Below, one piece after another: positions 1-64,000 of a DNA stretch of 64,000 bases. A program made the translations under genes and the position numbers. Below the pieces are notes generated by a model, which saw nothing but the letters and a program-made list of their open reading frames with translations, was not told the origin of the DNA and ran no database searches. The stretch is taken from positions 1,232,530 to 1,296,529 of the forward strand of contig BCIN01000007.1 in NCBI GenBank assembly GCA_039545335.1. Direction: 5' to 3'. This DNA is from Kondoa subrosea. Lineage: Eukaryota. How positions within the stretch are numbered: the stretch's first letter is position 1; every line of letters begins with the position of its first letter.

Positions 1-526
1 ACGTAAAGTGACCCAACATAGCTTGATGTGAAAGCCGCACAAGATGCGATCGCTAGTGGACGAGAAAGAGATTGTGTAATTGGTAGCAGCTCAATATTCA
101 TGCTGCAATGCTGACAAGGTGCACGGACACAGTGACACAGGATGGGTTTGACAAAAGAGTCAAGCGGACACAAAAGAAAGCAGGGCTCGTCGCGTCCCAG
201 ATAGACACAGCAGGTACTAGCAAGGTCACTTGAACAAGGCGATCTATGTAGATTGGGTATCGATTGTCGGACACTTGTAAAGATTCATGTTTTCCGAAAT
301 TTGCATTCTCGACCCTGCACCCTCAACCAAACACTCTACTGCTCTTCTGACAGCTCGATTACGTGTCTAATAAGTCTCCTGTGGCATTAGACTATCGCCG
401 CATCATTAGAAGCAGCTCGAGCCCATTCTACGTTTCTCAATCTGTAACGACCTTTGAACGTTTTCTCTTGGAATTGCTTGTATACCTGTTAGAATAAGCT
501 GGCCTTACTCTGCAAATTGAAAGCAA

Positions 527-3500
527 ATGAGTGGACATCGCCAAAGAAGAAGCTACCCGTCCCAGGATGGCTTGGATGAAATATCTGGTCAGGCACCTTT
601 AGTAGGCAACAAGGCCAAGGCAGCAACGGGCGGTAGAGCAGGGGACAACTCCTACAGCGCGATCTTTGATTCCTACTCTGCGACTGGCCCAAATAAAGCA
701 ACAGCAGGGGCTAACTCTTCAGCGCTTCCACCTCGAACTACTTCAAATGCTCCGAAACCCTACGGCGGTTCACCTCAACTAGGTTCTCCAACACCTTATG
801 CTGAATCTGGTTTGTTATCACCTAAACTCAATTCATCACCTCGAATGGGAATAGGTGCATCAAATACTTCAAACCCTTATTGGGCTTCCCCAAATTCACC
901 ACAGCAAAGACAAGCCAATGCTTCGGGAGTAGGATTCTTGGAAACAATGCCGTCAAACGATTCTTTTGATGATCTAACAAACGAACATTCTTATGGTCAA
1001 ACCAAGAAACCTCATCCTTGGCAACATCAATCTAGACAATCTTTGACACCTTCAATGTCTGCTTCAAATGTTGGTCAGACTGATGCGAATGGAGAGAAAG
1101 ATTGGAAAACCCTGCAAGCTGCGAACGAGAAGTTGCTTTCGTCGAAGGAAAGATATGATGGACAGTTGCATCCTAGTATTCTGAAGAATCTAGGTCCGGA
1201 AGAGGATGATGACATGCAGTCAGTAGAGACCATACATCGTGATCACTATAAGTCTTGATACGCTTGATCTGTTGACAGCGATCCTGGACCATCTTTACCT
1301 AGAAAAGGCGCCGATCGATTGATTGTGGATACTAAGAAGATAGCTCAAGCATCCGGTTTCTCTACTCGAGGGTTTTGGAACGTCCTTGGTGTCGCTTTTC
1401 TCGCTTTGACTCTACTTTTCCTTTTCGCTGGTTTACCTTTATTGGATTGGGCAACAACCCATTCTTTAGGAATCACTTCCAACAAACAATTTGGATCTAC
1501 TTCAACTAACTCTACTGGTCAAAGAGGTGTGATTGATGGATCTAGCGGAATGATCGACAGCGATACTCCTAAAGGCGCTTATTCCAATAAAGATATTGAT
1601 GGGAATGATATGGTCTTGGTGTTCAGTGACGAGTTCAACTTAGATGGGCGATCATTCTAGTACGTCGCCAGTCTCGTTCTCGACTGAAGAAAGCTGACGA
1701 ATAGCAATAGTCCGGGAGATGATCCATTTTGGGAAGCTATGGATTTCTACTATCATGTCACTAACGATCTGGAAAGTGAGCGACATGCCACACTTGCTTT
1801 GTTACCGTGCTAATTGCCTCGAAAGTGTACAACCCTGATCAAGCCACAACGCAAGGCGGAAATCTCGTGCTGCAGATGAATAGAACCGATCCAGATCTGA
1901 ATGGTAATTTGAACTTCCGTTCGGGCATGCTTCAAAGTTGGAACAAGTTTTGCTTCACTGGCGGAAAGAGTGCGCTTTCTGACGTCCCCAGCGAATCGGG
2001 CTTGATTTCTAATGACCTTTGTGCAGTTGAGGCCAATGTCTCTTTACCTGGTACTTTCGATATTCCTGGGTTCTGGCCTGCTTTGTGGACTATGGGGAAC
2101 CTTGGTAGAGCTGGTTATGCTGCTTCGACAGATGGAACAGTACGTCTGTCTTTCTGCATTCTGTACGTGTAAAGCTAATTTCTTGTCAGTGGCCATACAG
2201 CTACGATAGCTGTGACTGGGGTGAGAAGTTTGAGCAGGAAGAGAGGCATGTTTTTGAAGTGTTGTTTTCGCAGGCGCATTGGCAAATCAAACGGATCCCC
2301 ACGACAACACGTTACCGCTTGCAGCGCACGTGAACGGAGATCCAGTCAATCAAGGCGAATTGTCTTTCTTACCTGGTCAAAAGCTTTCTGCTTGCACGTG
2401 TCCTGGTGAAGAGTCAGTTCAAACGTTCTCGTGTGCTTAAGCTTCGGCTTATGGTGTTCTCGTTCCTGACAGTCATCCTGGTCCGATCGTGAATGGTCGA
2501 TTCAAAGGCAGAGCTGCGCCTGAAATTGATGCAGTGAGTTCTTTTATCTCTCAAAATGGGCTCATACTTAATGTTTTGTAAACAGCTGGAAGCTATGACC
2601 CATCGCGTGACTGGAGGAGAGTCGTCACAAAGGTCGGTCCTCGAGTGACGAGATCGTGCATTCACTTATCAAGGCCTTGTTTACATAGTTTGCAAGTTGC
2701 ACCTTTCGATGCAGCTTATACTGTAAGACCCCGAGTACTGATTGAGAAGCCTGGCGCTCATGTATCATACTAGATCGACAACATTACCAGTGGATATACT
2801 CAATTCTACCAAGAGTCCGGATTTCAAACTGTACTCAATCCGTACCAAGGCGCTGTTTATCAGCAAGCTGTCTCTGGTCTTTCTCGCGTGCCCAACACTG
2901 CCTTCGATGGCGGATGGATGACTGTTGGTTTCGAGTGTAAGTAATTTTTCTCCATATAAAAAAGGGTTGCGCTGAGAAGTTTATAGACACGCCTTCCGAC
3001 CAAGGCGATGGTCAGATCACTTGGTACATGGACGGCAAGCCAACATGGACCGTCAGAGAAGGAGCTGTCGGACCCAACGCGGCGGTCAACATTTCTCAGC
3101 GGTAAGTGAATGATCTATCTGGCAACTCTGATTGCTTATGATTGATTCAGATTGATACCTAACGAGCCTATGTACATCATTATGAATTTTGGAATGTCAC
3201 CAGGCTTCGGTGGTAAGTCAAGAGCCTCTTGAGTTATAGCTCCGTCAGCTCACTTGCCTGCTTAGAGGTCGACCTAGCCAACTTGGTATGTCTCTATCGC
3301 TCACGAGAGGCTCATGTCTGATTCTCAATCCGCTCAGCCGTTTCCTTCGGAGTCAGTAGAATCGATCTTTTGAGGGTTTTTGGCTGATTCCTAGCTTGAT
3401 AGATACAAGATTGATTACGTGCGAGTGTGGCAGAAAGACAGTCAGGTCGATTATGGTTGCGACGGGGCTAAACAGGGCTATCGTATGTCAAGAGCCTCTT

Positions 3501-3706
3501 CGGTAGCAATTCCGTTGGCTCATAGCTATGCTTCTTTACTGCTACAGCTACATCGGACTATATTCAGGACCATCTTGAAGGTGCCAATCTTGTCCTGTGC
3601 CGCGATTTTCTCTAATTTTCTGAAAGCTTATATGAACAAAAACCGAACATTGTGGTCAGACTTAGGGTGGGAGAAGCCAAAGAACTCACTGCTAGGCCAG
3701 TGCTAG
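527..3706 (+). CDS. KRE6: Beta-1,6-glucan synthesis-associated GH16 protein (KRE6/SKN1 family), multi-exon
   Basis: Low-complexity N-terminus, then one TM helix (GFWNVLGVAFLALTLLFLFAGLPLL). Conserved motifs LVFSDEFN, SGMLQSWNKFCFTGG and GFWPALWTMGNLGRAGY. The spliced catalytic motif GRAAPEIDALE lies at ~2507-2590. C-terminus WEKPKNSLLGQC*. Confidence 0.93.
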
Positions 3707-3860
3707 AAGATCGTAGCCTGGCCCCTCGATACCCTTGCATTTGCAGTAACGCATAAAAATTGGCATTATATCCTAAACAGGGACATTCATAGCAGCTCGT
3801 TAACTGTTTCTCGCATTGTAACAAGCACGTAGAGTTTATATAGATGCGCTATGTTGCCTC

Positions 3861-6120
3861 CTATGCTTCATCTGACAATGACATCTCGAGCTGGCAACGT
3901 ACATCAGCGTGTCTCTTTCGATGGAAACCCATAAACTCACTAATGCGTCTACTGCCTGTTCGAGATTGTTCTGTTGCGATATGAGTACGACTTCTCGGAC
4001 TTCGCTGTCTATTGAGGGGAACTGCGATAGCCCTTGAGCGACTGAAAGCAATCTGCAAAAAGTGTCTCACCATCTGTTGCAATGTATTCAGATGCGCCAT
4101 TCGCTCGTTCTCTGCCTGTCGATCAATCTGTTGCTGTATAGCGCCAGCGCTGACTTCTTCCGCTACATAATCGGACGACGCTTCTCTACTCGAACCAGAA
4201 TAACCTCTTCTTCTTTCATGTATCGGTGAAGTAGGACCAGCTACTTGCTGACTTTGTTCGTTTCCATTCAATTCACCAATGATTTTTCCTATGGCGTTCA
4301 ATGGTTTCGATAGATTCCGCTGAGCTAATTCTGAAGATCGTTGCAGAAAGGCTCTTGTGGCAGCTGTTGGATCCACGATCGTGCTATTATTCATATCTGG
4401 TGCATCTCGATCACCTGCTTCATCTGCTGGTTCAGTTGTAATCGATGGCTGTGAAGGTCGTTTCTTTTTTCGTGATGATTTTCGTTGAGGTGGTTCAGGT
4501 TGCATGTTGATGATGGCTTGTTCCAGTTCGCTACAGTAATGATGTATCAGTTTGGATACGACAAGGAGTTACAATGACTTACTGCTCGAAATCGTCTTGA
4601 GTGATGTTCGATAACGCCGAATGATCTAATGACTCAATGAAGGTGATAGCCCCATTCTGTACAAATTTGCTCAATCTTCATGGCCTAGCCAAGATCAGAG
4701 CCAGCCAAACGTACCAGACTTGATAAATAATAACCAGCTTCGCCTTGTAGCCTCTCTGGATTTCTGAACCGCTGTATGTACTGGATATTGGAGACTAGAT
4801 GTTCTGGGTTCGCCTTGAGTATGATGAAGATGAGAAATGGAATGAAAGTGTCTCTATTTCCAGAATTCAGTAGCGGTCAACCAGGCGAAGCTGAGAGACA
4901 CGCACGCTCCTTCATCCCCTGCTAGATGACGAATCATGCCAAAGATAACTTTACAGCAATTCAAGATAGTAATCAATTTATCTCTTGGTGCTTTGTATTG
5001 GTTGATTTTGAGTAATTCCCTTTGCGCGAACTCCATATAATCCGCTGTATTCATCGATGCACTGCTTGAAGGTCTAGAAGGAGGAGTGATAGTGCCAGAC
5101 GTGGAAGTAGAAGCTTCTGGGAATGTTTCCTGGCTAGGTTTAGGCGAAGAAGGGAGATCCAAGTGTTCTTCTTTGATCCAGGAAAACATTTTTATGCGTT
5201 GTGAAAGAACATGATCCCGTTCTAGGTCGTCGGTTGGATTGTTTGCCGAAGAAGAAGCTTCGAGAGCGGGAGTGAAGGTTCTGTCAAGCTCTTTAGACGG
5301 ATTCATTCCGACTCGAATACAGCTTACAGATGATATAGCCTGTTCATCACAAGCTTCTCCATGCCTTCTATCGCATTATCGAATTCCTTGTCCGTAGCTT
5401 TTCTCCAGATCTCGTTCGTTCGCATTTTTTCCGCAATAAACTATACAAGACATTAGTACTGGCTGAACATAGGCGAAAGGATGACGAACATCAAGAAAGT
5501 CGTTAATCACTCGCACTTGATCATTCGGGGACCACTCTCGTCGCGTGAACTCTTTCAAGAAACTGAAAGCATTTCATTAGCACGATGTACCACAATTCGA
5601 GACCGAGTACAAAGGACCTTCTCAGATATTTCGCGATAGGTTCAGCGCTTCTCGATCTCATTTGTTCCAAGAACCTGTTGAAGTCAAAAGGCGGGCCATC
5701 ATCCATATTCTGAGGTGATGATGTTTGTTTCGGTATGCTGGCTCTTTCAGGTTCATTAGGCGGAGTAGAAGTAGAAGCTGTTCTTCGAAAGAGGGCAGGA
5801 ATAGCAGCAAAGGATAAACCAGTAGAAGGCTGAGTATCTGCTTTCAGCACAGGTGTAGGTTGTAGAGGAGCGGCATTGCTCAATGAAGGAGCTTGAGCAG
5901 AAGAAGGGGAAGGAACAACAGGAGAATAAGGATCTAGATCATGCAGGCTGGCTTGCTGCTTGACCGGAGAGCCGGTACTTGGAGCTGTAGACCTGATTGA
6001 GTTCGTGTCTTCCAGCGACGTCGACAACTCTTGCTTGGATTCCTCTGTTGTAGCTGTAGCTTCAGGCGTAGTAACAGGAGACTCGGTCCAAGGATTGGTT
6101 TCTACTGCCAGACTGCTCAT
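3861..6120 (-). CDS. VPS9: Rab5 GEF Vps9 (VPS9 domain plus C-terminal CUE domain), multi-exon
   Basis: Motifs [47 protein letters not shown] and [19 protein letters not shown]-like [13 protein letters not shown] near the end. Confidence 0.92.
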
Positions 6121-6174
6121 CCGCCTTTGTCTCGTCGCTCGTGGTCAAACATTATTGCTTGGATTTTGGAATCA

Positions 6175-7683
6175 ATGTCTGCCTCTCAGTCAGCTCTCTT
6201 TTGGTTTGCGGTAGCGGCAGAACTGATGAGGATGCTGCTCTTAAGTAATCTGACGAAATGGACCAGGCAGGTATTGAAGGTAGGCTTCAGTCTGACAATT
6301 TGGAGTCAATACACTGAAGGCGAATGTATGGGTTTAGCGGTACCGCAAGGCTACTCCTTCTCTTTCTGTGCATCTCTTCGAGACCTACTTCCGCTTCGAG
6401 CAGCAGGTAAGTGTATTTGATTTCGAAGGCAAGCTATTGTGCTCAAGTCAAGCGCTCTCCAGAATGGTGTTTTCCTCTTCGAAAGTCCTATGCGATGCTT
6501 CTTTGAGTATATACGAGAACAGCGGCTGCCTTCAGATCTTCTAGGCATCTTTGATGCCGCTGGAATTAAGTTCTACGAAGGTGTCTTTGGCTCCGAATTG
6601 CGCCTGTCGGACACTTCTAACGCCATGTTAACAGGATGCCTCATTGTCCAAGTTCACGATCATCGCAATCTACCAGAAAACAAGAACAGTTGCAAACAAC
6701 CTACTATTCCTCGACCGAACAACACTTGGGGTATAGCTACCCTCCAACGGAACTCAACCAACGCAATAATGAATACCTCGTCTTCTTCTGAACACCCAGA
6801 GATCTACAGAATTGTTTTAGGTCCATCTGTAGAAACTCTTTGGTCAGATCTGAATCAAACTTGGGATCTGACGGAACAAGAAGCTACAGAAGTAGAAGCA
6901 AGAATATTAGGTTTGACGATACCTAGTCTATGTTTGGACCCTAGCTTTGAAGTGACTGCGATTGCGAATCATGCATTGAGGACAACGAGCTTGTCTTGTC
7001 CTGAAGCTGGAAGAGGTGAAGGTGTAGCGAATGGTCGGAAGAGGAGAGCGCAGAATACTGTTAGTGAAGAAGAAGAGCAAAGATTGGCTAAGAGAGAAAG
7101 ATTGATGCGATCGATGGATGAAACCCTTGATCGACCTTTCGTCCCAACGTACATTATAATCTGCTTTTGATAATGATTTACTCATTCTTATTCCATCAGA
7201 TTCGCTCGACTTGGCTTTGTTGAACAATTCCGTGAAGAACAGGATCGGAAGAAGGCAGACAAATCGAGCAGCTCAAAGGCTAATCCAGTTCCAACAGCTA
7301 AAGTAGCGCCTACTCCAGCTACTAGCAACCGACCTCAACATCCTCTTGCTCAATCTCATTTACCTTCTGCAACATCAACAGCTGCCTTACCGAAACGAAA
7401 ACCTAAACCTGCAGCAGCTTCTCGAGCAGGTTCAATCGAAGCAGGTTCACCACCTGCTTCCTCTTCTGCGACAGCAGTCAAGAAGAAAGCTTCTGCACCT
7501 ACAAGTGCAGCTACCAGAGGTGCTAAAGCGGGTAGAGGCAGAGGTGGTGCGAGAGTCAAGAATATGCCTCCAAAACCTGTTGCGAATCATGCTGCAATAC
7601 CTCAAGGGGTTGCCCCTACCTTGGCAGATCTTCCGCCAGTACCCGCTGGACAGCCTGGATATGCTCTTCCGCCATCATGGTAG
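6175..7683 (+). CDS. SPT20: SAGA complex subunit Spt20-like protein, multi-exon
   Basis: Spliced N-terminus reads MSASHNLTKWTRQVLKRYRKATPSLSVHLFETYFRFEQQNGVFLFESPMRCFFEYIREQRLPSDLL...FYEGCLIVQVHDHR. Also YRIVLGPSVETLWSDL and EVEARIL..PSLCLDPS, typical of the Spt20 SEP domain. Confidence 0.85.
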
Positions 7684-7877
7684 AAAGGACTATGGCGGTT
7701 TCCCATTGTTTGGCTTCATCTTGGCGGAGTATATATCTGGAGACGTGCAGAGCTCGTGTACTTGTACATTATGTAATACTTCAACGCGATTGCTGTATTT
7801 TTTCGATAATCTCTCGGATTCTCTGAATCAAAACAACGACTGAAATCTCGTGGAAGACAAAGCATGCCTATCGCGTA

Positions 7878-10042
7878 ATGGACAGCTCTGATTCCGAAGC
7901 ACCGACTTATCTGCATCGCGGCCTCTCAGCTTCACCACCTTCCTTTCGAAAAATAGGCAATCAATCCACACCTCGTTCTAGAAGACGCCCGTCGAGCAAA
8001 TCAGGCTCACCTGAGCAGCCTATACGACGCGCATTCTCACTCAAGACCAGCGATACCGAGTCTTTGGACGAAGACGAGACCGAAAACCCTCGTTTGACTA
8101 GAATTGCTTTGAATCGCTTGCACCCCAATCATTCGACAGTAGAACAGTCAGCGAGACCTCTCAAGAGTGGTCGCAAGTCTGGAAGTCAGCGGGCTCCAAC
8201 GCCGTCAACTGCTTCAAGCACTTTGGTTGACCATGAATATGTACTAGAAGCCAATCTCAAAGACTCCCTATACAGCAAACAAACTCAGCTAGCTACTGTA
8301 CCTGAATCCAACTCTGCCTCAGTCGAATATCTTCGCCATTCTCTCTCGGCAGCAGACTATATCTCTTCGACGCCGCCTGCCCAACTATCTTTGCCTGAAG
8401 CTCCGTCCGAATCTAACATGTCTATAACTACTAATACTGTAACAGCAACACCAGCACAGTTTCGCAATTCTAGAAAGGTGCGGGTTCACGAAGCGTTTGA
8501 CCGAGCACTGCAGCCTACTCCTTCACAGCTTTTGCCTCAACAGAAACAACAAGTCCACTCAGAAGTAGAAATAGTAGAACCGGAAGACCGACCGTCTCCC
8601 TCTTCATCAAAATATAGGCTGTCTCCACGATTTGCTCAAGCAGAATGGCGGTCTAATCATACAAGACAAGATTCCCTTGGATCCTCTTCTTCCTTTCGAC
8701 GAGCTGCTCAAATATCAACCACAGCCAATGAGTACCACGCAGATTCCGAACCACCTTCTCCACAGCATTCTTCACCACCTTCCAACGCTTCTAGAACAGA
8801 ACATTTCCGACCTTTAGCTATTTCTCAAAGAACTCCTTCCAGATCTTTTGCTGCGACCTACAAAAACTTTGAATCTCATAACAATAATACTAACAGCAAT
8901 GCAACACCCAATACACCTGCTTTACCTGGTCATTATAGACAAACAGGGGAAACGCCTGCTTTTGCTTTAAGGAGGGAAAGGTTCACTTCGGGTCAAAGAA
9001 GGGAATGGACTACGACTGCTTCTATTGATCGAACAAGACATGTACATCAGGAGGAAGAAGAGGAAAAGGAGGATGTGTTGAGCTTGTCACTAGAGAAAGT
9101 GAGGGTCCAGGAATTAATTCAACTTGAGCAAGAGGATGAACCGAAAGAAGAGGAAGAAGAGGAAGAAGAGAGTAGGCCTCAATATGTTAGCAGAAGAACG
9201 TCGCTTTTGGATGTAAGGACACAATTACCTTTACCTCCGCCTCCAGAATCGATAGATCGGAAACCTAGGTGCGTCTGTGGGGGGATGTGATCAACATATG
9301 CTGATTCGAATTCGTTCTCGAGGTACAGCCTGAAGAAACGCTTATCGAGCAAGAAATCTTCAACAGAGGCAGAACGAATAGCACTGGAACAAGAAGCTCA
9401 CGAATTGCAACGGCAAGGCGTTTTGAGTGAAGAGATGTCAAACACTTTGTTGCAAGCTATAGGCGAAGCTCAGAAACTGGATCATTCTCTCAAAGAGAGG
9501 GCTATGGAAGTACAGAGGACTGTTGAGGAGATTGGTGCGAGAGTAGGAGCGAGGGTGCGTTGCAGGATCTGGAAGTCAGGCATGGCTGATTTCTGGGAGT
9601 TGGTGACGCACAGATCAGTGAAGCGGTCGATACTACGCTTCAAGTCGAGTCCAAACGGCGGCATCGGTGGGTTCTATGGGCTGTATGCGCTGAAGTCGCT
9701 TTCGTTTGTCTGCTGTACAAGTGAGTTCAAGCACTTGAACACGTGGCTCTATGTTGAATGATAGAAATTTACCACAGAATCGCTTCTGCCCACGCAAGAC
9801 ACGAATATCAAACGAGCTATTACGACCCCTTCTATCCAGCTATTCACTCATTTGGATCTTATAAAACGCCACATACTTTCGCTTTGCCGTCAGAAACAAC
9901 TTCTTCAGCTTGGAACCTTTTACAAAGTAATATCGCCAGTAATTCTTGGCAAGACCTGATACGGCAGTCTTTCGATTTGCTTGTGCATAGATGGACGGCT
10001 TTGCTTGGGGACGCAGATCAAGTTTGGCAAGTACCAACGTAA
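7878..10042 (+). CDS. Hypothetical protein: long Ser/Pro-rich disordered region, coiled coil, one C-terminal TM segment, ends ...QVWQVPT
   Basis: 470-aa first-exon ORF followed by exons bounded by GT..AG introns. Hydrophobic WVLWAVCAEVAFVCC segment at ~9667-9720. Terminal exon contains YYDPFYPAI. Confidence 0.7.
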
Positions 10043-10292
10043 TTTATTTTGTAGGAGTAATGTTTTCAGTCTTTCAATTCAGTTAGGGGTTGTTGTACTA
10101 CTTTGTAACATGTGTATAGCCTTGGAAGTATAGAAGCTGGTCTTATCGAAATTAGGGATTGTTCTTCACTTTGATCACCTACGACGGACTTGCAAGCTGC
10201 TGTTCTCGCAAACCTCTGACACTGGCCCTACGACTCTTGTATACCTAACCTCAGATACATACCTGCCTTGCTGGTCTCAGCCTTAGCCCAAA

Positions 10293-12491
10293 ATGTCGAG
10301 TAATTCAGCTAGAGTGGAGCCAAATGAAATTGGCTGGTGAGACTTGTGTCTATTTTAGCTTGTACATGGGTAGCTTATGCGATCTTGCCGTTGTGTAGGA
10401 TGTTTGTACCGTAAGTTGCTGCATGAATTTGCCTTCCAAAAGGCAATGACAGCAAGATTCTCAATACTGCACTTGCTCTGTACACAGGCAGTATTATACT
10501 TTCGTCAACAAGGAACCTCAGAAGCTGTAAGCTGGCTCTTGCATGCATTTGGATTGTACAGGAGATTGATGCGCATTCATTTGCTTCCCTTTTAGACATT
10601 GCTTCTACACCAAGAAGTCAACTTTGATTCACGGAACAGAAGGAGAAGACTGTCAGCCTCGGTATGGTCAACAGGTGGGTCAATTTGACGAGAAGAAAGG
10701 CAAAGAAAGACTGAATTGAGATGCGCAGGAAATCCACGATCGAATCGTTGCTTTAGGCTTTCAAGATTGCAGAGTCTACGTATCGAATGTGGATAGTCAA
10801 TCTTCAGCAGAAGGAGGAATCATCGTGCAAGTCTTAGGAGAAATCTCAAACAAGAATCAACCTTGGCGCAAGTTTGCTCAAACTTTCTTCTTAGCTGAAC
10901 AAACGAATGGATATTTCGTTTTGAACGATATCTTTCGCTATTTGAAAGAAGACGAACATGAAGATGAGGACTCAGCTACTTCAAGTTCATTACCGCCGAG
11001 CAGTAGTCATGTTCCAGATTACAATGGGGGGAGAAATGGCGGACTAGAATTGCAAGGTCTACAGAATGAAGAAACTTCATCGCATGCAAGCTTTGGTATG
11101 CCAGCAGCCGCGATGGCGCAGTATCCTTCTTCTACACCCTTTTCACCTCCAACCCTTCGAAATCCTTCTGTAGAAGCTTCTAGATCTTCGCAAGAGCAAT
11201 CCAAACCTGCTGAAGTCTCTATTAAAGCTCCTCAACCGCAAGCAAATGGTTATCATGAGCCCGAACCAACACCTTCGATTCCGATTGATGTTCTCAAAAC
11301 TGTTCCCCCACCTCCTGAATCTGTTGCGTCCGTTGAAGAGACTCAGCCCATCCCTTCACCGAAAGCGCCGGAACCAGTGAAGGAAGCTCCATTACCAGTG
11401 ACTAGCGAGGAGAAACCTGGACCACCGAAAGAACAAGTCGCCATGCCACTCCCTGCTGCGACCGAACAGCCTAAGGCCGAAGCATCAGCGCCGAAAGTCA
11501 CCAAGTCAAACTCGAAACAGGGTTCCACTACTAGCGAAAGCACTGCAACTTCTGTTGCTCAACCTTCCACTTCTGCTACACCTGTCGCATCGAGTAGTAC
11601 GGCAACGAGTACATCCTCAACACCAGCCCCGACTCCTGCTCCTGCGCCAGCACCAGGTATGTTATACTCTGATGTGTCTTTGGATAAGCTCATCTAGCGT
11701 TTTTAGTAGCCAAGACGTGGGCAAAATTAGCAGCAGCGAGTAGTAGCAAACCTGTACCGACCGCTTCATCTTCCTCATCTGCTTCTCGCTCACCGAACAC
11801 TCAATCCGCTTCCTTATCGCCAGCTAACAGCAAACCTGTCGCATACTCGCCAACCGCCCAACTAACCTCTCCTTACACTTTAAGCATGATTCCAACTATC
11901 AACACAAACAACTGCTTCGTCAAAGGAGTCACTTACCAAACAGACGAAAAAGAATTGAAATCGATTCTCACTTCGAAATTTGGTCAAATTGCTGCCATAG
12001 ATGTAGTGAAAGAAAAAGCCTGCGCTTTCTTGGAATTCAATTCTGTTGAAAGTGCAAGAAAAGCAATTGCTTACTGTTTACCTGTAACTAGTGGTGGACA
12101 TGGAGAAGTTTTGTTACCTAAATGTGGAAGTTCATTAATTATTGAACCAAAGAAAAAGGGAGGGAATCCACAAGGTACCTCTGGTGGAGAAAGAAGTAAT
12201 CCAGGTAGAGAATTTGGTGGAGCTGCTCCTAGAGGGAAAATGCAACAACATCAACATCAACAGCAACAAAGGAATGTTAGCAATAGCAATACTGCTCCTC
12301 CTCAAGTTCAGCATGTTGTTGAAGAAGAGAAAACTCAATCTACTAGTACTTCTACTCCTACTGCTGCTGTTGCTACCTCATCGACGGGGAATCAAGCTAA
12401 TGCAAACCAAATTCAACATAAGAAGAAAGCAAGTAAATCTAAAAGCGGAGGTGGTGGTGGTAATGCTCAGGGATCAAGTCAAAAGTCGTGA
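10293..12491 (+). CDS. G3BP/Bre5/Nxt3-like protein (NTF2 domain plus RRM), multi-exon
   Basis: Spliced NTF2 domain EIGWMFVP..YYTFVNKEPQKLHCFYTKKSTLIHG...DSQSSAEGGIIVQVLGEISNKNQPWRKFAQTFFLAEQTNGYFVLNDIFRYLKE. Pro-rich linker, PKTWA-type motif, RRM with KACAFLEF. Confidence 0.9.
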
Positions 12492-12538
12492 AATCAACAG
12501 AATATGATTGCAAGAAGCAAGAGTAGAAGAGTAGGGAA

Positions 12539-12556
12539 AGAGAGAGAGAGAGAGAG
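12539..12556. repeat. (AG)n microsatellite
   Basis: agagagagagagagagag run directly visible downstream of the G3BP-like stop codon. Confidence 0.9.
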
Positions 12557-12724
12557 TCAAGAGATAGAGAAGTTTAATGGTTTTCGGGCGAATTACTTGA
12601 ATCGGGGAATCGAGCGAACTTTCTACAGTATAACAGACTAAAATCTCAGAGGCCATGCAATGTATCTTATTGAATTTCTATCAATCCAATTAGCGACTCG
12701 CTTCACTTCGATACAACTCCATGA

Positions 12725-13381
12725 TTATTGCATGGTGTGAGTAGCTTGCGCTTTGTAGTTACGATGTAGCTGTGCGATCGGACATCCCATAAGCTTCCGA
12801 GATGCCGAAGGAAAACCAATAACGCACCTCTGGGTTGATCTCCACTACTTTCTGCAATAACTCCTGAATGACCTTCTCCTTGTTCTGACCGAATGAAGAT
12901 TTGAGTTCGTCTATCTGTTTCTGAGTGCTCTCGTCCAGTTCGGTTTGAAGGTTTGAGCTGTCTCCAGAGTGCTGTCGTGTTCAAACTCAGATGAGCGCTG
13001 TTACAGCACACATCGAATTCAGGACCGACCTCCTTCTCATTTGCGCTGAACTCTTCGTCTTTAGATTTCTTATAAGCTTCAATCTCCTTTGCTGCTTCTG
13101 ATCTCGCTTCCTTAACTCTAGCTGTTCGATCTGTTCGCAAGCACAAGTATCTCAGCTAGGTTGTAGCAGAGCGTAGTACTATGACGAACAATCACGAGCT
13201 TTCTGGACCTGCAGATGGAGGAAGGGAGATATGAGCTCGAAGCTCCTGAGTTGCATAAACGAGTAACGTACAATCTTCTGAGCTTCCTTCTCTGCGTCTA
13301 GCAGGGCTGTGATTCCTTGCGACTGTCACATGCAGCATGAGCGAGATGCTGCAGACATCAAAGAGAGATAGAGCTGACCAT
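12725..13381 (-). CDS. VMA10: V-type ATPase subunit G, multi-exon
   Basis: Spliced product MSQGITALLDAEKEAQKIVQKARDYRTARVKEARSEAAKEIEAYKKSKDEEF...VIQELLQKVVEINPELHRNY. The first coding exon is the ATG alone. Confidence 0.92.
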
Positions 13382-13510
13382 GGTCTGAGCTTGAGTTGGC
13401 TGTCAAGAGCAAGGCTTATCCTGTTACCAGATTTGCTGGATGACCAACGTGTATACCTTACCTTGAAAGGGAGATACCACAGACAGAGCTGAAGGCGCGC
13501 GAGACTCAAG

Positions 13511-16500
13511 ATGCAGCAAGCAGAACCAGACCCATCGACTTTGTTGCAAAGTGTAATCCGGTCTCAAGCAGAAGAGCAGCCTAGCGCAGACTTGACTGCC
13601 TACTTATCTACACATCCTACTCTAGTCTTGATCTTACTGCAACCTCTGCTGCAACGGTTGGGCGACGCTGCTTCTACACCGAGATTGAAATTATGGATTC
13701 TCGACACTGCCTTCAGGACTGCTCTGTCCATGCCAGCCTTGCCTATGGATCAGAAAACACAATGTATGCCTATTGGTCTCTTTAAAATATCGGTCCTATG
13801 CGTCCATGCTGAAATCTTGATGCTATAGTATGTACTCAAGTGCTAGAGTACTTTACACCTCTGCTGCATGATCAAGATCACAAAATTAAGAAAGCTGCTG
13901 TTCAATGTTTCGCTTCCGCTTATCCTTTGTTATTCCGTGAAGCTTGTGTTAAACACAATCAAGCAATGTGGGAGAAAGTACTGGCTACAAAGAATACTGT
14001 CTTGAATTCATGGACAACATCTTCTACTGGTGTAAGAGTAGCTGCTACGAAAGCTGTTCAAAAGATTATACAAACGCAAACTCGAGGAAATGCTGATCCT
14101 AGAGTAAGTCTTCGCTCGACTGCCCTGTCAAGTATGCTTGATGTTTCTTGTTCAGATGCAACATCGCGTCGAACCAAATTTGGCAATGTGTCCTTCCTCT
14201 CATCCTTTCCTCAATTTACAAAATCTGGAAGATGAAGCCAAACGTTTACTCGAAGAATGTGGGAAACAGATCTACACTTCCTCTATCCCAGATGTTATGT
14301 CTGCCATCATCAACGTCTACACCGGATTAATCAAAGCTCGCCCTGCCCTCTCGTCGTCCATTTTCACCTCTATGGTCAATTGGGATCCATCCACTTTACA
14401 ATCCGCTTCTACTTGTACACCTTTACAAATCCGATCTGTTGAAAAAACTTTTAGAATCGCTTTAGCTCATTTACTTCGTTCTGGTCATGCAACTAATTTC
14501 ACTGGACCAATTACTGAATTCTTGCATAAACAAAATCAAAGAATGTTAGTAGCAGCAGAAGAAGGTCGTCGAAAAAAAGAAGAAGAAGCGAAAAGAAAAA
14601 GAGAAAGAATTAATGATGATTTAACACTTTTGACTTCCTCTACTACTACTGTAAATGGAGAACCAGATAACAAGAAAAGAAAATTGGATAACTCTTCTTC
14701 TACTGCTATACCTGCTTCTACTTCTATGAGAAATTTCGCTAGCGCTAGTGCTAGAGTTAATAGGGATGATATGGCTCCTAATCCTTTGGCTGGATTCGAT
14801 GTCACTACTTTACCAGTTGCTTTAGTTACGGAATTGATTATTGCGAATTTGCAAGTGGTCACTGAAGCAGTACTAGCCACTGCTATCGGGGTAAGCTTCT
14901 TGTCCTTGGTTTCGAATGTGTGTTCAACCTCTCAATACTAGGACATACGAAGAGAACTGCCAGAAACGGTCAAAGAAGAGAGGCGTGGACCTGTTAATCC
15001 TTTGATAGCGGAAGAAGATGACGAATTGGCGATTGCACCTATTGAAGAGGTATGTTTGATCGCTTTTAGATTAGAACAACTTAGATTCTCATACTCGTCT
15101 CTTTTAAAAATCAGGAGGAAGAATTAGATGAAGCAGACAAAGAACTCGATGTCTTTGAATTGGAAGTAGCAGAATCTACATCACCTCAACAACAGAAACA
15201 ACTTTTGATTTCTGCTGTCGCTCGAATATCTGCTGCACCTTCAGAAGGCCAGACTTTGCAAAATCCGCTTTGGTTGTCTCTTATATCTAGACTGATAACG
15301 AAAGGGTTGTCTGGGGTAGAAGCGGAGCAGGAGGTGGTTAGGGAAGCTTTGTTTGACATCATCAAGGAAGATCTATCTGCAAGGTCAGCAGAATTTCCAC
15401 CTTATGTTGTATTCAACTAAGTGCGGAAGTTGCATGACAGGCTGCCGATTGCTCAAACTTGGCTGAACGAAGAATGGCTTTCTCGGCCTGATCAAAACGC
15501 TACAGATTCGGTATGGCTCATTGTTATGACTCTCGCGTCGACCGCTTATGTTACTCTCATGTAGCCGTACAACATCGGTCTTACTCGTATTCTTGACACC
15601 CTGCTTTCAACAGAGCTCAAAACAACAGATCTCCAATCTCGGCAGATTACACAATTCATCCTCGATCTACCTTCATTACCCTCAAGCGAACTCTCGCGCT
15701 TACATACTCTATGTCAGCATCAGGCACAGTGAGTCAAGTTATCAATGATATAATCGCTCCACTAATTAGTGCGCAGCCTACAACTCGGCTTCACCACTCT
15801 ACGAGATATCGTTCTCTTCCGAACAGTAAATCGTTCTACAGCCCTTGATCTTTTGCTCTCGCTCGCTACACATACTGAAAAACTCGTCCGCAACGCAGCC
15901 ATCCTTACACTCAAGCGATGGGTTCCAGATCTACCTCCAATGGCAGAAACAGTGACTGATTTTGCCATACATCTACTCAACCGACTCGACACTACATTGA
16001 ACGATGATATGGCAATAGACGACGAGGATGATATGAAGACCACTCCTCAGCCCGAACAAAAATGCGCAACCGTGCAAGACGGACAGGTCATCTCTGGTCT
16101 TGATCAACCAGCGACGGAGCAAGTTGTTACTCAACATATCGAATTACTGCTTGCTCTCAGCGTGAAGTCGCCTGAACTGCTGGATCGGTAAGTTCCGATT
16201 GATTTGAGCTTCTGAATAAGGCTGATGTCGCACCGCAGGCTTTTCGACACATATCCTCGCATGCAAAAAGAAACACAAACGCATATACAGAAGCTCATCA
16301 CCATGCTTGTTAAATCTATGGGCGCGAAGAACGCTAAAATACTAGACCTTATACGAAATTCACCACCCGGAGCTGAAGATCTTGTCCTTCGAGTAATCGC
16401 TATTCTTACAGAAAAAGGGAAGACTGCGCCTCCTCTCGTTGCTCTGATCAAAGAAATGGCTCTAGAGCGAGATTTAAGCCCTCGTTACATGGTTGCGGTG

Positions 16501-17419
16501 ATCTCGGAATTGGACAAGGTACGCAGCATAGCTCGTTGACAGACTTGACTGATAAGGGACTAACGTCGCGTACAGCCTGAGATAATCAGGATGCTGCCCA
16601 AGATCTTATCTCTTGCCACTGCCTCGCCAGCCGATAAAGCCTTAGTCAAGTCGGTCATCGAGAACATTCTATCTCAGCCTCAGCAGTTCGGCACTGTGTC
16701 GACAAATATACCCCGACCGCGATCTTCCGAGCTACTTAGCCCTGTTGAGTTCTTGATATTGCTGCATAACAATATCAAGGACACTGGCTTGGAACCGACG
16801 AAAGAAGGTAGGGTTTTGCTTCTAGATTGATCTATTGTACTGACGGTATGTGCAGTCATAAGCATGTGTCTGAGCATGCATGACCTTTTCCGGCCGGAAA
16901 TTCTGGCAGCCTTCATGCAGCAAGTGATAGACGAGCCTGTTCTGCCTGCCTTGTTCCTGCGAACAGTACGTTGCATTTAGCGCAACATGTGGCACAGCTG
17001 ATCTTGATATGTCTAACAGGTCATTCAAGCTGCCACTATGCACAAATCACTGCAGCCCTATGTTTCGTCGAATCTCCTATCCCGTCTAATCACGAAGAAA
17101 GTCTGGACAACGCCTAGCTTATGGGAAGGCTTCATTCGGTGCGCAAAGACGACCGCGCCGCATTCTTTTGGCACACTTCTCTCTCTGCCGAAAGATCAGC
17201 TTCGCGAAGTAGTTCAAAAACAACCCAATCTGCAACAACCTCTGCGCGAACACGTCATCCAGAGTGAGTTTGCTTCGCGAAGTATCCTTACCGCTCTTAT
17301 AATATCACGCAGAGTTCGGCTCCAATAAGACACGGTTACACTCCTTACTTGAAGTTCTTGGGGGAGATGAGGGAATAGGGTCGCCTGCAGCGAGTAATGG
17401 TTCTCCTGTACCCTTTTGA
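13511..17419 (+). CDS. Symplekin/Pta1 (cleavage and polyadenylation scaffold), multi-exon
   Basis: N-terminal HEAT-like region (KKAAVQCFASAYPLLF, VRVAATKAVQKIIQTQT, QIRSVEKT). WLNEEW motif. C-terminal symplekin motifs LSPVEFLILLH, LFLRTVIQA and LLSRLITKKVWTTPSLWEGFIRCA. Confidence 0.9.
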
Positions 17420-17517
17420 AGCATAGCACTGTCAATCAAGCTACTACTTTGTATAGCACGAGAACCCAAGACTATAATCTGATTATTTACACTTTTTGAC
17501 AAGCTCTACAAGCTCTT

Positions 17518-20500
17518 TCATATTTTCGCACCTGAGAGACACGTATCAGCGACGCTCTAGCAAGACTTTGTCGACTGACCAATCCCTACACGCAATGTTG
17601 ACGATTCTTCAATCATGTAGTCTCCTGATTCCGGGAAGATCTGGGCAGCTGTACATCGCAAAAGGTTAGTACAGGTACTCGCGAGACAATTCAAGCGTAC
17701 CTCCGCGATACAGATACTCCAACAGGAAAGTTCTGATTTCGTTCACTATACAATTCCATATCCGATTCTTGTACTCGAGCTTCTTCGATTGCACTGGGTT
17801 GTAGCTTGGTATAATATGAGTACAGTGATCTGCGGCGACTTCCAGCGCTTTTACTCGAGCATGCCATTTCTCGCCATGCCCGAGCGTTTGAGTTCCGCCG
17901 CTTTCTATTCGTAATATTCGCTGCAGTACAGGCTTCTCCAGTCCACGAAGCTGTTCAATGACGTAAGCTATGCAGGAAATATAAGAGGGAAAGCACTCAC
18001 GTCGCATCGCTGTCGATACCCTAATCGCAGAGTCATCATATAAAAGCCTATTCCAGGTTGAGCGCCGCATCGGATATCGAGACATGATGACTCACCGTCC
18101 AATCCTTTCAGCTTATTTAGTAGAATCTGATCTCCCTCTTCAACATACGGCACATGTTGTCTTCGTATGCTCAAAAAAACAATGATCCGCGGTAAAACCA
18201 ATATTCTTCTCGTCAGAGCAGTGAAAGAATGAGGTGCTCCTATACCACTGCCGAAATGATGAAAGAAGGAGAACATATCGACCTGGGCGCATTTTGAGCT
18301 ACTCAAGCCGCCAAATTTCTTGGATCGCAACTCACTCGTGGTAATTTCAGCGGCTTTCCGTTCCCATCTTGCAGAGATAGACTTCTCGTCGGCCCGTTAT
18401 CGACCATAAGCTTGACTCTTCTTCCATCATGGACTTGAGTTGTTGTTCTTGATAGGATACTTTCCAAATTATTTGAACGCATTCGTATAAGACTATCATG
18501 CGGATCTTCCTCATCGTGTGAATGTACCACTCGCAATATAGCAGGTTCTTCCAGTTCGTTGATATCCCCTAGATTAGGTGAATCCTTTTCTGTTAATTCT
18601 GCTGGATCGTCCTCTTTCGGGTGATAATGCTTAAAGACTTCATTCAAGAACAATCGATGATCTGCGTCGAATCTATTGAAAAGTGATAGTAGTGATAGTC
18701 AGGGACTTATTTTCCGTTACGAAATCTGTGCATCTTGACTCACTGATCTTCCAAGCTTTTAGCCCATGTCCAGAAACAAAGGAAAGCGGCCAAAACAACA
18801 CTGAAAACCAAAGTGAACCAAGCGCCGTGCGGTACTTTTTGCAAAGAACTGGAGAAGAAGAGACCATCGATGAAACCAAAGAAGATGAAGAAGGCTAAAG
18901 GGATAAGGAACTGATAACCCTTGACCAAGTACATGACCAGACTGAGGAGTACTGTGGTGAGGAAGAGTGTACCAGAGACACAAAGGCCGTAGCTGTTAAA
19001 AGCAGGTGAGGACGATTAGGGATTGTTGGGATATCACACATACGCATTAGTTAGCGCTTGATCTGTTCCGTAAAAACTTGAGTTGCCGGTTCTACCAAAT
19101 CCTCCAGCGACGCAAAGTGTACCAGCCATGAGACCGAAATTGATAACAGGCATGTAGATTTGCTGCAAGCAAGTAGTTAAGCGCAGTCTTATAGCAGTAA
19201 TAGAAGTGCTAGACTTACAGCTCGTTTGCTTTCGCTTGTATGAATGATTTCAATTGGAGCTGCACGTAACAAATGATCAAAGAAAGTCGTCTGTCACGAG
19301 CTGGAACAACTAACGGAAACTTCGCAACCCGATCAGATGTTGGATCAGGGAGAAAGTAGCAGTAATACTATTTTTCGCTTTTCGTCAGCTTTGCTCTTCT
19401 TGAACACTTGAGTTATCAATACATACATGCCTTGACTAGCTACAACAGTAGCAGCCATACTGATGATCCAAACGACCCAAAACAATGCATTCCCTTTGGT
19501 TTGCGGGATGGATTCGTAGAAAATGTTGCCAACGATAGTATCGCTTTCCAAGGCGATCAAAGCCGCTCCTTGGCCCAAATAATTGAACGTTAGTGCCGGA
19601 TAAACTAGAGCTCCGAATCCTAGTCTAATAGATGATTTGTCAAATTGACCCAAACTATTTGACTTTTAGATGAGCACCTCCATGCGCAAGACGGAGTAGA
19701 GTAAGATTTACCTAGCAAATAAGGATTCAACTCCAGTAACGCATAGTAATACACCTGCCAGATGAGAGATCGATTCATCCCTAGTGAACCATAAAACTGC
19801 TCTACTGGGATCGAAAGCTCTGAAGATCTGTGGATAAAGGGTGATGTTGTAAATTCCAATACCGAAAAGGAACAGCAACCAAAGAACAATGACGGGAGTG
19901 AAGATGAAGCTAAGTCGAGCGACACCAAGTCTTTGGACTGAGAAAAGAACAGCTAAGATGGCGATAGCAATACCCTTGATTTCTGGAATTGATAAATTGA
20001 GGCGAACATTCAGACCACCAACTGCTGATACTACGGAGACAGCTGCGAGTGGTTGGATCATCAGAAGTCGTTCGAAAGACTGATCAATGCAATTTACCTG
20101 GCGCAAGCAGACCATCTGCTATCATGAGTGCTGAAGCAAAGAGAGTGATGCCAGTACTGAGAGAACAAGTCAGCGCATGAACTATTGTATGGATCACAAA
20201 CCTACATTGTGACTTTTGCCCAATGCCTCGAAATGTATGATCTGCAAGGTTTAGTCAATGAAGCTGTTCAACCATAACACAAAGCAGCCCACTGATTTTG
20301 AGGGAACAGAATAGTATACAGCGCAACTGGACCACCTCTGTACCGAGATTCAAAGGGAGAAAGGCTGCACAGGTGAAAGACTAACTCTCCAGATGAAGTT
20401 CCAAATTGCAACGCTATGAGTGCGGTCTTGACGATACCGACCAATAACAGAGCCCAGATGATAGCACTGATAGCACCCACTGATACCAAGTGATGAGCGA

Positions 20501-21024
20501 TATTCCTTGATGCCCAATAAGATTTTGCTTGACTCACAAACATCTTCATCTGGCGGTTGAATTCTTTCGTCCAAGGTCGTAGGGAAGATAGCATTCAGCA
20601 CATAAATAGGCGATGTTCTACAAGTCAACTGAGGATTGAGTTTCCGACAATGTAGTGACACTGCCACTAACCCTGTGCGGAATCGATCAGATCTGCATAG
20701 CAAGGCACATCTGAAGACTTACCGATATCTCCTGCAATACGCACAGATGCATGCATCAGTACTACCTCATTCAGGCCGACGCCTAACCTACCAAAGATCA
20801 AACCTGTTCATGCATAACATGTCAGTTTTAAAAAGGCTTATTTCCCCACAAAATGTATGCTGACCACAAGCTGTGAGGGCAGTGATGAAGAGCGAGTGCC
20901 GTTCATCTGATGACATCCGCCCGCTCTTTTTATGGCTACTGGTCGACGTTCTCTGCCAAGGCTGTATCGTCCAGGAGCTCGCGACCGGTGACCTGATTAT
21001 TTTAGCTTCAACTGCTTCAACCAT
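17518..21024 (-). CDS. KUP/HAK/KT potassium transporter, multi-exon
   Basis: Spliced GLIFGDIGTSPIYVLN. Also GGPVALYT, AVSVVSAVGGL, QRLGVARLSFIFTP, GVLLCVTGVESLFA, VYPALTFNYLGQGA, ATVVASQ and KVPHGAWF. Start codon uncertain. Confidence 0.92.
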
Positions 21025-21330
21025 TTGCAGGGTGAAAAGACAGCTGCGATTGTAAAGAGATAGTCAAGTACAGACAAGCAACAGCCCGATGTTGAAAAAG
21101 CAAAGCAAGATAACAGCAAAATGTGTCGAAAACGTGTTGCTTCCAAGTGAACGTAACAACCTCTGCCATGGCTTCCTTGTCTTATGCCTACGCACGACCT
21201 GCTTTGCTCACAATCTTGGTCTCTCTGTAATCGACGCTTGCTTAACCGTTCCTGCAGTGCTTTTTGTTCTTTTGTTGGTATTTTCGCGTTTCATGTCCGA
21301 TTTCTGCAAGGATGATCATCTTCAACGAGC

Positions 21331-23001
21331 ATGCCCTCTACACTTTTGAGCGTCTTTCTCGCTTTCCTAGCAATAATTGGAACTTTGATACTCCGCTATT
21401 GGTCAACCTACAAGCGCTTTCGACATGGATTATCTCAAATGCAATTAATGGCCAGCGATGCAGATGCTTATTACCAAGATCATGAATCTCATCCGTTCTT
21501 TCATTTACCTATGCCTATCATGCCATCCCAAACTTTCATTGTATCACCTAGCTTGATCAAGAAGTATTACGCTACACCTACTTTGGATTATATTCATATC
21601 AAAAGAGAATTGGATATTTCAGTTTTCAGAATGCCTAGAGATTGTTTACCTACTTCTGGAACAAGAAGTCAAACGATGACTATGATTGAACATATGTTTC
21701 ATTCAGAATTAGCGCCAGTGAGATTGGAGGAAGTGATGCATCGATTCACCGAGGAAATCTATAAACATGTTAGAGTTCTGCAAGAGGAAGTAGGTGATCA
21801 AGGGAAAGAGATACCAATCAATCAAAGGTTTTACGAAATCATGCTGTTGTCAGCTGTGACTTCTTTCTTTGGCGTGAGTTCATCCAACAATCATAGTCCC
21901 TTCCTCAGCTGACTGATCTTTGTCAGACCAACTTTCCTTCACCTCTTGTCCTGCCTCATCTTCGTCATATGGCAGCACACCTAGCAGCAGCTGTAGTTCC
22001 AGGTCAATTACCTTGGCCATTATCTAGTCTAGCTACCTATCTACTAGGAACAGAAGGTCAAGACGCTTTTGAACGAGTGGCCATTATATGCGAAGATTGG
22101 TTGAACGAATTTGGAACTTCTCATGCTTCGGAATTGGTCATTAGAACAGAAGCAATGGCTAGAGCTAGTGGATGGACTAAGAGAGAAATTGGTATCATGA
22201 TGGGAATGCTTATGGTCACTCTGGTCGGTGCGTTTTTTGCCTTCCTCCTTTCGCGTAGTACAGAATCTGACGATACATGATTCAATTATAGCCAATTCAT
22301 CGGACGCAGCAGGGTGGATTCTTCTTACTCTTCTTCAATCACCAGTCCTATTACAAACGATTCAATCCGAAATATCTTCCTTACCTTCGTCAGAAGAAAA
22401 CCCTCTTCGACCCTATTTATCTGCTTCTAACCTCTCACACTATTGTCCTTACCTAACTTCTTCAATTCAAGAAACACTTCGACTCTTCACTTCAGTCTTA
22501 TCCGCTCGAATAGCATTACAAGATACCACTCTCACATCCTCTAATTCAACCGTTTTCATTCCCAAAAACACTCGAGTCATTGTACCTACTCGAGCAATGC
22601 ACGTTGATAAAACAATATGGGGAGAAGATGCTGCTTCTTGGAAAGGTGATCGTTTCTACGGTGAAGAAGGGAAAAAGAAGATAAGGGAAATAGCTCCTTG
22701 GGGTGGAGGAAGTTCAGCTTGCTCTGGTAGACATTTCGCCAATGTGGAATTGGCTTCGATTGCTGTTATTTTCTTGTCGGAATTGGATTTTCAACTAGAG
22801 GGAATGAAGTGTATAGGAACTGATGGGAAAGAAGTCGAAAGTCAATACTTTGGGATCATCGATTTAGATGGGAAGAAGCATGAGGGGAAATGGCCTGGTG
22901 CAAGAACGGATCCTCAAGCTGTCCAGTCTGGTGTTTTCAGAGCGGGTGCACAAATGGTCATACGAATCAAAAAGAGAAGTGAATCTGGACTGAAACTATG
23001 A
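21331..23001 (+). CDS. Cytochrome P450 (CYP7/CYP8-like sequence features), three exons
   Basis: N-terminal TM anchor, I-helix ANSSDAAGW, ExxR motif (ETLR), PERF-like WKGDRF, heme motif WGGGSSACSGRHFA. Confidence 0.88.
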
Positions 23002-23034
23002 AGAGATAAATGCATGGTATTACAAACAGGTAGA

Positions 23035-23900
23035 CTAGAAATTGAGCCACTTTGCCCCGACTATCTCAGCGATGCGTTTCTGACATGTGGTCAATGCAAT
23101 ATCAGCAGGCAGAGGAGCCGTCATCCAACCGTTCAGAAGGTTTCTTGCTTGCTCCACGTTCAACGCTATAATGGCTGCATCATTGGTGATGTTGCCATAG
23201 TCCTTCCAAGAAATGCATAAGCATTGATCAGTTTTCACTGTGCTATAGGTAGAACGCACCGGATACACTTCAGACGGTAATCTACCATCGAGGAAAGGAA
23301 CCTCCTTGTAAGGATTACAGGTTCCATCGCCCTTCCTGCGATTCTCATCCTGAACTTCAAGATCAGCCCAGATCAGCATGTGCGAGGCATGACTTTCAGA
23401 TACCAGTCGACGGTGTACATGCTGCATGTCTTTCTGCAAGGTGGCCAATTCTCCCTGCAGCTCGTCTACAGCTGCTTCCAAGGTTTCAACTTTTGTTTCC
23501 AAGGTTTCGACTTTCGCGGTGAGGGAAGCAGTTGCGGCATTGACGGCAGCATCAATAACAGCCTGCAAGTCAACTGCAGCTTGATTTGCGTTAGCTGTCC
23601 CATTGTTAACTCGTTAAAGCTTGTACCATAGTGGATGCATCAACGTTGAACTCACCCTGACTAAGGACAGCATTTTCATAAAGGTGAACAGCGACCAAAT
23701 CCTGATCCCCGAATTGTCCAACTACAGCAAGTCTCGATTATGAGCATTTGTGAACAATGACATGGAAATGGTAACGTATTTAACATTACAGTATGACGGT
23801 ATTGGATTGCTTGCAACACGTCGTCAAAAGTTGGTGGACAAGCTGGACGCGGGGGACGAGGAAGATTTCCAACCTGGACTACTTGTTCGATTTGTATCAT
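23035..23900 (-). CDS. Coiled-coil protein with a Mug135-like C-terminal domain, multi-exon
   Basis: Pro-rich N-terminus (LPRPPRPACPPTFDDVLQAIQY), heptad coiled coil, and C-terminal NRRKGDGTCNPYKEVPFLDGRLP...IIALNVEQARNLLNGW...RIAEIVG. Family assignment is from recall, not a search. Confidence 0.55.
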
Positions 23901-24270
23901 TGTCACGTTGTTGCAAAACAACAAAAGCGATAGCGGAAAGTCAACTTACGAGACAAAGGCAGAAGGAGAAGCTGGTGGTCGCAGTGAAACCTCTTTTGTA
24001 ACAACACTTCGTTGCAAATAAGATATATAATGTTTTTCGTTACGTACAGATGATAATGACAAATGCTAAAAATACTAAATCACAAAAAGGATCAGTTCCG
24101 CTATGCTATCGTTAGTCGTTAAAATAGACTCTTATAGGACAAGAATGCTGGACAATGTTTTTGCTGTACATATAGAATGCGAATGCGAATGATGATATAA
24201 CGACTATTTGCTGCTTGCTGCTGCTGCTGCGGTTGGATGATGTTGCATGAATAGCTTCTTCTTCTTCTTC

Positions 24271-25468
24271 TTATACAGTTAACTTCTCCGTTGATGAACT
24301 CGAGAAAGCTTCCTCTGATGCCAGCATCAAATCGTATTCTCTTGCTCTACCGGACAAAGCATTTGACCAATTAAGGGAAACACCAACGAGAACCAAAGCG
24401 ACTGAAAAGGTAAGAACAGCTGCATTGAAAGCTGGAGGCCATTCGGAGTGTTCTCCAGTTACCCATCCAGCGAAAAGTGAACCAATACTGATGGAATATC
24501 AGTTGGATTATTTGAGAAGAGGAAGAGCCTGAGCTAACGCTGGAGAGGTACACGACACAGCAACGAGAGCCCGCTTGTCTTTCGGTACAAATGGAATGCG
24601 ACCCATTTTTAGTTCGGTGTAAGCAGTAAAGTTGGGCAAGGAGATGCACATCTACATATACAGAGTGAGTTCAAGAACCCAGTATAGAGAGGTGTGGACT
24701 GCTTACCAGAGAAGTACCAGCCATCAAAGGTAAAAACGACAAGCGAATGTGAGACAGAGTTGCAGTCTGAACCAAATAAGCATTGATAGCGTATCCAAGT
24801 CCTGAATCAAGACTCTATCAGCTAGATCGTAGCTCTCATCTTTGTCAGACTGACCGATTAACAATGCTCCTGAAATGGAAACAGCCTTTAAAGCCAATCC
24901 TCTTTTTCTGTTAACGCTTGAAACGCAAGACCCAAAACCAATAGCAGCAGCAACGCAACCAATGAGACCTAATCCAGCCAAGACCGATCCGCTGAGATCA
25001 AAGAAAAGCGCGTCATTAAGAATGTCTCTTCCAAATTTCTCAGTTAGAGCTCACACTATCAAAGTCGTCTTCTTGTGAGTATAATGACCAGTAATAGCCT
25101 GACTACATCCGAAGCCCAGAATTAATTTCCCTCTGCACGAGTTCGATCAGCTAAGAAGCCCAGACAAAGGGGGAGAGAAAATGAATGACAACTCACAAGC
25201 AAGCAGCTAAGTAATACATTGGCACATGCCATGAAGTCCTATCTTTTGAAGCACGGTAAAGGAGTGCCAATTTCCTCTGTTCGGCGCAAAGGAGTTGTTT
25301 GGGTTGATGAGAGTCTTTAGAAAGAGATGGCAAGCCAACAAAGGTTTCTTCTGAATCAGTAGAGATATCTGCTACATGTTCTTCTTCTTCTGATGTAGTA
25401 CTTGAGAGGCTGCAAGTAGATTGGGATAGAACGTTGGCGCTGGTTGAAGCTACTCTTGAAATAGTCAT
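24271..25468 (-). CDS. Multi-pass membrane protein, possibly a divergent MFS-like protein, multi-exon
   Basis: Hydrophobic exons joined by plausible introns: SVLAGLGLIGCVAAAIGFG; TATLSHIRLSFLPLMAGTSL; MCISLPNFTAYTELKMGRIPFVPKDKRALV; SIGSLFAGWVTGEHSEWPPAFNAAVLTFSVALVLVGVSL...KLTV*. Confidence 0.55.
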
Positions 25469-25950
25469 TGTTTCGATGTGTCGATGGACGGAATGGGGGA
25501 TGATGGTGAGTAAAGGACAGTGCAGAAGTTGGATCAGTAATTGAGAATGGATTCGAATGATAGCAAAGCGGTCAAAGGGAAACGTTTCGCTTAGAATCTG
25601 AGCTTTGTTGTGAGCCCCTGTTCAGAGCTTGGCGTTATCCATAAAGATGGTGAGGGCAAGAGCAAGTCCCAAGAGACGCTTGAGTTAGATGCTTGGCCCT
25701 TGTTGTGTTGAAGAAGTCAGCACACCAGCTGGTTGAGATCGGAATACCTGCAAAAACAGATGGACATCAATGCCAAGGTAGATTTTACTCGCCTGCGATG
25801 TCTCAGCGAGTCGACATGGAGCACTGTAAAGACCACTGTCTTCCAATGCACAAGGTATAATACTATGCTGATGCCGTGAAGGTACAAAACGATTGCTTGC
25901 GAAATAACTTCCGACCCCCCGCTCGCTGATCCCTTGCTCCGATCTGCAGA

Positions 25951-27901
<1,951 letters not shown>

Positions 27902-28526
27902 TGTTTTGAATTTGCTTGAGAAGGTAGAAGAGAAGCAGGGCAGTGACAAGCGTTAAGTAGGCTAGAGAAAGGAGTGTAGAGGTGCAAGTGTGCGTTTGGG
28001 AGATAAGAGTTGGAAGCAAAGGACAAAGTGCTCGCAACACAAAAGCAAGACCCTTGTGTGCTATGACCCTGTTTTGGGGGCAAAGAGTGAAAGAAAGGAA
28101 GACTTTGCCTTTTGGCAGCCGATAAGTAGCGAGTTACTGATAAGACAGAGGGGTTGAAGAAGAGCAAGCAAAGAGCGAGAGAAGACTTTATAGCCGTGTT
28201 TGCATTTGCATTTGTTTCACAGCGCGAACATCCGCGAATCAGACGAGGTGCGAGCGCAATACATTACACGCGTCCGTTTCGTGCGCACGGCAATAGCACG
28301 ACGACAGTGATGCATGAAAGATAGTAGAATAGCGAGCTGGCAAGATTTGACGCGTTCTCACTCTCTGTCGGATTTTCCACATGCTGCTCTTTCTCTTGCT
28401 TTCTCGTACTGCTCGTCTTGTTTCTTCCTAAGTCGTGTATCCAGCGACGAATTGACTGGTGACCTGAGTGGTGTATAGCGATCAAGCTCATGTGTCTCTC
28501 TCTTATCTCGTTTGCATGATTCCGTT

Positions 28527-30166
28527 ATGACTGAAGTACGCAAGAAGTACGATGCTTCTACACCATTTGAAGATCTAGTCGAATATTCTTTACCTGTCTT
28601 GCCTGTTTTGCAGACACAAATTGTCAAACTCGATGAGAAGCGGAAGTCGAAATTGCGATTTTGGACTTGGCACAAGAATTTGACTGTGCTAGGGAGAGCT
28701 ACACTGTTGATGGCTTTAGAAATCGTACGTTTGATCCTTGTTGCGAACTGTATACACTCAGTGGTAGCACAGGCAGCGAACGGGATCATTTGGATAGCTT
28801 CACTGATCACTTTCCTGCCTCATCGAGAAAAGCGCAATGTACTATCGTTGGCGCTTGTAGCTTGGACGCTTGGCTTGAGGCATGCTTTGGGTGAGTTCTG
28901 CTCGTCGGCGAAGGAAAGAGGCTAACTCGAGGGCAGATGCTGATCAGTACGCTTCGATCAGCTGCTATTGAAGTACGCTGACAAATGAAGCAGTATCTGC
29001 GCTATAGACAAGTATGTTTTGTTCTGCTGCCGGCGCGACTGGTGCTGATGTGCAACGGAATCTACAGCTCAATTCGGCGATTGATAAGTTTAGGGTAAGC
29101 GTCCCCATGTATCAGTAAGACGTAATTTGATAGGCGGACAGACAAGTTCCCGTCACAGTGGGATCGTATTTTAGTCTTGGTCATTCAACGGTAGTCATCT
29201 GCGCAACTCTAGCTATCATCATCAGCGCTTCAGTAGCCAACAAGCTAGACAAATTCCAAAACATTGGCGGCTATATAGGAGTATCAATCTCTTCCGCTTT
29301 CCTTCTTCTCGTAGCAGCAATAAACAGCGTCATTCTCTATCGAACTATTCAAGCTCGCAAACGGTTCAAAGATCAAGCTCTGTCACCTGAAGAAATGGTT
29401 ACAGCTCAAGAAGAAATAGCGACCAATACCTGTCTTTCTCGATTAGCCAAACCACTCTTCAAAATGATTGACGCGCCTTGGAAACTTTACCCTCTAGGAC
29501 TAGTCTTTGGTCTAGGTTTCGATACAGCAAGCTCTGTTCTACTTTTATCTCTGTCAGCAATAGCAAGCGCTTCGCTTTCGGATCATCCTGGAGAACTCAT
29601 ACTCTTGCCGCTCCTATTCACTGCAGGCATGACAGCCATCGATTCTTTAGATGGTTGTATTATGACCCTGGCCTACTGTAAAGGAGCGGATGCGATCAAA
29701 GAAGAGGAGAAGGGCTGGAAGAGATTGAAGTTCTACAAAGATGTGGAGGGAGATGGAGATGGAGATGAAGAGAGGGCTCAACTAATGAAGAATAAAATGG
29801 CGACTTTCAGCGACCTGAGTATAGTAAGCACTTCGTATTCTGATCTAGCTGAGCTAATGTCAGGAAGCAGGTGTTGACTATCTTATCAATCGCTGTTGCA
29901 TTTGCTGTTTCATTCATTCAGCTCATGTCTGTTGCTGCGGAACAGTTGAATGGAACAGAGCGACCGGGATTAGGTAAGGCTTGCTTTTCGATTACTTATT
30001 GATGCTAAGCTGTTTTGTAGAGGGGAGATGGTGGAGATTTTGGGTGGGAATAAACGATGGAGGTTGGTTAGGTATTGTGGTTGTATGTGTTATGGCATTA
30101 GTGATAATAGGTGCATCGGTAATATGGTATATCAAGAAACGAAAGCAGAAGAGAGAAGAACAATAG
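28527..30166 (+). CDS. NIC1: High-affinity nickel/cobalt permease (NiCoT, Nic1-like), multi-exon
   Basis: Spliced signature LGLRHALDADHICAIDN, plus GSYFSLGHSTVV, LYPLGLVFGLGFDTAS and LPLLFTAGMTAIDSLDG. Confidence 0.93.
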
Positions 30167-30178
30167 AATTGCATTGCA

Positions 30179-33100
30179 TCAAATCTGCATGGTTTGCATA
30201 CTATCCCATGTCGTTTTACCGACTTCTCGTTTGATCGTATCGGACCATCGAGTATTCTTGCTGGCTGCTCCGCGCAGATGATAAGCGCAGAAGGTCCACA
30301 AGGCTGGATTGCGCTTCTCTGTGACTTTCTGTTGGACCACCGCTGCCAAGTAAGAGCCGAGCATAGTATCGTTCTCTTCTATTGGCATCTCTGACAGGGT
30401 AATATCGACCGGAAAAGGTGTTTCGATAGTTCTCAGCAGGTGTTCATGATCGACGAAAAGCAAGCGACGGAAATCGAGTGGAAAATCTTTGGTATTCAGG
30501 ACTGGCGGAAGCAGAAGTGCGCTGAAAACTGGATGACCTAACGACGTTGAATCGTACAGACCCAGGAAATCAGCGTATAGTTGATAAAATTGAGGTGTAT
30601 TCATCGGATCGTTGTCTTTCCTTGTTGGCAAGTTATTACAGAGATCAAGCAGATGTGCAGAATACTTCGTCAGCACCGGATCTCTGAACACTGCTTCTTC
30701 TGACGAGACCATTCGAGCATCCACTTGTTCCAGCAAGAAAATGTTCATGAGCTGCAGTCGAACTTGATTTGCAGATGGCAGTGCTTGGAGGTAGAATGTC
30801 TTCTGCTTCCCGGCTGATGCAATAGATCAGGAGAGCCGTCTCATCTCACTCAAAACACAACTCACCTTCTGACAGCTTTTCAATGATAAGCAATAACGTC
30901 CGTAAACCAGCTACTACGATTTCCACCTCGCCGAAGTTCCATGTTTCTGGTAGTGTGCGCAAGACTTTAGATTGAGCTGAATGTAGGAGTTCGTACAGCG
31001 GAAGACTGAGTGGCCAAGCTGGAGAAGAAGATTTGACGTTTGTTTTCAGTGATTCTATCTTACCTATTTCGGCAGGGGTTGAGATATAGCTTGCTGATGT
31101 GGATGTTGGGAAAGTTACAAAAGGAGTCAATATTTGAGCAATAGGTAACTGATTTGGCAGAGCAGGGAACAAATCGTTGAGAAGTTCCGATACCAATTTG
31201 CACGTGGAGGTAGTTTCGCATGACCCAGCAATGCTGACGATAAACAGCTTCGCACTAATTTGATCAGGAAGGTAAGGAAGAAGACAGATCATCAGGGCAA
31301 TCGATAGGGTTGTGATGGGTGTAGGCAAATTTTCAGCTTGATGTTCAAAGACATTCATCGCCATTGCCGTGTCCAACGGTTGCACGCCAAAGGCTTGACC
31401 AAAACTGAGATAGGCTAACAGGTCTTCTTCTCCGCCTTGCCCAGCCAACACCCTTTGCGCCAGCTTCTCGGTTTCTTGCGCAAGATCCAAATGTTGTGGC
31501 AGCTCGCAAAGCACGCCATAAGAAGCGCAACCCTTCTTCCACGCACTTAAACACAGCATACACTCTCTTCTCAAGTCTCCTTTCGTCTCAGGTAGCATGT
31601 CCAGTACTTTTTCTCCCCATTCGCTCATTTGGGTCCAAGAGATCGCATGATCCGGTGTAGTATCATGCGGAGCCATTGAAGCGTTTATCCAATTCCTTGT
31701 CAATCGGACCCAAGAGATAGCTATATCTTCTTCTTCTTCTTTTGAGGTGAAAGAATGCGAAAGATAAGTCGCCCAGGTTGATGCTAAAGTAGAACGATAT
31801 TGACATGCTAAACCATATTTAGCCAAATCGGCTAATAGATTACAAGTCTTGCTTGTTAGATCCAAGGCGAGGAAGTAATATGAAGTTGAAGATAAAGTCC
31901 AGTATGGGATAGCTAAGAAACGGGAAAAGACTTGTAGACTCCCGGATTCGATGATTGTTTGAGCTGTAGATCTTGAGTGATGTACTAAAAGAGATAAGAC
32001 GTCTATAATGTGCGGAAGAGGTAGTGAAGATTCATCCGAAGAAGGAGGCCAGGAAGTAATCAGGCAGAGTTGTTGCAATCTTTCTATCAGAAGGATATGT
32101 TCTGCCAGCTTATCGAGATCTGGGACATGCTTGAGGATAGTACATATGGATGCTAGATCAGACCTTGTCGATTGATCGGCTTCAAGCAGATTTGCCAGAG
32201 TCAAGAAAATGCCCGGTTTCAAATCTTGTAAAGTATGACTGAAGGTTGGTAAGAGAGAAGAGGCTGTAGCTGCTAGATTGATAGCAGCCGAACGTGTTGA
32301 TCTATGCGGACTGGCCATAAGCATCGAAACGACTTCCGCTAATTCTGTTGATATAGATTGAACTTCCTTCAACGAGGAATGTTTGGAGATGATCTCTTGA
32401 AGTAGTCGAAGAGCATATGAACGTTGCTGGGAGACTGACGAGCGGCTCATATTGAGAAGTGAAACAAGAGAGTAAGATCCAGCTTCCCTGGCGTTAAGGT
32501 GACCACTAGAAGTCTCTAGGCTGCTCCCGCCTGTTGTCAGATTACCTCGAGAGTCGAAAGATGGTCCAGAAGATTCAGGGTCGTGAGAATGAGAGTGTTC
32601 GTTCGACTGGGCATTTTGGCCTATCCATTTCACAGTCAACAGATAGCAAAAGATGACTACTAGCGAGCTTGCCTATAGTATCCTCTTCTTTTCCTTTACC
32701 TTTCGCCTTTCGTCTGCTCATCAAGAAAGCCAAGGTCTTTTCATCCAACATTTCTTTGATTTCCCTCTGCTGTTCCTCAATCTCTTGAGGTGACATCTGG
32801 GCTAGTCTTTCATCATTCTCTTGACCAAAATTATCCCCAGAGGACGCTTCCAAATCTCCGCTCCGAGCAGATGTCGATGGATGCGATGCAGGTTCAGGCG
32901 AAGTAGCTCTCTTTTTCGGTAAAGGGAATCCAGTAGCTTGCAAAGTAGATACCACAGGTCCAAGAGGTGCATGCGTAACAGATTCACGCTCTTGTATATC
33001 ACCCATCAAACCAGCTATAGTTTTCGCCTTCCGCGGTTCTTTAAGCTGTTGCCTTTCGAAATCTACAGAAAAGGACTTTGTTCCACTTTCTCCTCCTCCT

Positions 33101-33252
33101 TGATCTAGACGCTTGCTTTCCATTTGTAGAGCGAACTTGGATTTGGGTTTCATTGGCATTGAACTTGTTCGAGTAACTTTGACACTTGGGTTGGACGCAA
33201 AAGCATCTTTCCAGACTTGCTCAGTTTCCAAATCATCTTCCCAGCGTTCCAT
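30179..33252 (-). CDS. RBA50: RNA polymerase II assembly factor RPAP1/Rba50, three exons
   Basis: RPAP1_N-like ENDERLAQMSPQEIEEQQREI. RPAP1_C-like FDSRG...AGSYSLVSLLNMSRSSVSQQRSYALRLL. C-terminal FYQLYADFLGLYDSTSLGHPVFSALLLPP. GC-AG intron at 32621-32672. Confidence 0.85.
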
Positions 33253-33634
33253 ACTGTGATATACAGCTTCTGGTATGCCTGCAAAGGTATATTCAACGGT
33301 AGTTGCTGAACAAGCTGTCCAGAGTGAAATGGAGTCTGGCACTGCATGAGGCGAGAAGTGCCGGAAGACTATGCATAACAGCTCTACAACAGTATAAGGT
33401 ATCTTCTTCTTCTTTCCCAAATCGACCTAAGTCTCCAATTTCACATTTCATTCGCTTTGAACAAGAGAAAAAATTTAGAAACAATTGCACCAAGCTACCG
33501 CAAAGGCATGATAAGGAGAAGGAAATCAACGAGAGAAAGAAGAAGCATGATTGAGCCAACATTAATTGCACAGCGATATATCAGTGAGAGAAGAGTACAT
33601 TATATACATGGAGCGAGACCGGTGTCGCTTATCG

Positions 33635-34546
33635 CTATTTACTGGACATCTTGTATTGCTGTGAGATGGTTCGTATCCCGCATCAGAGACATTCTGAGGC
33701 AGAGCAACTGACCACTCACCGATTTGTTTTGCAGAATTGTCACTCCGCATTGCGAACAAATACCGTCCTTATAGGCGCACTGTACGCCCCAGCGAACTGT
33801 AAGCATGAATCATGCTATAGATCTCCAGACGCACCGATTGACAATACTAAACAAGCAGACATGAGCGAAAGCACCTGTATCGAAAGAGCTTTCTCACCTT
33901 CGCTCCCGGTTTTGCGACTTTGCTCTTGCCTGTATGATAGATCAGACGAGTCCCACTTCGGGATAGTGGCTAGCTTACACTTCTTACACGAAGACACAGC
34001 ACCATCTGCAAATGTGCCAGAAGATGAACCTTCGCCTTTATCGTCTCGCTTGTTTTTCGCTTTCGCTTTCATATCCGGTACCATGTAAGGCATCATCTTC
34101 CTACAGGTACAGCAAGGGAATAATGTTATCTTGGATTATCGCGACCTTGATAACAATGAACATACATTTTCCTGTTAAGCAGTATAAGTACAGCCTTATG
34201 AGAGATGATATTATACGACGCACCGTTTAGATGACAGTAGCTTGTTCTCGCCAATCTTCCTAGATCCAACATCTGATCGGTCGTCGGCACCTTGCATGCA
34301 ATTCATGAGATCATGACCAATCCCAAAGGGAAAGCAGCTCACCCTTCCCTATAGGTTTCCAGACATCCCTATACAAACGTCCTGCAAAGTTAGCCGAAAT
34401 CAAAAGGAATGAGAATTGGACAAACGTCGCTGCCAGGCCAATTCCAAGACTTCGTTCTTTAGCTTCACACCTGCTCAAGAGTTCATAAATCTCCAGTCTT
34501 TGAATGAGAGAAGAAGGAGAAGGGAGCTCAACTTGGCACAGACCAT
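33635..34546 (-). CDS. CRIPT: CRIPT (cysteine-rich PDZ-binding protein) homolog, highly fragmented into small exons
   Basis: Manual splicing gives MVCAKCEAKERSLGIGLAATDVWKPIGKGADDRSDVGSRKIGENKLLSSKRKMKMMPY...SSCKKCKSKVAKPGAKYCQSCAYKDGICSQCGVTILQNKSQYKMSSK*. This matches the CRIPT pattern (MVCxKC, RKxxENKxL, CxxC, YCQxCAYKxGICxxCG). Confidence 0.88.
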
Positions 34547-34596
34547 TTATTCGAGTTGCTTGTTCGCTGACAACCGATTTCCGCACTATTGCAAGT

Positions 34597-36337
34597 ATGG
34601 ATGTAGATATGCCACTAGTCGTGGACAATGGAACGGGATACGTGAAAGCAGGCTGGGTGCGTAAAGCAATGAAATAAGGGCGAGCTGGGGAGACGAGCTG
34701 ATGATTGACAATTACACACAGGCCGGTGCTAGTGAGTCTCTTCGCTCTGCTTTGGCTGTCTGGACAGTATTCGCTAATAACACGGCACACAATAGACTTC
34801 CCTGAACATAGTTTCCCTTCTATTATCGGTCGACCTATCTTACGAGCTGAAGAACGCGGCTCAGCATTGCCTTCTGGTGCAGAGATCAAGGATATCATGT
34901 TCGTCTACTGTTCAGCTTGGTGCACTCACTGTGCTCAATCAGAGTGGTGGAGAACAGGGTTGGAGATCTAGCTTCGGAATACAGGAATTACTTGCAAGTC
35001 ACTCAACCGCTCGAGCATGGCATAGTAAGGAATTGGGAAGATATGGTCAGTACTCTCACTATACTTCTCTACTTCCCTTCTATTACTGAATCAAAGCTCA
35101 TGTTATTTGTTCGAATGAACAGCGCCATCTTTGGGATTACACCTTTGACGAAAAGCTCAAAGTCCGAACTGAAGGTCGCAAGATCTTGCTTACTGAACCG
35201 CCAATGAATCCAACAAAGAACAGAGAGAAAATGTGCGAAATCATGTTTGAGGAGTACAAGTTTGGAGGTGTCTATGTTGCAGTACAAGCTGTTTTAACTT
35301 TATACGCGCAAGGTCTGTTCCGAAGTCCTCCAGCAAGACAGGTTACTAAGACGAGTAAGGGTCCGACAGGCCTTCAAACTGGTGTGGTAGTCGATTCAGG
35401 TGATGGTGTAACCCATATCGTTCCAGTCTATGATGGCTTCTCTTTACCACACTTGATAAGAAGATTGGATGTAGCTGGAAGAGATGTGACTCGCTACTTG
35501 ATCAAGTTGCTGCTTATGCGCGGTTATGCTTTCAACCGAACGGCGGATTTTGAAACTGTTAGACAGATCAAGGAGAAGCTTTGCTATATGTCGTAAGTCT
35601 ACATTCTACTGTCTCAGATCGTACTGAAGCCATTCATGATCGTAAAGATATGACATTGAGCTCGATAAAAGGCTAGCGGAAGAAACCACTGCTTTGGTCG
35701 AAAATTACACAGTTCGTCACAAAGAGATCTACCCTGCAAAGTGCTTTTGCTGAGTAGTTCTCTTTCACGAACAGCTCCCGGATGGTCGAGTCATCAAAGT
35801 TGGCTCAGAACGATTCGAAGCTCCTGAATGTCTATTCCAACCTGCTCTAGTAGATGTAGAACAACCAGGTTGTGCAGAAATGCTCTTCAACACTATTCAA
35901 GCAGCTCCAGTAGATGTCCGATCCGATTTGTACAAGAACGTAGTCCTTTCTGGTGGAAGCAGTATGTATGCTGGATTACCATCTAGGCTGGAAAAGGAGA
36001 TCAAGCAGCTGTACTTGACTAAAGTACTGCATGGGAACCCGGACCGATTGAATGTGAGCTCTAAAGTCACTTAGTGTTTTTAAGCTGAGCGGTATGGTGA
36101 ACAGAAATTCGAACTGAGGATCAAAGATCCGCCAAGGAGGAAGCATATGTCAGTACTTAAACATGTAAAGACTGTGAAGACTGAGTCCGATACTGATATG
36201 CTATGTTCTGCAGGGTCTTCTTGGGCGGAGCTGTTTTGGCCGATATCATGAAAGACCGAGAATCGTTCTGGGTTTCGAAAGCAGAATGGGAAGAGCAGGG
36301 TACACGAGCACTCGCAAAACTAGGGCGGTCAGAGTAG
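34597..36337 (+). CDS. ARP2: Actin-related protein 2 (Arp2/3 complex), multi-exon
   Basis: [108 protein letters not shown]. Confidence 0.97.
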
Positions 36338-36451
36338 GTAAATGTCAGGACAGTAAAAGATTGTACAAATGCATCAGTGGACCCAAAAAAAGCTATACAA
36401 CCATGAGACCTTAAAAAGTGTGCCTATTTACAAAGGGAATGTTATTAGATC

Positions 36452-38782
36452 CTAATCAAAGTCGTCATCAAGATCAATTTGGTCTTCGGCAGCTTGTCCG
36501 CGCATCAATTTCTCGAACTCGTTCTCTTCTTCATCTGCAGGTGCAGGAGCTGTTTCTTCATCGTCATCGGACTCATCCAATGGACCAGCAGCTTCTTCAA
36601 CTCCCATAGTCTCCTCTTCATCGTCTTCAGGTAGCTCTTCTTCTGGCTGTTCCTCTTCCTCCTCGACTTCTTCGGTGACTGGCACCATTCTGGCAGTAGA
36701 ATCGAACTCGCTGGCAGGCGAAGCATCCCTGTCCATTTCGAAGAAGCGCTCAGCACCAGTGTGACTGCTTGCTTCGGTTCCGTCCAGTTTGCCTTTATCG
36801 TTCTCGTCCATGGTGAACAATGAGTCGAGAACGGCATAATTGAGCTTCTTTGAGACTTTCTTCTTCTTGAGCAGTTCAGTAGCAGCTTCAGTTGCTGTGG
36901 CGCCTTTTGCTGTGGTGGAATCTCGAGGCTTGTTGCGCTTGCGCTGTGAGAGATGAATTAGCTGCAACTTATTCGATCGGCGGCAGACAGCACTTACAGT
37001 GCGAGGCTTCTTTCGTACTCCATCTTCATCCTCGGCTAAGCGTTGTTTGGCTAGACAGAACATTGTCAGCGACTCGGATAATAGCTCTTCGCTTGTACTC
37101 ACCGGCAATGTGTTCAAGATACTCTTTGTTCATCTCCATCCACAATCGCTCTTTCTCTTTCGACTCCTCTTCAGTCAATATGAAAGCATCCAGCTCTTCT
37201 TCGTCCAAATTATCAAGTCTGTTTTCTTCGGCAAATTCTGCTCTTTTGCGCTCGTGCTCCTGGACTTCAGCCTCGATTGCAAGAGCATGCTTCGTGTGCA
37301 TGTGCTCCTCAATCTCTTCCTCGATAGCAGGGTCAACAACATCTCGTTCGTAAGCTGCAACAACTGGATCGACCGGTTCAGGAGTTGGAAGTTTTTTCTT
37401 TGGTCTGCCTCTTCCCTTTTTCTTAGTAGCAGGTTCGCCCAATGTTTCTGGATCGATCAAATCGTCGTTATTGATACCAAGATCGCCCAAAGGAATGCCT
37501 TCAAGGAGCTGTTCTGTGGTTTTGCTGCTTTGATCTGCCACAGCGTGAATAGCAGCCTCGTCATCATCGTCCAATGCGGCTCCCTCTTCTTCTTCCTCAT
37601 CATCTTCGTCTTCTTCATCTTCGCCGTGCTTTCGTTTTTTGCCCTTCTTCTTTTTGGCTTTATCTTTCTTCAAGCTTTCAAGATAAGCGGGAGGATCAAC
37701 AGCTTCATCTAGCCAGACTGAACGAAAGTCTTGAACAGACAATTGTGAAGTAGGCGTCTTCTTGAACTCGTTCAATCGTTTCTTGATGGTAATATCAGCG
37801 ATTTTGACCACTTGAACGATTTCTTCGACACTTCTTCTGAAATTGTTCATACGTGCAGCAAGAAGGCAGCAAGCACCACAAATTCCAGCTGGACGTCTAC
37901 CAGTGTTCATCCAATCACGATCGAAGCGCTGAACCAGACGAACAGCATCTTGAGCGACTTTCTGAGTTTCATCGCCGAAATCAAGCAGTTGAGTGAAGCG
38001 AGTGATGTACAGAGATGGGTCAATAGCTGGGATGGCAGCGTTCTGACCACACAATTTGACTAATTTGAGGTAAGTAGAACCGAGAACAAAGACATTGACC
38101 TGTACAAAACCTCAGACTTAGTACTTACCGACGGTACCAGACGTCTTAATCCTTACCTGCAACTGATCGCTGAAATCGATCAACATATGTGTTGTCTTCT
38201 CCATCCGACAAGCGATATAGGCACATGCAGCCGCGACATAAACAACTCTTCTTCCCTTGACGAACCCGTTTGCAATAGCGAGATTGTACCAACGAGACGC
38301 CGTGTCGATAATACGATCGGATAAGCCAAGCGCATTGCCTAAGCGTGAGATCTCGCGTTTGCCTTGTGCGACGCTCAGCTCAATATTTGCGATAACTGAA
38401 GAGAAAGCTTACCGTTGATTCTGGCTTGGTCAGCACTTTCCATGCCATTAGATCGCATACCACCAGGGCCAATAGTCCTTGCTCCAGCTGCGTAGCATTT
38501 ATTGGTCAGGTGTTCGAGTGTGTCAACAGAAAGACTCACTTGATCCAGCAGCAACATGAGAGCCTTGTACGATAGCTGCACCACCAGCGGTTTCACCAAA
38601 CTGAATCTCGGAAACGATTTGACTGTCTTCATAGACCTAGAGAAATATGCAAATCAGCAACCCACTTGGCTCTGTGAGTTTGGAATACTAACGAAACCGC
38701 AATTGGCGCATGAGGAGTTGCCGCTAGCTGGATCATATTCCTTCCTCGCCAATTCCGAACAGTTTGGGCACAAGTATTGCAT
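36452..38782 (-). CDS. BRF1: TFIIIB subunit Brf1, multi-exon
   Basis: N-terminal Zn ribbon (CPNC...CANCG). Cyclin folds (IDPSLYITRFTQLLDFG, DWMNTGRRPAGICGACCLLAARMNNFRRS). BRF1 domain (ILTEEESKEKERLWMEMNKEYL, KKVSKKLNYAVL). Confidence 0.95.
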
Positions 38783-39163
38783 TTTCGTTCCTTAATTCTC
38801 TTGCAATGCCAATAAAAGCCCAGCCGAAGAGAGGCCCCTTGCTATGTATCTTTGAATGATGCTTAGAGCCGCTCTGTTTACTTCTTGCGCGCTTGTAAGG
38901 AAGCTCAGAATGAGATATACTCGACTCGAATCGAACTCGCGGTCGTTTTTTGGTCAAAAGGCGTTTTGAAAATTCATAAGTGGTCGAACGGTTTGGACCG
39001 AATTCAACCAGAACTGCACTTTACAAGCCTGAACGGCTCAAATGAACACAAAACGAACATTCAATCGTAATAACGTTACACAAGCTATGTTACAAAGTCA
39101 CTCAGCAGAACAGTTTTGCCCCTTCTCCCCCTTCTCTCTCTTCCTATCCTCGTCAATTAATCC

Positions 39164-41779
39164 TCAAGTCTTGTTCAGAGGAGCAACAGCGGTTTCCAAA
39201 TCTGCTTTTTCAATGTGATCTTCCTCCGATTTCTCATCCAGATGACCTTGGTTCTGTTCATGGCCGGTCATGCCTCTGATCTTGTAAGCAGGGAATTTGC
39301 GGGCAGGAACTCTGTTCTCGAACATCTCATCCAGATCTTCCAGCGTACGACCTAACACTCTTTAAGCATATCCAACTGAAGCAAAATGTAAAGGAATTTA
39401 CCTTGAGTCTCGGGCAAGTAGAGGATGAGCCAGATCAGCGTTACCAGATTTGGGCCAACCCAGACCTGTAACATACGCATTAGCTCGACGAGGTCAAACG
39501 AAGGGGAAAAACTCACCCAAGCGATCTTTCCACCCAGGTAGGAAGGCGAAGTAGGATTAATGAAGTACGGGGTAGTGAAAACAGTAAGCCACGCGAAGAC
39601 GAAGCCGATAGCCACTTCAAAAACGTAATTAGCACAGAAGAAGTCGAAGGAGATGAGTGAAGCAACGACTTACTGCTGAAACCAAATGTAACACTGCGCA
39701 ATCTATTTGATGGCATTTCTCCAGCGCAGACCCTGCAGCAGACGAGTGAGCGACGGATGACAAGGTACACTGATGATAAAGTACCATGCGAGAGGCCCGC
39801 AGGCGACTAAGAAAGCCAGTTCAGTATGCTCACACCTTATTGCGCGTGTCTACTCACTAGTATAGCCCCAATCGTAGAGACAGATGAGGGCAAGCAAAGC
39901 ACTACCAGTGGCATCGTTCTTCGGAGCGACAGTGACCAACAGAGCTACTAGGAAGATGCAGACAGTGGTTATACCTGTAACACTGGACTGAGCAATGGAC
40001 GTAGACGAGAGGCACAGCGCTCACCAAAGCCAGCAACGAGTAAAGTCTTCCTTCCTAGGTACCTAGCAAGGAACGGGGCCATGATGGCACCGCTACCCAG
40101 AGGGATGAATGACTAAACGAGACGTTGATTCTTCACTTACACCACTCCTACAGCTTTCAAAATTGTTGTGTTGGTGAAGGCGTCTGAAAAGGATGCAATG
40201 ATTAGAGTCTGAAAGGGAATACCATTAGACACCACTTACCTCCTTTGGTGCCGAGGACTTGGAAGAAGACAGTAGCGTATCCACTATTTTGATGGATCAG
40301 TTATGAAACGCTTGTGGACAAAGGTCCGAACTAACACAAGAACATTCACTGTTTTAATCGATCAGCTACGAAACGCTTGTGGACAAAGGTCCAAACTGAC
40401 AACCAGAAGCAGCGTGAAGAATGGCACAGCCAACACATAGACCAGTTCTTCTTAGATCTGTACCTCGGAACATATCCATGAAAGCCGATCCTTGCTTCAA
40501 CGAGTTTTCGTGAGCCACGGCATCCCTGATAGCTTTCATCTCCATTTCGATGAACCGGGGTTCGACTGATTTGCCTCGAAGGTTGACTAGAGCTTTCATT
40601 GCTTTCTCATCTTCTCCTCTGGCAGCCAACCATCTAGGACTTTCAGGCAGATACCAACTGAATAGGCAGAACCAGATCTTTTACGGCGTATTAGTACACA
40701 GAGGTAATGCGGAAGAGGAGACATACAGGCACTACATATAGAATGACCAGCTGTAGTTGGTAGGAGTGGCGCGTGAGATTCGCCTTGAAAGCTTGATTGA
40801 CGAGAGCTCCGACTAGACCGCCCAAGGAAACCATAGGCTGGAAGACGGAGACGATGGGGCCACGAAGATAGAAAGGAGTTGTTTCGCTGAAACATGGGAT
40901 GATTAGACACTCTAATGCTTCACAGCAATGAGATGATCACCTGATATATATGACAACCAGATTGACATATGCTCCGTTTGCAATCCCTAGCCTGAATTCT
41001 CGATCAGATCTTATAGCCTTCCTATGCTTATTCCGGGTAATGTTTACGCACATGAGCCTCGCAGGGAAAATGGGCCATTGTACAGTAACGAGTATTTGTA
41101 TAGTAATGGAAAAGAACGAGAGCAGAGAGGCAGCGATAAATCCACCTCGTCGACCGAACTAGCAAAAGCTTAGTCGGACAATTTTGCTTGAACACGTGTA
41201 GCTCACATATTTAGAGAAAGGCCCAAGAGAAAAACTTGCGATGATCAATCCCACTTGAAGAAGGGAAGTGATCAACTGTTGAAATGTAGTTTCAATTCCA
41301 TAACGGCGAGTTGCGGGATTGTATTCCCCAAAACTGGACAGATGTCTCAGTACGAGCGGATAGATGCCCTCGAACAGATCTTACACTCTCAAAAAGCCTT
41401 GCATAGCTTGGAGACCTAGATTATTACATATCAGCATTGTAATCTAGTATCGATTGGTAATGGCGCTCACCATTGATAATACCAGTATCAAAGCTGCGCT
41501 AATGAGCACGCGAGTACCCTTATACCAGTGTGGTGACTCACCCATCTACGCAGAAGAACAAAATCAAAATTATCAGCACGCTTCAATGCAGGAATGCAAG
41601 GCCAATTACATTGAAAGGTAGCAAAAGATACACCAGCTAAACCAAGTCGATCAGCCAGGAGATAGCGGAGCGCTCAAGAAAGACGCACCACACAAGAAGA
41701 AGATCCTCTTGTTCTCCCACAAGCTAGTAATAGGAATGCCTTCGACGACAACAGCAGAAGCGCCTCCACCGCCGACCAT
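39164..41779 (-). CDS. MFS sugar porter (general alpha-glucoside/hexose transporter-like), many exons
   Basis: YGFDTGIINGLQAM, FGRRGG, LPESPRWL, DMFRGTDLRRT, GEMPSNRLRS, YLPETQGRTLEDLDEMFE. Confidence 0.93.
40284..40400 (-). repeat. Direct repeat formed by two near-identical 52-nt introns separated by a 13-nt exon
   Basis: 40349-40400 and 40284-40335 align without gaps at 45/52 positions. Confidence 0.92.
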
Positions 41780-42195
41780 TCTACCATGAGCATTCAGTGC
41801 CAGAAAGCAGTCAAAGCAGAACGACCCCTCACATAATGCAAGTAGAGTAGAAGTGAAGATCAAGATTGAAATATGCAGACTACTCAATGCGTTGACTCTT
41901 CTCGTGAAGAAGCAAGAGGAAGGATGTAATTGAGAAGGAAAGAGAGGGAGACAGATGAATTAGAGCGTGTCAGCAGCATTTCGCTACGACAATTAAGCCT
42001 GCAACTATTCTCTTGGCTTGGCATTATCCCACGCTATCTGTGCATCTGTAGCCCCACGGAGCACAACGCCCGCTGCCGAAGAGACGAGGAAGGACATTGT
42101 TTTATTTCCAGGCGCAATAGATCTTCCAACCGAGAATGGTAAAAAAAGAGCACGGGAAGGCAGTAACTTGATCTTCTTTTGTACAACACACAGTC

Positions 42196-43824
42196 ATGAG
42201 CACCACACAATTCGGATCTGTCACTTGCACTTCCTTGCATCCTACTTTTGGGTAAATCAATTCGCGAACACTTCTTGTGTTTCAACAACGAGCCTCGAGC
42301 TGACTCTATGTTGCTATCAACAGAGCTTCTGTCGATGGCGTCGACTTCAGCAAGCCAGTCTCAAAGGAAGTAATTGCTGATGTAAGCTTAAGTTTGTGTC
42401 GACGTTGCGAGACATCATGCTAAGATTTCGTGAAGCTCATCAAAGCACACGATAAATATGGTGTCCGTAAGCTACTTCACTTTTCTTGCATCGACACATC
42501 TGAAGCTAGTCTCTACCCCAGTTGTCTTCTACAACACTGGTCTTGACGTGAGTTCCGCTTCATACTTACATATTCCTCATGCTTACTTCTGTCACAGGAT
42601 CTCACCCACTGCGAGTTCAGCAAGCAGCTAGGCGAGCTTGAAAGAGCACCCAAATTCAACTCGCCTGATCAACCTGATCGATTCTCTCAAGTAAGTTAGC
42701 ACAGTCTATCAACCATCAGCTATAGCTAATCATAATGCTATCTCACACAGCCTTGGTTGTTCGATGCCGGAAACAGTCAGTGGCTGCTTTTGACTTTGAC
42801 TTTCCCCTCTCTTACCTTCATTTCAGCTCTCATCGATGGCACTTTGGTCAAAAAGGACAGCAGAAGATGGCACTATAACAAGGGCAACGCTTTGTGGCAC
42901 GTTGACTCGTCTTTCAGTGGGTCCCCTTTCTTTGTGCTATCATGTCTCCATATCTCATGTGCTATTACAGATCAACATCGCAGTAAATACAGCTTGCTAC
43001 TTTCTCACAGAGTACCGTCGGATGGTGGAGATACGTGCGCGCTCTTCTTATTGTTGTCAATGGGCGTCTTACCCTTGTTTACAGCGGCTTTGCTGATATT
43101 CGTACGGCTTACGAAGATCTTCCTCAGGAGAAGAAGGACATGCTTGAAGATTTGATTGTCGAGCATGACTTGTGGCACAGCAGGTATGCGAAGCTTCATA
43201 TTTTACTTTTGTCGCCTGACTTGAAGAGCCATTCTCTTACAGGAAAGTTGCTGCTCCCGAAGAATTCGCAAAGATGACTGCAGTCGAATTGAGCGCCAAA
43301 CAACCATCTTTCCATAAACTCGTTCAAGTTGGTCCAGATGGTCGCAAGACTTTATACATTGCTGCTCACAGCAAACGGATCATTGGCATGGATGACGCAA
43401 AGGGTCTAGCTTTGATCAATGAGCTCTTGGCTTGGTGCTCTCAACCTGTTCGTACTTTCGCTTCTTCCTCTCTACCTAGTCCTCAAGTCCTGTATCTCTT
43501 AGAAATACACTATGGCTGTCAAGTGGCAACAACAGGTCAAACAGCTCGTATGGTGGAGCAATATCACTGTTTTACACGTAAGCCTATCGGTTATGCTCAA
43601 GAAAATAAGACTGACGAAGCTCTCGAACAGCGCGCTACACCTTTGTATGTCGTTTTTGTGCTCTGGTTCTCTACTTCTCGCTCATTCTTTTTGCCTTTTA
43701 CAGCTCTGACCAGATGGAAATTCGTGATATGCGAAGGACTACTGTCTTCGATGATGGTCCATATGCAAAAGGTGTGCCAGACGCTGCTGAACGGGAAATG
43801 CGTGGTCATTTGCCTGCTGCTTGA
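42196..43824 (+). CDS. Fe(II)/alpha-ketoglutarate-dependent dioxygenase (TauD/TfdA family), multi-exon
   Basis: LHPTFGASVDGVDFS, HxD motif in NALWHVDSSF, GGDTGFADIRTAYEDL, GRKTLYIAAH, distal His in NITVLHRA, IRDMRRTTV. Confidence 0.9.
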
Positions 43825-44026
43825 GTACCTCGAGATTTGTGATTGTTATGTCTTGTACAATAGAATTTATGTTGTCATCTCTATGAATGCTGTCTTTGTC
43901 CAACTTAAATTCACCTGTCCAGAGTTTTCACTTTCTGTGTGTTTGTCTCGTGAACGTCTCGCTCTCTATGCTAAATATTATTACAAGGTTACATTGTCCA
44001 TGAGTATGCTACATTATCTACGAGGT

Positions 44027-46610
44027 CTACAAGTGTCCATCTGCCGCGTCGATCCAGGTATTGTTACTCGTAATCCATGTCGCCTGCGATGAGAGAAGAC
44101 TGATTAGCTTGATGTACAGCGACTAAGGGGAAAGCAACTACTGGTTTGGTATAGTCCCCTGAGGTTCCATCTTTGGTCTGTAGATAGTTTTGCTCAACCT
44201 TCAGCCGTCCATAAAGCAAGTTTGACTTACATATGCTAATCTGAAGTAATGCGTAACATTCGTCCACATGCCGTCAACAGTGTAGTTGTTGTCTGTGCCA
44301 GTCCAGGTTTGGACATCGTCAACCACTGACAATGCGTTTAGCCAGAAAAACAAGCTCAGATGGCGAAAACTCACAAAGCGAAAACCCATTCCAGCTATTC
44401 TGCAGATCCGTGGGTATGGGCTGCCAATTTATGCCAATAGTAGGATTGAATGTAGTGTTAGTAGTGAGCCATTCTGGTAAGTCGGAACCAAGTTGAGCAT
44501 CTCTTCGTAGTTCGGCTGGCGTTTGCAATATCGAATCATAACCCCAGACAGCTAGCCAAACATCAGCTAGGGTACAAAATCGATGTATAATAGCTTACCG
44601 ATGCCATTGATCATTATGCCTAGAAGTAAACCATGCAGAATTAAGCTGATTCGAGTAGGTGGACGAGTAAGAGGTAGAGCAATCATGCCAAAGATGTAGT
44701 GATGCCTGTCGTTGAGGTCTGAGCGAAGGCCCGGGGAGAGTACTTCACACATACAATCTTAGTTCTAGACCAGGCAAGGCAGTCAATAGCCCAATGGTTC
44801 CTGCTCCGAGAGCATACCTTCAAGACTATTTAGCTAATAGCATATTAGTACAGACACACGTACCAGCCGATATATCTAGGTAACAAGCCAGCTTTCCTGA
44901 ATACTCTGAATTGATTGACCGCAATAGCAACCACAATGAGCGCTATGATGATGACCGCTATCAATCCGCCTGGTTGTCGCTTTATGTCTGAAGGTGTTAG
45001 TCGATCCACAGGGATCCAACTTTCGAGCGTCACATCCATTACTGTGACATCCAGTTCAGGAACTAGCTACCCAATTTGATCAAGAAGCAAACTCCCATAT
45101 CCCGACCCAAAATGGACCTAGAAATAGAATCGATCGTTCGAGAGTGAGAAGCGAAAAATGAGGTAGAAGATAGCGACTTGATAAACGCCCAATCACGTAA
45201 AGAACAAAGAGAGTAGGGAGGAAAGCACCGAAGCCATTTGATATATCCGCTATTGAAGCTTTAATTCGCTTGTTTCATATAAGGAAGAGAACTGTCTTAC
45301 GAGGACTCTTCGTCAGTACGATTTGCCAGAAACCCCTATAACACAAAGTCAGCTACTTAAATGCAATAAAGCAAACACGCATACGCTAAGCATGAGACCC
45401 AGAAGAAAAGTGAAGGTGTAGGTAGTAGTAAAAGAGAGAAGAAGAAAAGCATAGAAGCTTGAAACGCTAAAATAGGCCACTTGAGATCTTTGCAGTGTTT
45501 GCCCGGCGTGGATTCAAGAACATAAGAGCTAGGGAAGTAACTATCGAAGGGGAGTGACTTGATACCATTCTGATCGAGACCTTCGAAATTTGAGAAGCCG
45601 CCAATTTGTTTAGCAACAGCGCATCCTCCCCACTAATCACACAATTAGCAATGTTAAAGCCATTAAGCGATTACCTACGAGTGTTGAGACAAGATTCTGC
45701 TGCACTGCCGCGGCGCATAGCCAAGTATCCGCTCGATAGGTTTTCGCTGAGTCGCCTCCGCCTACTAGAACAGGTCTGAAATTGATGATTTGACTACCTA
45801 TAACACGAGGATTCCCAAGCTTGATGATTGGTTCAGCACCACAGCGGAAGGCGAGAGTCGAATTCGCAAAGGGTTTACAGCTTTCTCCATCTAGCCCCTA
45901 TGGTAGTCAAGAAGTATAAACATGAGCGCACGGAGTTGCTACTGAAGAGGCTCTTGACATACACATTCATCGTTGGGAGACCAGAATGATGCTTGTTTCG
46001 AAATAATCTGTGGTCTAGGTAGACCGTAAGCATGAGTCTCGACGATCAGGCGGACAGCTTACTCTCCAGCACTCGTTGAAGCATTGAACCAGCTCTCATT
46101 AACCAGCAAAGCCGTGCCGACTATCCAAAGCGCAATATAAATAGCCCATACGAGCCCTAAAGGTCTAAAGATTCTTCTCAGCCGTCTATTGAGTGTTTTC
46201 TCCAAGGCAACTTCTCGCTTGAAAGATCGGGGCCGAACATCTTCTGCTGGAATTGGACCTTTGAAGTATCTCTCGACTTTCGCTATAACCTTATTTTGTC
46301 TCTTTGCTCGTAACCATCGAAGAAGAGCTGAATTATACAAGAGAGCAGCAGGCATAAGCGCAGGCGAGGCAGTGTCCAAGTCTTTCAAGTCGTTGTTGTC
46401 TTCTTTCGGTTCTCTTCTATCTTGATGCAGAGGAGAAACGGATGCAGCGGCTTCTAAGTCATCTTTACTATCAGATGAAGTAGACAGGTCTTGCAGAGTG
46501 AATTCGGATGTTTGTCTCTTCGGTATTGGCAATGCAGACAGAGGTTGAATCTCAGACGTTGAGTCCACCGGCGAAGAAGCAGGATATTGAGTTTCTATGT
46601 TGTTAGACAT
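44027..46610 (-). CDS. LCCL domain-containing membrane protein, multi-exon
   Basis: TM helix, then GLDGESCKPF..FRC and the LCCL core TYRADTWLCAAAVQ...GGCAV..FDSYFPSS. Later TM block DRLTPSDIKRQPGGLIAVIII. C-terminal YFRLAY..GTSGDYTK. Confidence 0.8.
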
Positions 46611-46957
46611 ATGACAGATACGATAGAAGCACAGTCAGGCCAGATTGCCAGGAGGTCTGTCTTGCGAGGTTCAGCCGAATTCCTCTTTCAAAGGTTCAGA
46701 GCAAGTCTTCGAGACGACCACTTGATGGTATGTAGTCTAATGTTATCCGACAGGACAGAGCATCTGATATCGTAAAGAAAGGGAATCCTAGTTCGTTGAC
46801 AAGTCAATACAGTGGAAGTCAAATGATGCGCGTGATGATAGCAAATACAAGAAGCAGTACAAGTACAGATATTGATACAGGACATATTACAACGATCTCT
46901 TGCTTGAATAGAACTCTCCCTTGACGAAAACATCATTCAATGCTAGTTGACCTAAAT

Positions 46958-49167
46958 TTAATTCCCATCAGTCAGGCAATTTCTGCCCGTCGCCTTGAGC
47001 TTACCTAGTGCTGGTAGGCGTGCTTGAGCATTAGCCAATCCCCAAACACCAGTAAGCACATCCCCGTTGGGTCCATCTCCAGCGCCGAAGATCACTTTAG
47101 CGATGAAGCTGCTATCTGCATCAGCCGAGAAAATCAGTAGACAACAGTCATTCAACGTACCCTCTAAAGATATCTGATCTGCCAGGCAAGATGCTCATTG
47201 GGACTTCATGCAAATCCATTTCGATCCTCGTAACATTCAACTTCTTGCCTCTATGAACCGGATCATCGACTTCAACGACTCTCGTCTTAGCTTTAGTCCA
47301 ATCTTCAGGTTTCAGTCTTGCGAAAGCTCCATTTGGTATTATTCGACCAGGGAATTCTTCATCTACACAAGGTGCATAAACAGGTGGTGAACCATCAAAG
47401 ACCAAAACATCTGGCCAGAGTTTTGAGATATCTAGAGCGGAGTTCAAGCCTTCTAATCCGGATGGTAGGAAGATCTCTCCCATGACTGTTCCGGAACATA
47501 AGATTGCTCCAGATGGGGACGTGCCATCGATACGCATGTGCTCTATTCGGACGTTCTGCATGATTTGTGCTTCTGGATTTGGAGAACCTGGAATAGATAA
47601 TGGGATGGATGGAGCAGACCTGATCAGAGGCTGTAAAAATTCAGGTATAGATGAAGAGGCGATTGGTCGGATATGAATGGGAGTAGGTTTCCCTTCCAAG
47701 TATCGTGATAGGAGATAAGATAGAGCTGGATCTAGTAAAGGCGAAGCTGGTTTCTCAGGCTCGATTTCCCCAAAGATGGAAACTGGAATCTTCGGCTGCC
47801 GCAGGAAGAAGTGGAAAGGGTTTAGATTGACTTGAGCGAATTGAATTTCAGTTGCCATTGTATTATGCGTTGCATTTGATAAGAGGTAAACGTTGAAGGG
47901 AATAGGTTGTGGAAGGGAATAAGTTGCATTGCCAAGGGAATCAATCATGCGAAGGAGATCTGTGGGTATCTGTTTGCGTTGCGAAACGAGAGGATTCATT
48001 GCGGATGCGTTGCCAGAAATGTAAAGTTGTTGATCGCGATGCTTCTCTGGCGTGCCGGAATACATCGAATACGAAGTCAGATTCACCAGGCTCGATGGGT
48101 CTTCCAGGAAGGGAAGTGCGGGTACTGTCAGCACAGGATTAACATGAACCTCTTTCAATGAAAACCACGAGCCTCAACTCACTTCGATGTTTCAAAGCCA
48201 TGTTGATGTCCTGTACTTGAATAGAAGCCAGCTTGCCAAATTTGCTCAACAGTCCACGCGGATGAACTTCCACTTGTTTGACAATAACAGCAATGCGAGC
48301 TAGATGATCTTCCCAAGTTCTATTGACAAATGTAGCAATTGCTTCCGAGTTCATAATCTTGATTTCGACAGGCATTGTAATCTCTTCCAGCCACGAAGGC
48401 TCTTGTCCAAACGATTGATACTCGTCATCAAAGCGTACAGGAAGAGTGAAAGAAGGTAGCGAATCCATTTGCAGCAAAACACTTTCTCCAGTACTCGGTG
48501 ACCCAATCATGATTGATCCAGATTTGACTTGCACTTCTTTCGTCCTTCTAACACCCCATCTCACCAACTTCCTCTGCATTCTACCGACTAATCCACTCTC
48601 GTCCCAATCTACCGCTCGAGCAACATTTACTCCCGCTTTGCCTTTGACCGTCAAGTGAACACTCGAATCATGTACAGCGTCGATAGAGATCTGATCCGGA
48701 CCAGAGTATACTAGCCCACGTTGAGCGATTCCTTGTAATCCAGCAGGATCATTAGCGATCTTCGCAATTGTTCGTCCGACAAAGAAATGGACGCAAGCCA
48801 AAGCCAGTAGGATCAGTATAAGGAAGACTAAGAGTATATAACATAGAACAGTGACAATATTTCGGGATTGCCTCCTTTCATTATTGCTGGATTGAGGCAA
48901 GAGAGGTGTCTTGCTGGTAGCGATTGGGGCAGCTACAGATTGTTTCTTGCGATGAGACGATTGACTGGCTTTACGATTAGCTTGCCTTATTCGGCTCTTG
49001 ACTAGAGATTGAACGGAATCTTGAGGTGAAACGTCTTGTTCTGGTTCGCTTGCTGTGGATTGCGCATCTTCTGGTTCTTCATCAGACTCGGGCAGCACAG
49101 ATCCTCTGCCATTGTAGAGCTTAGGAACAGTCTTGCTGTCATTTAACGGAGTGCGCTCAGTCGACAT
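46958..49167 (-). CDS. Tag1-like (DUF3712-related) single-pass membrane protein
   Basis: ERTPL/KTPLL dileucine-type motifs, a single TM (ILLVFLILILLALACVHFF), and a long beta-rich luminal region with WPDVLVFDG..P..AFARLKP and VPMSILPGRSDIF..FIAKVIF. Family assignment is from recall. Confidence 0.6.
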
Positions 49168-49330
49168 GACGTTTCGAGTAAAACATGCAGTGCTACATTC
49201 GTTTGATCATCTCTTGGGCAGAACAAGGCAGAATGATAAGATAGCATTACGATTATGATAGAGCTACTACTACTTATAAGATAAAACGATGTGCATATAT
49301 GATTTCCGATTGTCCATTTCTTTCCTTTGC

Positions 49331-51587
49331 TTACAAAGCATCACCGGTCTGCGTTGCGCTTGTATGCGGTACTTGTACACCTGCATCTTGCTGGGGAACA
49401 GAAGAAGCAGAAGCTTGATGGTCGACTGGCTCGCTGGCGAAACCAACTTTCTTATCAATAGGCTGTAAATACATGGTCTCGTCTTAGCATTTGTTATGCT
49501 ATTCGTGAACATGTACTCACGTAACCATGATTCTCTCCAGTTGAAGAAGCACCGTGATAAGAAGGCAATCCAATAGCAGGTGCTAATCCAACATCACTCT
49601 GCTCGGCTACCGGTGCTTGGTGAACCTGAACAGGAACTTCTTGGGGCTGAGCAGAAGGGACAGCAAGAACAGTAGAAATAGGTTGATGGTTTGGATGAGT
49701 TTCACCAGTAGTGGCTACAATGGGTGCCGCAGCTCTTTCATGTTCTTCTTCAACGCTGGATCCACCGATCGAAGCTTCGTCGCTTTCTTCTTCTTCCTCT
49801 TCTTCTTCTTCCATTTCTCGCTGTTCAGCTGCTTCTCTTTGGACAGCAGGTGACGCTGACAATTCAGAAGAAGCGTATTGACGTGAAGGAGTAGATTCGG
49901 CAAGGGAAGTATCTCGAGTTGATTGAGCGTAGCCAACGGAGGCGACAGTGTGGTTCGCTGGCGTACGAGCAGGAGAGGAAGTGCTAGCGGACACTAGGAT
50001 ACTCATCAGACAAATGCCAATATACGCTGAATATAGCTAAACTCACGACTTCTCTTGGTCAAAGAATCACAAGCTTCCCACCATTGCATCATTTCAGTGT
50101 GCGATCTTGCCTTGAAGGTATATGCAACCTCCTTCTTCTTCCTGAAGCCATGCGAGGAGTCCTTGCCACTGGCTGATTTTCGCATTCCTTCAACATACTG
50201 GAACGAAGCTAATCAGTGAACCTAATCGTATCAGAAAGATTCGCACACTTACGAACTTGTGCTTCTTATCAGTTGCAGGTGACGGGGCAGATAAAGTGAA
50301 ATCAGGCAGGTACAGTGAAAGAGCTGGGTTGAAAGCGTGAGGATCATCGCCAACGATACCGGTTGCAGGATATTCGTGAAGGAACCCAGCAGCGGTGAGA
50401 ACCAAATAGTATTCAGTGTATTTCTTGGCTGCAGCAACAGGTTCAGCAATCCTTGCAATGTACGAAGCAAATTTGACACCCACTATGGCGTTTCTTCCTC
50501 TCTAGTAGACCTTCCTTCAATGGCTTGGAATGTTGATGACCTTGATTGGGGAATGTGACGAGAGCAGGATCCCTCATAGTTGTTTGTGGGTCCAGAATTC
50601 GACCATTATCAGGATGAGCGAAATGATCCCATTCTTTCTTCGCATCGACGGAAACAAGTTGAGTACCGACTTGTGACCATAGACCTTGTAGGCGCTCGTT
50701 GTGCTTCAATTGAGCTGCAGTGAAACGTTCACTAGCTTGGTGAATCTTGTATACTAGATTCTCCTCAAATGACTGGGAAACGCGTTGCCAATGGATGGTG
50801 CTGCGAGTGAGCTTATTCTCGTGTTCAAGCTGCTTCAATAACTGCCTTTCTACAGTGCCCTGTATGAAAATTTCCACTCACGTGAGCTAAAGGGTAGCAC
50901 AAAGCGGACCGACATACATGTGTGATGAATGGATCAGACTTGGCGTTTGCAGCTCCCAATCCATTTCCAGACTCAACCATAGAAACACTTCTACCGTATT
51001 CGCCCAAAGAATTTGTGCTGTGCTCCCTCTCTTTGTCGACGATATCCGCTTCCTTGCCTAGATCGCTGTTCAGACTATCGAGGTGGCTCTTGAGGGAATG
51101 CTTGTTCTCGTTCAAAAGACTCAGAACATCGTTATCGATCGTGTGAGCAAAAGAGTTGTGCAGTTCTGCCATTTGACGCGAATGATCACGCAGTCTGTAG
51201 AACATGTTCTGGAATCCATGTTCGTCTTGGATGAATTGATCTCCCTCTGATGGATCCATTCGGCACACGGTTTGGGCACATAGGATAATGATAGCTCACC
51301 AGTGAATGGCACAGGAATGGAGCTCGCTTGTTTGGAAACCTCTTTAGACGCATGCAGCTCAGAATCACGAGTAGCAGTGAAGAAGTCCGTTAGAGTCTTG
51401 TTAATATTGTTGTATTGGTTGTACCGAGCTAGCACTGCATTGATAAAGGTTAGTCAGGAATGCATGCATGCCTCGGTCTGAGCGAGCCAGACGTACAATC
51501 ATCTGAGGGTCTGCCCTTGCTGCTATCATAATGTCTCGCCTTGGGGCCAGACTTGAGCGATTTAGCCCTATTGAGTAAAGAAGACAT
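49331..51587 (-). CDS. Slm1/Slm2-like BAR-PH domain protein, multi-exon
   Basis: GRPSD..LARYNQY, a helical BAR-like region with KSDPFI, and a PH domain (PLKEGLLERKKRHTKKYTEYYLVLTAAGFLHEY, PALSLYLPD, YTFKARSHTEMMQWWE). Confidence 0.8.
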
Positions 51588-52333
51588 GGCGCTGGAATGC
51601 GTTGATTGGATTAGTAAATGAGCTGCTGGATTGCAGTAGGTGATATTCGCAGTGGTGTGACTTGGAAAGAGCTATATGCGACCAACTTTGCAAAGATGGC
51701 GCTTCGAAAAGAAAAGGCCAGAAATAGCAACGTCATCTCAAGTCCTAGTCAGCTCATTCTATGGATCACGGTCCCCGTGAAACTCGTCAGAAGATTGCAG
51801 AAGAATACAGTAGTGTATACATTGAATGCTTGACAGGATCTGAAGCCTCACAACGAAGTGCATTTTACCTTACACTCCTGAACCTTGGTCGCATCCGGCG
51901 CATGTTTCTGGATGAAGAAATGCCGCACCGTCACTGTATATCAAGGTACGTCAGCGGTACAGAGACAAAGATCATTGCGTATTTGCTAGTTGGAAGACCC
52001 GTTTGCAGTGCACTGAATCACAAGTACTTTTGTGCACGTTCTCATAGAGCTGTCACCAACAGGAATGAGCCTGCAGAGTGAGAGTGAACAAATTGAAAAG
52101 AGTCTGCGACATATTACAACAACAAGCAGCCAAGGTTATGCTGACGACAAGAAACAGAGAAAACAGCAGGAATTAGCCATGGCAGGAGCATGAAGCCACA
52201 AGGCAAGATGAAGTGCAGATACAGAGCAGCACCGTCCTGTAGGGGAGACAGCAGGAAGTAGGAAGATCTCGCATCGAAGAGATGAGAGAAGAGTCGCAGT
52301 ATTCGTAGCTGAACCAGATTTGCAAAGATGACG

Positions 52334-53275
52334 CTATTCCCTGTTGAAGAGCATCGAAAGACCCATACAGCCCATGAGCGCGTACTTGAGCTCTATAAAG
52401 CACGTCAGCGACGTCTGCTAGTATGAGAAAGGCAGCATACTTGGGAAGTCATTCTAATTGTGAGCAGATCAGCAATGCTCTGGCAGATCAAACCAAGACT
52501 GACCATTGCAATCGTGACATAGCCTATATATGGCAGATAGCCGTCGACCTTACCAATGCTGTACGGGCAAGAATCGGCCTAAGCTGATAGACAGCCAATG
52601 ATCGCGCAAACGTACATATTACTTCTTTTCAGATACCTCAGCCCGTTGTAAAGCCCTATATCGTCTGTTGGGTTGTTATCCCCCTTCGTCACTATCGTAT
52701 AGCCTCATTTATTATGCAAGCATCATGGACGAATCAATGAACTTACATATCCACTGCTCTTGCACTCCTTTATCTGTTGCCATCAGCGTTGTCGGCGGTG
52801 TCGATTCGATATCATGCGGTTTCCTTCACTATCTTTCAGCGTTTTCCCGCCAGGTTTCTGCCAATACTCACTCATCATGTACTTCAATCACCCGATGAAC
52901 AATAGGTATAGCAGCTCCAGGAACGTTGTAGACTGTAATATCGCCAACCCGCAACGGTCTATCTTTCCTCAAAGTAAGGAATAAAAGATCTCCTCGCTTG
53001 AAAGCTGGTTCCATTGATCCTGAAAGCACAACCACAATAGGTGATTCGCAATTCGTTATTACTGCCAAAGTCTTCCACATTGCTAGAGCTGAGGCGATGA
53101 CAGAAGCCATGTTGAGACCTGCTTGCGACATGAGATATTTGACATGCACTATCACAGCAAGCAAACCTTGTAGTAGCAGACGGCGCTGCGATTGACTGAG
53201 CTTCTATACGGCAGTCAAAGGACAGAAGCTTACAATGCCCATCTTTCGAATTGCTTGTAACTCTGACCCAAACAT
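52334..53275 (-). CDS. SEC11: Signal peptidase complex catalytic subunit Sec11, multi-exon
   Basis: [66 protein letters not shown]. Confidence 0.96.
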
Positions 53276-53690
53276 CTTTCTTGGTTTGTACTGACGTTGA
53301 CAAAGCTACGAGACACAGACGGAAAGATGAGATTTGCGATCTAACACGTAGATAGAGCAGATGTCCAGCGAGACAGTAGACTTGATACAAAAAGCAACTT
53401 GAAAGCGATTCGAGCCAGTTGACGTGTTCACGCGAGGTAGCGCCGTCAGACACACATCGCGATAACAGGAGAGTTGATATGATGATAGCTGGAAGCTTAC
53501 AGAGCTAGGAAGCAGTGGCAGATTGGGTTAAACAATATAATTTGGACAATGTCATTGTCAGAGGGTCAGACATGCCTAGCTGCTAAGCGCAGATACACGA
53601 GTCTGTACGGGCTGATACAATCATTATTGCAACAGGAGGAAGCATAGCAAATCAAGGATGGTATTTACAACTCGTTGCAGTGCCAATGCC

Positions 53691-55734
53691 TCACTTGGTG
53701 AAAACCGATATCACATCCAGATCCCGTACTTTATGCGTCAGACCCACTTTGATTGGTTCGGGATTGAATCTATACTGAAATCAGATGAAGTTCTCTCTCA
53801 TAAGCTTGATCTCTCACTTGCTACTCTGACCATACACCAACGCGTAAGCGAAATGACTAACGAGCGATCGATGAATCGCATGAGCACACTGTTCGATCGT
53901 TGCCCCCGTTCGAACGACGACAGGATCTTCCAAATCAGGTCTTCGTGCTCGTTTCTTCGTGTAGATCCGCAACAAGCCAAGTTCTTGCCAGATTCGTTCT
54001 AGTATACTTCCTTCACCAGTAATATTGAGATCCAGAGCGCAGGAGATGACCACTGTATTGGGTTCTCGAGCGAGTTTGTCTACCAATTCCATTGATATCG
54101 CGTCGACTGTCACATAATTTGTGGTTAGAGGTGATGCAAAGGTGAGGAGAATGGAAAACCTACTTTTGTTGTATACGTACAGAACTATGGCAGTCAAAGA
54201 AGCGTAAACATGAGCGAACAGAAGTTGCTACTGAGGAAGCTCTTGACTTACGCTTAATGTACTTTCGATTACCTATTAGAACATCCAAGAACTGGTCTAC
54301 TGTGATGTCTTCGCGGATCATGACATCGCAATCTTTCGAATTATCAGCAAGGGCGCTCAATTCACGGTGAAGGCTTACTCTGTGGGACCATATATCAGCC
54401 TTCTCAGGTCTAGGTATAAGACGATCTAGAAGCTTACATGGATTTTATACTGCTGTAGAATAGATCGTATTGTTCGCTCGTCAATGTGATTGACTATGTG
54501 TACTCTTCAGTCGGCACCGAGCTTCGTGCGCATATAACGTACGAGTAACCGTCGCATTTATTGCTTTTAGAGAATTTTAGCGAACAGAATATAGCTTGTA
54601 CCGATGCGACTTACTAACTCCTCCTCCGGTCTTCTGTTTGAAGAGAATGTCTGGTTTCTTTTGGTTGATCCGCACGCCTACGGCTTCAAGTTCAATTTCA
54701 AGTAGACGTTTTTGCTGTTGCGCTTTCGTTGGATCGAGCATCATCTGGCAATCTTTATCAGCCCCTTCGAGTATTACGACTGCTGAGTGACCTACGAGAA
54801 TCAGGTCGGCCGTCTTGACTACTGCCACGACTTGTCGACCTCTTCCGCGACCTTGTGAAGCTCCCTGTCGAGTGTATCACAACTCTTCATGAGGTTAGGC
54901 TCAATGATGCGAGGTGACACCGACCTCTAGAATACCAGGCAGATCAAGTAACTGAATTCGAGCGCCCTCAATTTCCAGCACACCAGGAATTGCTGTCAAA
55001 GTGCTACACACGAAATCGTCAGTCCAAGGTGAGGGTAACATCGGATCTGCGCGGCATACGTATACTCATAAGCCGCTATTTCACTCTTAGTCTTCGTTAC
55101 TTTAGAAAGGAAAGTTGATTTGCCAGTTGAGGGGAAGCCTGCCAGCGAGTTTCAGTAAGATAGAGTTTCAAGCGAAATCGAGTCCGATAGACCCGCAGTA
55201 CTCACCTAGCAAGCACACTCGAGCATCTCCACTCTAGCAGAAGTTCAGTTTTAGGCAGAACAAGCTTCATTGACGGCTAATGCGAACCTTCATGACATCA
55301 AAACCTGTTTACAACTTGAGAATAGGTCTACTAGTGGAATGACTAGCTTACCTTCTCCCGCTGGTCCTTTCTTCGCAGGTTCCAGTAGCTGAGCTCGATA
55401 TTTCGCGAGCTTGGCTTTCAGCAGACCCAGATGATACCTAAGTAAATGTGATCTTCAGCTTTCGGATCGAGATACCTGTAGAGCTACGCACTCCGTTGCC
55501 TTGTTCTGCATATGTCACACAAACATCAGATCTGGTCGAACACAGCTCTTGAACTGTTTTCACCTTCTGCGTCCGCCTCTATTCTCATTGTATTAGCTAT
55601 GTAGAAGTCTACGGTATGATCTAGCTTGCCATCTCCTCCTCCTGAGCAATTGAACATTTCAGCAAGATTTCCTGACACTTGCTCGCGCCGAAGCGACGAC
55701 GCACAATCTCAGCAATCTTCTCTACGATAGCCAT
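53691..55734 (-). CDS. RBG2: Developmentally regulated GTPase DRG2/Rbg2, many exons
   Basis: [88 protein letters not shown]-terminal TGS domain. The N-terminus resembles DRG2 more than DRG1. Confidence 0.92.
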
Positions 55735-56191
55735 CTTGTCTCAGTTATCTCTTGCTGCGTTCCGATCAATACGTGAGAATATGTATACTTCGCAGTCGCG
55801 GATCTATGAAGACAAAAATGTATTGTTTTGGTAAATGCAGATGAGCTACAGTAGAATAGCTACCGAAGTATAGCTATCGAGGACGGCTTGACTGCTTATT
55901 GCGAGGCGTCTGCTCTTCCATGCTGGTACGACTGCATGATCACGGCGTGAAAGCTGGCTAGTCGACGATGGACAGACTCCTCTTATCACCCTATACACGC
56001 AGTCTCGTGAAGCGTAATACGTGTCTTCCGTCTTGCGCTTCGTAGCCGTCTTCTATTCTTTGTTCGCATGTTTGCCTGCGGAGTTACTCATAGAGCGATG
56101 CTGTCTTCTTCTACTGTTCAGGCTGTACCTATCGTCACTTCTCTTTAGCTTACCTCTTGCTTCTGCTATTCTTCCCTCTGCGTATTCAAAT

Positions 56192-57128
56192 ATGCTTTCT
56201 TACCAGGTTCAAGAGCGGACATGTCCAACAGGTTTATTCCGACTTGAGGAGTCCGATTTGCTTTCATGACGATTGTATGCAGACAGCGAATTTGCTGAAT
56301 TAGCCGAAATGGCTACAAGAAGCGCTAGATCCAATCTTAAAGATGAATTCCACGAGAACATCTGGAGCAAAGTGAGTCTTCATCCAATCCACTTCTCGTA
56401 TAAATAGAGCTCATGATTGTGATCAGTACGAAGACAATCCAGACCGCTGGATGTTGGGTTATAGAGCTAGCCTGAAAGCGTGCATCAAATCCGGTGGAGC
56501 ACTGCTTACAATCAATAACGAAGCACTAGCGACCATCTTCCCACCTGGTACTAGCTATCAACGTCCTGCGCCTGAAGAAGATGCAGATACCGCTGAGGGT
56601 TTGAAAATGGATGAACGATATCCAGGATTGATTGAACATAGACGTGATAAGGTTTAAAAAAAAGAGCTTAAGAGATGTTTTACTTTAGCTGCTCTGCTAT
56701 TTTAGATCATTCCCGCAATGAAGGCATTAGAGAAAGAAGCTTATGGACTTGGGATTGCACATCAAGGATTGGAAGTGATGCTGCTCATGGTCGATTCCAC
56801 GAAACAAGGTCAAGGTCGTGGTAAAGCATTGCTGGATATCATCAAGAGCAAGGTAAGTCTATAGACAGCGCTTCTTTGAATGTGAGTTTTAACAAAATTT
56901 TGACACAGGCCGTGGGATTTGGCTGCGATGTATTCTTGGACACCGATCCTGAACATGTATGAATATTCAAAAGACTTGATGTATCAGCTGATCGGCTTGT
57001 CGCAGTTCTCATATTATGAGAAACAGGGCTTTACGAGAATTCATACTGGCTACTTGCCTCCGATGGACGAAAACGCTCCAGGCATCAGCTGGAATTGTAT
57101 GAGATGGACATGCCCAACAAAGCAGTAG
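56192..57128 (+). CDS. GNAT-family N-acetyltransferase, multi-exon
   Basis: Acetyl-CoA-binding motif A LMVDSTKQGQGRGKALL, followed by VFLDT and YYEKQGF. Confidence 0.8.
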
Positions 57129-57390
57129 GACAGGGAGGACTTCGAAGACTGAGACGAGTAGAAGGGATACAAAGCAAACAATAGAGCTCAAATTATGCCA
57201 AAAGCGAGAAACAAGAGAATCAGACTACGGCTCGAGAGAATTGTGATAGCTTCATGGAGCTGTCTATAATCGACTGCAGACCAGCGGAGAACATCGCTTG
57301 TGGCTTTCTTGAGTTCGCCAACCTCGCTCAAAATTCGAAAAATTCGACTCCATCTTGACTTGCAACCTCGAACTCGCCCAATCTTCACCT

Positions 57391-58201
57391 ATGGCACCTA
57401 CAAGGTCTGTTGCATTGTCCAAGGCTCGAAGCAACGGCTGTCTGTGATACCCCTTGCGCTGGAAATCGAAAAATGCCAAAATTGCTCAAGAAAGGCCTGC
57501 TGCTTGCAATGCAATCGCTTGTGTACTCGGCCTGGGGCAGCTGCAGCCTTCAAAGCATTACAGCTGCTTTAATACCCTTATTCAAGCCCCATCAGCCGAA
57601 ATCAGACTATCTCTAATGCAAGAACTCGAAGCTGATTATCATGCTCTGTATCGTTACAGACTTTACGCAAAAGGCCGTGTCCTTGGTTTCACCAGAGGCA
57701 AGCGCAACCAGAAGCCCAACACCTCTCTTCTTCAAATTGAAGGTGTAGCAAACAAGGAAGAGGCCAAAGTGGGTTTCAACATGTGTGCTAGGCTAGAAAG
57801 GCAAGACTGATGCAAGAGCTTGTAGTTCTACCTCGGAAAGCGTGTTGCATATGTTTACAAGGCACAAAAGGAGATTAACGGATCAAAAGTCAGGTATGCA
57901 AATGTTTCACCTGACTCTTTTGAAGGATCGCCGATTCTTTTGTAATGAACAGGATTTGCTGGGGACGAGCAAGTTACCACATACATCTTGTGCTTAATTC
58001 GATACTTATTGTTCTCCTCTACTCAGGTCACAAGATCGCACGGAAACTCCGGGTAAGCTTTTTCTCTCTCCTTCGATCATATGATACGTCATGCTCACTA
58101 TTCGTCAATGCAGCGGTGTACGTGCTCAATTCAGACGCAACCTTCCAGCTCGTGCATTCGGCGCTTCATGCCGAATCATGCTCTACCCATCTGCCATCTA
58201 A
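57391..58201 (+). CDS. RPL33: 60S ribosomal protein eL33 (L33/L35A), multi-exon
   Basis: [54 protein letters not shown]...[44 protein letters not shown] intron at 57969-58026. Confidence 0.96.
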
Positions 58202-58988
58202 ATCTCAAGTATCAAGAGTTGATTGATTGAAGGTTTAGAAGTTCTGACGAGGTTGAAGTCTGTCCTTTTGCATCGTATTTGGGTAGTCGTCACTTTGGCA
58301 AAAGCATGCAATTTTACACAAAACTGCAAAATCAAACAGCTCGTGGTGTTTCGACTTTATTTCGCATGGACTTCTGCTTAGGACGTTTTCTCCTCTCTCC
58401 TTCTTTGCTGTCAAGTGTTCCGTATACACAGGCCTCAAAGTCGCTTGTGGCATTTGCTATTGCTCAAAACTGTCTTTTGGATTTCTTCCAGTCTTTTTAT
58501 GCCAGATGTTCCCTGTTAGCAATCTTTGCTTTATTTCGCTCTTCTGTCCGGCAACCTCTTTTCTTCCTCCATGATCGGACTTATGTCGTTGTAAAGAGTA
58601 TCGGACTATCGGGTTAATTCTACTCTACTCTTATCATATGGCTTTCGGCGGAAAGACTTGAGACAATGCAAAACAGTGGGTTGCAATGGAAGCTAAAAGC
58701 AAGTCGCTGCCCCCATCAAACAGATTTAAGTATTGTTACAGAACGTTACCCGATGAGTAGAAACATTCTGGACTATTTAATGAGAGCGAAACCTATGACT
58801 GAGATAGCGCCGCATGGTTTTACCATGCTCAATACAAAGAGCCAAGTCCTCGCCTCTGAAACATAGCCGAGCGATTTTTTTTGTGTTGCCTCGTGTAAGC
58901 CCGTTTCCATTTGCGTCATCACAAGTTGTCTTGAACAGCCAATCCACCAAGCTTGCAAACCTTTTAGCTACATCACATCTATTTAAAC

Positions 58989-59667
58989 ATGCCTTTCACC
59001 GTATGCCTACAGTGCTGCATCGCTTGTGGAAGGGGCTGACTTGTTTTGTTCCATTCTTTTAGGCTTCCGATATGTAAGTTGTCATGGCAACTCGTCAGTC
59101 AAGTACTGATGAGCTCATCGACGATCTGACAGCTGCAAGATCATCCTTGCTATCGTGCGTTCTATAGTATCAAAACCGAAAACATGCCAGTGCACTGACC
59201 TTTTACGTTAAAAAGTTCCTACCTCCGTAAGCTGTGCTGCTGCTACACTGAGATGAGTGCTCAACCTTGTCGGCATATAGTCTTGGAGTGTGAGTGGAGA
59301 TTAAGCCTTTGTATCATGATTATGCTGAGGTTTTATCCACTTTCAGTTTCCTTGAACGAGGCTGCGGCGTAAGTTTCTGTCTATTTCTGACAATGCGGCT
59401 TCAAACTCATCACCTGGATAGGCCGATTTCTTCATCAATATTCTCTTGACTATTTTGCGCGCTGCCTTTCCTTGAGATTGAGAAATAACGCTGACGCTCT
59501 TATTTCACAGGGGGTTCATTCCAGGTTAATATACTGTTTCTTCTGCTATCACTCTGCTAATTCCTGTCTAACAGGCATCATCCATGCGCTGTACATCAGT
59601 ACGCTGCTTGCATTATTAGCCCAAAGTAACCCAAGCTGAATTCATTCTTGCAGTTCTCAAGTATTGA
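58989..59667 (+). CDS. PMP3: Plasma membrane proteolipid Pmp3 (57 aa, 10 exons)
   Basis: Manual splicing gives MPFTASDICKIILAIFLPPLGVFLERGCGADFFINILLTILGFIPGIIHALYIILKY*. Absent from the ORF track. Confidence 0.93.
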
Positions 59668-59862
59668 AGCGATGAGTAAATGAATCGATGGGAAGGAAAG
59701 GGATCGGACATTCAGTAATTTAGATCGTATACAAGCAAGCCAAAGAAGAAGCAGAAGAATGATGTGCCAAATGTAATAGCCCTATGAAGTAACCTGTTTT
59801 TGCCCGAAATTCGCGTTGCTTGTCTTGTGACGAATACCGCCCACTTAAGGATACCCTGCGCA

Positions 59863-60703
59863 ATGCCTCATAAGAAAGCTAAACGCAGTGTACGACAAGC
59901 ACAGAGCGAGAAACGGTACGCCTTACCCAAATCTACAATTTCCAACATTTCATGCGGGTTTATCTTGCAGAGGACAAGATCTTGCCCCTACTTCAGCAGA
60001 TACTCTAGTATCCGATGGATTATCAAAGACTGTTTCACGTATTCTCAACGCAGAAAAGACTCGTACAGCTGCTTTAGCTAAACGGAAACTGGCTTCAACA
60101 ACGGATGAAAGTAGTAGTCAACCGAAGAAGAAGCTCAAGATTGAACCACATGAATCTTTGCGCAAGTTTTCAGAAAGAGCAGAAGCGGAATTGAGACCTG
60201 AAATTACTTTGGCAATGAAGAATGCATCGAAATTGAATGGTGCTCATAAACTTAACAAAGCTCAAAAGAAGAAGAAAAGGTTAGCGAATGAGCAGGCTCA
60301 GTTAGGTGAAGAAACGGAATTCTATGGGTTTGATAATAAGCCGGAGAAGGAGATTAAAGAGTTCAAACCTGTTGAACGGAGGACTATCAATGATTGTCAG
60401 TTTCGGTCTGCGCCTCTCTGCATTCGTGTTGTTGATATGGTCGTACAGTGGCTATGGAACCGCCTAGTCTATCGATCAAGAATAAGAAAGCCAAAGAAAC
60501 GCTTTCGGGCCAAACGAGCGGAAGATTGCCAATATCAATGTCACAGAAAGAAGCGATAGAGCAGGAGAGAATAAAAGCAATACAGAGGTGGGCAGGTTCA
60601 TGGATCCAGCAATTGAGCTTGCTTATCTATGCCCTTCTCTCGCAGGTATCGAGATCTGAAAGCATCAACGCAAACACCTTTTCCACCAATAGCAACAGAA
60701 TAG
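59863..60703 (+). CDS. Basic, Lys-rich conserved fungal protein (UPF0653-like)
   Basis: MPHKKAKRSVR..GQDLAP, SRILNAEK, LKIEPHESLRKFSER, RRTIND..AMEPPSL, EQERIKAIQRYRDLK. Confidence 0.65.
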
Positions 60704-60709
60704 TATTGT

Positions 60710-63498
60710 CTACATTCTATCGGGCGCTTGTTTCAACCCACTAATCCTCAACAAGCTACTCATTCGTTCACCCATACTTCCCAATAGATCAGCTTGCGAT
60801 TGACCCAATGTATAAGTACTTGGTTGTACTAGCGGTTTCCTCACTTTCTCTGCTCCTATCTTGTCCTGCAAGACTATACGGCCATTTTCCCAATCTCCTG
60901 AATCAAGGTTCTGTTTGGCTTGTAAAAGGGAATCAAGAATGGATTGATGTAGAGCTATTTGTGAAGCCAAGAGTGAAGAAGCCAAGTTTGAATAATCAGC
61001 TTGTCGATCCGAATGAGCTCTGTTCACAATTACTTTCTGAGTCTTACAGTATCATGGCAAAGAAGAACGAGAAAGCTTACTTGGATAATTCAGCTGCGCA
61101 AACATTAACCACAGTCTCACATCTCGTTGAGACCATTTCCCTCTCTTTCCCATCTTCAGAAGGCGAACTGCTATGTCCTTGATCAGGTTGGAACCCTTCG
61201 ATCGTTTTCCAAGATTCTAGAGCAGCGGATTGAGTATTGGTCAATTCGAGATAGTGAGAAGAAGGATCTGTCAATTCATGCGCGGATTCGGATAATGCTA
61301 GTAAGGGTGAAGAGGCAGTTCGGTCGTAGAGATTTGCAAGGGCTGAAAGAGTTTGAGCGGTTCCTTGTAAATTGCGGGAAACGCCTTGACATTCTGTACT
61401 AATATTAAGCATGAATCTGCAATGAACGGAATGAGCTTGACCTTGACAATTCTCGCGCCAACAGTGCGCTTCTGCCGGCATAAGGTTTTGTAAGGAGTGA
61501 GCAACTTCATCCAAAGACAGAGCGTTTTCTAGTTTTGTCCTGAGCTTTTTGTACCTCTGAGCACGCTGGTAATAGCTCACCTCTGCAAGCTACTCTGTAT
61601 CTACCCAAATTCTCTTCTAATTTCCGAACAGAGCCTTCCTTCTCTGTCCGATTGACAAATTGAGTGAAACGGTGCAATTCATCTTCGGCTGTTTCGATAT
61701 CGAGATTCCATTCCGGATGAGATACTTGATGAAAGAAAGCGGAAGGCGGATAAGATGTCAGAGCTTGTTTGCTACTAATTAAAGTCTGGGCGAAGGCCTG
61801 TTTATGCCAATCGAATCAGAACAGAGACTAGGAGAGGGAGAAAGCAAGGTATCTTCTCACCTCATCAGATTCACACAAGAACGATCTTAGTGCTGGCATG
61901 GAAGCGAAAACTGGATGAGAAGCTAATCGACTGATCCAACGATCTAGATCCCTCTTGCGTTCTTCCACAAACTCTTCTCTGAATTTACCTAAATACTTCT
62001 TGGCTGGTAAAGCAGGTTGAACGAGAACTGGACAAGTCCGCTTTAAGAAAGTATACAAAGATGAGAAATGAGAGAAGCGGCGTTGAACTTGGTACGTTTC
62101 TTGTTCATCTGGATTGTCAGTTGAAGTCCAAGTGGAGGTGACAGTAAAAGAGATATACTCAGATGAACGAGATAGTGGATCGGTGCTTGCTTTAGTCGGT
62201 TTATGCACTGATACGCTACGGATCTCGGCAGGAAAAGACCAGGAAGGTTCGTTCTGGCAACAATGATTCAGGGCAAAATCATAGCAGTAAAACTTCACTC
62301 ACATCAATCTCGTACATCTTTGTATGAAATTTTTCACTGTACTCTGATGATGGGTTTCGACCCAGTACGAACTCTTCGGCTCCTGAAGCCATCCATCCAT
62401 TTAAGGCTCTAGATTTCCCTTTTAGACTTCCCTTGATCTGATCTGACAAGTTCTTCTTGGCCAATTGCCTTTTCTCTTCTGCTGATAATATATTCTCCAG
62501 TGAAGGCGATCTCGATAATGGCCGAGGAAAAGAAGGTGGAACAGGTTGTAAATTTGGTAGGTGTTCACCAGCAAGAGGTGGTTCTTCTTGTGCTTCTGCT
62601 CGAGTGAGAACGGGATGACCGGAAGACGAAGATGAGGAAATAGGCAAGCCTGAATCTGCCGCTGCTGCGATTCTGCCAAAGTAGGATTTGAAGCGCGATG
62701 CATCGGATTGAACCTTTTCTACTGCTTCTTCTTCTTGCTGATGATCAGCTATGGGCTGAAATGTTGTTACTCTGGGAGGAGAGGCTGAAGCTGAAGAATT
62801 CTGACGAGTAAGAAGGACAGGAATGGATGCTTCTTTGCTGAGCGACGTTGTCCTGCTGTCTATTCGTGCTGGATCTTGTTTCTGAAGTGGGGAGAGTTGT
62901 GGGGACGATGTTATGCTATTATCTTCTGGTACCGTATCGGAAGATATCCTCTTCCTAGAGCTCGTTGATTCTCCAGCTTGCGAAGTTGATCCTGCTCCAG
63001 CAGTGGACGTGTTCGACGCAACATCGGCATTTGACTGGTCTGATTTCTCTTCGGTGTTGAGAGAAGCAGAAATGCCAGACTCGCTTGTGGTATTCAAAGG
63101 CATAGGTGAAATTGCGCGAAGACCGTCTTCTGCCGGTTGTTCAAGAGGTAACAGCATAGGTGTACTAGTAGATGGAGTCAATAGAGAAGAAATAGGCCGA
63201 TGTTCTTCTTCTTCTGGCTCTACATATGGCATCCAAAAGCGCCGTGGGATCAACCCTTCTTTGGCATCTTCACCATGAGCGAGCACTATCCCAATGGACC
63301 AACCGCTTGAGGCATCTTCTACCCAAATCTCGAGCAAGTCGCCTATTCAAATTAGTTCGAGAACCAGTACATCGCCAAGTGAGATTCACCTTTGCTGAAA
63401 GTCAGCTCTTCTCCCTCGCCTTGAAAAGAGTGAATAGCTATAGCTGGTTGTGGGTCAATCGTTTGCTCGTACAGAGATGCTTCTGCGCTGTGTGCCAT
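60710..63498 (-). CDS. SH3-PX-BAR sorting nexin (SNX9/18/33-like architecture), multi-exon
   Basis: SH3 (AIHSFQGEGEELTFSKG..GWSIG..EGLIP), a low-complexity linker, PX (VQRRFSHFSSLY..PALPAKKYLGKFREEFVEERKRDLDRWISRLASHPV) and a helical BAR-like C-terminus. Confidence 0.85.
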
Positions 63499-64000
63499 GT
63501 CGTAGTCTGATACAGATCCGCTAGTACTAGGTCCTCTTCGCGGTAGGAAGAGACGAATCTGCTAAGAATACAACGAGAGATGATGATGAGGCAGAGAGTG
63601 ATGCAGGTATAGGCTTCGAAAGAAGGAAGGAAAGGAGACCAGCTAATGTCAACAATTAAATGGGTGCGAACGGACAAGTTATCGTCCCAGGCTGTGGTAT
63701 ACCAATGTAAAGTTCCTCGTATGGTATCAATGCTCAAATGCAACAGCTAGGAAGGGTATCGCTCATGGTTCATGGTCAAACCCTTACGATGACCTGCAAC
63801 ATTCGCCTCTCTGCTCGATCTGCAAAGTTCGGAGACTGGTTGCTTGCTACGCGCTTGCCATGAACTGGACTACGATTTGAGCCAATGTCTCGAATCCCCA
63901 GACTGCAGATGTTTCAGATAATCAGCTTCAATAAGCCTCTCGGTGTGTCTATGGCAGCTAGAGGCGAAATGTGCGGCACCTCATCAAGTATGGCCACTGT

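Follow-up and report, generated by a model that had tools for sequence, protein, structure and literature searches.

Can an exon consist of one base? The question is raised by a gene on the minus strand of the window, by which we mean the whole 64-kb stretch of DNA that was analysed (G+C content of 42-47%). Near the start of this gene, which is predicted to code for a K+ transporter of the HAK/KUP family, the DNA encoding the conserved motif GDIGTSP is broken up by introns, and a lone G at position 20672 lies between two of them, here called A and B. Either this G is kept in the mRNA, or it is lost with the sequence around it, or part of its surroundings is translated. On the evidence set out below, we consider it quite likely that G 20672 forms a one-nucleotide exon, spliced in constitutively between two U2-type introns.

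The HAK/KUP gene

A homology-guided model that includes G 20672 joins 21 exons into a coding sequence of 2313 nt, with 770 codons and no internal stops. From the first to the last, the exons measure 52, 12, 9, 1, 80, 94, 45, 36, 59, 331, 228, 53, 41, 119, 249, 337, 187, 47, 250, 69 and 14 nt, and the 20 introns between them, every one GT-AG, have lengths of 48-71 nt (Table 1). Four of these introns are packed into 22 coding bases at the DNA encoding GDIGTSP, and two of the four abut the lone G. An earlier note on this DNA had placed exons of 12, 9 and 1 nt here, and its coordinates match the minus strand exactly (20803-20792, 20731-20723 and 20672, with the following exon beginning at 20617).

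The assignment to the family comes from the large exons. Three of them are matched by the Pfam profile K_trans (PF02705), with E values of 6.8e-27, 2.2e-17 and 1.3e-20 (94.5, 63.1 and 73.8 bits against a cut-off of 24.8), in such a way that profile positions 112-436 of 454 are spanned, and the fourth (ORF 17968-18396) is matched by K_trans_C (PF22776) with 32.5 bits against a cut-off of 24.8 (E = 8.7e-08). A protein search with the 109 residues of exon 10 found 35 proteins, the closest named ones being basidiomycete K+ transporters with 53-58% identity (Cryptococcus sp., Mixia osmundae, Stygiomarasmius and Rhodosporidiobolus), and the nearest overall being three JGI fragments (P0001-P0003) with 65-71% identity, the best of which, at 71%, is on a short contig. 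Four named basidiomycete homologues have 759-806 residues, to be compared with the 770 codons of the window model. The gene is thus predicted from its sequence to be an intact, intron-rich HAK/KUP K+ transporter of a basidiomycete-like fungus that has no close annotated relative among the proteins searched.

Two further details of the model were considered. An alternative in-frame ATG is found at 21024-21022 on the minus strand; the 36 codons from there to the ATG at 20916 contain no stop, and a start at the upstream ATG would give an N-terminus nearer in size to those of the fungal homologues, which have 33-56 residues ahead of the motif. An intron of 31 nt after exon 7 was also tried and is ruled out by the frame in the homologue P0001, so that exon 8 ends at 20206, before GTAGGT.

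Table 1. Positions of the modelled exons and introns around the lone G, and of very short exons in two other genes of the window
Feature	Position	Strand	Description
HAK/KUP exon 1	20865..20916	-	52 nt, start codon at 20916; after splicing, the translation can be aligned to homologous N-termini
HAK/KUP intron 1	20804..20864	-	61 nt, GTCAGC...AACAG; phase 1, in the Gly codon four residues ahead of GDIG
HAK/KUP exon 2	20792..20803	-	predicted 12-nt micro-exon GTTTGATCTTTG, after aacag and before gtaggt
HAK/KUP intron 2	20732..20791	-	60 nt, GTAGGT...TTGCAG
HAK/KUP exon 3	20723..20731	-	predicted 9-nt micro-exon GAGATATCG, between ttgcag and gtaagt; ends in the G that supplies base 1 of the split Gly codon
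HAK/KUP intron A	20673..20722	-	50 nt, GTAAGT...CACAG; branch-like motif CTGAT 14 nt from the 3' end
HAK/KUP exon 4	20672	-	predicted single-G exon, context ccgcacag/G/gttagt; base 2 of the Gly codon
HAK/KUP intron B	20618..20671	-	54 nt, GTTAGT...TGTAG; its one consensus branch-like motif, TTGAC, is 7 nt from the 3' end
HAK/KUP exon 5	20538..20617	-	80 nt, AACATCGCCT at 20617 after cttgtag; A is base 3 of the Gly codon, then ACA TCG CCT (TSP)
Rest of HAK/KUP gene	17518..20537	-	exons 6-21 and 16 further introns (48-71 nt); stop codon at 17520-17518
NiCoT micro-exon	28937-28946	+	10 nt; signature RHA-x-DADH...AIDN
NiCoT micro-exon	28994-29011	+	18 nt; signature RHA-x-DADH...AIDN
NiCoT micro-exon	29068-29094	+	27 nt; signature RHA-x-DADH...AIDN
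MAP kinase exon	27430-27428	-	3 nt, TCA, between introns of 60 and 55 nt; needed for the Fus3 spacing

Frame and motif around the lone G

In the model the split Gly codon is composed of the G at 20723, the G at 20672 and the A at 20617, and the joined exons read GDIGTSP. The pattern G-D-[ILV]-G-T-S-P is uninterrupted in the window gene only if G 20672 is spliced in, and only the joining of exon 3, the G and exon 5 gives an N-terminal translation that fits those of the homologues. When the G is left out, the frame is shifted and a stop is reached 8 codons past the junction. Among 30 full-length homologues, 26 have the motif uninterrupted, and the other four have no match to the pattern in their first 260 residues.

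To see what else could be spliced here, all paths from the start of exon 3 into exon 5 were enumerated with GT/GC-AG borders, introns of 38-130 nt, up to four introns and the acceptor of exon 3 fixed. Of the resulting 52 paths, 13 are stop-free and in frame, and GDIGTSP is restored by just one of these, that with G 20672, the others giving substitutions or insertions of 1-18 residues. The earlier note had named other splice sites yielding GDIGTSP without the G as what would speak against the exon, and none of the 13 paths is of this kind.

The splice models were also scored with a profile HMM of 26 homologues, covering their N-terminal 130 residues. The model with the single-G exon was the best one (96.8 bits), followed by a path with a different 1-nt exon, which gives Val (91.6 bits), by the insertion of one Lys (90.1 bits), by a 13-nt exon (86.5 bits) and by the retention of intron B (78.7 bits), and a simple 105-nt intron, with its frameshift, scored 4.3 bits.

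The flanking introns as separate units

Splice weight matrices were made from 22 other introns of the window (18 from the HAK/KUP gene and four from a nickel/cobalt transporter gene, NiCoT), all taken from homology-guided models, so that the scores are partly circular. With this proviso, the donor of intron A (10.9 bits) lies above those of all 22 training introns (5.7-10.2 bits) and its acceptor (5.9 bits) is mid-range (3.5-9.4 bits in the training set), and in intron B the donor is also mid-range (7.2 bits) and the acceptor is the third lowest (3.9 bits). The distance from the branch-like motif to the 3' splice site, 7 nt in intron B, compares with 11-36 nt in the other introns. Intron B is the weaker of the two, with acceptor and branch spacing at the weak end. 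In length both A and B fall inside the 46-71 nt range of the training introns, and a single intron of 101-105 nt would exceed all 22.

Chance occurrence of the internal splice signals was estimated with 200,000 intron-like 105-mers simulated by a first-order Markov model trained on the 22 other introns, and an AG-N-GT site was counted if neither half was shorter than 44 nt and the splice scores equalled or exceeded those of the weakest training intron. Such a site was found in 0.017% of the simulated sequences, and in 0.0035% (3.5e-5) with G as the middle base. The internal AG-G-GT layout is more than chance.

The single-G exon is, in short, the best-supported model on frame, motif, profile, splice signals, intron lengths and coding potential, as well as on the intron positions of homologues. 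The proposal of the earlier note that the Gly codon is put together as G, G and A from three exons came out as the best model on every computational test, and at the level of RNA it is a prediction: as no RNA run is listed with this DNA, we infer the splicing in of G 20672, and the order of splicing discussed below, from what can be read directly, that is, from sequence, frame, motif, signal scores and homologue intron positions.

Intron positions in homologous loci

A metagenome scan based on an alignment of the exon yielded fungal HAK genes at 70 loci, of which 49 are informative for the motif, the other 21 showing no motif on the available DNA. At 40 of the 49 the motif is encoded in one piece. 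Seven loci (L010, L013, L048, L053, L054, L060 and L061) have a phase-0 intron, always with a GTCAGC donor, just after the Thr codon of GDIGT; this is a third intron position within the motif. In these same seven loci the intron is preceded by an exon of 26 nt (GC ATT ATC TAC ... GGC ACT), and this exon by a phase-1 intron in the Gly codon before I-I-Y (cag/GC ATT ATC TAC), which is the place of intron 1 of the window gene. Apparent splits of the motif in L048, L067, L053 and L054 turned out to be false matches further downstream, the real split of that clade being the phase-0 intron after Thr.

The two remaining informative loci each have a single intron in the same Gly codon that is divided in the window. 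In L036 it is in phase 1, at the position of intron A (ATCG/gtgcgg...tcaag/GAACATCG), and in L021 it is in phase 2, at the position of intron B (ATCGG/gtgtgt...gacag/AACATCG). Introns A and B are found together at none of the 49 informative loci, and 47 of them have no intron in this codon. Counting the window and the 49 informative loci, at least five intron positions are occupied within about 30 coding bases around the motif.

A rough FastTree tree was built on 440 query-anchored columns; of the 78 rows it kept the 73 with 200 or more aligned residues and dropped five shorter ones. The nearest neighbours of the window gene in this tree are L036 and Mixia, and L021 is nested among agaric-like loci that do not have the intron. 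Because of these placements, position A may be common by descent to the window and L036, and position B in L021 looks like a parallel event.

It is conceivable, though in our estimate rather unlikely, that the one-base exon arose as the union of two discordant positions that are found singly elsewhere (phase 1 in L036 and phase 2 in L021), the DNA of GDIGTSP being a hot spot for intron gain in basidiomycete HAK genes. If this were true, losing one or the other of the flanking introns would shift the intron position by exactly one nucleotide with no stwintron stage, and would offer a second route to one-nucleotide intron sliding.

Two observations on the single-intron loci are added here. L036, the GC-rich locus closest to the window gene in the tree, has at 660-760 an 18-nt micro-exon, TCATCTACGGCGACATCG, between two phase-1 introns, and the motif is on a micro-exon there too. 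The 9-mer GTTGACTTG, which includes the branch-like TTGAC, is found near the 3' end both of intron B (20622-20630, minus strand) and of the L021 intron (approximately 3399-3407); it could be due to chance or to a constraint on the branch site, and the tree puts L021 not close to the window gene.

Alternative readings of the block

The first alternative is that only intron A is removed and intron B stays in the mRNA, giving an insertion of 18 residues between GDIG and TSP. The 54 nt of intron B make 18 codons with no in-frame stop, so its retention would keep the frame, and the frame of exon 5 is open upstream through it (ORF 20350-20718); by simple arithmetic, around 42% of random 18-codon stretches are free of stops. 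Against this, the profile HMM gives the retained form 18 bits less than the single-G model. Nothing separates G, T and S in those full-length homologues that match the motif pattern (26 of 30), and at each of the 47 metagenome loci whose Gly codon is free of introns the Thr codon follows it directly. Intron B has exactly the same position as the intron of L021, a length typical of introns, GTTAGT at its start and TAG at its end. When intron B was read in frame and scored for coding versus intron character, it obtained -5.8 bits, a value as low as that of only 7 of 752 true 19-codon exon windows (0.9%), and 39% of 66 in-frame readings of other introns scored as high or higher. This 54-nt stretch resembles an intron and not coding sequence, and we consider its retention unlikely. 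It is probably what an automatic annotator would call.

A second alternative places the fault in the DNA or in the gene: one of the exon edges would lack a base, because of an assembly error or a true frameshift mutation in a dying gene, the intron would be a single one of about 105 nt, and the internal site would be a coincidence. The sequence was compared with Logan contigs (around 19 Mb in total) from two DNA runs, assembled separately, which come from one sample, probably the source of the window, and are therefore not independent of it. The contigs of both runs, with word depths of 142 and 53, are identical to the window over 12.5 kb, from 17400 to 29900, with no other letters and no gaps, which argues against an assembler artefact. 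In addition, the other 20 exons are all open and family-like, with 770 codons in total, the 105-nt intron would be the longest of 23, and the coincidence has the probability of 3.5e-5 obtained in the simulation. A missing base is in our view very unlikely.

Even less probable, by a little, is a single non-standard intron of 101 nt, for which exon 3 would extend 4 nt further, to 20719, and a GTCTTC donor at 20718 would be joined to the TGTAG acceptor, to give GDIGKTSP with an extra Lys. This path is among the 13 stop-free ones and its profile score is only 6.7 bits under that of the single-G model. However, the GTCTTC donor scores -1.0 bits, against a minimum of 5.7 in the 22 training introns, and it lies 4 nt downstream of the top-scoring GTAAGT, which would have to be ignored; the intron would be longer than all 22 others (maximum of 71 nt), no homologue has an insertion inside the motif, and the internal AG-G-GTTAGT would again be left to chance (3.5e-5).

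Finally, a stwintron, in which one intron interrupts the splice signal of the other and the whole block is removed with the G, is scarcely credible: although two GT-AG units abut inside a conserved peptide stretch, as in the fungal cases (PMC5587772), the removal of all 105 nt shifts the frame to a stop 8 codons on (4.3 bits), and neither A nor B splits the donor, branch or acceptor of the other, each having complete signals of its own.

Proposed order of intron removal

If G 20672 is an exon, introns A and B would each be recognised as an ordinary short intron, with the splice sites paired across the intron. The two would very probably be removed in succession and not together, because the U1 binding site on the donor of B overlaps the 3' AG of A. 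Either order of removal would lead to the same product, ...ATCG-G-AACATCG..., read as Gly-Thr-Ser, and a skipped G would yield a frameshifted mRNA with an early stop. G is the base that suits all three demands on this position together, as the +1 base after an acceptor, the -1 base before a donor and the middle base of GGA. This proposal of intron definition and stepwise removal follows, by analogy, the reasoning given for Arabidopsis APC11 in PMC4674806.

Other very short exons in the window

The earlier note had counted two independent 1-nt exons in the 64 kb. No second 1-nt exon was confirmed in the window, where our scans gave only two other AG-N-GT sites between intron-like stretches. One of them, G 29094 on the plus strand, is the last base of an ordinary 27-nt exon of the NiCoT gene, and the signature of that family is recovered by a model whose exons measure 10, 18 and 27 nt. 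The other, A 24664 on the plus strand (acag/A/gtgagt), lies between two 45-nt intron-like stretches (24619-24720); the four surrounding ORFs have no Pfam match and there is no clear coding frame nearby on either strand. With a mean of 0.6 such sites per window in shuffled sequence, this site is probably due to chance.

The earlier note had suggested a pattern search of the genome for such exons; in our scans of the window the counts were within the expectation from shuffles. The tandem-intron counts per spacing matched the shuffled sequences (at a spacing of 1, two sites for a mean of 1.1; in the other scan, two for a mean of 0.6), so that a genome-style scan alone gives no statistical support. 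Crude intron candidates showed only a mild enrichment over shuffles at 48-60 nt. The pattern AGNGTDAGT has 11 matches in the window for 5.68 expected, a number reached in 2 of 100 shuffles, and this count is uninformative because most of the matches are ordinary exon ends.

Very short exons of more than one base are predicted in two neighbouring genes. The NiCoT gene (28760-29877, plus strand; Pfam NicO, E = 3.7e-37) carries its family signature on three micro-exons (Table 1) separated by introns of 46-56 nt. Among the 12 named homologues listed, the annotations of six (P0039, P0040, P0044, P0045, P0053 and P0059) start inside or just after the signature, and in another homologue, P0042, an intron has seemingly been kept at the signature, which suggests that homologues of this transporter are widely mis-annotated through micro-exons.

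In a Fus3-like MAP kinase gene (27373-27684, minus strand), the exons flanking the predicted 3-nt exon TCA align to residues 22-47 and 51-71 of yeast Fus3, and the gap in this alignment takes exactly the two residues given by the model with TCA. A 13-nt exon at 27633-27621 of the same strand, after an intron ending in AAG, is probable from the glycine-loop motif of kinases.

The very short exons of the three modelled genes thus measure 12, 9 and 1 nt (HAK), 10, 18 and 27 nt (NiCoT) and 13 and 3 nt (MAP kinase). As models, they support that such exons are common in this organism, and the earlier suggestion that ultra-short exons are routine in its splicing is borne out in this softer form, for exons of 1-27 nt in three genes.

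Comparison with known systems

One-base exons are rare but have already been published, in Fusarium, Coprinopsis and Arabidopsis, and the window case would add another. The closest resemblance is with the Fusarium P450 CYP621A, for which PMC12940212 describes a 1-nt exon that is conserved in 24 genes and confirmed by transcripts (SRA reads); its base is the central G of a Gly codon, within AGGGT. Common to that system, as described there, and to the window are a fungal nuclear gene, a central Gly G in a conserved motif flanked as AG/G/GT, an apparent intron of around twice the usual length and an exon phase that is broken when the base is omitted. The differences are that the Fusarium case is a P450 of ascomycetes with 24 genes and SRA reads, whereas that of the window is a basidiomycete-like K+ transporter predicted in one genome from DNA alone. 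A further difference is that in the window the 1-nt exon follows exons of 12 and 9 nt, so that one Gly codon is spread over three exons.

In the basidiomycete Coprinopsis cinerea, an annotation from long reads is reported to contain 13, 57 and 27 exons with lengths of 1, 2 and 3 nt, respectively, and leaving micro-exons out often creates premature stops (PMC12230235). From this account, Coprinopsis is rich in micro-exons as is the window, with the difference that its 1-nt exons are based on transcripts and that of the window on DNA. A literature search, too loose to show absence, found no link of micro-exons with HAK genes among the papers listed.

According to PMC4674806, Arabidopsis APC11 has a constitutive 1-nt exon, A333, between GT-AG introns, proven by mutagenesis and cDNA, and its authors argue for intron definition with a stepwise, recursive-like removal of both introns. 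In that account APC11 is unlike the window in being a plant gene, in the base (A), in its long introns (a block of 422 nt) and in the experimental proof.

If real, the window case would extend one-base exons to a second fungal gene family, as a clean example that falls within the best-conserved motif of a K+ transporter. It would also be a trap for annotation, as standard gene callers would either translate the 54 bases of intron B into 18 extra residues or cut the gene short, and a similar trap seems to be present in the neighbouring NiCoT family. For the biology of splicing it would provide a test case for the removal of two abutting short introns whose splice-site binding sites overlap.

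The fungal stwintrons and the related one-nucleotide shift of introns, described in PMC5587772 as adjacent or overlapping GT-AG units in a conserved peptide stretch, resemble the present locus in that the canonical introns of homologues differ in position by exactly one nucleotide, as do those of L036 and L021. By the description given there, a stwintron leaves nothing in the mRNA, whereas the G of the window must stay, and the locus falls outside that definition. Together with L036 and L021, the predicted one-base exon bears on the origin of introns placed one nucleotide apart, for which it could represent an intermediate between two such positions.

Follow-up and report, generated by a model that had tools for sequence, protein, structure and literature searches.

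The closest described relatives of the locus reported here are duplications of an intron within a single gene. In the available sections of Collemare, van der Burgt and de Wit 2013 (PMC3609843), fungal same-gene duplications (SGDs) comprise 82 members in 24 species, about half of them without duplicated exon flanks; in these non-segmental cases near-identical introns of one gene have ordinary length and folding energy, and the authors propose transposition within the same transcript. The introner-like elements of Dothideomycetes and other Pezizomycotina are likewise intron-exact and exon-seamless and lack target-site duplications, and the accessible parts of three papers (PMC3609843, PMC4457414, PMC9860276) describe tens to hundreds of copies in unrelated genes, about twice the regular intron length and with a stable predicted fold, whose copies degenerate in sequence and length. 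Low-copy, seamless intron proliferation without target-site duplications also characterizes the sister (stw)introns and cropped sister introns of Hypoxylaceae, which according to the portions available of PMC8469720 have internal symmetry, long terminal inverted repeats, and no flank similarity, and for which double-strand break repair is discussed as a route. In another mode of intron gain, an exon piece that contains a proto-splice site is duplicated in tandem (PMC2891723), and the new intron is duplicated exon sequence around AG|GT and its size is that of the duplication; this is a local DNA duplication that leaves the message unaltered. Here we compare with these systems a pair of adjacent, near-identical introns (hereafter, twins A and B).

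The twins lie in a 64-kb window (the whole stretch of DNA that was analysed), on the minus strand, in a gene whose predicted coding region extends from ATG to stop at 39164..41779. A spliced model built by dynamic programming against the protein P0001 has 20 coding exons and 19 introns of 48-64 nt, and gives an open frame of 1614 nt (538 aa) with no stop. The predicted protein is 88% identical to P0001 (472/539 residues) and 81% identical to P0002, and it has 37-38% identity across ~490-520 residues to P0004 (major facilitator superfamily in its UniRef label) and to P0005 and P0006 (both general substrate transporter by NCBI name). Exon 10 alone (40401..40677, minus strand, 277 nt) matched PF00083 (Pfam Sugar_tr) with 36.7 bits against a cutoff of 22.3 (E 2.9e-9). 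The Pfam match and the full-length transporter similarity place the gene in the sugar porter family, and the exon 10 match and the spliced model bear out the proposal of the earlier note that the twins act as introns of a sugar porter; in the model they are introns 10 and 11. With 19 introns in 1614 nt the density of introns is unusually high, and a 4-nt exon at 41545-41542 indicates that closely spaced introns are tolerated elsewhere in the gene.

Twin A (intron 10; 40400-40349) and twin B (intron 11; 40335-40284) are each 52 nt long, the median of the gene's 19 introns, and run from GT to AG on the minus strand. They align without gaps at 45/52 positions (87%), with a longest identical run of 23 nt, and differ at intron positions 3, 8, 32, 35, 42, 45, and 50 by six transitions and one G/C transversion; on re-check the coordinates, lengths, sequences, gapless alignment, and mismatch counts first noted for the pair were all exact. 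Intron 10 is in phase 1, with 5' GTCAGT and 3' CAG, and intron 11 in phase 2, with 5' GTTAGT and 3' TAG; both carry a branch-like CTGAT motif 13 nt from the 3' end. Both also have a pyrimidine at 5' splice position +3, where 17/17 other introns of the gene have a purine. The similarity spills over into the exons, which had gone unmentioned in the earlier note, by 1 nt upstream and 5 nt downstream (4/5 identical). The true repeat unit in a repeat search of the window is a 58-nt direct repeat, 86% identical with a spacing of 65, whose copies on the minus strand consist of exon T, intron A, and the exon bases TGAAT (40344..40401) and of exon T, intron B, and TGGAT (40279..40336); their full extents were also obtained by self-blast of the window (E 3.9e-12). 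The chance probability of the flank identity (1 plus 4/5 nt) is ~0.004, a post hoc value calculated once the repeat was known. The exon-intron junctions read GTT|TGA and TGT|TGG, and the insertion is exact, i.e., the boundaries of A and B cannot be moved by even one base, so there is no target-site duplication.

The similarity of A and B is far above chance, and the two segments are homologous. Among the 171 pairs that can be formed from the gene's 19 introns, the twins stand at 87% identity, whereas the other 170 pairs average 53.3% (sd 3.8, max 65%), and the best of 2000 shuffles of B aligned to A at 65.5%. Across 57,537 pairs of 340 GT..AG intron-like candidates in the window, the background score was 5.8 +/- 1.1, against 31.0 for the twins. 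A blastn-short search of the window with A found B at E = 5.7e-10, and the next match was an 11-mer with E = 0.51. No third twin copy was found within the 64-kb window by nhmmer (next match E 0.77), and in this search scope both known copies are introns 10 and 11 of the one gene. Rfam and tRNA scans of the window gave no matches, and the repeats therefore do not belong to known RNA genes. The exact pattern of the 23-nt identical core had 0 matches in a prokaryote genome collection, which is expected and uninformative. The predicted folds of the twins (-9.8 and -6.7 kcal/mol; z -1.01 and -0.89) are unremarkable, with 34 and 36 of 200 shuffles folding as well or better, and pair intron positions 1-7 with 34-40 rather than with the 3' end.

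Between the twins lies a micro-exon of 13 nt (exon 11; 40336..40348, minus strand). Exon 10 ends with ...HAASG and the first base of a Leu codon, the micro-exon completes this Leu, encodes Asn, Val, and Leu, and contributes two bases of a Val codon, and exon 12 (40240..40283, minus strand, 44 nt) starts with the last base of that codon, followed by GYATVFF.... Excision of both twins yields HAASGLNVLVGYATVFF, the spliced product that the earlier note had given, and the same sequence is present in the intronless contig L001 of a relative. Retention of A introduces a stop at codon 311, retention of B one at codon 321, and skipping of the micro-exon one at codon 323. At this site 10/10 homologues align without an indel, and the spacing ...SG(L/I/V)xxxx(G/A)Y... 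is common to all 10; the micro-exon is needed for the frame and for the conserved motif spacing. The conserved protein is restored only when both twins are removed, and both segments are probably spliced in vivo, as far as the gene model can tell.

A metagenome scan for orthologous DNA returned one locus, the contig L001, which has an unbroken 1614-nt frame and reads GLNVLVGY across both intron sites. Its 5' leader aligns to the window's upstream region but skips a 52-nt GT..AG segment directly ahead of the ATG, as a spliced message would. L001 could alternatively come from an intron-poor gene; it is proof of the reading frame but not of whether the relative has or lacks the introns. The micro-exon is identical to L001 at 13/13 positions and sits inside a 17-nt identical run, the joint second longest between the two; the coding sequence contains 3 runs of at least 17 nt, so the one spanning the micro-exon does not stand alone. 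It could reflect nucleotide-level constraint in both lineages, i.e., an older micro-exon; third-codon-position identity to the relative's message is ~0.43-0.45 overall. Two related candidates were rejected, namely excess synonymous-site conservation near all exon junctions (0.44 vs 0.43) and the twins' 23-nt core as a conserved element (P = 0.063, not significant). A protein search for relatives' exon-bounded ORF pieces that would read through exon 10 into intron A had P0010, an uninterrupted homologue (48% identical), as its sole match; the members of the P0001 cluster span only residues 408-485. With respect to taxonomy, a 608-aa exon matched only relatives at 49-50% identity and a protein atlas returned no informative taxa, so that the placement as a fungus was not narrowed further. 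Two re-assemblies, from runs of one sample, reproduce a 901-nt stretch with 0 differences; the sample is possibly the source, so the two are not independent.

The twins are probably a non-segmental SGD, an already-known kind of event. They share with that class a near-identity detectable by BlastN, exon flanks that are unduplicated (only 1 + 5 nt alike), and ordinary length and fold. They differ from the published cases in being immediate neighbours, separated by a 13-nt exon, and in their 1 + 5 nt exon flank match; neither such spacing nor flank microhomology was found described in the available sections of PMC3609843. In this reading a 52-nt spliceosomal intron would have been copied, exactly from GT to AG, to another position in its gene at a distance of 13 nt, without adding or removing any coding base, and both copies would now need excision, leaving the micro-exon. 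The exon length is unchanged relative to homologues. The copies would have diverged by ~0.15 substitutions per site since the duplication, which we infer to postdate the divergence from the nearest relative. One intron precisely copied, as the earlier note put it, therefore stands as the best reading. The description "undescribed process" does not, since same-gene intron duplicates are already a published fungal class in the sections at hand of PMC3609843; the class is published and the twins reveal no new kind of process.

Other known systems fit the pair less closely. The copy number and the dispersal among unrelated genes (both assessed in the 64-kb window), the doubled length, and the stable predicted fold of introner-like elements were not found in the twins, and the label "introner-like", which had been suggested for the pair, is at odds with its regular length, its ordinary fold, and the lack of a further copy in the window. 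An introner of the DNA-transposon type was rejected, with neither target-site duplication nor terminal inverted repeats observed. Unlike the sister introns of Hypoxylaceae, the twins have no terminal inverted repeat and do have flank similarity, and they are not a stwintron: the two units are adjacent, a GT, a branch-like motif, and an AG are present in each of them, and 13 frame-required coding nt lie in between. The proto-splice-site model was also rejected, given that the duplicated piece is an existing intron, that the spacing is 65 whereas 52 nt were inserted, and that the junctions are not AG|GT. The transition bias among the differences (6/7) was considered as a sign of repeat-induced point mutation and, by reasoning only, set aside: such a proportion is not unusual, and the repeat is very short.

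The window also contains a distinct family of ~65-nt introns, absent from the earlier note, with four copies in three unrelated genes; 2/4 copies are in one SKN1/KRE6-like gene. Identity among the copies is 79-85%, near the twins' 87%, and 4/4 members have a purine at 5' splice position +3. No flank similarity was detected among the four copies, and the core of the family had 0 exact matches in the prokaryote genome collection (again expected and uninformative). This family is a better match to the introner-like class than the twins are, and with four copies it indicates that the genome does multiply introns.

The existence of such a family gives some substance to an unlikely alternative, in which each twin was inserted independently from a dispersed multi-copy intron family that has other members beyond the 64-kb window, the two landing 13 nt apart in an insertion-prone gene. 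The ~65-nt family has two members in one gene and a divergence resembling that of the twins, genes with two gained introner-like elements are reported in the accessible part of PMC4457414, and the sugar porter gene is unusually rich in introns. However, the twins have no third copy in 64 kb, as against four of the other family, and their median length and unremarkable fold contrast with the published introner-like elements, which are longer and predicted to fold stably in the available sections of PMC3609843. It would also be a large coincidence if two independent insertions at this distance had flanks that match over 1 + 5 nt. Less probable again is that both intron positions are old and that the introns became alike later, through gene conversion or because the sequence of one replaced that of the other. 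Gene conversion requires pre-existing homology, and unrelated introns would offer just 1 + 5 nt of common flank to start recombination, which leaves the suggestion of homogenised old introns mechanistically weak. Old positions would suit the micro-exon and its edges, identical at 17/17 positions to the relative's message against the much lower overall third-position identity, a hint of constraint in both lineages, and very close introns occur elsewhere in the gene, at the 4-nt exon. Against this, that run is one of three in the coding sequence, the 23-nt identical core is not significant, and the equal 52-nt length together with the odd +3 pyrimidine in both introns points to common descent of the whole unit. 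The seven differences between A and B are scattered along the length, so that a recent conversion tract is not apparent.

A plain 65-nt tandem duplication had been judged unfitting because no exon sequence was added, and this holds. It would have to be supplemented as a segmental tandem duplication of 65 nt (the intron and 13 exon nt) followed by a separate, frame-restoring deletion of 13 nt, a course of events that we consider highly improbable, although the copy spacing is indeed 65 nt, the 13-nt stretches that follow A and B agree at 7/13 positions and are each succeeded by GT, and about half of the same-gene duplicates in the available part of PMC3609843 are segmental. Two events would be required, and the intermediate would be out of frame except where splicing took the outer sites; the sequence over the micro-exon and its edges matches the relative's message, with no trace of a duplicated exon piece, and the homologues are without indels. 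That the pair is an assembly artefact, or that the segments are not introns and the gene is a pseudogene, has next to no credibility. Splicing in this organism is deduced from sequence, which leaves such a reading its opening, but the copies differ at 7 sites with at most 23 identical bases in a row, the two re-assemblies agree with 0 differences (possibly from the source sample), and the spliced frame is open over 538 codons and 88% identical to P0001.

Given a copy event, as the preferred reading of a non-segmental SGD holds, DNA-level local copying guided by microhomology has about an even chance of having been the route. The repeat unit is 58 nt and not 52 nt, with the same exon T and the TGAAT/TGGAT ends, which suggests such copying. 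It would have occurred by template switching during replication or break repair, and a switch steered by such short matches would automatically be neutral for the exon. Against the DNA route, the ~65-nt family shows that intron-exact copies without flank similarity clearly arise in this genome. A close second, at about one chance in three, is that the excised intron was reverse-spliced into a nearby site of the transcript it came from, with reverse transcription and recombination as the later steps. Some other route accounts for the small remaining share. RNA structure as a driver was considered and rejected: in both copies the branch region is paired with the 5' end, a pairing that 2/7 differences preserve, but z is only ~-1.

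Recently copied, still recognisable spliceosomal introns are few and constitute the main direct evidence for the origin of new introns. The twins are an unusually clean instance, with exact boundaries, an unaltered exon, and parent and daughter sites 13 nt apart, and the matching exon flank bases could separate a DNA-templated from an RNA route, given more pairs from the same genome. Introns coexist 13 nt apart here, and 4 nt apart elsewhere in the sugar porter gene, a closeness deemed very unlikely in Drosophila work (PMC2891723); with introns coexisting at both distances, the twins offer a concrete intermediate for apparent intron sliding. A broader claim, which is possible but which we hold to be doubtful, is that the unannotated ~19-Mb fungal genome has an unrecognised intron-copying activity, present or recent, and that the twins are a caught intermediate of intron sliding by copy-then-loss. 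If this were true, naive scaling of the copied introns in the window (roughly 80-87% identity) would give hundreds of copies genome-wide, and an intron copied a few bases away via exon microhomology, followed by loss of either copy, would appear as an intron move of 13 nt.

P0001, the closest protein found, served as the reference for modeling the exon-intron structure of the sugar porter gene by dynamic programming. The spliced model (41779 to 39164, minus strand) comprises 20 coding exons separated by 19 GT..AG introns, each 48-64 nt long, giving an open frame of 1614 nt (538 aa) whose translation is identical to P0001 at 472 of 539 positions and 81% identical to another homologue, P0002. 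Exon 10 alone matched the Pfam family Sugar_tr (PF00083, E 2.9e-9). Intron 10 (40400-40349; hereafter A) and intron 11 (40335-40284; hereafter B), each 52 nt long and on the minus strand, flank exon 11, a micro-exon of 13 nt (40348-40336, minus strand). Exon 3 (41542-41545, minus strand) has only 4 nt (ATGG), is required for the reading ...FQYGFDTG... as in P0001, and lies between introns of 64 and 48 nt that are unlike each other. Intron density is very uneven, with 19 introns per 1614 coding nt in the sugar porter and an uninterrupted 608-codon frame in the neighboring RPAP1-like gene (30846-32672, minus strand).

Both A and B begin with GT and finish in CAG or TAG, and each carries a CTGAT motif at 13 nt from its 3' end. 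Their excision gives ...CAILHAASGLNVLVGYATVFFQV..., in line with the earlier note, and this stretch is identical in P0001 and in the homologues P0002, P0014 and P0016. All ten homologues examined, the most distant at 37% identity, keep the spacing across the site without an indel. Premature stops appeared in the alternatives, at codon 311 if A is kept, at codon 321 if B is kept, and at codon 323 if the 5' site of A is joined to the 3' site of B. Taken together, the splice signals, the restored protein stretch, the homologue spacing and these stops argue strongly that A and B are both spliced.

A metagenome contig from a relative (L001, 1985 nt) carries an uninterrupted 1614-nt frame encoding P0001, with 72% nucleotide identity to the spliced coding sequence of the window. 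Its 5' leader aligns with the window region upstream of the sugar porter. A 52-nt GT..AG segment (41832-41781, minus strand), whose end lies 2 nt upstream of the ATG, is missing from this aligned leader, which makes it a probable 5'-UTR intron and would bring the gene to 20 introns; a profile search of the window gave no match between it and the A/B pair. The L001 leader looks as a spliced message would, or the relative's gene may simply have fewer introns.

A and B are equal in length and align without gaps. The seven mismatches reported earlier were recovered, six of them transitions and the remaining one a transversion, at intron positions 3, 8, 32, 35, 42, 45 and 50. A repeat search showed the similarity to be slightly wider than the earlier note had it, namely a 58-nt direct repeat at a spacing of 65, each unit consisting of one exon T, the intron, and TGAAT or TGGAT. 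The two introns are 87% identical, versus a mean of 53.3% (sd 3.8, maximum 65%) for the other 170 of the 171 intron pairs in this gene, and 2000 shuffles of B with the splice ends fixed never exceeded 65.5%. When 340 intron-like GT..AG candidates in the window were compared with one another (57,537 pairs), A/B scored 31.0, the background being 5.8 +/- 1.1. With A as blastn query against the 64-kb window, B was found at E 5.7e-10 and the next match was an 11-mer (E 0.51); the whole-window self-blast gave only three non-self matches, A/B among them. The similarity is not due to chance. At position +3 of the 5' splice site A has C and B has T, both pyrimidines, where all 17 other sugar porter introns and all four members of a separate intron family of about 65 nt in the window (the 65-nt family) have a purine; the shared pyrimidine suggests that the whole unit derives from a single intron.

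The predicted folds of A and B both pair intron positions 1-7 with the branch-site region at positions 34-40, and two of the seven differences (C/U at position 3, G/A at position 35) preserve these pairs. With z-scores of -1.0 and -0.9 the folds are no better than those of shuffles, so the pairing may simply follow from the splice signals.

An intron-exact copy inside the sugar porter gene is the best reading of these sequences, as the earlier note had mainly proposed. The exon is unchanged, and the boundaries cannot be moved by even one base, hence there is no target-site duplication. Plain tandem duplication was rightly disfavored, because duplicating the 65-nt period would also insert 13 bases of coding sequence; with the exon unchanged, such a duplication would need a second event, an exactly compensating 13-nt deletion. 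Gene conversion, the other option offered before, fares poorly: two unrelated old introns would lack the homology from which homogenization could start, and the seven differences are scattered along the intron length, with a longest identical run of 23 nt that is not significant as a core (P = 0.063). With no identical run longer than 23 bases between the copies, collapse or artificial doubling in the assembly is unlikely; a 901-nt stretch across the site showed no differences in two re-assemblies, both made from runs of a single sample that may be the source and is thus not independent. Nor did the suggestion of introner-like gain hold for the features tested in the window, as A and B, unlike published introner-like elements, have the median intron length of the gene (52 nt), an unremarkable predicted fold and no further copy in the 64-kb window (next nhmmer match, E 0.77).

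The 65-nt family is separate from A and B. Its three full copies, 79-85% identical pairwise, lie in three unrelated genes, i.e., a SKN1/KRE6-like gene (3483-3547, plus strand), a gene for a Cys-rich product (45898-45962, minus strand) and a DRG-type GTPase gene (54185-54251, minus strand). A shortened and diverged copy of 53 nt (3213-3265, plus strand; E 7e-6) occurs in the same SKN1/KRE6-like gene. Two hosts are backed by Pfam (PF03935, E 7e-31; TGS, E 1e-9), and the host with TGS also had a MMR_HSR1_Xtn match of 30.6 bits, under the gathering score of 35.2. The similarity begins at the GT and stops at the AG with unrelated flanks, fold z-scores range from -1.1 to -1.8, and the set resembles a low-copy or introner-like family. 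It shows that introns have been copied, exact to their ends, into unrelated genes of the K. subrosea genome, and its copies have diverged about as much from each other as A and B have. This keeps alive the alternative that A and B are part of a dispersed family whose other members lie beyond the window.

Given a copy event, we put the prospects of a DNA route at about even. The flank match of the 58-nt unit fits a DNA-level copy, the chance of one upstream base and at least four of five downstream bases matching being ~0.004 (computed post hoc). In such a copy the short matches T and TGRAT, 13 exon nt apart, would let the growing strand switch template, which would yield exactly the observed structure and be exon-neutral by construction; all other switch outcomes would be removed by selection. 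A somewhat weaker candidate is an RNA route, in which the excised intron is reverse-spliced into its own transcript; it accounts for the exact ends and the proximity of A and B and leaves the flank match without a reason. The four copies of the 65-nt family have no flank similarity, and the Hypoxylaceae sister introns (PMC8469720) lack it as well. Any other route seems rather improbable.

The divergence between A and B amounts to 0.148 substitutions per site under the Jukes-Cantor model and 0.154 under the Kimura two-parameter model. Third codon positions of the window gene and L001 are 43-45% identical, near saturation. If the introns evolve neutrally, the copy is much younger than the split from this relative, which would then be predicted to lack one of the two introns. 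Exon 11 is identical in L001 (13/13) within a 17-nt identical run over the micro-exon and its edges at the exon 10/11/12 junctions (mRNA positions 897-914), tied for the second longest in the coding sequence; the run could reflect constraint in both lineages. The 22-nt exon 16 likewise lies under long runs identical to L001. Five members of the P0001 cluster (P0011-P0015) are ORF pieces from relatives' contigs, one of 63.9 kb, and match model residues 408-485 at 75-78% identity. They read uninterrupted through the positions of window introns 17, 18 and 19, and P0015 has an unrelated 7-residue start immediately before ...GFSM..., as would be expected of an intron end some three codons away from window intron 17. 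The read-through and this start suggest that close homologues differ in their intron positions.

A survey by Collemare and co-workers (PMC3609843) distinguishes three groups of near-identical fungal introns, namely same-gene duplicates, low-copy introns and introner-like elements. It reports 82 same-gene duplicated introns, present in 11 of 24 species, with ordinary length and folding energy, and half of them are segmental. A and B agree with the non-segmental duplicates described there in the testable features, copy number being assessed within the 64-kb window. The earlier idea of an undescribed process is therefore unsupported, the class being already published. In the literature searched, we found no description of two intron copies flanking a micro-exon. 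A and B are best read as a new, tidy case of same-gene intron duplication, of interest to specialists for two features, the matching flanks of copies only 13 nt apart and the presence of the 65-nt family in the same window.
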